This document shows, one piece after another, positions 1 through 32,719 of a DNA stretch of 32,719 bases. Source of the stretch: Fonticula alba ATCC 38817. Taxonomy: Eukaryota > Protista > Nucleariida. The notes under the pieces were generated by a model, which saw only the letters and a program-made list of their open reading frames with translations, had not been told where the DNA came from and searched no databases. The stretch lies in the NCBI GenBank assembly GCA_000388065.2, contig KB932207.1. The stretch is one strand, 5' to 3'. Position 1 is the first letter of the stretch; the number at the start of each line of letters is the position of its first letter. The translations under genes were made by a program, and so were the position numbers.

Positions 1-513
1 CCCCCCCCCCCCCCCCCATACACACACAAACATGCACAGACACCCACCGCCGCCACACGGGGCTTGCCTCGGTGTGTGTGGGCCTTTTCTCTTTTGACGC
101 GGGGCCAACTGTCAGAGCCACCCCGGCTGGGGCCGATCGTCCGGTGCGCCGGCCCGGGAGGATGGAAAGCACATCAGCGGGGCCCAAACAAGCGAGGCCG
201 GGCGATGGGCGGCCCCCGGGATGGGACTAGAGCTGAGGGGACAGTTTGGGGATATCACGTGCGCATGGTCAGCAATACCGAACTGATGGCGAATTTTGCC
301 CGGCCGCTGAAAGACACACCGAGCGGCACCCCCTTTTTTGCATGCGGGGGCTGGTACGCGCACACACAGCGGGGAAGCCGCCGCCGCCGCCGCCGCCGCA
401 CCCAGGACACAGGCGAACGCGCAGGACGCACATGCACACGATGGAGAGATGGGAAAGAGAGAGAGGGAGGGGGAAAAAGGATGTGCGGGTGTGCGATCAG
501 CAGGGAGAGGGGG

Positions 514-514
<1 letters not shown>

Positions 515-550
<36 letters not shown>
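515..550 (+). repeat. (CA)n microsatellite downstream of ATP6AP1
   Basis: Seen directly. Confidence 0.9.
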
Positions 551-551
<1 letters not shown>

Positions 552-963
552 CATGGAGCACAGTTGTTTATGTTTATAATATCTTGAAAAAGGAGACTGA
601 GGAAGAAGGAGAGGGAGAGACAAGGGGGAGGGAGCATAGGAGAAGGGGACTCGGCTGGATGCACATGGCGGGAGGAGAATGGGTGGTGCGTGATCGCGCG
701 GACGCGCGCATGGAAGGGCAGCAATAGCGAGCGGCTGGTGCGGGGAAAGCACCCTGTGGAGTATCCCCGCCGCGCGCCCGGGGGGCGGGGGGGGGGGGGT
801 CGCCCCTTTTGCGGGCCCACTCCCCTGTCCATTTTCCTCTCCTGAACACCGCCGACCACCCGGGGATGGACACGTCACATGTGGGAAAGCGCGCACAAGG
901 CGCGCGCCCGGAATGAGAGGGAAAGAGGGGGAGAAAGGAAGAAGGAGCGACACTTTGGCCCCC

Positions 964-1513
964 TTAGTCGCTCTTCTGGAAGTGGTCCGGGGCCTTGAGC
1001 GAAGCAAGGCAGGAGTAGGCCGACAGAAGAATGATGCCGAGGACAATCAGAGTGATGATGCCCATGAAGACGGCCGGGGCGAAGAAGGTGTAAGCGTCGA
1101 ACATGCCAGCGCCGGTAAGCCAGAAGCGGTCGGCCTTGGAGGCACCCTCGCCGGGGATGGAACCAGAGGTGGAGGACTCGGCCGGGGCATCGATGGCCTG
1201 CGGATGGGGGGCAGGGGCGGTTGGTCAGTGGCGCTTGTCGCAAAAGGCAAGGCAGGAGGGGCCGCGGATGAAAGACACGGGAACAGGGCGCAAGGGGAGG
1301 CAGACGCACAGTGTCGGCGACAAGAAGGACGGAAACCGAGGAGCCACCGTAGCCAGTGAGCTTGGTGGTGAGGGCGGTGGCAAAGTTGGCTGCGGATGGG
1401 GGAGGGGGGGACAAGAACAGGGCATGTGAGGAGGGGAGAAAGGGGCGGGTTGCAGGTGCTGGGGGTGTCACGACAGGGGGGGAGGGGAGGGGGAGGTGGG
1501 GGGCCAGAGCAAG

Positions 1514-1551
<38 letters not shown>

Positions 1552-2273
1552 ACGAGGAAAGGATGGCAGGATACGCACCGGCATCTCCGGAGGCGAAGCT
1601 GATGTCAACAACAGCCGGGGCGGCGGCAGCGAGGTCGAGGGCCAGGAGCTCGTCGGTGGTGTCGACGACAATGACAGTGGCGGCGTTCTTGGTGGCCAGG
1701 TCCCCGACGACCGAGGTGCTCAGGGCCTGGGCAGAGCCGGCCACATGGGGGTAAGAAGCGAAGGAGTTGGCAGCCTGGATGGCGTCCTGTGGTGGTGGGG
1801 GCGGGCGGGGGAAGGGTGTCAGAAAGGATGCTGGTGGAAGGAGGCCAGGAGGCAGGGTGCATCATGCGAGTGGCGCGCGTACGGCGAAGGCGCTCTCGAC
1901 GGCCAGGGCATCGCCGAAGGTGGACAGGACGATGGAGACGTCGACGACCGGGACATCGGACAGGCGGGCGGTGAGGGACGCAACGTCGTACTCCACAGGA
2001 GTGGCGTCCTTCAGGGCGTCGAGATCCCTGGAAAGGGGGAGGGGAGGGGAGCACACATGGGTTAGGCGGCAGGGCACGCATGCGAGAGAGCGAGAGAGAG
2101 AGAGAGAGAGAGAGAGGGGAGACACAGGCTCAAATGGCAAGCCGGCGAAGGGGATGGAGGACGCACTCAGTGTCGCTCCAGACGGTGGTGGTGCCAGCCG
2201 AGACGACACCAGCCACAAGGACCAGGAGAGCAAAGACGGAGGAGATGAGGCCGCGGGGGGTGAGCGGGGCCAT
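964..2273 (-). CDS. ATP6AP1: V-type ATPase accessory subunit S1 (Ac45/ATP6AP1/Voa1-like), about 257 aa, 5 exons (2273-2167, 2027-1883, 1786-1579, 1389-1310, 1197-964)
   Basis: The four GT..AG introns give a 774-nt frame ending in TAA. N-terminal signal peptide MAPLTPRGLISSVFALLVLVAGVVSAG. C-terminal TM and tail FFAPAVFMGIITLIVLGIILLSAYSCLASLKAPDHFQKSD resemble the Ac45 C-terminus (FFSPGIWMGL...LSLKTMDRFD), recognised from memory of the family. Confidence 0.72.
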
Positions 2274-4573
2274 GGTGACTCGCGAGGTGCGGGAGGGGGA
2301 CGACCAGCGACGGGAACTGCCGTCGGGGGGGTTAGAGAGAGAGGGGAGCCGGGGGCGGGAGGAGGAAAAAAACTATGGGCCAAGGGGGGGGGGGGCAGGA
2401 AGGAGAAGGAGCCAAGTGAACGGAATCCAGCCAGCAAGAGAATCGCGCGAGGATGGTGTGTGTGTGTGTGTGTGTGCGCGCGTGGAGAAGGCAGGACGAG
2501 AGGAAAGACGAAGGAGAGGGGAGGCATGATGCGGGGGGGGGGGGCTTACAGTGGGAATGGAAGTCAGGTGGGGGGTGTCCACGAAGGCGGGGCCCTGGGT
2601 CAGCGTGGTGGCCAAAAAAGGGCTCCACATTGAAAACAAGCCATCTTTGCCACGCCTGCCTGCCGCACCACCCGGCTCCCCCTGCCCTCCCCCCCCCTCC
2701 CCCCCCCCACCGGCACCTGCCCCGAGCAGACACCACGATACACCGGAGACCGGGCGGGCCGCGGGCCAGGCACCACCAGCACCACCCGCGGGCCAGGGAC
2801 TCTGGGCCGGGGATCTCCCTCGTCCTCCGGGGGGGGGGGGGGGCGGGCGGATGCCCAGACCCTGGACGCACGGCGCGGTCAGCCAAGCGGTCTCATGGCT
2901 GGGGCGAGGCCCCATGTATGGGCTGGGGGGGGGGGGGGCCACCAGCAGCCCCGAGTGCCCCGCCTGGACCTCGGCGCCGCTGCGAACGACGGTCGTGCCC
3001 GCCCCCAGCGGCCGTGGCCGCGCTCACACGCTCTCCCAGACGTGGCCAACAGGCAACCCTCCAGAGCACTTGCACGCGCATGCACACACACACAGACACA
3101 GACACACAGACACATTCTCCGAAGAGCGGCCGCGCTCGGCGCCAACCCTAGCTGGAGTGCGCAGCTGGTCCCAGCCGAGAAGGGAGCTCCCGAGCGAGGG
3201 AGGAAGCGACAATGGGGTGCCCGGATTTAGCGGCGGCACATGCACCATCAGCACAGCACGGTCTGCCCCGCGCCTGCCAAAGGGGGGGTGGTGGCCCAAG
3301 CCTGGCGGCCGAAAAAAACAAAAACACCCAGGCGAGCCGGAGGGCCTGTGAGCCAGGGCCCCCGGGCGGCCGGCACCTGTGACTGGCCCCGGCGTCCCTG
3401 CCGCAGGTCCGCCATGGTCCGGCCGCCCGGGCGGGGCGGGGGAGCCTCGCCGTGTGTGCCCCCCCCCCCCCCGCGCCCCAGCCCGTGAAAGGGACAAAAG
3501 ACTGGAGCCCGGACCGCCCGGAGGGTCGGGCGCGACTGCGCGCTCGGACGGAGGGGGCGCGCGCAGAGGCCCCCCCCCGTTGGCCGGAATACGGGCGCGC
3601 AGTTCCGCCCGGCTGTCTCATGTGGCGCGTCCCTGTGTTGTGACGACATGTGATCTGGCGGACTCCAGAACCGCCAGCGTGAATCCAACCCTGTGCGACA
3701 CACCGCAGGCACGCGCGGTTCGTTCTGGGCTGGCCCGGCTGGGCGCGGCGCCAGCTGGCTGGGAACCGGCACAGGATGGCGCAAGGCGGCAGGGGAGAGG
3801 TGGCCTGACGGATGCGTGTTGGACACTCCGGCGCATACTGGGGTGCCGGGCGGAGCAGGTCGCACGGATTCCGACACGCGCGGCTAGGCTCCCCGGTGCC
3901 GGTCATGAACACGGCTCGGCGGAATATTCCGCACTATTTTTAGTGGCCAGATCATTGCCCAGTGTGGTTGAGGGGCCTGCCCGAGCACACCCAGCCGGGC
4001 CGGGGGTATGGCGGGGCAGGAAGAGGGAAGATCGGCCCATTTCCCCCCCACCCCCCCCCTTTCGAACTCGACCAGCTCTGGGCGTTCGCAGGGGGGAGGT
4101 GTCCGGGGAGAATGTGCTTCTGGACTTGCAACACCCAGTTCCACCCTGCCCCCTGCGCGCGGTTCCCCCGCCCGCCGCCTTGCGGCCCGGCTGCCTGACG
4201 TGCGGCCCGGCGCAGGCGTGGGCCCCCCCGAACGCCGGAGACTGCAGGCGCTCGCGGGCAGGCCATCCTCCTGGAGGGGCTGAGGGGGGTGGCCGGGGGG
4301 GGGGGGGGGGGGGGGGAGGGTCGGGGAGCCGCGCGCCATGCCGACCGGCGCACGGGCGCGGCATACTGAAGACCACCCAGCCCGCCGGCCGCCAGCTCCG
4401 GGCCAGATCCCCCTCTTTGACAGCTATATCCCCCCTTGGAGATCACCTCCGCCTGTACGTGCGTCGCCTCTCGGTCTTCCCTCCCGGTCCTCCTCCCTCC
4501 CTTCCCCCCCTCCCTCTCACTCACCGGAGCCCCGACACACCCCTCTCCCCAGGCAAGAAAAGAGTACCGCGAT

Positions 4574-4666
4574 ATGACGACCATGTCTGCGACCTCTGCT
4601 GCCCCGCCCAAGTCTACCGTGCGTTGCCCTCCCTCCCCGCCCCCCCCCCCCCCCCCCTTTGCATCC

Positions 4667-4741
<75 letters not shown>

Positions 4742-4749
4742 CCCCCCCC

Positions 4750-4789
<40 letters not shown>

Positions 4790-7109
4790 CCCTCCTCCCC
4801 TCGCTATGACTGACCGCGTCGCGCCGCCCCTCGCCGTAGACATGTGCTTCCAGGACCTCACGGCCAGCCACCAGCCCGACATGCTGGGCACCGTCACCGG
4901 TGCCGGCCTCATCGGCCAGCAGCTCACGGTCCCGCTCACCCTGTCCCCCCACCCGGTGTACACGCTGCCGATGCTGAGCGTTTCGGCCACCAAGGGCACC
5001 GGCATCGTGGTGTCGGTCCCGTCCGACTCGCCGGACGACTTCGCCGCCTTCCGCGACCTGAAGTCCAAGCCGGCCTTCTGCGAGAAGTACGATGTCGACC
5101 ATGCCTGGGTGCGCGACGTGTCGCCGGTGCACATCATCGATGTGCCTGGCTACTCCGGGCCCTGCGCCGAGATCGCCTGCGACGAGTTCAAGGTCCAGTC
5201 CCAGAACGATGCCGTCGCCCTGGCCAAGGCCAAGGACGAGGCCTACAAGCGCGGCTTCTATGAGGGTGTCATGCGGGTGGGCGCCCATGCCGGGGCCAAG
5301 GTCGAGGAGGCCAAGCCCCTCATTCGCCAGGAGCTCCTGGCCGCCGGGCAGGCCGTGGTCTACTACGAGCCGGAGGGTCCGGTCATGTCGCGCTCGCTCG
5401 ACGAGTGTGTCGTGGCCCTGGTGGACCAGTGGTTCATCGACTACGGCGATGACGAGTGGCGCCAGACGGCCCTGCGCTGCCTGGCCCGCATGAACATCCC
5501 GGCGCGCGAGACCCAGAACCAGTTCGAGGCGGTCTTCAACTGGCTCGGCCAGTGGGCCTGCTCCCGGAGCTTCGGCCTGGGCAGCCGCGTCCCCTGGGAC
5601 GAGCAGTACCTGATCGACTCGCTGTCCGACTCGACCCTCTACCCGGCCTACTACACGGTGGCGCATCTCCTGCAGCAGGGCGCCCTGGACGGATCGGTCG
5701 TTGGCCCGGCCGGCCTGGCCGCCGATGCCATGACCCCCGATGCCTGGGACTTTGTCTTCCTCGGGACCGAGCCGGCGGCCGATGCCCCGGCCGCCGCGCA
5801 TCTGGACCAGCTGCGCGCCCTGCGCCGGGAGTTCCTCTTCTGGTACCCGTGCGACATGCGCGTGTCCGGCAAGGACCTGGTGCCCAACCATCTGACCATG
5901 TACATTTACAACCATGTGGCCCTGCTGGAGGAGCGCCACTGGCCCGGCGGTGTGCGCACCAATGGCCACCTCCTGCTGAACATGGAGAAGATGTCCAAGT
6001 CCACCGGCAATTTCATGACCCTGGAGCAGGCCGTGTCGGCCTTCGGGGCCGATGCCGTGCGCATTGGTCTGGCCGATTCCGGCGACACAGTGGAGGATGC
6101 CAACTTCCAGTCGGAGCTGGCCAACAAGGCCATCCTGCGTCTGCATGCGCAGCTCGACTGGACCCGGACCTTCCTCCGGGACCAGGCCAACCCGGCCACC
6201 GCCCTGCCGGTCAAGGAGCCCTCCGCCTACACGCACCATGATCTGGTGTTCCTGTCGCGCATGAGCGAGGCCATGGCCGGGGCGCTGGATGCCTACGAGC
6301 GGACCATGTACCGTGAGGCTCTCAAGTGCGGCTTCTTCGACATGCAGGCCGCGCGTGATCGCTACCGCGATCTGACCGCCTCGGCGCCCACCCCGGCGGC
6401 CGGGCCCTGTGGCGGCCTCCTGCGCCAGTTCATCGAGTACCAGGCTCTCCTGCTGGCGCCGATTGCCCCGCACTTCTGCGAGTATGTGTGGCAGGATCTC
6501 CTCGGCCACGAGGAGTCGGTCACCGCCAGCCGCATGCCCACCCCGCCGGCCGTCGACCGGATTTGCCTCATGGCCGACACCTATGCCGAGGAGGTCATCC
6601 ACCGGATGCGCCTGGCCCGCGAGGCGGCCATCAACCCGCCCCGGCCGCGCGTGGCCAAGGGGGTCACCCCGCCGCCGCTGGTGGTGTACGCCTCCCCGGT
6701 CCACTGCCGGCTGACCGTCACCCGGGCCTTCACCCCGGTGCAGCTCGCCGTCCTGAGCGCCCTGCGCGAGAACTACTCCTCGGCCACCGGGGAGTTCACC
6801 CTCCCGGAGAAGGACATCCGCGATCGCGCCCGCAAGAGCCTGCCCGACCCCAAGAAGGACACCAAGGTGGCCATGAACTTCTTTGCCACGGTGCTCACCC
6901 GGTTCGAGCTCCTCGGCGAGTTTGCCTTCAACGACCAGCTGCCCTTCGACGAGGCCCACATCCTCGGCGAGTACAAGGACTACATCCTGTCCTCCTTCGG
7001 TCTCAAGGAGCTGGACATTGTGGACAATGTGGCCGACACCCTGGCCACCCCCTGCGTGCCGGAGATTGCCTTCACCCTCCGGGTCAAGGAGGACGAGGCC
7101 CAGGAGTAG
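4574..7109 (+). CDS. LARS1: Cytosolic (eukaryotic-type) leucyl-tRNA synthetase; N-terminal ~330 aa including the HIGH motif absent from this assembly. Putative first exon 4574-4618, main exon 4840-7109
   Basis: Main exon encodes the CP1 editing motif GTGIVVSVPSDSPDD, WACSRSFGLG, SDSTLYPAYY, SGKDLVPNHLT and KMSKS. Branch-like CTGAC and TAG acceptor at 4810-4839. Upstream MTTMSATSAAPPKST followed by a GTGCGT donor at 4619. The 5' structure is uncertain. Confidence 0.93.
4641..4790 (+). repeat. Interrupted poly-C tract (about 150 nt) inside the LeuRS gene; likely assembly collapse point
   Basis: Near-pure C run seen directly. Confidence 0.9.
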
Positions 7110-7962
7110 GTGCAGGTGTGTTGACCGGGCCGCCGCCTGCCGCCGAAGACGGGCGAGATGTGATATGCCGGACACGCGCGCGCGCGCGCGCGCGCGCTCC
7201 CTCCCTCTCTCTCTCTCCCCGCCTTCCTGTTTTCCCCAAGCACCGAGCAGGTGGTGGTGCAGGCTGCCTGCCTCACGACCATATCCCCCTCCCCCCTCGC
7301 CCTTCTCCTCCCCTCTGGCTCCTCCTTCTCTCGGCTCCCGCTCTGTGCACGCCTCCCTGCTGCCGTCCGTTCGGCGGGGGCGCAAGGAGGCGACCAGCGA
7401 GCGAGGCGCATCGGGCCTGGACACCGTCCATCGTGTTGCTGCATGATGCACGGCATGTATGCATGAAATACCAACAGAGTAGCAATATATACACACACAC
7501 GTCGATCGTGTCCCCTTCTGCAGTTCCGCGCTTTCTTTCGAGGGGGGAGGAGGGGGGACGTCCTGCCTACGTGCATGTGCAAGGCCGCCCTCCTGCCGTT
7601 TCTGGCCCGCATCGCTCCCACGAGCAGGGAGCACCTGTTCACCTGGCCGGGGATGATCACATGCCCACGGCCATGCGCCGGTCAAAGCACCGAGTCTTGC
7701 GTTGCATGCGATCTGGGCCGAGCGGCGTCCCGCGGGCTGCCCCATGCCCGCACGCCGGGGCCTCCCCACGTAGGTGCGATCGTGTGGCCTTGCTCTTTTG
7801 CGGCCCACGCTGCGCCTCGCCCCAAAGAGGGGGTGCGATCGCGGCGCCTCGGCCAACCGGTCGTGAAGACAACAGTGATCCACTCCCCCCCCCCCCCCTC
7901 CCACCCCTTCTGTGCTCTTCCCCTTTGCCCCTGTTCCCCCCTCCCCCTTCCCCTCTTCTGAC

Positions 7963-8574
7963 ATGACCGAGAAGCGCAAGCGCAGCGAGGAGTCCGACAC
8001 CTCGGCCCCTTCTGACCCGGTGGACAAGCTGCTGGCTGGCCTGCCGGAGGTGAAGCGCACCCGCGGCGGGCGCCGCAAGGCGCAGGCTGCACCTCCTGTC
8101 GAGGAGCCTGCCGCCGTGGCGGAGTCTCCGGAGGTGCCGGCCGACGACAAGAAGGCCGACAAGCCGGCCAAGAAGGCCGGGCCGCCGAAGTTCATCGTCT
8201 TCGTCGGGAACCTTCCCTACAATGTCAAGGCCGAGGAGGTTCGCGAGGAGCTGTTCAAGCCGCTGGTGGAGTATGTGCGCGATGTGCGCGTCCGCGCGGA
8301 GAAGGGCTTCGCTTTCGTGGAGTTCAAGAACTACACCTCCTACAGCATGGCCATCCGCATGAACAAGACCTCCTTCAAGGGGCGCGAGGTCAAGGTCGAG
8401 GCCACGGTCGGCGGCGGCGGCAACAGCGCCGCCCGCAAGCAGAAGCTCATGAAGAAGAAGGTGGAGATGAACAAGAAGGTCCATGTCCAGCTGAAGACCA
8501 TGCTGGACGACTCGCGCCTCAAGGGGGCCATCTCGCGCGCCACCGCCGCCGGCAAGCTCCCCGAATCGTCGTAG
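7963..8574 (+). CDS. NOP6: Nop6-like nucleolar RRM RNA-binding protein, 203 aa, single exon
   Basis: RNP2 FIVFVGNLPY and RNP1 KGFAFVEF. The post-RRM motif VEATVGGGGNSAARKQKL matches Nop6 VELTVGGGGNS..R..KL. Lys-rich termini. Confidence 0.85.
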   Translation: MTEKRKRSEESDTSAPSDPVDKLLAGLPEVKRTRGGRRKAQAAPPVEEPAAVAESPEVPADDKKADKPAKKAGPPKFIVFVGNLPYNVKAEEVREELFKPLVEYVRDVRVRAEKGFAFVEFKNYTSYSMAIRMNKTSFKGREVKVEATVGGGGNSAARKQKLMKKKVEMNKKVHVQLKTMLDDSRLKGAISRATAAGKLPESS

Positions 8575-9176
8575 GGGTTGGACAGGCCACTCCCGGCCAG
8601 CGTGGGCTGGGCCAGCCGTCGTCTCTTCCTCTTCCTCCTCTTCCTCTTCCTCCTCTTCTTCTTCTTCTTCTTCTTTTCGGACCTCGCTCGCCCTCTCCCT
8701 CTCCGCTTCTATCCTCTCTCCCTCCGCTCTCGCCCCTGCTTTCGCCCTTTCCCGGCCATCTGGATGTTCAAATACAGCTCTTTTTGTTCAACCCCACACG
8801 CTCGCAGATGCCGGGACATGCTCGTACATGCGTCTGCGCCTGGGCAAGAGTGCAGGCAGCGTGACACGCGGGGCCGCACAGATACACCCGCCCACCCACA
8901 CGCCTGGACTGTGCAGGTCGTGGATGTACCGCGAACAAGTTTACACGCACACACACACACACGCGCGCAAGAAAAAAACCAACACTAGCTCCCACTGTCA
9001 CACCCACGCATGCCCACTACCCTTCTATCCTTACGTCTCCGACTTTTTGCTCACGCATACACACACCAGGCCGTGTTGTGTCCAGGGACGTCCGTCGGAC
9101 CGAGGGAAATACCTCTCCTTGGCAGCAGGTACATTGCCGGGCGGCGCGAAGACATGGCATGGATGAGGGGCAGCGC

Positions 9177-11279
9177 CTACGACCCCCATGCCGGGGAGTC
9201 AGCCCGGTCCGGGTGCAGGCGCTCGGAGTGTGTAGCCTCCAGGCCGGCTGCCACGTCGGCGGTCGCCAGCGGCGGGAGGTTGACTGTCCCCGGGGCTGGC
9301 GGGCTGGCCACGCCCACTCCATCGGAGTGCTGATGGTGGCGCGGCGGGATGGCTATCCCGATGGGTGGTGACAGGCCGTGCGCCTGGGCCCGGCTCGAGG
9401 GCAGACTGCGGACCCCGCCGGGCGGCGGTGGTGGCAGGAAGCTCGCCCCGGGTGACAGAAGCAGCGGCGAAGCCCCAGGCGTCGCCATGGCATCGATCAC
9501 GGCCGCCGTGTGGCTGACGTACCCGAGCCGGCCGCTGCCCGGGCCGAGGCTGGGCCGCGGCCCGCGCGGAGTCTTCACCACCGCCCCGGGCGGCCATCCC
9601 CCTTCGGGATCGGACTCGAGGTCGGGCCCGTCGTCCGAGTCGCCGGGCTGCTTGGAAGCGCGCGAGCCGGGCCGCCCAGACACGGGCCCCGGCGGCGGCG
9701 TCGGCGGCGACGGCGGCAGCGGCGGCGGCGGCATCGCCGTGTGCCACATGATGAAAAGGCTCAGGAGCAGGCCCAGGCCGATGCACGACCAAATGGCGGC
9801 ATAGGGCCCGGCGCGGTGGGCCACTTGGCGGCGGAAGGCGGCCGGCTGGTGGCCGGGCACTCCCACCGGGCCAGGGGGCAGGGGCAGTGGCTCGGGCGCC
9901 CCGGGCGGCCGGGGACGCGGCCCGATCAGCACCGCATCCTCCGGCAGCCGATTGACAAACACCACATACATGTCCAGGGGCCGGGCGCCGCGATTGGGCA
10001 GGACCGCATGGCAGCCACATCCCCGGCACGAAAGGGGCCGGTCCATGGCCGGCGCGTCATCATCCTCGGCCGAGTCGCTTGGGGTGCTCGTTGACCCATC
10101 GCCATTGCCACGGTCATCGGTGTTGCTCCTGCTGCTGCTGCTGCTGCTGCTGCCGCCGCCGCCGCCGCCGCCGGGGCCGGGGCCATCACTCCCGCTGAGG
10201 GTGTCAGCCCCTTGCCCCGGCGATGGCTCAGGCGCCTGGCCGATCACCCACGGCTGCGTATGCTGATACACCCGGGCCGCCACGTCGAAGCGCTGGGACA
10301 CGGTGATGGCGGCCGTGTCGGGCCCCGGGGGCATCCCCTCGACGGCGACCCGGCACCACAGCCGACTGTCCCCGACCAGGCTGATGGTGGCATTGAAGTT
10401 CAGCGGCCCGCCAGGGCGGAAGGTGTCCCGATGGAGGACCGCCATGCCGGCGGCCCCCGGCCCAGGCTGGGCCTTGAGGAAGGCCCGCGCGAGCGGCTGC
10501 TCCAGGTACTCGATGGTCACGCGCAGGCTGGCCAGGTCGTCGGCCGGCTGGCCGCGGTTCGCCAGCTCGGAGATGTCGATGTGCGTCTCGATGTCCACCT
10601 GGGACCCCTGCAGCAGGTCCAGGCCAATGGGCCAGCTGGGCCCGGAGGCCGGGGCAAAGCGCCCGGTCCGGGTGACCCCCCAGCGCACGGGGTCCAGACT
10701 GAGGGCGGGCCTCACCGGTCCGGGAAAGATGACGGCCGTCACCCCGGCGCAGGAGCCCGGGCTCGGGTGGGCGGCCTCGAGCAGCCGAACCCCCGTGGCA
10801 TAGTCCCAGGGTATCTTCTCCATGCGGCTGGTCCCGCCGGCGGCCAGCGATCTTTCCCCGGTCGAAGGGTAGGGAGTTGACAGGCCGGTGATCAGGGCCA
10901 CGGCCGCGAAGAACCCCAGCACCAGGGCCAAGCCGCGCTTGCGATAAGCCCACACCGGAGCCAGGAGGCCCCCGGGGGCCGGGGGCGTGGGGGCCGAGCC
11001 GCGAAGCGACTGCGATCTCGGGGATTTGCCGGCCACCCGGTGGTCGCCGGAGTCGGCCTCGCTCACAAGGGGGGACACCTCCTCGGAGAGGATGTCGGCT
11101 GGTGGGTCCTCATCGAGGCCGGAGCCGCGACCCAGCTGGTGCATGTCCGTGGAGTATGGGTCGCCATCGGGGCCCGGGCCGATGTCCTCCAATTCGATGT
11201 CCTCGTCGGCATAGCCGGTACCCCAGCCGGCGAGATCGGCCGAGTCCGAGTGGAAGAGGTTCGCCGACCGGAGCTCCAT
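9177..11279 (-). CDS. Hypothetical two-transmembrane protein, about 700 aa; may extend upstream into the N gap
   Basis: Long uninterrupted ORF ending in TAG. Hydrophobic segments GLALVLGFFAAVALITGL and AAIWSCIGLGLLLSLFIMW flank a ~400-aa region containing globular-looking stretches. Acidic N-terminus, Pro/Ser-rich C-terminus. No family recognised. Confidence 0.7.
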   Translation of the reverse strand: MELRSANLFHSDSADLAGWGTGYADEDIELEDIGPGPDGDPYSTDMHQLGRGSGLDEDPPADILSEEVSPLVSEADSGDHRVAGKSPRSQSLRGSAPTPPAPGGLLAPVWAYRKRGLALVLGFFAAVALITGLSTPYPSTGERSLAAGGTSRMEKIPWDYATGVRLLEAAHPSPGSCAGVTAVIFPGPVRPALSLDPVRWGVTRTGRFAPASGPSWPIGLDLLQGSQVDIETHIDISELANRGQPADDLASLRVTIEYLEQPLARAFLKAQPGPGAAGMAVLHRDTFRPGGPLNFNATISLVGDSRLWCRVAVEGMPPGPDTAAITVSQRFDVAARVYQHTQPWVIGQAPEPSPGQGADTLSGSDGPGPGGGGGGGSSSSSSSRSNTDDRGNGDGSTSTPSDSAEDDDAPAMDRPLSCRGCGCHAVLPNRGARPLDMYVVFVNRLPEDAVLIGPRPRPPGAPEPLPLPPGPVGVPGHQPAAFRRQVAHRAGPYAAIWSCIGLGLLLSLFIMWHTAMPPPPLPPSPPTPPPGPVSGRPGSRASKQPGDSDDGPDLESDPEGGWPPGAVVKTPRGPRPSLGPGSGRLGYVSHTAAVIDAMATPGASPLLLSPGASFLPPPPPGGVRSLPSSRAQAHGLSPPIGIAIPPRHHQHSDGVGVASPPAPGTVNLPPLATADVAAGLEATHSERLHPDRADSPAWGS

Positions 11280-11340
11280 GGTGCATGAGTCCGTGGGCGG
11301 ATGCGCGATATGCGGGTAACCAGTATGTTGGTGGTGGCAG

Positions 11341-11750
11341 NNNNNNNNNNNNNNNNNNNNNNNNNNNNNNNNNNNNNNNNNNNNNNNNNNNNNNNNNNNN
11401 NNNNNNNNNNNNNNNNNNNNNNNNNNNNNNNNNNNNNNNNNNNNNNNNNNNNNNNNNNNNNNNNNNNNNNNNNNNNNNNNNNNNNNNNNNNNNNNNNNNN
11501 NNNNNNNNNNNNNNNNNNNNNNNNNNNNNNNNNNNNNNNNNNNNNNNNNNNNNNNNNNNNNNNNNNNNNNNNNNNNNNNNNNNNNNNNNNNNNNNNNNNN
11601 NNNNNNNNNNNNNNNNNNNNNNNNNNNNNNNNNNNNNNNNNNNNNNNNNNNNNNNNNNNNNNNNNNNNNNNNNNNNNNNNNNNNNNNNNNNNNNNNNNNN
11701 NNNNNNNNNNNNNNNNNNNNNNNNNNNNNNNNNNNNNNNNNNNNNNNNNN
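11341..11750. other. Assembly gap (410 N)
   Basis: Run of n in the sequence. Confidence 1.
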
Positions 11751-13539
11751 CCCCCCGCCCCCTCTTTCGGAGCTCGGCGGGCATATTGCATGCCCCGCCG
11801 CGCGCTTGGCCGCGGCCCACTGCCCTCCTCGCCGTGCCCCCGCCCGAATCTTGCACACATCCAAACAAACGCCTCCACACATCCAGCCAGCCAGTCAGCC
11901 AGAAAGGCAGACAGACAAGTCCATCAGAGAGGTAACTGCGGCCTGGGCGAGGGGCGGGAAAGGATGGACTGCCACCTCCCAAAGGATCCCCCCCCCTCCA
12001 GCTGTGGATGCTCTCGCGAAAAGAGCTTATCCGGGTTTCCGACTGCGCGCCACCCGTTCTCGCCGTCCCCCCGGCCGTGCCCTCTCGCGGCCGCCGCAGT
12101 GCCGGGACTTCCCGCGGGGCCGAATCGTGGGGTAGACGTTCTCGCCAATGGAGGCGGCCGAAGAGACGACCATCGTGAATGGGCATATCACTGGATATCC
12201 CAACGAAGCCAGTGTGACTGGCAAACCGGGCGCACGCCTCAGAACGCCCGCCACCAGAACGCTGGCCAACGTATGCGGGTCCTCCGCCTCCCAGCCCGGG
12301 GCTCACGCTCGCCGGCCTCGGGGGGGGGCGGGCGCGGCAGGAAGGGGCTGCCACACGACCTGTGCCGGAAGACCGAACAGGGCCCGCGCCCCAGGGTCCC
12401 CCCGCCCCCCATCCCTCGGAGAGGGCCTCGCCCATCTGCGCGCGGCAAGCAGCCTCCCCGAAGTGAGGTCCATGGTGGGACCCCGGTTACGGAAGAACCG
12501 TTCGCCATGGCCCGGGCAGGCCAGCCGGTGCTGAGATGCACCCCCGACCGAAACCGGCCAAGGAGGCCCGGCCCCTCAGCGCCCAAGGCCGCGGGGCGTC
12601 AGCACGCGCACAACCCCCCCCCCCCCTCCTTTCCCCGGAGCACAGGGGGCATGTGTATGCGCGTGTGTCGTGCTTTGGCGCCTGCGAGTGCCCGTGTGCG
12701 TGTGTGACAGCCCCGCCGGGGAGGGCCTGGCGCGCGGCGTGACCCGCGTCCTGCCGCCGCGCCGGACCGGGTTAATTTAATCCACGCGCGAGGAACACAC
12801 TTCCGCCGCGTGGGCACATGATATGCCGCGGCGCGGCGTGGTCAGATCTCGGCGCGCGCGGCGCGCGCGTTGTCTCTCGGGCCAGCGATCCGGGGGTGCC
12901 TGGCGCGCCTCGGCGCACATGCAGCCACACGGCCGGCGGGGCCCATCGTGCGGAGCAGCGAGCGCGGTCGACACGAGGGGGGGGGGGGGGACCGCCCAGG
13001 CCCCGTTCGGGTCGGCGGCCTCTCCGCTCCCCCTTCAAGGGCCTGCCCAATCTCCCAGGCATGTGTGCTGCCGGATAGATCCCCCTCCCTCTCGCCCCTC
13101 CCCTGCCCCGCGCACTCTTCCCTGCCCCCTCCCCCTTGGTCCTTCTCCCTCTTTCCCTCCTCCTTCCCAAGCCCACCCCCTCTCCTTCCTTGCCATCTGG
13201 CTTTGTTGCCCACACATACATCCCTCCCCCCCCCCCTTGTCCCTGGTCTCTCGTCTCCCCTGCCACCAAAGCGTGCCCCGTTCGCCGCCCCGCCCTCCCA
13301 TCCCGGCATCCCTCTTGGCTTAGACCTTCCGCTGGCGAGCGCGGCCAAGATGTACGCCCGCCCTGTCTCTCTCTCTCTCTCTCTCTCTACCTCTGCCGCA
13401 CCCTCCATCCCTCCCGCCTCGCAGGATCTTCCCTCATCCTACCATCCCCTTCTTGCTCACCCTCCCCTCGCTCCCTGGCCTCCTCGCTCCTCCTCCTTCA
13501 GATCGACCAAGCGCGCGCGCGCCCTCTGTCCCATCAAAC

Positions 13540-16500
13540 ATGATGTCCCTTCCGTATTTGCTCACCCGGCCGGCCGGCCAGGCTGCATTCACCATGCCGC
13601 AGTGGGCCCCGGGCTCCGGGCTACTCCTCGCCCGGGCTCTGGCCACCTATCATTCCGGAGCCGGAAACCAGGATGAGAATAGCGTCAGTTTGAACATTTT
13701 CAAAGCCGCTCGTCGTCGAGCGCCGGCCACCTCGGCCTCGGCATCTGCCGCCACCAGCACCGCGGCCGGGTCCGCCGCCGCCCCCGAGGACCCCGGCTCG
13801 GGGAGCTGGGCCGCGCGCCAGCACGCGCAACTTGCCCGGCACCCGGATCGCAAGGGCAACCCCGGGTATGCCTATCTTGCAGGGTTTGGCACCATCTCCG
13901 AAGGGGGCAACAATGCAGCCCCGGAGGGAGAGGCCGAACCGACCGGCGACGACAAGGAACTTGCCCCTGCGGCCCTGCGGCGGCAGAAGCGCCTCTTGCG
14001 CCAGCGCCAGCGGTCGCAGTCGCGCAAGTCGTCCGACCACCAGTGTGACCATGATCACAGCTGTGGCGATGATCATGACGATGCCGATGATGCCGATGAT
14101 GCCGATGATGCTGATGGGACGGACGGTGTTTATGACAGCGCTGATGAGCACCACACCGCGTCGGACTGCGACCATGACCATTCCCACGGCCACGGCTCCT
14201 CCCCCGCTGGCGGCCAAGCCAAGCGGCCCCCCTCGCGCCGGGCCGCCAACCACCGGTCCCACTCATGGTCCAGGAGTGCCATCTCCCCGGGCGAGGTGAA
14301 GACCTTCATGCGCCGGGTCAAGGGCAACATGTGTCTGCTGTGTGGCACCCACCCAAGCAGCCAGCCCTGCCTGAATCCGCAGCTCCAAAAGCTCGGGCTC
14401 ACCTTCATCCACAACCGGAATCCCTTTTCCTACATTTCGGCCCAGGAGTACTCCTTCTCCTCGGCGTGCGTCTTTTGCGGCGAGGTGAACCACGCGTCCG
14501 CCGACTGTCGCCTTGCCCGGCGCATCGGCGTCAGCTACTCGCCGAATGGGTTTTCCCGGCCGTCGGAGCTGACCCTGGCCCTGTCGAGCCAGGGCCTGTG
14601 CTCCTTTTGCCTGGCCCCCCACTCGTCATGGGACTGCCCGGATCGGCCCTACTACGCCGGTGTTTCGACGCCGGTCCCCTGCAAGGACAGCCAGGCTCTG
14701 AGCCAGCGCTTTTCGGCCGACCTGTGCGTGGTGTGCGGCAAGCACTCCTATGCCGATGTCTGTCCGGAACTCCTGTCCCAGGGGGTCATCTATGTGGGGC
14801 ATGCCTTTCCCTTTGGCCGCCTGGTCAAGGACGTGGCCCGGAGCCAGCACGCCCTGGCCATGACCCCGATGCTGACCACGCCGGTGCGCATGCCGCCGCA
14901 TTTCAACCGCGAGAACTACCCCAACATGGATCCGCGGTCGTTGTCGGTGCTGGAGCAATTCTACCGCCTGCGCAAGGAACAGGGCTTCACCCTGCAGCCG
15001 GATCAGTGTGCCATTTGCGGGCTGACGCACCCGGTGCCGGGGCTTTGTCAGCCGGCTTTGCGGGCTGGCTACCGGTTTACGCATGACTTCAACCGGTACA
15101 TCTATTCCTCGGCTCTGGTCCGCTCAGCGGCCCAGGGGACCCTGTCGAACAATTTCCACCAGCGCTCGGCCACCCCCTTCGGCGACCCCTTCTTCACGGC
15201 GGCGATCCAGGGCCAGCGACTGAACCCGCGCCCGTGGGCTGAGGGCGAATCGGCGAGCGGCTCGGCCGCCGGTTCCCCGGCCGTCGGGTCCATGTTCACC
15301 GGCACGGGCATGGCCAATTACCCGGATGACCAGTCTCTCGGCGAGTCAGACGAGCTGACCCCCGGCATCTCGCTGACCCCCTTCCGGACCATCCCTCCCA
15401 CCGGGATCCGGGGCCAGGAGCCGCGCATCATCCAGCCGGCCAGTCGCGTGCAATTGTCCAATTCCCTGCGCCTGTTGAAGTCCATCGGGACCAAGGTCCA
15501 CCACCGGTTCTTGCCATACTCCAGCCTCCTGGCCACCGAGGGACAATCCCTGTGTGGCTATTGCTTCGAGCATAGTGCGCACTTGCCGTGCCCGGTTCTC
15601 CAGCGCCTGGACATCTTGCTGCAGTACAACATCTTCCACCTGCCGGCGCAGGCGACCCAGGACCAGCGCCTCCGCGAGGGCTTGTGCCCGGTGTGCGGCA
15701 CCCATCCGGCCACGGTGTCCTGCTTCCTGTACGACGTGCTGGCATTGGACCCGCGCAATCCGCTGCTCCGGCTGCCGGGGCTGATGTCCACGCGCAATGA
15801 CCTCGGCATGTGCCGGCTGTGTGGGCTCCACGCCAAGGACACCCCCTGCCGGGCCATCAACAGCCTCGGCTGGGAGGTCAACTCGCATGCCTTCAACATG
15901 CGCAAGACCCGGCAATACCCGCTGGAAATGAATGGCATGTGCTCCTTCTGCGGGCGGCATTCCAATACGGAGGCCTGCCCGCACTTCCCCTCCACGTCGG
16001 CCCTCTATGTGCGGAATACGCTGGTCGTGTCGCCCTTCATGCAGGAGCTCTCCTCCCGGCATGACATTTGCCCCACCTGCTTCGGGCACAGCCAGCTGAG
16101 CAAGTGCCCGGTGGCGCATCAGGTCAATTTGCGCACCTACCCGCGCTTCCAGAACCCCATGCTGCCGGTGACCGTGCGCAAGCAGGGGCTCTACTATACG
16201 CCGGAGCCGCACCCGGATCCCATCTACCTGCCGGATGAGCAGGTGATGGTGGTGCGCCGGAGCCAGATCGGGGAGATATGTGCCATTTGTCTGAAGGACC
16301 ATCCTCCCTCGGAGCGCTGTGTGTCCCTCTTTGAGGGGGAGAATTTGGTGCAATTGCGCAAGCAGCTGTACCGCCGGGCGGTGGCGTCCACCATTTGCGA
16401 GATGTGCCCCCTGTGCTCGGCCCATCCGCTGGATGAGCCCTGTCCGTACTACCTGTCGCCGGAGCGCCTGACCCGGGTGCGTGTGACGCAGGAGCGCCGG

Positions 16501-17568
16501 GCGGAGCGTGCCCGGCGCGAGGGCCTGCCCATTCCGTCCAACCGCCCGGGGCGCAATCCGCACCACTCGGCCGGGCCCGGCATCGCCGGGACCAACAGCC
16601 AGCAGCCCCTGGACTCGATGATCATCACGGCGGTGGTGTCGCATGGCGGCCGCAAGGGCTCGGTCCTGCTTCGGGGCCGGCTGCACTTGCACCCGAATGA
16701 GCTGGAAGAGCGCCTGCAAAGCCAACGGTGCCTGTACTGTGGCCTGCATGGGAATGCCCAGCCGTGCGCCCTCATGGCGTCTCTCGGGTTCGTGGTGACC
16801 GGGCCCCATCGGCAATTGCAAATGGCGGCCGAGGCTCGTGCCGTGGCCGAGGACCTGGGCCTGTGCCTGCGGTGCTTCTCACATCACCGGTCGCGGCCGT
16901 GCGACGAGTCGGTGGCCAACAGCGCGGCCGGCCGGGCTGGCCTGCCGCTGGCCGTGTCGGATGAGCTCTTCGCGCGGTACTTTGATCCGGAATCGCCGGA
17001 CTTCCGGGCCCCCAGCGGCCCGGCCTCCCTGGGCACCGCCGGGCGCAAGATGAATGTCCTGCTGCCGGCCGAGTACTTCGAGTCCGTGTCGCCGGTCAAC
17101 TCGTCGCTGAACTTCTCGCACAACTTCCTGCGCACGGTGTCCATCATCCGGGACACCCTGCTCAAGAATCACATCTACAAGCCGTGTCTCTTCTGCGATG
17201 TGGTGCACGGGCATGAGCCCTGCCCGCAGCTGACCAAGCTGGGCTTCATCCACAATGGCCACTCGCGCAATCCGCTGCAGGTGCGCCTGGATGTGTTGAT
17301 TTCTCGGAATATCGCACGGAACTGCGGCATTTGCGGCTCGCATCCGGATTCGCTCGAGTGCCCGATCGTGGCGCAAATGGGCGTGCGCTTCGTCAACAAC
17401 CGCTTCTATCCCCAGACAAACATCGAGTCGAACAAGCGCAACCACTGCCACCTGTGTCTGCTGCACCTGGCCAGCGAGCAGTGCCCCTTCCTGTCGTTGG
17501 TTCACCAGTCGACGCCGACCCGGGCGCGCGATCCCCTGGCCAAGCTCCGCATTGCCAACAACCTGTGA
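13540..17568 (+). CDS. Large intronless protein with 17 tandem atypical CCHC zinc-knuckle-like repeats; probable in-frame extension through UGA to 17700. Start at 13540 or 13594
   Basis: ORF of about 1340 codons with 17 C-x2-C-x(2-4)-H-x(4-5)-C motifs from 14332 to 17484 and a His/Asp-rich N-terminal tract. Confidence 0.88.
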   Translation: MMSLPYLLTRPAGQAAFTMPQWAPGSGLLLARALATYHSGAGNQDENSVSLNIFKAARRRAPATSASASAATSTAAGSAAAPEDPGSGSWAARQHAQLARHPDRKGNPGYAYLAGFGTISEGGNNAAPEGEAEPTGDDKELAPAALRRQKRLLRQRQRSQSRKSSDHQCDHDHSCGDDHDDADDADDADDADGTDGVYDSADEHHTASDCDHDHSHGHGSSPAGGQAKRPPSRRAANHRSHSWSRSAISPGEVKTFMRRVKGNMCLLCGTHPSSQPCLNPQLQKLGLTFIHNRNPFSYISAQEYSFSSACVFCGEVNHASADCRLARRIGVSYSPNGFSRPSELTLALSSQGLCSFCLAPHSSWDCPDRPYYAGVSTPVPCKDSQALSQRFSADLCVVCGKHSYADVCPELLSQGVIYVGHAFPFGRLVKDVARSQHALAMTPMLTTPVRMPPHFNRENYPNMDPRSLSVLEQFYRLRKEQGFTLQPDQCAICGLTHPVPGLCQPALRAGYRFTHDFNRYIYSSALVRSAAQGTLSNNFHQRSATPFGDPFFTAAIQGQRLNPRPWAEGESASGSAAGSPAVGSMFTGTGMANYPDDQSLGESDELTPGISLTPFRTIPPTGIRGQEPRIIQPASRVQLSNSLRLLKSIGTKVHHRFLPYSSLLATEGQSLCGYCFEHSAHLPCPVLQRLDILLQYNIFHLPAQATQDQRLREGLCPVCGTHPATVSCFLYDVLALDPRNPLLRLPGLMSTRNDLGMCRLCGLHAKDTPCRAINSLGWEVNSHAFNMRKTRQYPLEMNGMCSFCGRHSNTEACPHFPSTSALYVRNTLVVSPFMQELSSRHDICPTCFGHSQLSKCPVAHQVNLRTYPRFQNPMLPVTVRKQGLYYTPEPHPDPIYLPDEQVMVVRRSQIGEICAICLKDHPPSERCVSLFEGENLVQLRKQLYRRAVASTICEMCPLCSAHPLDEPCPYYLSPERLTRVRVTQERRAERARREGLPIPSNRPGRNPHHSAGPGIAGTNSQQPLDSMIITAVVSHGGRKGSVLLRGRLHLHPNELEERLQSQRCLYCGLHGNAQPCALMASLGFVVTGPHRQLQMAAEARAVAEDLGLCLRCFSHHRSRPCDESVANSAAGRAGLPLAVSDELFARYFDPESPDFRAPSGPASLGTAGRKMNVLLPAEYFESVSPVNSSLNFSHNFLRTVSIIRDTLLKNHIYKPCLFCDVVHGHEPCPQLTKLGFIHNGHSRNPLQVRLDVLISRNIARNCGICGSHPDSLECPIVAQMGVRFVNNRFYPQTNIESNKRNHCHLCLLHLASEQCPFLSLVHQSTPTRARDPLAKLRIANNL

Positions 17569-17787
17569 CTTACCTGTGGCAACCATGAGTACCGCGAGGA
17601 CATGGCCAACTGCCCGCGTGCCGCCGAGGCGGCAGCCGTCCGCCGGTCGGCCGATTCCACCCGCCGCCGGACGGAGATGTCCCGGTTGCGCACCATGTGA
17701 TGGGGGACCGGCGGGAGGCCCTTTGCCCGGTCTTGTCTACTTCCCCCCCCCTCCCCCCTCCCCCCTCCCCTCTCCTCTCTTTCCTTT

Positions 17788-17822
17788 GCCCTCTGCCCTC
17801 TGCCCTCTGCCCTCTGCCCTCT
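17788..17822 (+). repeat. (GCCCTCT)5 heptamer tandem repeat downstream of the zinc-finger gene
   Basis: Seen directly. Confidence 0.85.
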
Positions 17823-18237
17823 GCCTCCTCCTGTGCTGGCGGTAGGGACACACACACACACACAGGCAGGGGGGGGGTCTGTGTGTGGTCACCCCCTAGA
17901 TGCACGCACACATGCATGCCACCTCTCCCCCGACGCAAGTGTGCACCGCACGCGCTGTGGCCCCACGATGCCCGAAAATAGACAATATCCAAAATCACAT
18001 GACCCCGCTCTCGCGATCGGGCTTTTCTCGCCCCGCCCTGTGTGCCGCGCGCAGCATGCCCCGCCACACCGCCCCCGCCCGCCCCTCCTCCTCCAGATCT
18101 TGCCGTCCGCCGTGCTGGGGTCTCCCCGACGTCTGCTCCGCCCCTCGCCCCCTCCGCCCCGCCCCGCCCCGCCCCGCCTCTTTTTTTCCCGCCGCCTCCG
18201 TCACCGGCTGCCCGTCCGAGCCTTCCCTCAGGGCGCC

Positions 18238-18727
18238 ATGCCAGCCTCGTCGGACAGGGGTCCGTCGATCGACCAGCCGGCGGGGTCGCCCGGGCCGGAT
18301 CTCCCCCTGGGCATGGCCGCTGACCTGGGGCAACCACTCGCGCCGCAGTCGCTGGCCTTGGTGTTGCAGTCGCCACCAGCCCCGGCCACCACCCCGGCCG
18401 CGACCGTAGCTCACGCTCTGCCGACCATGCCATCGGATTTCCACTTCCAGAGTCGCCTCAGCTCGGATCCCTGGTCGCTGGCGGCCCTGGCCCAAGCGTG
18501 GCGGCATGCTGAGCCCTTGCTGCCAGGGCCTCTGGCACGCCCCCTCTGCGAGGCCGACTCCACGCCCGGCCCATGGTGGCTGCCATCCTGGTGCCCTGGC
18601 GATGATCCACTCCTGGAGGATATGGAGTATGTGCCGCCCGCGGCTTCCCTGCTTTCCTGGGCGTGGCCCTCGCAGGTGTACTGATCTCCACCTGACCCCT
18701 GTCCCCTCACCTCTGTTCCCTCGCTCG

Positions 18728-18790
<63 letters not shown>

Positions 18791-20433
18791 GCGCGCGCGC
18801 GCCCGCCCGTCTATCTCCCCTTGTGTCCCCCTCTCGCTTCTTTCGGGCCCCCGGCTCACACAGTGTCGCGGCCCTCAAGCACGAGCACCTCACCCAGCTG
18901 GTGTTCCATGCGATTGACCCGCGGCCGCCGAGCACCTCGACACAGGAGGCCTCCGGCGAGACCGGGGCGCCGCGCTCGGTGGCCGAGCGTCTTGCCTCGC
19001 CCACCGCGCCCGTGTCATCTCAGCACCTCCTGCGGTCGGTCCGGCCAACGGGCGAGTCCCTTTGCCGGGTGAATGTGACGGACCTGCCCAACACCCGAAG
19101 CACATACCTGGCTGATGAGCCGACGATCGACCCGCGCGCGCGAGACGCCTTTCGAGCTCGGTATGGCGGCTCGCCCGCGGCCGGACCCGAGCAGGAGCTG
19201 CTGCTGGATCTGACGGTCTTCCTGCCGCCCTGCCTGACTCCGAACAGCTCGCAGACCCGGGCCCCGGCGTCCGGCAGGATGACGCACATCCGGGCCCCGG
19301 CGTCGGCCACTCTCGGGCACATTGCGAATCTGATCGCGTGCCCCCTGCTGCGGCCGGCGTCGGAAACGCCGGCCGAGACGAAAGGCGCCGCCGAGATCGC
19401 GCCCCCTGTCGCGGCCGACGGTGATCTCCCCCGCCCGGGGCGACTCTTCCTCGTGGAGGGGGTCCTGTATGAGGACACCCAGCATGCGGACGCCCCGTGC
19501 CTCAGCAGGTGCATGACCTATGACCACCCCTCGCGCCACGCCCAACATGCGGTGCTCACTCGCTGCGTTGCCCTCCATCGCCTCCGCTCCCCGCCCCCCT
19601 CCCCCCCCTCCCCTCCCCATCTCCCTAGTCACATCCAGGAGTGGGTGACCACACCCGGGCGATCGTTGCCACCACACCTATGCCCCCCGGCGGCTGGCAC
19701 CTGGCATCCGGGTCGCTCTGGCGAGAGGCATCCCCGGCTGGAGGTTCGCCCCCTTGGAACCCAGCGCCTGGATCAGATCCCCGAGGCGCTGCGTCTTTTT
19801 CAGCCCTACCTCTTTGCGCATGAGCTGGTGGATCCGCTGCTGCGGGGCACAGCCAGCGGGCATTCCATTTGCGAGCATGTTGTCTGTGTCACAGATGTCC
19901 GGTGCGTCTCAAAAAGGCGCCCCCCCCCCCCCCGCTCCTGCGAACAGATGCCCTGACCTTGGATTTGTGTGTCTACCGATCCCTCCTCTTTCCCCGCCGG
20001 CCCTGTCCCTCCTCCTCGTCCCCTTGTCCGGGCCTGGTGGGGGTCGTGAAGAACGCCCACGCCGTATGATTACAAGGTGCCCAAGCCGGGCATGCAGCCA
20101 ACTCTGGACCATCTGCCGGCGGCTCGGCAATTTGCCCGGCCCTTCGATGTCTATTGCGACGTTTGCCAAGATCGCCAGTCTAGCCATATGGTCCAGATTT
20201 CCGAGCAGGCAGCCTCGGCGATGGCCCTTCCCCAGTCGCCGGCTTTGTCGGGGAGCTCGGCCCCGGCCGATGCCCCAGCCGCCGGGACCAGCTTCCCCTC
20301 GCCCTTCGAGTTCACACACCTCTGCCAAGGGTGCTTCAATGCCCTGCTCTTCGATGCTGACGGCAATCCCCTCTGGGATACGAGCGAGCTGCGCGTGGTA
20401 TCCGACCATCCGGCGGCCGAATACAACGACTAG
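18238..20433 (+). CDS. SNAPC3: snRNA-activating protein complex subunit 3 (SNAP50), 4 predicted exons (18238-18677, 18864-19508, 19629-19901, about 20052-20433)
   Basis: LFLVEGVLYED, PYLFAH...CEHVVCVTDVR and CDVC...CQGCFNALLFDADGNPL match the SNAPC3 motifs (FFIEGTFYND, YLYCHQGDCEH, CxxC...CDVCFRMLHYDSEGNKL) as I recall them. First exon and last acceptor are less certain. Confidence 0.8.
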
Positions 20434-20654
20434 GGCGCTGTACCCGCGTCTTTTCTCCTTCTCGACTTTGCCTTTGGGCTCCCCCGTCTTTCTCACGACG
20501 TTCTCTTCCTTTTTTTTTCCTCCCCCCCCGCTGCCGCGGTGTATATTGCGATGTACGAGAAGGGGGTGCAAATGCGCAGAGGCGAAGGGAGAGAGGCAGG
20601 GAGGGGGGGGGGGGGGCGGCCTGGCGGGAGCCCGGGCGGCGAGACGGGAAGAGC

Positions 20655-22610
20655 TCATACCAGCCCGGTCACAACATCGATTAAGCCCCCCTGGGCGGCC
20701 GGCTCCCCGGAGCCAAGAGGCTGCCAGGGATACCCAGCCAGAGGGAGGGTGGCGAGGTCGATGGCCCCATGGGTAAGGGCCGCGGCGTCCAGCGTCAGGG
20801 CCAGCTCCTGGGTGTCGCGCACGAGCACGGCCCCGGCGAAGCCCAGGGCATTCATGCTGAAGGTCAGCGTCGGGGAACCCTGCGGGCTGTCATTCTCCGG
20901 GGGCAGATCCGTCGATGCGATCACCGCGTCGCGGTTCTCGGTGAAGGACAGCGTCACGGCCGGGTGCTGGCGCGGGACGACCAGCAGCCAGCGCCGGGTC
21001 AGGAGAATGTTGGCCGACAGGACCCCCGGGCTGTCCAGGGTGTGGGCACAGTCAGCCGGCACCGGCCCGGCCGGGGGGAGCTTCGTGTCGGTGGCCGAGG
21101 CCAGGCGCTCCAAAGCCTGTAGGTAAAGGTGATGAACGGTGCTCGCCGCGCGGGGGGTCCACTCTCCGGGGACCGCATTCGGGGTGAAGGCCCGGCCGTC
21201 GGAGCTGGTCGCGAAATCCTCCGGGTCCAGCAGCGCCGCCAGATGCAGGAAGGGCAGCCGGTTCTCGGGCAGCTGGAAAAGGTGATTCGTCCGGGGAGGG
21301 GTTGCCTCTGTTGGTGCGTTGTGGGGGGGGGGGGACATGCGAAGAGTTGCGTCAATGTGGGACCGTGACAAAGTCGCACCGTGAGGCGGGGGGAGGGGGG
21401 CCAAGGAGAGAGAGAGAGAGAGAGAAAGAGAAAGAGAAACAGGGGGCCAGGAAGGGGGAGAAAGAGGGAAGGGAGGAACGAGGAGGGGGAGGAGGTCGGG
21501 CGCACGCTGTGATGTCCAGCGCTCGAGCACGCGGCTGATCGGCACCGCTGATGACTCCCATTCAAAGCCGGCTGGCGGGGTCTCCTGGGGCCGGTCATAC
21601 CCGCCGAGAGCCCAGCAGGGGAGGAGCTGCGCGTGGCGGTGGGCCTGTGATGCTCCGCTGTTGGCTCCGAGGTTGTAGAAGAGAATCCACTCGCCGGCCA
21701 GCTCGGCCAGGGTGAGGCGGGCGGCCCCGGGATCGACAGACCCATTGTCAACCGGGGCCCCATTGATGTCCATGTCGCAGGCGGGCGCCACCGACAGGGT
21801 CTGAAGCGCGCTGACGAAGGCGCGGCTGTCGGCCGCATCCCAGAGCCCCGTCTGGGGGGCGAAGTCTGTCATCGCACGGGCCGGCTAGCGGGGGGGGGGG
21901 GAGGAGGGAGGGTCAGGGGAATAGCGGCCATCGAGAGGGGGGACACCGGCAGGCAGCGGAAGAGAAGGCGGTGGGAGAGCGCAGGGGCTGCCCAGGGAAA
22001 GGGGTACCGGATGACACGACCAGAACATGGCCTTTGTCGACGGGGAACTTGTTCAGCAGAACCTTGTGGGAGGGGGGATTCTCCGCGGGGGCAGTGGGCA
22101 GATCGGCCACAAAGAGAGACGGATCGTGGGGGAGGAAGGGGTTTGGTCGCGGCCCAGGCGGCCGAGTGGACGGGCAGATGGCGCTCACGGCCGGGGGCAC
22201 CGCATCAACCAGGGAGTTACCGCCGGAGCACTGGCCGGGCGTGGGCTTTGCCGGTGCCTGGGGGGCGTTCTTCCTCGACAGAGAGGGGACCAGTCGAAGG
22301 GCAAACTGGTCCGGCGGCAAGAAGAGACGGACGATGGTGAGAGGACTGAATGGGAGGGGGGAGAGAGAGCGAAGGAGAAAGAAGAGAAAGGGCGGAAGGG
22401 AGAGCAAGGGCAGGGCCGAGAAAGTGGGCGAACAAAAAGATTGGGCCGTACCTCCAGGGCGTCGGGGCTGCGGCTGACACGAGTGACCCCGTCCGAGGCC
22501 GTTGTACAGGAGGACACGGCCGTGTGGCGAACGAGCGCCCCGGTCGCGAGGGCGTGGTTCCATGCCGACAGGACTGCCATGCGGCTCAACCCGGCGGGCA
22601 GGGGGGACAT
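20655..22610 (-). CDS. APA2: Diadenosine tetraphosphate (Ap4A) phosphorylase / ATP adenylyltransferase, Apa1/Apa2-like, 4 exons (22610-22452, 22305-22008, 21865-21506, 21307-20655)
   Basis: NPFLPHD, VLLNKFPVDKGHVLVVS, FAPQTGL, FYNLGANSGASQAHRHAQ (HxHxQ catalytic motif), NILLTRRWLLVVPR and MNALGFAGAVLV. Splice phases are compatible. Confidence 0.9.
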
Positions 22611-22660
22611 GGCTGGCAGCGTCGAACGAGAGAAGGAAGATGAAGAGCCCGGGATAGCCA

Positions 22661-22709
<49 letters not shown>

Positions 22710-23117
22710 NNNNNNNNNNNNNNNNNNNNNNNNNNNNNNNNNNNNNNNNNNNNNNNNNNNNNNNNNNNNNNNNNNNNNNNNNNNNNNNNNNNNNNNNNNN
22801 NNNNNNNNNNNNNNNNNNNNNNNNNNNNNNNNNNNNNNNNNNNNNNNNNNNNNNNNNNNNNNNNNNNNNNNNNNNNNNNNNNNNNNNNNNNNNNNNNNNN
22901 NNNNNNNNNNNNNNNNNNNNNNNNNNNNNNNNNNNNNNNNNNNNNNNNNNNNNNNNNNNNNNNNNNNNNNNNNNNNNNNNNNNNNNNNNNNNNNNNNNNN
23001 NNNNNNNNNNNNNNNNNNNNNNNNNNNNNNNNNNNNNNNNNNNNNNNNNNNNNNNNNNNNNNNNNNNNNNNNNNNNNNNNNNNNNNNNNNNNNNNNNNNN
23101 NNNNNNNNNNNNNNNNN
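22710..23117. other. Assembly gap (408 N), adjacent to a (GA)n microsatellite, inside the short divergent promoter region between APA2 and RAB5IF
   Basis: Run of n in the sequence. Confidence 1.
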
Positions 23118-23187
23118 CCCCAGCTCCTCGCCCCGCGCGCCCTGCACTGCCTTCGCTCGCACCCGCACCCGCACCCGCATTTGCATT

Positions 23188-24201
23188 ATGTCCTCTGCTC
23201 GCCAGCGTAAGCAGAACCAGGCCTCCGCCGTCGCCGCTGCTCCTGATGTCCCCGCCGTCGCCCCGAGCCCTGCCACCGGCGGTGCCCCGCTGACCATCGC
23301 CCAGTGCCTGAGCCGCGCCCTGGCTGGTGGCTCCAACTGGGAGAAGGTTCGCTCGCCTGCCCCGTGGCATTTGCCTCGCTGCTCCCCCCTCTCGCGGGCC
23401 TCATCTGACAATTATTTCTCTCCCTCGCTGCACCCTCCCCCTTCCCCCAAATGACATGCACACTTGAAGGATGAACTCCTGGACACGGTGTCTGTCGTGC
23501 GCATCTTCTGGTCACTTGCCCTCGGTGCCATTTGGGGTGTGCTGGGCATGAGCGGCCTTGTGGGCTTCCTCGCGTACGACTGCCCCATTCTGCGCTCGCC
23601 TTCTCCTTGCCACATCCGCGGCCCTTTGCTGACTGGCCACCTGTCACGTGTGCTCTTCCGATCTATCTTCTGGTCACTTGCCCTCGGTGCCATTTGGGGT
23701 GTGCTGGGCATGAGCGGCCTTGTGGGCTTCCTCGCGTACGACTGCCCCATTCTGCGCTCGCCTTCTCCTTGCCACATCCGCGGCCCTTTGCTGACTGGCC
23801 ACCTGTCTGCCCCGCGGGTCTGTCCCCTCGATCGCCGGCGCACTGCCAGCCTCGCCGCCGGGCTGGTCTTCGCGCCGCTTCTTTTCGCTCGCTTCCACCT
23901 GCGCATTGACCCGGAGCTGGTGGGCTTCTCTTCTGGCTTTTCGGACCTCATCACCGAGGGCTTTGCTCCGGGCATGGCTGCGGCCATGGTGCGTCGTGAC
24001 TCCCCTCTCGTCCCTCCGCCCCTCCCCCCCCGCCCCCTCCCTCCCTTTTCCTCTGCCTCGGCGCCTCCCGTGCTCGAGCCGGGCCGGCTCTCGGCCCCAT
24101 GACCTTCGCCCGTCGTGCTCTCCTGCCATCGATGTCTGACACCGCCCGCCCATTAGCTTGCCTGGATCACCCTCTACACGGCCTTCCATTCGTCTCTCTG
24201 A
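23188..24201 (+). CDS. RAB5IF: RAB5IF/OPTI (C20orf24, EMC6-like family) membrane protein, 4 exons (23188-23346, 23470-23573, 23850-23988, 24157-24201)
   Basis: NWEK|DELLDTVSVVRIFWSLALGAIWGVLGMSGLVGFLA...HLRIDPEL...LITEGFAPGMAAAM|LAWITLYTAFHSSL parallels human WEDKDEFLDVIYWFRQIIAVVLGVIWGVLPLRGFLG...LTKEGFMTSFALFMVIWIIFYTAIHYD. Confidence 0.88.
23503..23807 (+). repeat. Artefactual 143-bp direct duplication (23503-23645, 23665-23807) separated by an Illumina adapter fragment
   Basis: The two copies appear identical. The spacer 23646-23664 is ACGTGTGCTCTTCCGATCT, the 3' end of the TruSeq read-2 primer/adapter. Confidence 0.95.
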
Positions 24202-24617
24202 AGATGTGATCTGCCCAGCGCCCGGGCTGCACCTTGCTCTTTCTTCCCCCTCCTCCTCCCCCTCGCACGTGCACCGCACAACACATACGCAGCTCGGGCC
24301 GCTGGCGGGCAGGAGCAGCGGGAGACCCCCCCCCCCTGCACCCTCCTGGCTCTCCTGCGCTGCTGCTCCAATACAATAGATGTCCCCCTCCCACAGCCAG
24401 TGACTCCGACACATTCGCCAACAGAGCCCCGTCTCTTTGGGCGGGGATCGAGCGCCAGCAAGCAGACACCACCAAGGGGGGGGCGGAGGAAAACAAGGTC
24501 GATTTTGGCCACCGGTCAGACGGATCCATCCGACGGGCCAGGCGAGTCGGGCAGACACAGACGGCGAATGCGCGCAGACCCGGGGGGGGGGGGGGGGGGG
24601 AGGCACGAGAGGTGCTT

Positions 24618-26148
24618 CTAGAAGTTGTTGCTCTCCTTCCACTGGAGGAGGCGGTCTTCGGCGATATTGTCCTCAACCTGGATGCGGATGGTGGCCTCGG
24701 AGCGGAGCTTGGCAATGCGATTAGCCTGCAGGTTGACGAGCAGCGGCCCGGTCAGTGCCTCCAGCAGGACCGTCGAATAGGGCAGGTAGGCGCCGGGGCC
24801 GGTGGAATCGCCACCCCCGGGGCGCGGCAGGGACACCACATTCCCCAGGCTGCCAAGGCCACCGGCCGCCGAGGCGGAGGCCGAGGGTCCGGGACTGGCG
24901 GGCACGCGGCCTCCCGGCGCCTGGCCGCATGCCAGGGCCAATTGAATGGCCTGATTGAAGAAGAGCTGCAGTTCCGAGGGCGAGTCGAAGCCCGGCCCCA
25001 GCATCTGGAAGGAGCTATCACTGCCCGACAGGAAGAGGTCCTCATCTGAGAGAACCGTGATGGACCCGGTCTCGAAAGGGGAGGTCGGTCGGCTGGAGGC
25101 CGGCAGAGGGGCACCGGGGGCCGGCGGGGGCAACACGCCCGGGTCGGATGGCTGGGCGTCGGCCACCGGGGCATCGGCCTTCGGAGGGTCTGACACTGGG
25201 AGATGGGATTCGGCGGCATCGGAGGACATGGGCCCGGGTGTCACCGGGCCGGACGCCACCGGGCCGAGGGCCATCGCGTCCGGCATCGCCCCGGTGGATG
25301 CCTCATGCCCAGGTGACAGCCAGGAGAGGGCCTTCTTCCAGCGGAAGTGCGCCGGGTCATCGATGGGCGGCTCGGCACCATCCTCGGTCTCGGGGTCCGG
25401 CCCGGGCACCGGGGCCTCGGGCAAAGCCGACCGACCGGCCGCCGGCTCGTCAAGCAGATCCGAGAGGGAAATGGATTTGATCGACACCCGAGGTGGATCA
25501 CCCGGTCCCGGCATGCTTGACAATGGGTTGGGGTAGGCGCCTCGCGAGGGGCGGCCGGTCGCCGCACCGAAGAAGCTGGAGAAGGACGACAGCCCGAAGA
25601 GCGATTCCGAGCTGGACCCGACGGAAGAGGATGCGGAGGACGAGAGCCGCGCCTGGGCTTGCTGCTGGAGGACTGCGGCTTCGGCGCATGCCAGCAAACA
25701 GACCGATGTGTGTGTCAGAATTGCCGAGCCCTCGGTGAAGAGCCGGTCCCAGATCAAGAGAACAATCTATCCCAGCAGGGGGGCGAGGGGGGAAGGGAGG
25801 GGGGAAGGGGACCAAACAGGATGGCGGAGATGGCGAGGATGGGGAAAACAGCAACCGCGGGAAGAACGACAGGGACCAGGGGGAGATGGGGGCAGGGGGT
25901 GAGGAGGGTCAGCGGGCAGACAAACTGACAGAGATGCATATCTACATGTGCCAAGAGACGCACCTCAGACGGCAAGTCCGACAGAGACCACAGGGCAGCC
26001 ATCCACCCCATCAGCACTGCCGACGAGGAAATGCCCTGGCGCCGGATGGCCCGGTAGAGTGTGCTCTTGTCAGCGTGGTAGCCCGCCCGGAGGAGGCGTT
26101 CGATGGTGGCCGGCGATTCGAAGAGGCGCTCGACAATCTGCCAGGTGG

Positions 26149-26215
<67 letters not shown>

Positions 26216-26252
26216 CGGGGGGTGGGGGGGTGTGCCCGGGGGATGCGCGTCG

Positions 26253-26301
<49 letters not shown>

Positions 26302-26643
26302 GGCGAGGGGAGGCGAGGAATGCCAGCGTGTGGATTACGGCCGGGAGGTCAGTGCCGGGTGCTGAAGGACCCGAGCAAGGGGCTGGCCAGGAAGAGCCAA
26401 TGGAAGGAAAGCGGGCAGGATGCCGCCCACTGAAGAGGGGAGAGGGGCAGAACGCACGTCACACTCGATGCGCGATCCCTCCAAGCGCTTGCCGAAGAAG
26501 GCCGGCGGCAGAACGCGCTCGATCAGCCCGGCCAGGATCCAGAAGGCCTGTGTGCGTGAGGCACCCGCCTTGATGATGGTTCCGGCGATGAAATTCATCC
26601 CCTGAGCATAACCGACGTCCTGATGGCCATCAAGCGGCGAGAA

Positions 26644-26676
<33 letters not shown>

Positions 26677-27527
26677 CGGAGGGTCAGGGCCCACTGATGG
26701 GGAGGCATGAACGAACGCCAAGCAAAGGCCTCAGGGCCCCACAGCACGCACCGGGTTCCGTGCACCATATGCCAGCAGGATGTCCACCAGCATGTCATTG
26801 CCGCAGGAGGTGCCCCGACAGGTGGGAAGGTCTCCCCGTGAGACAGTCTGCGACAGGGACGGGGAATTTAGCTTGCGGCATGGCTCGCACAGGTGCTCCG
26901 AGGTGCAGAAGTGGGCGAAATCCGCCTCTTGCGGAAAGGTCCGCCCGATGTCACGGTAGATCTCGCGCCGGAGCTGGCCATACCGGGGCGAGAGGCTGGA
27001 CTTGGCCAGACTCACCAGGTTCAGGTAGGGGGTGTGAACGATGCCGCCACTGTGTACAAGGAATGTCAGTAAACGGACGAAAGCGCCGGCCGGTGCAGCT
27101 TGAGGAGAAGAAGAAGAAGAAGAAGAAGAAGAAGAAGAAGAAGAGGGGCGCGAGGAGCGCGAGGCGGCGAGGCCCCATGGAGGGGCTCGTGTGCTGGTGG
27201 CCGTGGCACGGTGAAGACCTCCGGCCTGGGGAGCATGCACACGCACCCGGACAGGAGGAGGCTGCGTTCGGCCGACGGGATCCCATGCAGCATCCACCGG
27301 GAAAGGGAGTCCGCGGCCAATTCAAGTGCCCCACTGCAACGAAGCCACACCTCGATGCGGTGATTCGAGGGCAGCCCCATGCCCTGCTGGATGGACTGAA
27401 CAAGAAGCGAGTGCACCAGGGGCTTGTGCGCGAGCCCGGCGTCGGCAGGCAGGAAGGTGGGGAAGGCCATGGACGAGGTCAAGGAGTGAAGGTGTGCGCT
27501 GAGGGAGGCGTCCAGACGGTCTTTTTT

Positions 27528-27571
<44 letters not shown>

Positions 27572-28725
27572 AGAAGGAGAGAGAAGCCCATGGTCAGTGA
27601 GGGCACGAACGCAGGTGCTACCCAAGAGGGAAGAGAGCAAAAGCGTGACAGAGGCAAAGAGGCAGACGCAGAGAGGAAGGGCGGAGATGCCAGCGCACCA
27701 GCGGCCGTCGGACGCAAAACACTGCCAGGCGGAAGCCCTGGCGAGAAGGAGGGGAGGTGCCCACACGCAGGAGCACCCGCCGGGGTGGGATGGCTGGCCG
27801 CATGGAAGGACCCCACACGATCGATGAAGGGACTGGCCAGGGGGAGGCGCCCGGTGGCAGGCGAACAGCCATCCGTGCCGGAGGTGCCGGCAAGGCCATT
27901 GGGCCCGAGGGATGACCCGACAAAGGAGGTTGGCAAAATGGCCAGAGCCTGCTGCGGGATGGATGGCCACCACCAGGGGGGCGTCACGGCCGGCGGCCGG
28001 GGGATGAACACGCGCGAGCGCGAGCTCAGCCCCAAGTCGAAGGAGGCCGCGTCATCCGAGGCCCCGGTGGCCAGCAAGTCCCCGGGCTTGAGTCGCGAGG
28101 GGCCATCTGAAGCCCCGGCCGATGCCAGCCGTGGAGATGCCCCGGCCGCCGCGCTGCCCAACAGGGACATGGCCTCGGTGGCCGGCGACACGCAACACCG
28201 GAACTCCAAGTACAAGGAGGCCAGCTCGGTGAACTCGCAGCACAGCTGCCCGGACACCGGCCGACCAGGGCCAGCTCCCCCGAGGCTGGCCTCCGCACTG
28301 GCGCTGCGCGAGTGTTGGGACATCGGGTGCCCGGGGCTGGCAGCGCCTCCGGGCGAGGAGGCCGCCGGCGGTCCAGACCCCGGGGAAGCCGGGCCGCGCG
28401 CCGGTCGGCCGCCGAGTGGCGACCCGCCGGTGCTGTCGACTTCCGGCGAGGGGAAATCCCCACCGGCCGCCGTGGCCCCGGTGGACACTCCCCCAGTGCC
28501 AAACATGCCGATGGCCAGCCCGGACAACCAAGACCGATAGCGCCGGGCCTCAGACTGTTGCCAAAGAGTCAGGCGTCGGCGGTCCAACTGCGAGCTGCTG
28601 GCCACGGAGAAGGCCGACAGCAGGGGCAGTGCCGATGGCAGGACGTCCTCCACATGGCCGACGATCTCCTGCAGGAAAACCACGCCATCCAGGCTGTGGC
28701 ACGAGTGGCAGATGGACTGTAACAT
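24618..28725 (-). CDS. TBC-domain Rab GTPase-activating protein, at least 6 exons (about 28725/28716-27611, 27498-27247, 27049-26752, 26619-26458, 26137-25964, 25766-24618); 5' end uncertain
   Basis: GLPSNHRIEVWLRCSGA, Arg finger IYRDIGRTFP, Gln finger VGYAQGMNFIA, QAFWILAGLIE and IWDRLFTEG. All introns are GT..AG with compatible phases. Confidence 0.88.
26150..26299 (+). repeat. Poly-G tracts (poly-C on the sense strand) in a TBC gene intron
   Basis: Two long G runs seen directly between predicted exons. Confidence 0.9.
27107..27143 (+). repeat. (GAA)n microsatellite in a TBC intron
   Basis: Seen directly. Confidence 0.9.
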
Positions 28726-29714
28726 GGGCAGGGAGGGGGAGGAGGCGGAAGGCAGTCTGCCCCCGATGAAATGGGGTGGCAGGGATGGGCGGGAGAGGGA
28801 GAGAGGGGAGGGAGAGAGCGCGCGCGCGGTTTGCCTGCAAAGGGAATGCGAGTGACTGGCACAGGGGCAAGAGCGTCAAGAGGGGCCGAGAGAGTGGAGG
28901 AAGGCGACTGAGGCGCGCCGAGGTGGGGGAGGCCACTGGTCGGGCCGGCCAAAAAGGCCCCTTGCCTCGGGCATGGCCGGGGCCATTTCCGTGGATGGAT
29001 AGCCGAAGCATGCCACAAGGGGGGATCCGTGACTGGCCGGGGTGTGGGGGGTGGGGGGGGGGGGCACCCAGCCCGGCGACCGGGACCCCCGTCTGTGTGA
29101 CTCGCCTAAATTCCGTCCCTCGGGGGGAAAAAAGAAAAGCTCGCACGCGCCCCAGCTTGAAACGTGAGGCAGAACGCAATGCGGACCCCGGGGAACGGGC
29201 GTCGGCGGGCAGGTGGCCGAGGGCCGACGCGTAGCCCCCAATCTCGGCGGTTTCGGCGCACTCACAACAACAACAACAAAGGAGCGCGCGCCGGCTAACA
29301 CAGGGCGCCTCGGTCGGGCGTCCTCCGCTGACACCACCGGGGCCGAGTCACGTTATTTGATCGTTGGCATCCCAAGGGTGGGCAGCCGATCTGCGATCCT
29401 GCCCCTCCGTTGCGCGGGCGCGCGCGTGCTTGACAAGAGGCCGAGCGAGGCCGGGGGCGGCATCGGCGCCTGCCTCCCCTGGCGGCTGTCTTTCCGCAGG
29501 GCTCAACTGGGGGACTGGGATGTACGCCCAAGCAGGTCCGGCTCTTCCGGCCCATCCCCACGCGCACACAAGCACCACCACCCCCCCCCCCCCAGGCACA
29601 CATGCATTGCGGGAGTTTGCTGCGAGGGGATCTCGAGGAATGTGCGCTGTTTTGAGGGAGCCCGAGGCGGCACAGGAGCGACTGGTCGCACACAGTCAGC
29701 CCTCACAGCTGCTC

Positions 29715-29719
29715 ACACA

Positions 29720-29751
<32 letters not shown>

Positions 29752-29762
29752 CACACACACGC

Positions 29763-29827
<65 letters not shown>
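29715..29827 (+). repeat. Compound (GCAC)n/(CA)n microsatellite in the divergent TBC-RRG7 intergenic region
   Basis: Seen directly. Confidence 0.9.
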
Positions 29828-29829
<2 letters not shown>

Positions 29830-29873
29830 CGGATACCGCCGCTGTACTGCTTCTCCCCGCCCCTCCCACTCCA

Positions 29874-31097
29874 ATGCTCTGCCGACCGCTGGGTGTTGTG
29901 CAGGGGTTGCCGGCCGCCGGCCGACACCTCGCCCTATGGGCTCGGGCATATGGGGCCGTTCCTCGGCGTCGCGCTCCGGCTGGCGCGCCTCCGCCCGATG
30001 GGGCGCCGCTGCTCAGCTACTACCGATCCGGGCTTCTCTATGAGCTGTCGAGTCTCTTCGCCCTGGAGCGTCTGCTGCCGATGTCCCTGCGGCATTCCGG
30101 GCAAACGGCCGACCACGGCATCGACCTTCTCGGGTCTTGGAACCTTCGAAACGGCCAGTTCGTGTCCCCTCGGGCCTTCTTGTTCCTTGTTTCCTCCCTG
30201 CGCCCCCTGTGTCTTCTTCTTCTTCTTCTTCTTTTTTTCGGCCCCCATCCCCGGGAGAGCTCGCCCCCTTGGCCATTGCGCCCCCTCCGATCTCCTAATC
30301 CCCGTTCTCTCTCTCTCTCTCTCCCTCCTCGATCTGTCCCCCCTCCCCCCGGTCTTTGACTTGCGCCCGTTCGCAGGAAGGTCGCCGTCATTTGCCAGTG
30401 CAAGTACTCCACCAAATCCATCCCGGTCAACTTTGTCAGGAGCTTCCTCGGCACCATTAGCTCCATCCATTGCCTGAGTCCACCCAAGTGGCCTCCGGCC
30501 ATTTATCGCCTGTACCGGGAGGAGTTCTCGGCGCCGGCAGCGGACTTCGCCGTCCCCGATGCGGCCGATGGCGCGTCTCTCGGCGGCCTGGCCCTCCCGC
30601 GGCCCCTGTCGACGGTGACCCCCCCGCCCTATTCGCCGTTCGCCTCGGCACCCTGGGAAGATGATGAGGACTCGTTTGACGCGTCGCCGGCCTTCGCCGC
30701 TGCGGCGGCCGCGGCTGCCGCGGTGCCTGCCACGACCTCCCACTTCCCTGTGGTTGGGCTTTTCATTTCGCACACCCCCTACTCGCAGGCGGCCATGCGT
30801 CTGGTGCAGGACATCTCCCTGCCGATGATCTTCATCGAAGCCGGCCTGATGCTGGATGTGCCCGAGGTGCAGGCCCTCCTGGAGACCACGGTCAATAGTG
30901 AACTCCGCCAGGACTCCACGCCGGAGGACCTGCGCGAGGCACTGGTCCGGCACTACCGCATCAACAACATCCTGATGAATGACGCGGCGCAGCACCTCCT
31001 GCCTAGCGTGTCTGTCGGCCTGGACATGGCGGTTGATGCCCACGGCCCCGGGCACCGAGCGCGTCTGCTCGAAAGCGCCCCCCCTTCATGGAGGTAG
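29874..31097 (+). CDS. RRG7: RRG7/DUF2034-like restriction-endonuclease-fold protein, probably mitochondrial, 334 aa, 2 exons (29874-30157, 30377-31097)
   Basis: GLLYE...DHGIDLLGSWNL...VICQCK...NFVRSFLG...VVGLFISHTPYS...LPM...ILMNDAAQHLL fits the DUF2034 pattern. The N-terminus MLCRPLG...WARAYG is presequence-like. The spliced frame is 1005 nt. Confidence 0.72.
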
Positions 31098-31426
31098 GAG
31101 CACATCCCCAATGCCCTGCCCTTGTATTTTATAGACCCTCCCGATGGGCATGCGCTGGGTCGCTCGCCCCTCCACCATCAATGAAACCTCCTTTGCCCGC
31201 ACTCGGCAGAGGGTGGGGTGGGGTGGGTGGGGTGGGGAGGATGGGGGGGAGCAATGGCCACTGATGCGCATATGTGCTCATAGCTGGTACTTGGCCGAAT
31301 GGCGCATGCATCAGTGCGTCCTTTTCTTCTTCTTCTTTTGGTTGGGGGTCTTTTTTTTTTTGGCGGGACAGGGGCGAGGGGGGGGGGGGCACAGAGGTGC
31401 AGACAAACAGGGAAGCGGGACACCAG

Positions 31427-32719
31427 TCACACATAGAGGACCCGGCCATTGGAGAAGGTGGCCGGTGCGACCACCCGCCACCACACATACGCCGACACCA
31501 CCGGGTCGTTGGCTGCCGTGCGAATGGGCACAAGGGCACACGGACACCGGGGCCGCCGGGCAAAACTCCGCGGCCAGAGGGACTCCGGGGCGGCAGCGCC
31601 CCGGGGCATGGACCCCGAGTCGGCCATGGCCGGCCAGCCATGGCTGCCGGCGACTTGCTGCCACCACGCGGCCGGGCCGTGGGTCGCCCGCGCTGGCGGC
31701 CATAGCCGTGCTACGGCCCGGCCATCGATCAGGCTCATGGACACCGGGCCGACGTTGCTGCTGTCCAGCGGGGCCTGGTCGGCCGGGCGTGCGATCGAGG
31801 GGGGCGCCCCGGTGCCACCAGGGCCGGCCGGAGGCCGCCCCTGGTCGGGGGGCTCCGGTGTGCAGGAACACCGGAACCGATCACGGCAGGAGGCTGGCGG
31901 GAAGTAGGACAGCGGGAACTTCGGGACCAGCCCCGCGTAGTAGGCGTACGCCCCGGAGCCAGCCCCATTGGCCGTGGCCCCGGCTCGAAGCAATACCCCC
32001 GAGGCGAAGAGGCCCTGCGTCGGGGCCGCGCCGCCAGCCGCCAGGCGGCCCAGCAGAGCCGACGCATCGCCGGCCGGCATTTGCTCGGAGGCCGGCAACA
32101 CGCCATGGCGAGCAGCTGGAACCCCGCCCAGCAGTATGGGGTGAATGCCGGGAACCGTGGTCCCGGGCGAGAGGTGCGGGTACCGGGCCGCCACGTCGGG
32201 CAGTTCCACCCAGGCGAAGTTGTTCTGAAGCAAGATAAAGGGGGTCACCTCGAAGAAGCCACCATTGTGATTGGCAATATGCTCCGGGCCGGGGGCCGGG
32301 GCAGGAGCAGCTTCCGCAGGGGAGGTGCCGGCCTTGGCCGGGGGGTCAGCTGGTCCGGGAGAAACACCGGGAGCCCCGGCCGGCGGCACGGCGCCAAGCG
32401 GCATGGAAGAGGTGGCGAGACTGGGATCGCCGTCTGAAGAAACCATGTCCCCGGGGGGACCGGGAGTCGCCTCCAGCAGGGAGGCCTCTCGCATGGAAGC
32501 CTCCAGCGCCGCCTGGCGGTGGGATTCGAGCGGGTCCATCGCGCGCGGCATGCCGATCGAAGGGGCCGACACGCCGAAGGCCTCCGGGCGCGTACTTACC
32601 AGATCCCCGCCGAGACCGATCACCCGGCGGAAGGAGACCCCGGATAGCTCCCCAGTGAGGAGGCGCTCCCGACGTCCAGGAGCCAAGTCGGCCCTGTGCC
32701 AGGAAAGAGGGCGAGCGGG
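31427..32719 (-). CDS. Hypothetical protein, 3' part; begins beyond the window end
   Basis: ORF of 419+ codons with globular-looking segments (HIANHNGGFFEVTPFILLQNNFAWVELPD; AYAYYAGLVPKFPLSYFP). Probable acceptor near 32697. No family recognised. Confidence 0.55.
   Translation of the reverse strand, partial: PARPLSWHRADLAPGRRERLLTGELSGVSFRRVIGLGGDLVSTRPEAFGVSAPSIGMPRAMDPLESHRQAALEASMREASLLEATPGPPGDMVSSDGDPSLATSSMPLGAVPPAGAPGVSPGPADPPAKAGTSPAEAAPAPAPGPEHIANHNGGFFEVTPFILLQNNFAWVELPDVAARYPHLSPGTTVPGIHPILLGGVPAARHGVLPASEQMPAGDASALLGRLAAGGAAPTQGLFASGVLLRAGATANGAGSGAYAYYAGLVPKFPLSYFPPASCRDRFRCSCTPEPPDQGRPPAGPGGTGAPPSIARPADQAPLDSSNVGPVSMSLIDGRAVARLWPPARATHGPAAWWQQVAGSHGWPAMADSGSMPRGAAAPESLWPRSFARRPRCPCALVPIRTAANDPVVSAYVWWRVVAPATFSNGRVLYV

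What the first reader, a model, noticed from the sequence alone, without database searches (positions are those of the whole stretch)
14332..17613. Unrecognised tandem-repeat zinc-finger family: 17(+1) CxxCxxH-x5-C modules with ~30-aa linkers
Seen: 17 fingers. Twelve fit C-x2-C-x2-H-x5-C (e.g. CLLCGTHPSSQPC, CPVCGTHPATVSC, CRLCGLHAKDTPC, CGICGSHPDSLEC), four have x3 before His, and only one has the canonical Gag/CCHC spacing C-x2-C-x4-H-x4-C. In tandem runs the period is about 42-46 aa. Linkers recur as a hydrophobic helix ending in G (PQLQKLGLTF, PELLSQGVIY, RAINSLGWEV, ALMASLGFVV, PQLTKLGFIH, PIVAQMGVRF) and an R[ND]P[LF] motif. The repeats are highly diverged, so the expansion is old. I do not recognise this spacing as a named family. 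Inference: a modular nucleic-acid-reading scaffold analogous to PPR/PUF arrays, or a multi-zinc scaffold.
Basis: partly seen in the sequence, partly recalled or inferred. Interest (0 to 1): 0.75.

Follow-up and report, generated by a model that had tools for sequence, protein, structure and literature searches.

The report
Orphan zinc-knuckle repeat gene family
This gene of the amoeba Fonticula alba encodes a long protein with 17 copies of an undescribed zinc-binding module; it is one of at least eight such genes, found in no other organism searched, and the proteins probably bind RNA or DNA inside mitochondria, though that is untested.

Summary
One open frame (ATG 13540 to TGA 17568, + strand) carries 17 Cys-Cys-His-Cys fingers: 12 are spaced C-x2-C-x2-H-x5-C, four have x3 before His, and one has the canonical x4/x4 spacing. 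Shuffled sequences give 0.06.

The genome is Fonticula alba. At least seven paralogues with 4 to 10 fingers share a 42-46-aa module. Its consensus is R-x3-G-L-C-x-[YF]-C-G-x-H-P-x3-P-C-P-x-L-L-R-R-G, followed by a hairpin and a helix.

No Pfam family, PDB sequence, PDB or viral fold, or ESM Atlas cluster matches. A repeat profile run against 1.84 billion proteins found only three Fonticula paralogues. The window's own gene is absent from those libraries, so it looks unannotated.

It is not a member of zf-CCHC: the spacing differs, PF00098 misses it, and hhalign gives 9.5% probability.

AlphaFold models one module confidently as helix, knuckle, short helix and beta-hairpin. Seven of eight family N-termini look like mitochondrial presequences.

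Best reading: a lineage-specific, probably mitochondrial, multi-zinc nucleic-acid-binding array. Zinc binding, location and ligand are inferred.

The scan met this family before on other DNA (s1-065424, s1-065637).

The parts
13540..17568 (+). Whole gene as read here: single open exon from the first in-frame ATG to the TGA stop, 1342 codons.
   Evidence: GC3 is 0.84. No product of this gene appears in either protein library, so it is apparently unannotated.
13540..13659 (+). Putative mitochondrial presequence, about the first 35-40 residues.
   Evidence: No acidic residue before position 45. It is Ala/Leu-rich with two Arg, and ends in an R-A-L-A-T stretch like an R-3 processing site. Weaker than in paralogues L009, L012, L013 and L015. 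Inference only.
14044..14223 (+). Acidic tract rich in His, Asp and Cys, between the presequence and the array.
   Evidence: Similar DH[ED]H clusters occur in paralogues L009, L010 and L015. Role unknown.
14332..14763 (+). Fingers 1-4 in a tandem run. Spacing classes are x2/x5, x4/x4, x3/x4 and x2/x5.
   Evidence: Units 1 and 4 are individually significant against the paralogue-only profile.
15007..15048 (+). Finger 5, isolated, spacing x3/x5. About 170 residues without fingers follow it.
   Evidence: Weak on the paralogue-only profile.
15553..16107 (+). Fingers 6-10, the longest tandem run. All are x2/x5, with a period of 42-44 aa.
   Evidence: This is the best BLAST match region to the paralogues. 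The 4-repeat AlphaFold model covers 15529-16053.
16279..16443 (+). Fingers 11-12. Finger 11 is x3/x5. Finger 12 is x2/x5 read from 16405, with an extra Cys just upstream.
   Evidence: plus hand reading. Unit 12 is significant.
16729..16902 (+). Fingers 13-14, both x2/x5.
   Evidence: Unit 13 is the best single unit at 38 bits.
17185..17484 (+). Fingers 15-17, spacing x3/x4, x2/x5 and x2/x5.
   Evidence: The 2-repeat AlphaFold model covers 17161-17436 with mean pLDDT 82 and above 90 over the second unit.
17566..17613 (+). Vestigial 18th unit. The stop TGA takes the place of Cys1. It is followed by x2-C-G-x-H-x8-C-P, and the frame stays open to 17697.
   Evidence: GC3 is 0.86 after the stop. No SECIS-like match downstream.

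Best explanation
This is a real, apparently unannotated, single-exon gene of Fonticula alba. It belongs to a lineage-specific family of at least eight dispersed genes.

Each protein is an array of 4 to 17 copies of a 42-46-aa module. The module is an alpha-helix ending in Arg-Arg, a short Cys-Cys-His-Cys knuckle with the family-specific spacing C-x2-C-G-x-H-P-x4-C, a short helix (P-x-L-L-R-R-G) and a beta-hairpin.

Inferred: each knuckle holds one zinc ion.

Inferred: an N-terminal presequence sends the protein into mitochondria. There the basic, many-knuckle array binds single-stranded nucleic acid, most likely mitochondrial RNA. The variable knuckle positions (+1, +2, +5, +8 to +10) would give each paralogue its own targets.

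The window's copy is the longest and most diverged member.
For: Shown:
- 17 fingers, far above chance, in a frame with coding codon bias.
- Seven paralogues share the module, and similarity is confined to the finger arrays.
- A paralogue-only profile finds all 17 units.
- Cys, Cys, His and Cys are invariant in the 56 units with x2/x5 spacing. Gly+4, Pro+7, Pro+11, Pro+13, Arg-6 and Leu-1 are strongly conserved. The knuckle-face positions vary.
- AlphaFold models two units at mean pLDDT 82, with pLDDT above 90 from the helix through the knuckle to the short helix that follows it.
- There are no relatives outside Fonticula.

Supporting the inferences:
- Seven of eight N-termini have no acidic residue for 26-62 residues. 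They are rich in Arg, Ala, Leu and Ser and often end in R-x-L-[AS]-[ST].
- They resemble the N-termini of Fonticula GrpE and citrate synthase read from this genome.
- Seven of eight proteins have pI 8.0-10.0 and 7-10% Arg.
- From established knowledge, tandem CCHC knuckles such as retroviral NC, CNBP and the mitochondrial UMSBP bind single-stranded nucleic acid (UMSBP: PMC2192376, PMC2615610).
Against: - No experiment or transcript evidence for this gene was available here.
- The presequence of this particular copy is the weakest-looking of those that have one (two Arg, low hydrophobic moment). Start codons were chosen by eye.
- A basic stretch in the N-terminal region could equally be a nuclear signal.
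- The four-unit model is poor (pLDDT 59, pTM 0.35), so no rigid reading scaffold is predicted.
- I could not obtain model coordinates to check that the four ligands converge.
- The module is not demonstrably homologous to nucleic-acid-binding knuckles, so the function rests on analogy.
Confidence: 0.4

Rival explanations
1. A general, non-specific nucleic-acid chaperone or single-stranded DNA binder of the CNBP/UMSBP type. It would sit in the mitochondrial nucleoid or in the nucleus, with no per-module recognition.
For: Ligand order, tandem arrays and basic flanks are as in CNBP and UMSBP (own knowledge; PMC2192376). The four-unit model suggests flexible beads rather than a fixed scaffold. This copy has a basic cluster upstream of the array.
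Against: A family of eight old, highly diverged paralogues with variable knuckle faces fits diversified targets better than one generic job. There is no homology to canonical knuckles.
Confidence: 0.22
2. A protein-protein, metal-handling or redox scaffold. The zinc modules would serve as docking or metal-buffering units and would not bind nucleic acid.
For: Many small zinc modules mediate protein contacts (own knowledge). His/Asp/Cys-rich tracts near the N-terminus occur in four family members. The weak best hits are RING, LIM or PHD-like proteins.
Against: All of those hits are insignificant (E of 0.4 or worse). The conserved Arg pairs flanking every knuckle and the high pI point to a polyanion ligand.
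Confidence: 0.15
3. A relic of a retrotransposon Gag nucleocapsid knuckle that was amplified. It would now be drifting, or be a decaying pseudogene family.
For: From memory, the stretch E-x3-R-R-x3-G-L-C-x-Y-C-G resembles the approach to the knuckle in many Ty3/gypsy Gag proteins. This copy is the most diverged, and a TGA falls on Cys1 of an 18th unit.
Against: Neither a Retrotrans_gag match nor a canonical Gag knuckle was found in this genome. A word search with P0003 gave no Gag protein at E up to 1. The frames are intact for 841-1414 codons, with all ligands kept and GC3 at 0.84, which means purifying selection.
Confidence: 0.06
4. Not a gene: a chance open frame in GC-rich DNA.
For: It is not in the public protein sets searched. 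GC-rich DNA has long spurious frames.
Against: There are 1414 stop-free codons, third-position GC bias, 17 conserved metal-ligand sets and significant paralogues, three of them annotated proteins.
Confidence: 0.01

Closest known systems
Retroviral-type zinc knuckle arrays (Pfam zf-CCHC PF00098: HIV NC, CNBP/Gis2 with 7 knuckles, trypanosomatid mitochondrial UMSBP with 5)
   Same: Cys-Cys-His-Cys order. All four ligands lie within 13-14 residues. Gly follows the second Cys. Pro often follows the last Cys. Flanks are basic. Units come in tandem arrays. UMSBP is also mitochondrial (PMC2192376).
   Different: Spacing is x2/x5, not x4/x4. There is no Gly-His. His-Pro and Pro-Cys-Pro are conserved. 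The aromatic residue is at +2, not +1. A structured linker of about 30 residues (short helix, hairpin, helix) replaces the few-residue linkers. PF00098 finds four cellular knuckle loci in this genome but none of this family. hhalign probability is 9.5%.
PPR, OPR, HPR and PUF helical-repeat RNA binders
   Same: A nuclear multigene family. Tandem modules of about 35-45 residues. A lineage-specific set of diverged paralogues. Probable organelle presequences. Conserved scaffold positions with variable surface positions.
   Different: The module is built on a metal site, not on helical hairpins. There is no sequence relation. The family is small (8 genes). A per-module recognition code is pure conjecture.
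C2H2 zinc-finger arrays
   Same: Tandem zinc modules with conserved linkers, and lineage-specific families.
   Different: The ligand set and spacing differ (C2H2 with 12 residues between the pairs). The fold differs. There are no Pfam C2H2 hits above noise.
PHF7/G2E3 extended PHD finger
   Same: A local string L-C-x2-C-G-x-H aligns with the module.
   Different: E is 0.4 against the PDB. It is one segment of a larger cross-braced domain, not a repeat. The Foldseek hit to PHF7 has E of 8.

Membership tests
zf-CCHC (PF00098) zinc knuckle | Spacing C-x2-C-x4-H-x4-C with Gly-His | tested here: not met
   Only 1 of 17 fingers here has this spacing. 56 units across the family have x2/x5.
zf-CCHC (PF00098) zinc knuckle | Match to the Pfam model at or above its cut-off | tested here: not met
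   No zf-CCHC-type hit at E up to 10 for this protein, up to 1 for six paralogue frames, and up to 0.1 for L015, P0001 and P0002. A genome-wide PF00098 search hits four other loci only.
zf-CCHC (PF00098) zinc knuckle | Profile-level homology to true knuckles of the same genome | tested here: not met
   hhalign of A1 against 11 canonical Fonticula knuckles (A4) gives probability 9.5%, and the His columns are not aligned.
zf-CCHC (PF00098) zinc knuckle | One zinc bound by Cys, Cys, His and Cys | not testable with these tools
   Ligands are invariant and the local model is confident. No coordinates or metal analysis were available.
LTR-retrotransposon Gag nucleocapsid | Knuckle lies C-terminal to a Gag capsid domain, or significant similarity to Gag proteins | tested here: not met
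   No Retrotrans_gag in the family proteins or in the genome. No Gag hit in the word search. The control for rang nowhere, so absence from the genome is weakly shown.
PPR/OPR/PUF-type modular RNA binders | Helical-hairpin repeat fold | tested here: not met
   The model shows knuckle, short helix, hairpin and helix. There are no Pfam repeat hits.
PPR/OPR/PUF-type modular RNA binders | Organelle targeting | tested here: inconclusive
   Presequence-like N-termini in 7 of 8 members, similar to Fonticula GrpE and citrate synthase. No predictor or experiment was available.
PPR/OPR/PUF-type modular RNA binders | Sequence-specific RNA binding, one module per base | not testable with these tools
   Needs Bind-n-Seq or CLIP.
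Selenoprotein (UGA read as Sec) for the 18th unit | SECIS element in the 3' region | tested here: not met
   No Rfam match at gathering score in the window. No SECIS at E up to 1 in 17400-19400.

The most novel reading that the evidence does not exclude
A zinc-knuckle-based counterpart of PPR/OPR proteins. This would be a nuclear-encoded, mitochondrion-targeted family in which each 44-aa metal module reads one or a few nucleotides of a mitochondrial transcript. The variable knuckle-face residues would act as a recognition code. That would make it a second, non-helical way to build programmable organellar RNA readers.
Probability: 0.15. Interest if true: 0.8.

Novelty: new variant of a known kind. 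Interest (0 to 1): 0.5.

Why it matters
The known modular RNA and DNA readers (C2H2, TALE, PUF, PPR) are the basis of programmable nucleic-acid tools. All organellar ones known so far are helical repeats.

A conserved 44-aa zinc module that has no Pfam family, no solved relative and no homologue in 1.84 billion proteins would be a new building block. It is kept in arrays across eight old paralogues with mitochondrial-looking leaders.

It would also hint at how a little-studied relative of fungi manages its mitochondrial genes.

The finding also shows that at least five of the eight family genes, this one included, are missing from public protein sets.

Tried and rejected
1. Canonical zinc knuckle membership: rejected.
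2. Gag or retroelement origin: the motif resemblance is recalled from memory only. No statistical support was found.
3. PHD-like (PHF7): E is 0.4, insignificant.
4. Fold searches of both models against PDB (Foldseek, VIA wide, VIA second look) and BFVD found nothing. Small metal modules score poorly, so this does not prove a new fold.
5. ESM Atlas gave no useful neighbour.
6. Conserved non-finger domains were sought by all-against-all BLAST and Pfam on all members. None were found.
7. c-type haem motif: the module is CxxCGxH, not CxxCH, so I rejected this by inspection.
8. Sec recoding of the TGA: no SECIS.
9. An upstream exon for a better start: a candidate ATG at 13351 does not splice in frame (hand reading).
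10. Neighbouring ORFs give no functional context. The only hit is an Ap4A phosphorylase-like ORF.
Full report
What is there

The window is GC-rich (about 67%) nuclear DNA of Fonticula alba. The organism name comes from earlier notes. It is confirmed by a paralogue that the databases call H696_00495 of Fonticula alba.

A single frame is open from 13324 to 17565. The first ATG is at 13540 and the stop is TGA at 17566-17568. Third-position GC is 0.84 against 0.50 at second positions, a clear coding signature.

A regular-expression scan finds 17 Cys-Cys-His-Cys fingers between 14332 and 17484. Read by hand, 12 are C-x2-C-x2-H-x5-C, four have three residues before His, and one has the canonical x4/x4 spacing. 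Shuffling the protein 2000 times gives a mean of 0.06 such motifs. In tandem runs the period is 42-46 residues.

It is a family, not a single gene

A six-frame search of the same genome with the array finds long open frames at seven other places on five contigs. They carry 4 to 10 fingers each:
- L009, 10 fingers
- L010, which is P0002, 8 fingers
- L011, 6 fingers
- L012, 6 fingers
- L013, which is P0001, 10 fingers
- L014, which is P0003, 4 fingers
- L015, 4 fingers

In the paralogues nearly every finger has the x2/x5 spacing, so that spacing is the family norm. The deviants in the window's copy are secondary.

Aligning the 56 x2/x5 units in register gives this module: [LV]-[TS]-x2-E-x2-R-R-x3-G-L-C-x-[YF]-C-G-x-H-P-x2-[EQ]-P-C-P-x-L-L-R-R-G, then a hydrophobic stretch and Gly. 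The four ligands are invariant. Gly+4, Pro+7, Pro+11, Pro+13, Arg-6 and Leu-1 are strongly conserved. Positions +1, +2, +5 and +8 to +10 on the knuckle vary.

A profile built without any unit from this gene still scores this protein at 180.6 bits, with 17 domain hits on the 17 fingers. The best of 999 decoys scores 11.6 bits.

All similarity between paralogues lies in the arrays. No other shared domain exists.

Units are as alike between genes as within a gene, so the arrays are old and have not been homogenised. The window's units are the most diverged.

Is it known?

- Pfam gives nothing for this protein at E up to 10 beyond two noise hits. It gives nothing for the paralogues either.
- The repeat profile against all PDB sequences gives a best E of 0.4, to PHF7.
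- A word search of 5.8 billion proteins with the array found nothing. The same search with P0003 found only P0003 itself.
- The profile run by HMMER over 1.84 billion representative proteins found four proteins at E up to 0.001. Three are the annotated paralogues P0001-P0003. The fourth is a translated simple repeat.
- With 17 fingers this gene's product would have scored highly, so it is not in that library. L009, L011, L012 and L015 are missing too. These genes look unannotated.
- The ESM Atlas gave no useful neighbour.
- The paper library has no use of this spacing formula.

The Pfam knuckle model PF00098 finds four ordinary cellular knuckle loci in this genome and none of this family. A profile-profile comparison of the module with those 11 true knuckles gives 9.5% probability, and the histidines are not aligned. 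The module works like a knuckle on paper, but it is not a member of zf-CCHC.

This is memory, not a test. The genome gave no Retrotrans_gag match (with a weak control), and no Gag protein scored.

Structure

A four-unit block (15529-16053) with a shallow alignment gave a poor model, with pLDDT 59 and pTM 0.35.

A two-unit block (17161-17436) with 25 in-register rows gave mean pLDDT 82 and pTM 0.67. Values are above 90 from the helix before the knuckle, through the knuckle, to the short helix after it. The beta-hairpin that follows scores lower (block mean 73).

The unit is helix, knuckle with a bridging pair, short helix, then beta-hairpin.

Foldseek against PDB and BFVD, and VIA-align against 48,161 chains, gave no match. 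Modules this small rarely score, so this is no proof of a new fold.

I could not read coordinates, so the convergence of the four ligands is not checked.

Where and how it may work

Seven of the eight N-termini have no acidic residue for 26-62 residues. They are rich in Arg, Ala, Leu and Ser, and several end in R-x-L-[AS]-[ST]. The eighth, P0003, may have a wrong start.

They look like the N-termini of Fonticula GrpE and citrate synthase that I read from the genome as positive controls.

This copy's leader is among the weaker ones. Seven of eight proteins are basic.

Tandem CCHC knuckles are known single-strand nucleic-acid binders, and UMSBP is a mitochondrial example (PMC2192376, PMC2615610).

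I therefore favour a mitochondrial, multi-zinc, nucleic-acid-binding array, probably on RNA, with paralogue-specific targets. Zinc binding, location, ligand and any recognition code are all inferred.

As context only: the Pfam PPR_2 model finds just one weak match in the whole genome.

The 18th unit

The TGA stop replaces Cys1 of a further, degenerate unit (x2-C-G-x-H-x8-C-P). The frame then stays open for 43 codons with GC3 of 0.86. No SECIS-like element follows.

A recent nonsense change or a base-call error is the simplest reading.

Limits

- The search for related loci could not use the alignment.
- No transcript data were available to me.

Earlier notes of this scan describe two paralogues of this family on other DNA (s1-065424, s1-065637). 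I used them as leads only.

Noticed in passing
window 17566-17700: The stop TGA replaces the first Cys of a degenerate 18th unit. The same frame stays open for 43 more codons with coding-like GC3 of 0.86. No SECIS-like element lies downstream. This looks like a recent truncation or a base-call error rather than recoding.
   Followed up: partly
window 14044-14223; also L009, L010 and L015 products: Acidic tracts rich in His, Asp and Cys (DH[ED]H-type clusters) recur in four family members. In W, L009 and L015 they lie ahead of the finger array; in L010 the tract lies between its first two fingers and the main run. They may be an extra metal-binding region.
   Followed up: no
G000 loci L009, L011, L012, L015 and window 13540-17568: Five of the eight family genes give no product in either large protein library, although three paralogues do. 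They seem to be missing from the public annotation.
   Followed up: partly
G000:C9:947354-947458 (-): This is the only Pfam PPR_2 match in the whole genome at E up to 0.001, and it is below the family cut-off. It lies about 4 kb from paralogue L013. Probably coincidence.
   Followed up: no
window 20658-21872 (-): An ORF with Ap4A phosphorylase / ATP adenylyltransferase domains. The other long ORFs tested in the window, for example 4617-8195 (-) at 1193 aa, have no Pfam match.
   Followed up: no
window 11341-11750 and 22710-23117: Two runs of N (410 and 408 bases) account for the apparent low-GC dips in the composition profile.
   Followed up: yes
P0004 (library protein, not from this genome's family): A 180-aa protein made of a translated simple repeat (M-C-T-V-C-G-V-H-A-W-type units) was the only non-Fonticula hit of the repeat profile. 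It is an artefact, not a relative.
   Followed up: yes

What the first reader, a model, noticed from the sequence alone, without database searches (positions are those of the whole stretch)
17566..17700. In-frame UGA occupies the first Cys of an 18th zinc finger: candidate UGA recoding (Cys/Sec) of a metal ligand
Seen: the frame reads ...KLRIANNL-UGA-L-T-C-G-N-H-E-Y-R-E-D-M-A-N-C-P-R...RLRTM-UGA(17698). In tandem runs the linkers between fingers are 28-33 aa, and the UGA comes after a 27-aa linker whose ending (ANNL) parallels SQGL-C, REGL-C, MNGM-C and DLGL-C. The rest of the motif (xxC-xx-H...C-P) is intact, with a longer H-to-C spacing of 8, and the 43 extension codons are GC3-rich like the rest of the gene. 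Established: UxxC is a selenoprotein signature, UGA followed by C is the leakiest stop context, and UGA readthrough inserts Trp, Cys or Arg. Inference: recoding may produce short and long isoforms that differ by one finger and a basic tail, or a Sec-liganded zinc finger. I found no canonical SECIS by eye in 17700-18240, which favours Cys readthrough or a recent nonsense allele over Sec.
Basis: partly seen in the sequence, partly recalled or inferred. Interest (0 to 1): 0.88.

Follow-up and report, generated by a model that had tools for sequence, protein, structure and literature searches.

The report
Stop codon truncating a terminal zinc finger
In the amoeba Fonticula alba, a lineage-specific protein with 17 zinc-finger modules ends at a TGA sitting where the first cysteine of an 18th module should be; this is most likely an ordinary, fairly recent nonsense change rather than selenocysteine or programmed recoding, but I could not check it against raw reads.

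Summary
The window is Fonticula alba scaffold KB932207.1 (GCA_000388065.2). The annotated single-exon gene 13540-17568 (1342 aa) carries 17 modules. TGA 17566-17568 replaces the invariant first Cys of an 18th module, which keeps every other consensus position but has three extra residues before its last Cys. The 43 codons up to the next TGA (17698) have full coding-type codon usage.

Selenocysteine is not supported: no SECIS was found, and the module is a zinc knuckle, not a redox fold. UGA is a normal stop here: 5 of 22 annotated genes end in TGA, and four of them, one also TGA-C, have no coding signal after it. Nothing else in about 80 kb looks like this site. No RNA structure follows the stop and no downstream exon is visible.

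Best reading (about 0.58): a TGC/TGT-to-TGA nonsense substitution, recent compared with the old, diverged array, cut off the last module. Basal UGA-C leakage may still make traces of the long form.

Rivals: a base-call error or heterozygous site (about 0.17), and selected readthrough (about 0.12).

No orthologues exist in the searched databases. First-stage notes report other in-frame TGAs elsewhere in this genome; they are unchecked.

The parts
13540..17568 (+). Annotated single-exon CDS, 1342 aa, of a Fonticula-specific multi-zinc-finger protein; it ends at the TGA in question
   Evidence: The public annotation of KB932207.1 places the gene at exactly these coordinates. GC1/2/3 are 0.63/0.51/0.83.
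14332..17484 (+). Array of 17 modules (finger plus a linker of about 30 aa); family consensus R-x4-L-C-x2-C-G-x-H-P-x4-C-P
   Evidence: Regex and alignment. All 17 are found by a module HMM at 20-37 bits. The modules are old and diverged at the DNA level.
17548..17565 (+). Lead-in of module 18 (R-I-A-N-N-L), matching consensus R(-6) and L(-1), still inside the annotated CDS
17566..17568 (+). TGA at the position of the invariant Cys1 (35 of 35 aligned modules have Cys); context CTG-TGA-CTT-ACC, i.e. UGA-C
   Evidence: Cys1 codons of the other 17 fingers are TGC x12 and TGT x5, each one substitution from TGA.
17569..17616 (+). Rest of finger 18: L-T-C-G-N-H-x8-C-P, with Cys2, Gly, His, Cys4 and Pro kept and 3 extra residues in the His-Cys loop
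17617..17697 (+). 27-codon Ala/Arg-rich basic tail with coding-type codon usage, lacking the usual linker pattern
17698..17700 (+). Next in-frame stop (TGA-T), the presumed original stop codon
17701..18237 (+). Low-complexity 3' UTR and intergenic stretch up to the start of the next + strand gene (SNAPC3-like, from 18238); no SECIS and no exon-like coding window
   Evidence: Rfam scan at E<=10, my own SECIS pattern scan, fold of the only nearby AUGA, coding scores, gene calls

Best explanation
A single-base nonsense substitution (TGC or TGT to TGA) hit the first zinc-ligand Cys codon of the last, already atypical, 18th module of a Fonticula alba-specific zinc-finger array protein. UGA works here as an ordinary stop, so the main product is the annotated 1342-aa protein with 17 fingers. 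The remaining 43 codons (the rest of finger 18 plus a basic tail) now lie in the 3' UTR as a young relic that has not yet lost its frame or codon bias. Because the context is UGA-C, a small basal fraction of ribosomes probably reads through, sometimes inserting Cys. That would be a by-product, not a programmed event.

Shown: the homology of module 18, the coding-type extension, normal use of UGA as a stop in this genome, and the absence of a SECIS or RNA structure. Inferred: the direction and recency of the mutation, that the truncated protein is functional, and that leakage is only basal.
For: - Module 18 matches the family consensus at R(-6), L(-1), C2, G, H, C4 and P. Only Cys1 is replaced, and TGA is one step from both Cys codons used in the gene.
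- The extension has coding-type codon usage in this frame only: 0.27 per codon against -0.60 and -0.47 in the other frames, and GC3 0.86 against a downstream mean of 0.70.
- The modules are old and diverged at the DNA level, so module 18 is not a recent duplicate.
- UGA is a normal stop. Five of 22 annotated genes end in TGA, including a TGA-C (the Vps4-like gene). All four others have negative coding scores after the stop.
- In about 80 kb on both strands, this is the only in-frame stop flanked by coding-like sequence.
- There is no SECIS, no structured RNA after the stop (z -1.1) and no downstream exon-like window.
- Both paralogues end in long non-finger tails with TAA or TAG and no relic after the stop, so ending inside a module is the exception in the family.
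Against: - The intact frame and undecayed codon bias of the extension are equally expected if the extension is still translated and under selection.
- UGA-C is the leakiest context and favours Cys-tRNA in yeast (PMC4748822), so readthrough would partly restore exactly the missing ligand.
- The base call at 17568 was not verified against reads. The four best DNA runs all hold only 0.82 of the sampled words of 17470-17730. One single-base difference would remove about 13% of the words, so an assembly or allele difference is not excluded.
- No orthologues are available to date the stop.
Confidence: 0.58

Rival explanations
1. Base-call or assembly error, or a heterozygous or polymorphic site. The real genome, or one allele, has TGC or TGT, and the protein is 1386 aa with 18 fingers.
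For: The extension is indistinguishable from live coding sequence. The assembly dates from 2012 and rests on small runs. The best DNA holders, from two species labels, all miss the same share (0.18) of sampled words around the stop. A paralogue carries a 100% identical 208-nt tandem duplicate that may be an assembly artefact. First-stage notes list several other in-frame stops in otherwise intact genes of this genome (unchecked).
Against: The site is not in a homopolymer, so the usual error type of such assemblies does not apply. The word-share figure cannot be tied to a position.
Confidence: 0.17
2. Selected (programmed) UGA-C readthrough. Two isoforms are made, and the long one gains an 18th finger, when near-cognate tRNA-Cys decodes UGA, plus a basic tail.
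For: The UGA-C(U) context. In yeast, UGA-C is the leakiest tetranucleotide and favours Cys-tRNA (PMC4748822), and UGA readthrough inserts Trp, Cys and Arg (PMC4150775). The extension is open, in frame and coding-like, and completes a module.
Against: No stimulatory RNA structure follows the stop. The context is not the extended UGA-CUA-G motif. Most readthrough events in yeast insert Trp (82%), which cannot bind zinc. Another TGA-C stop in this genome shows no coding continuation. The His-Cys loop is 3 aa longer than in the other modules and the tail lacks the linker pattern, so module 18 looks degenerate. Conservation could not be tested.
Confidence: 0.12
3. Selenocysteine insertion: a Sec-liganded zinc finger.
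For: The UGA aligns with an invariant Cys, which is the classical Sec/Cys pattern.
Against: No SECIS turned up in 17300-19000 on either strand with all Rfam models at E<=10, nor in my own AUGA...AA...GA scan of 17569-19200. The only nearby AUGA does not fold into a SECIS-like hairpin. The 3' UTR is bounded by the next gene at 18238. The module is a structural metal site, not a thioredoxin-like redox fold. Sec machinery in F. alba is not documented in the papers I searched.
Confidence: 0.02
4. UGA is generally a sense or weak-stop codon in Fonticula alba, i.e. a genome-wide code peculiarity.
For: Five first-stage notes report in-frame TGAs joining coding-like frames elsewhere in this genome (unchecked AI notes).
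Against: Five of 22 annotated stops are TGA, and four of them have clearly non-coding sequence after the stop. Only one in-frame TGA with coding flanks was found in about 80 kb.
Confidence: 0.02
5. An unannotated intron or alternative 3' exon removes the TGA.
For: A GT lies at 17565-17566, and the TGAC around the stop resembles a branch-site core. F. alba does have GT-AG introns (a 167-nt intron in the P0002 gene).
Against: Finger homology continues in the same frame immediately after the TGA. No exon-like coding window lies between 17701 and the next gene. The public annotation is single-exon.
Confidence: 0.02

Closest known systems
Near-C-terminal nonsense truncation of a tandem-repeat protein, leaving a pseudo-repeat relic in the 3' UTR
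   Same: The stop is one substitution from the conserved residue's codon. The downstream frame and codon bias are retained. Only the last repeat is lost. In a single-exon gene no exon-junction-dependent decay is expected (inference).
   Different: The age and any polymorphism of the stop are unknown, because no second strain or orthologue could be examined.
Functional stop-codon readthrough genes (e.g. MDH1/LDHB-type UGA-CUA-G; leaky UGA-C in yeast, PMC4748822, PMC5133446)
   Same: The context is UGA followed by C-U. The extension is in frame and coding-like, and it would add a recognisable module.
   Different: There is no CUA-G motif, no downstream structure and no cross-species conservation to test. 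Function of the extension would need Cys in particular to be inserted at the stop.
Eukaryotic selenoprotein genes (Sec/Cys pairs, UxxC/CxxU redox motifs)
   Same: An in-frame UGA aligns with a Cys that is invariant in the paralogous modules.
   Different: There is no SECIS. The Cys is a structural zinc ligand in a knuckle, not a catalytic redox residue in a thioredoxin-like fold.
CCHC zinc knuckles (Pfam zf-CCHC PF00098 and relatives)
   Same: Ligand order is Cys-Cys-His-Cys, with a CxxC knuckle followed by Gly, and the modules are arrayed in tandem.
   Different: Spacing is mostly C-x2-C-x2-H-x5-C, and the canonical x4-H-x4 occurs in 1 of 17 fingers. Each finger is followed by a conserved Pro and a linker of about 30 aa predicted as a short helix plus a hairpin. 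Only 1 of 35 modules touches zf-CCHC, at E 0.027. No PDB match was found by sequence profile or fold. Relatives were found only as two F. alba paralogues among 1.84 billion representatives.

Membership tests
Eukaryotic selenoprotein gene | In-frame UGA aligned with Cys in homologues | tested here: met
   The UGA falls in the column that is Cys in 35 of 35 paralogous modules.
Eukaryotic selenoprotein gene | SECIS element in the 3' UTR | tested here: not met
   An Rfam scan at E<=10 of 17300-19000 on both strands gave no SECIS family. My own pattern scan of 17569-19200 gave 0 candidates. The fold around AUGA 17999 is unremarkable (z 0.23).
Eukaryotic selenoprotein gene | Sec machinery (tRNA-Sec, SPS2, eEFSec, SBP2, PSTK, SepSecS) in the genome | not testable with these tools
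   Only the window and a few loci of the genome can be read. Literature searches gave nothing for Fonticula.
Programmed stop-codon readthrough | Leaky stop context (UGA followed by C; extended motif UGA-CUA-G) | tested here: inconclusive
   The context is UGA-CUU-A, so the +4 C and +5 U match but the full CUA-G motif does not. Another F. alba gene ends in TGA-C with no coding continuation.
Programmed stop-codon readthrough | Stimulatory RNA structure downstream of the stop | tested here: not met
   Fold of 17560-17700: z-score -1.10, and 27 of 200 shuffles fold at least as well.
Programmed stop-codon readthrough | Extension with protein-coding signature | tested here: met
   The codon-usage score is 0.266 per codon in frame, against -0.60 and -0.47 off frame. 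GC3 is 0.86. No downstream non-coding window reaches that score. This is equally expected for a young relic.
Programmed stop-codon readthrough | Conservation of stop and extension across species; ribosome or peptide evidence | not testable with these tools
   There are no orthologues: the only two homologues are F. alba paralogues.
CCHC zinc knuckle (Pfam zf-CCHC) | C-x2-C-x4-H-x4-C spacing and a match to the family model | tested here: not met
   Only finger 2 has the canonical spacing. The whole protein has no zf-CCHC hit. One of 35 modules hits at E 0.027, below any cut-off.
Nonsense-truncated terminal repeat (relic in 3' UTR) | Stop one substitution from the conserved residue's codon, with recognisable repeat homology on both sides in the same frame | tested here: met
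   TGA against TGC/TGT. R-x4-L lies before the stop and x2-C-G-x-H-x8-C-P after it.
Nonsense-truncated terminal repeat (relic in 3' UTR) | The stop codon is a functioning terminator in the organism | tested here: met
   Four other genes of 21 end in TGA, with coding scores after the stop of -0.18 to -0.79.
Nonsense-truncated terminal repeat (relic in 3' UTR) | The base is real in the genome (not an assembly error) and relatives carry a sense codon | not testable with these tools
No relatives were found.

The most novel reading that the evidence does not exclude
The UGA-C is kept by selection as a 'self-correcting' leaky stop. Near-cognate tRNA-Cys, which is favoured at UGA-C in yeast, reinserts the very zinc ligand that the stop replaces. 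The gene would then make a 17-finger form and a minor 18-finger form with a basic tail. This might be part of a wider use of UGA readthrough in Fonticula alba, as hinted by other unchecked in-frame TGA notes in this genome.
Probability: 0.1. Interest if true: 0.6.

Novelty: new member of a known kind. Interest (0 to 1): 0.25.

Why it matters
If the stop is a plain nonsense change, the interest is local. It shows that the last module of a Fonticula-only zinc-finger array is dispensable, and it marks a gene model whose 3' end needs a read check.

It would matter more if reads confirm the TGA and translation past it is substantial. A stop placed on a metal ligand and decoded by Cys-tRNA would be a neat natural case of context-directed near-cognate decoding restoring function. 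Together with the other in-frame TGAs noted in this genome, it would justify a genome-wide look at UGA termination efficiency in a deep-branching relative of fungi.

The module family itself has no Pfam, PDB or out-of-species match. It is an uncharacterised zinc-binding repeat, and that may be the more durable point of interest.

Tried and rejected
- **Read-level check.** No base or depth evidence was obtained.
- **Orthologue search.** Three word-index protein searches with different query lengths found nothing, not even the gene's own product. The exhaustive representative search found only two F. alba paralogues. A JGI metagenome protein scan and an exact DNA pattern with N at the third stop base found nothing. 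An exact-protein look-up returned only the reference record.
- **Sec.** The Rfam scan, my own SECIS scan and a local fold were all negative. Literature on Sec in Fonticula: nothing found.
- **Organism guess.** I first guessed a trypanosomatid or Acanthamoeba from composition. That was wrong: the record and a preprint identify Fonticula alba.
- **'TGA is avoided as a stop in this genome'.** The first 11 genes suggested this (1 of 11). It was rejected after extension to 22 genes (5 of 22).
- **Fold and family assignment of the module.** The AF2 model has pLDDT 79, but Foldseek against PDB gave no match better than E 3.5. Pfam, a PDB profile search and the protein atlas gave only noise.
- **Cryptic intron.** Rejected, because homology continues in frame and there is no downstream exon-like window.

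Full report
**What is there.** The window is part of Fonticula alba ATCC 38817, assembly GCA_000388065.2, scaffold KB932207.1. An exact look-up of the neighbouring RRM protein returned that record, and a preprint names the accession as F. alba. The public annotation calls a single-exon gene at window 13540-17568 encoding 1342 aa. The next + strand gene (SNAPC3-like) starts at 18238. Translation shows 17 fingers of the form C-x2-C-x2-4-H-x4-5-C between 14332 and 17484. In tandem runs the start-to-start spacing is 41-46 aa.

**The stop and what follows it.** TGA 17566-17568 lies 40 aa after the start of finger 17. It is followed in frame by L-T-C-G-N-H-x8-C-P, then 27 Ala/Arg-rich codons, then a second TGA at 17698.

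**Is module 18 real?**
- I aligned the 17 modules with 18 modules from the only two homologues found anywhere (see below). The family consensus is R-x4-L-C-x2-C-G-x-H-P-x4-C-P, with the three Cys invariant in 35 of 35 modules.
- Module 18 keeps R(-6) and L(-1) before the stop and C2, G, H, C4 and P after it. Only Cys1 is replaced by the stop, and the His-Cys loop is 3 aa longer.
- Of 1536 stop codons in all six frames of about 63 kb of F. alba DNA, this is the only one followed by even a loose version of the motif.
- The 43 extension codons score 0.266 bits per codon on a codon-usage model trained on other genes. That is the 38th percentile of the gene's own windows. The two other frames score -0.60 and -0.47, and no window in the following kilobase reaches 0.266. 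GC3 is 0.86, against 0.84 in the CDS and 0.70 downstream.
- A profile HMM is less impressed: 3.6 bits with X at the stop, about the 99th percentile of shuffles. The missing Cys, the insertion and a tail unlike the usual linker all cost score, so module 18 is a somewhat degenerate member.
- The modules share no long DNA identity with one another. The array is therefore old, and module 18 is not a fresh duplicate.

**Is UGA a normal stop in this organism?**
- The first 11 annotated genes I could see ended 10 times in TAA or TAG, with the only TGA being this one. Several first-stage notes also report in-frame TGAs elsewhere in the genome. I therefore tested for a code peculiarity.
- Extending to 22 annotated genes gives TAA 9, TAG 8 and TGA 5. 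The four other TGA genes are Ap4A phosphorylase, EMC6, a Vps4-like gene with TGA-C, and a ribosomal L34-family gene. All have negative coding scores after the stop (-0.18 to -0.79), against +0.34 here.
- I scanned about 80 kb on both strands for any stop flanked by 40 coding-like, stop-free codons on each side. It returned only 17566.
- UGA therefore terminates normally in F. alba, and this site is an exception, not a rule.

**Selenocysteine.**
- All Rfam models at E<=10 find no SECIS on either strand of 17300-19000.
- A pattern scan for the AUGA...AA...GA core with flanking helices finds none in 17569-19200.
- The only AUGA in the short 3' UTR does not fold into such a hairpin.
- The module is predicted as a knuckle, a short helix and a hairpin (pLDDT 79). 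It has no significant match in PDB, Pfam or the protein atlas. It is a structural metal site, not the thioredoxin-like redox fold in which UxxC/CxxU motifs occur (established knowledge).
- Whether F. alba has the Sec machinery could not be tested, and the papers I searched say nothing about it.
- Sec is very unlikely.

**Readthrough.**
- For: the context is UGA-C-U. In yeast, UGA-C is the leakiest tetranucleotide and favours Cys-tRNA (PMC4748822). UGA readthrough inserts Trp 82%, Cys 14% and a little Arg (PMC4150775). Some long form, a fraction of it with the correct ligand, is therefore physically plausible.
- Against a programmed event: there is no stable structure after the stop (z -1.1) and no full UGA-CUA-G motif. 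Another F. alba TGA-C stop has nothing coding behind it. Module 18 is degenerate. Most readthrough products would carry Trp at a zinc-ligand position.
- Conservation, the usual decisive test, is impossible. An exhaustive HMMER search of 1.84 billion representatives found only two homologues, both F. alba paralogues at about 31% identity (P0001 on KB932204 and P0002 on KB932209). Both end in long non-finger tails, with TAA or TAG and no relic after the stop.
- The word-index protein searches and the metagenome scans found nothing.

**Splicing.** F. alba has GT-AG introns; the P0002 gene has a 167-nt example. Here, however, finger homology continues in the same frame right after the TGA, no exon-like window lies between 17701 and the next gene, and the annotation is single-exon. 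I reject this reading.

**What could not be done.** The base at 17568 is therefore unverified.
- Run look-ups show the stretch in DNA runs of two species labels and in several environmental metagenomes. RNA-type runs of the source organism also hold parts of it, so the 3' region is probably transcribed.
- The four best DNA runs all hold only 0.82 of the sampled words of 17470-17730. A single-base difference would remove about 13% of the words.
- That figure cannot be tied to a position and is not evidence either way. It is the reason I keep an error or heterozygous allele at about 0.17.

**Verdict.** Most likely (about 0.58) this is a real TGC/TGT-to-TGA nonsense substitution that cut the last, atypical module off an old 18-module array. 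It would be recent enough that the 43 orphaned codons still look coding. UGA acts as the stop, with at most basal leakage. Selected readthrough stands at about 0.12, an error or second allele at about 0.17, and Sec, genome-wide recoding and splicing at about 0.02 each. The finding is a correct observation with an over-ambitious reading. I score its interest as low to moderate. The uncharacterised, apparently Fonticula-only zinc-finger module family is the more unusual object at this locus.

Noticed in passing
L001:7375-7807 (gene of paralogue P0001, F. alba KB932204.1): A 208-nt direct repeat, 100% identical, spaced 225 nt apart. In the annotated protein a stretch of about 70 aa appears twice. 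It is either a very recent tandem duplication or an assembly artefact.
   Followed up: partly
window 4842-7109 (+), and upstream 1-4577: The leucyl-tRNA-synthetase-like gene is annotated at only 755 aa. Pfam matches cover just the end of the class I catalytic domain and the anticodon-binding domain. No coding-like ORF for the missing N-terminal part is visible upstream. It could be a truncated paralogue or an incomplete gene model.
   Followed up: partly
window 16800-18300 and 17470-17730: Near-identical DNA is held by runs under a second species label (2025 DNA runs, with many 2026 RNA-seq runs under the same label). It is also held by soil, sediment, air and sludge metagenomes. That is unexpected for a rarely isolated amoeba. 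The four best DNA runs all share the same incomplete word share (0.82) around the stop.
   Followed up: no
other pieces of the same genome (notes s1-065815, s1-065440, s1-065955, s1-066886, s1-066036): First-stage notes list four further in-frame TGAs and one TAG joining coding-like frames in F. alba: a kinase DFG-1 position, a TGA-CTA-G with a 310-aa tail, a TGA-C before a 577-codon frame, and a PIG-Q neighbour. All are unchecked. In the roughly 80 kb I could read, only the present site behaves this way.
   Followed up: partly
L007:21242-22324 (-), F. alba KB932209.1: An annotated 360-aa gene whose product hits Pfam Heliorhodopsin (PF18761), in this holomycotan amoeba.
   Followed up: no
window 17741-17870: A dense run of simple repeats directly after the gene: a poly-C/CT tract, CCCTCTG x6, (CA)n and poly-G. 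This is the stretch whose part 17781-17828 tripped the read laying filter.
   Followed up: no
window 11341-11750 and 22710-23117: Two assembly gaps (runs of N, 410 and 408 bases). The first lies just beyond the 5' end of the annotated 700-aa minus-strand gene (9177-11279), so that model may be incomplete.
   Followed up: no
window 14332-17484; L001, L002: The module R-x4-L-C-x2-C-G-x-H-P-x4-C-P plus a linker of about 30 aa has no Pfam, PDB or atlas match. It was found in only three F. alba genes among 1.84 billion representative proteins. It looks like an uncharacterised lineage-specific zinc-binding repeat.
   Followed up: partly
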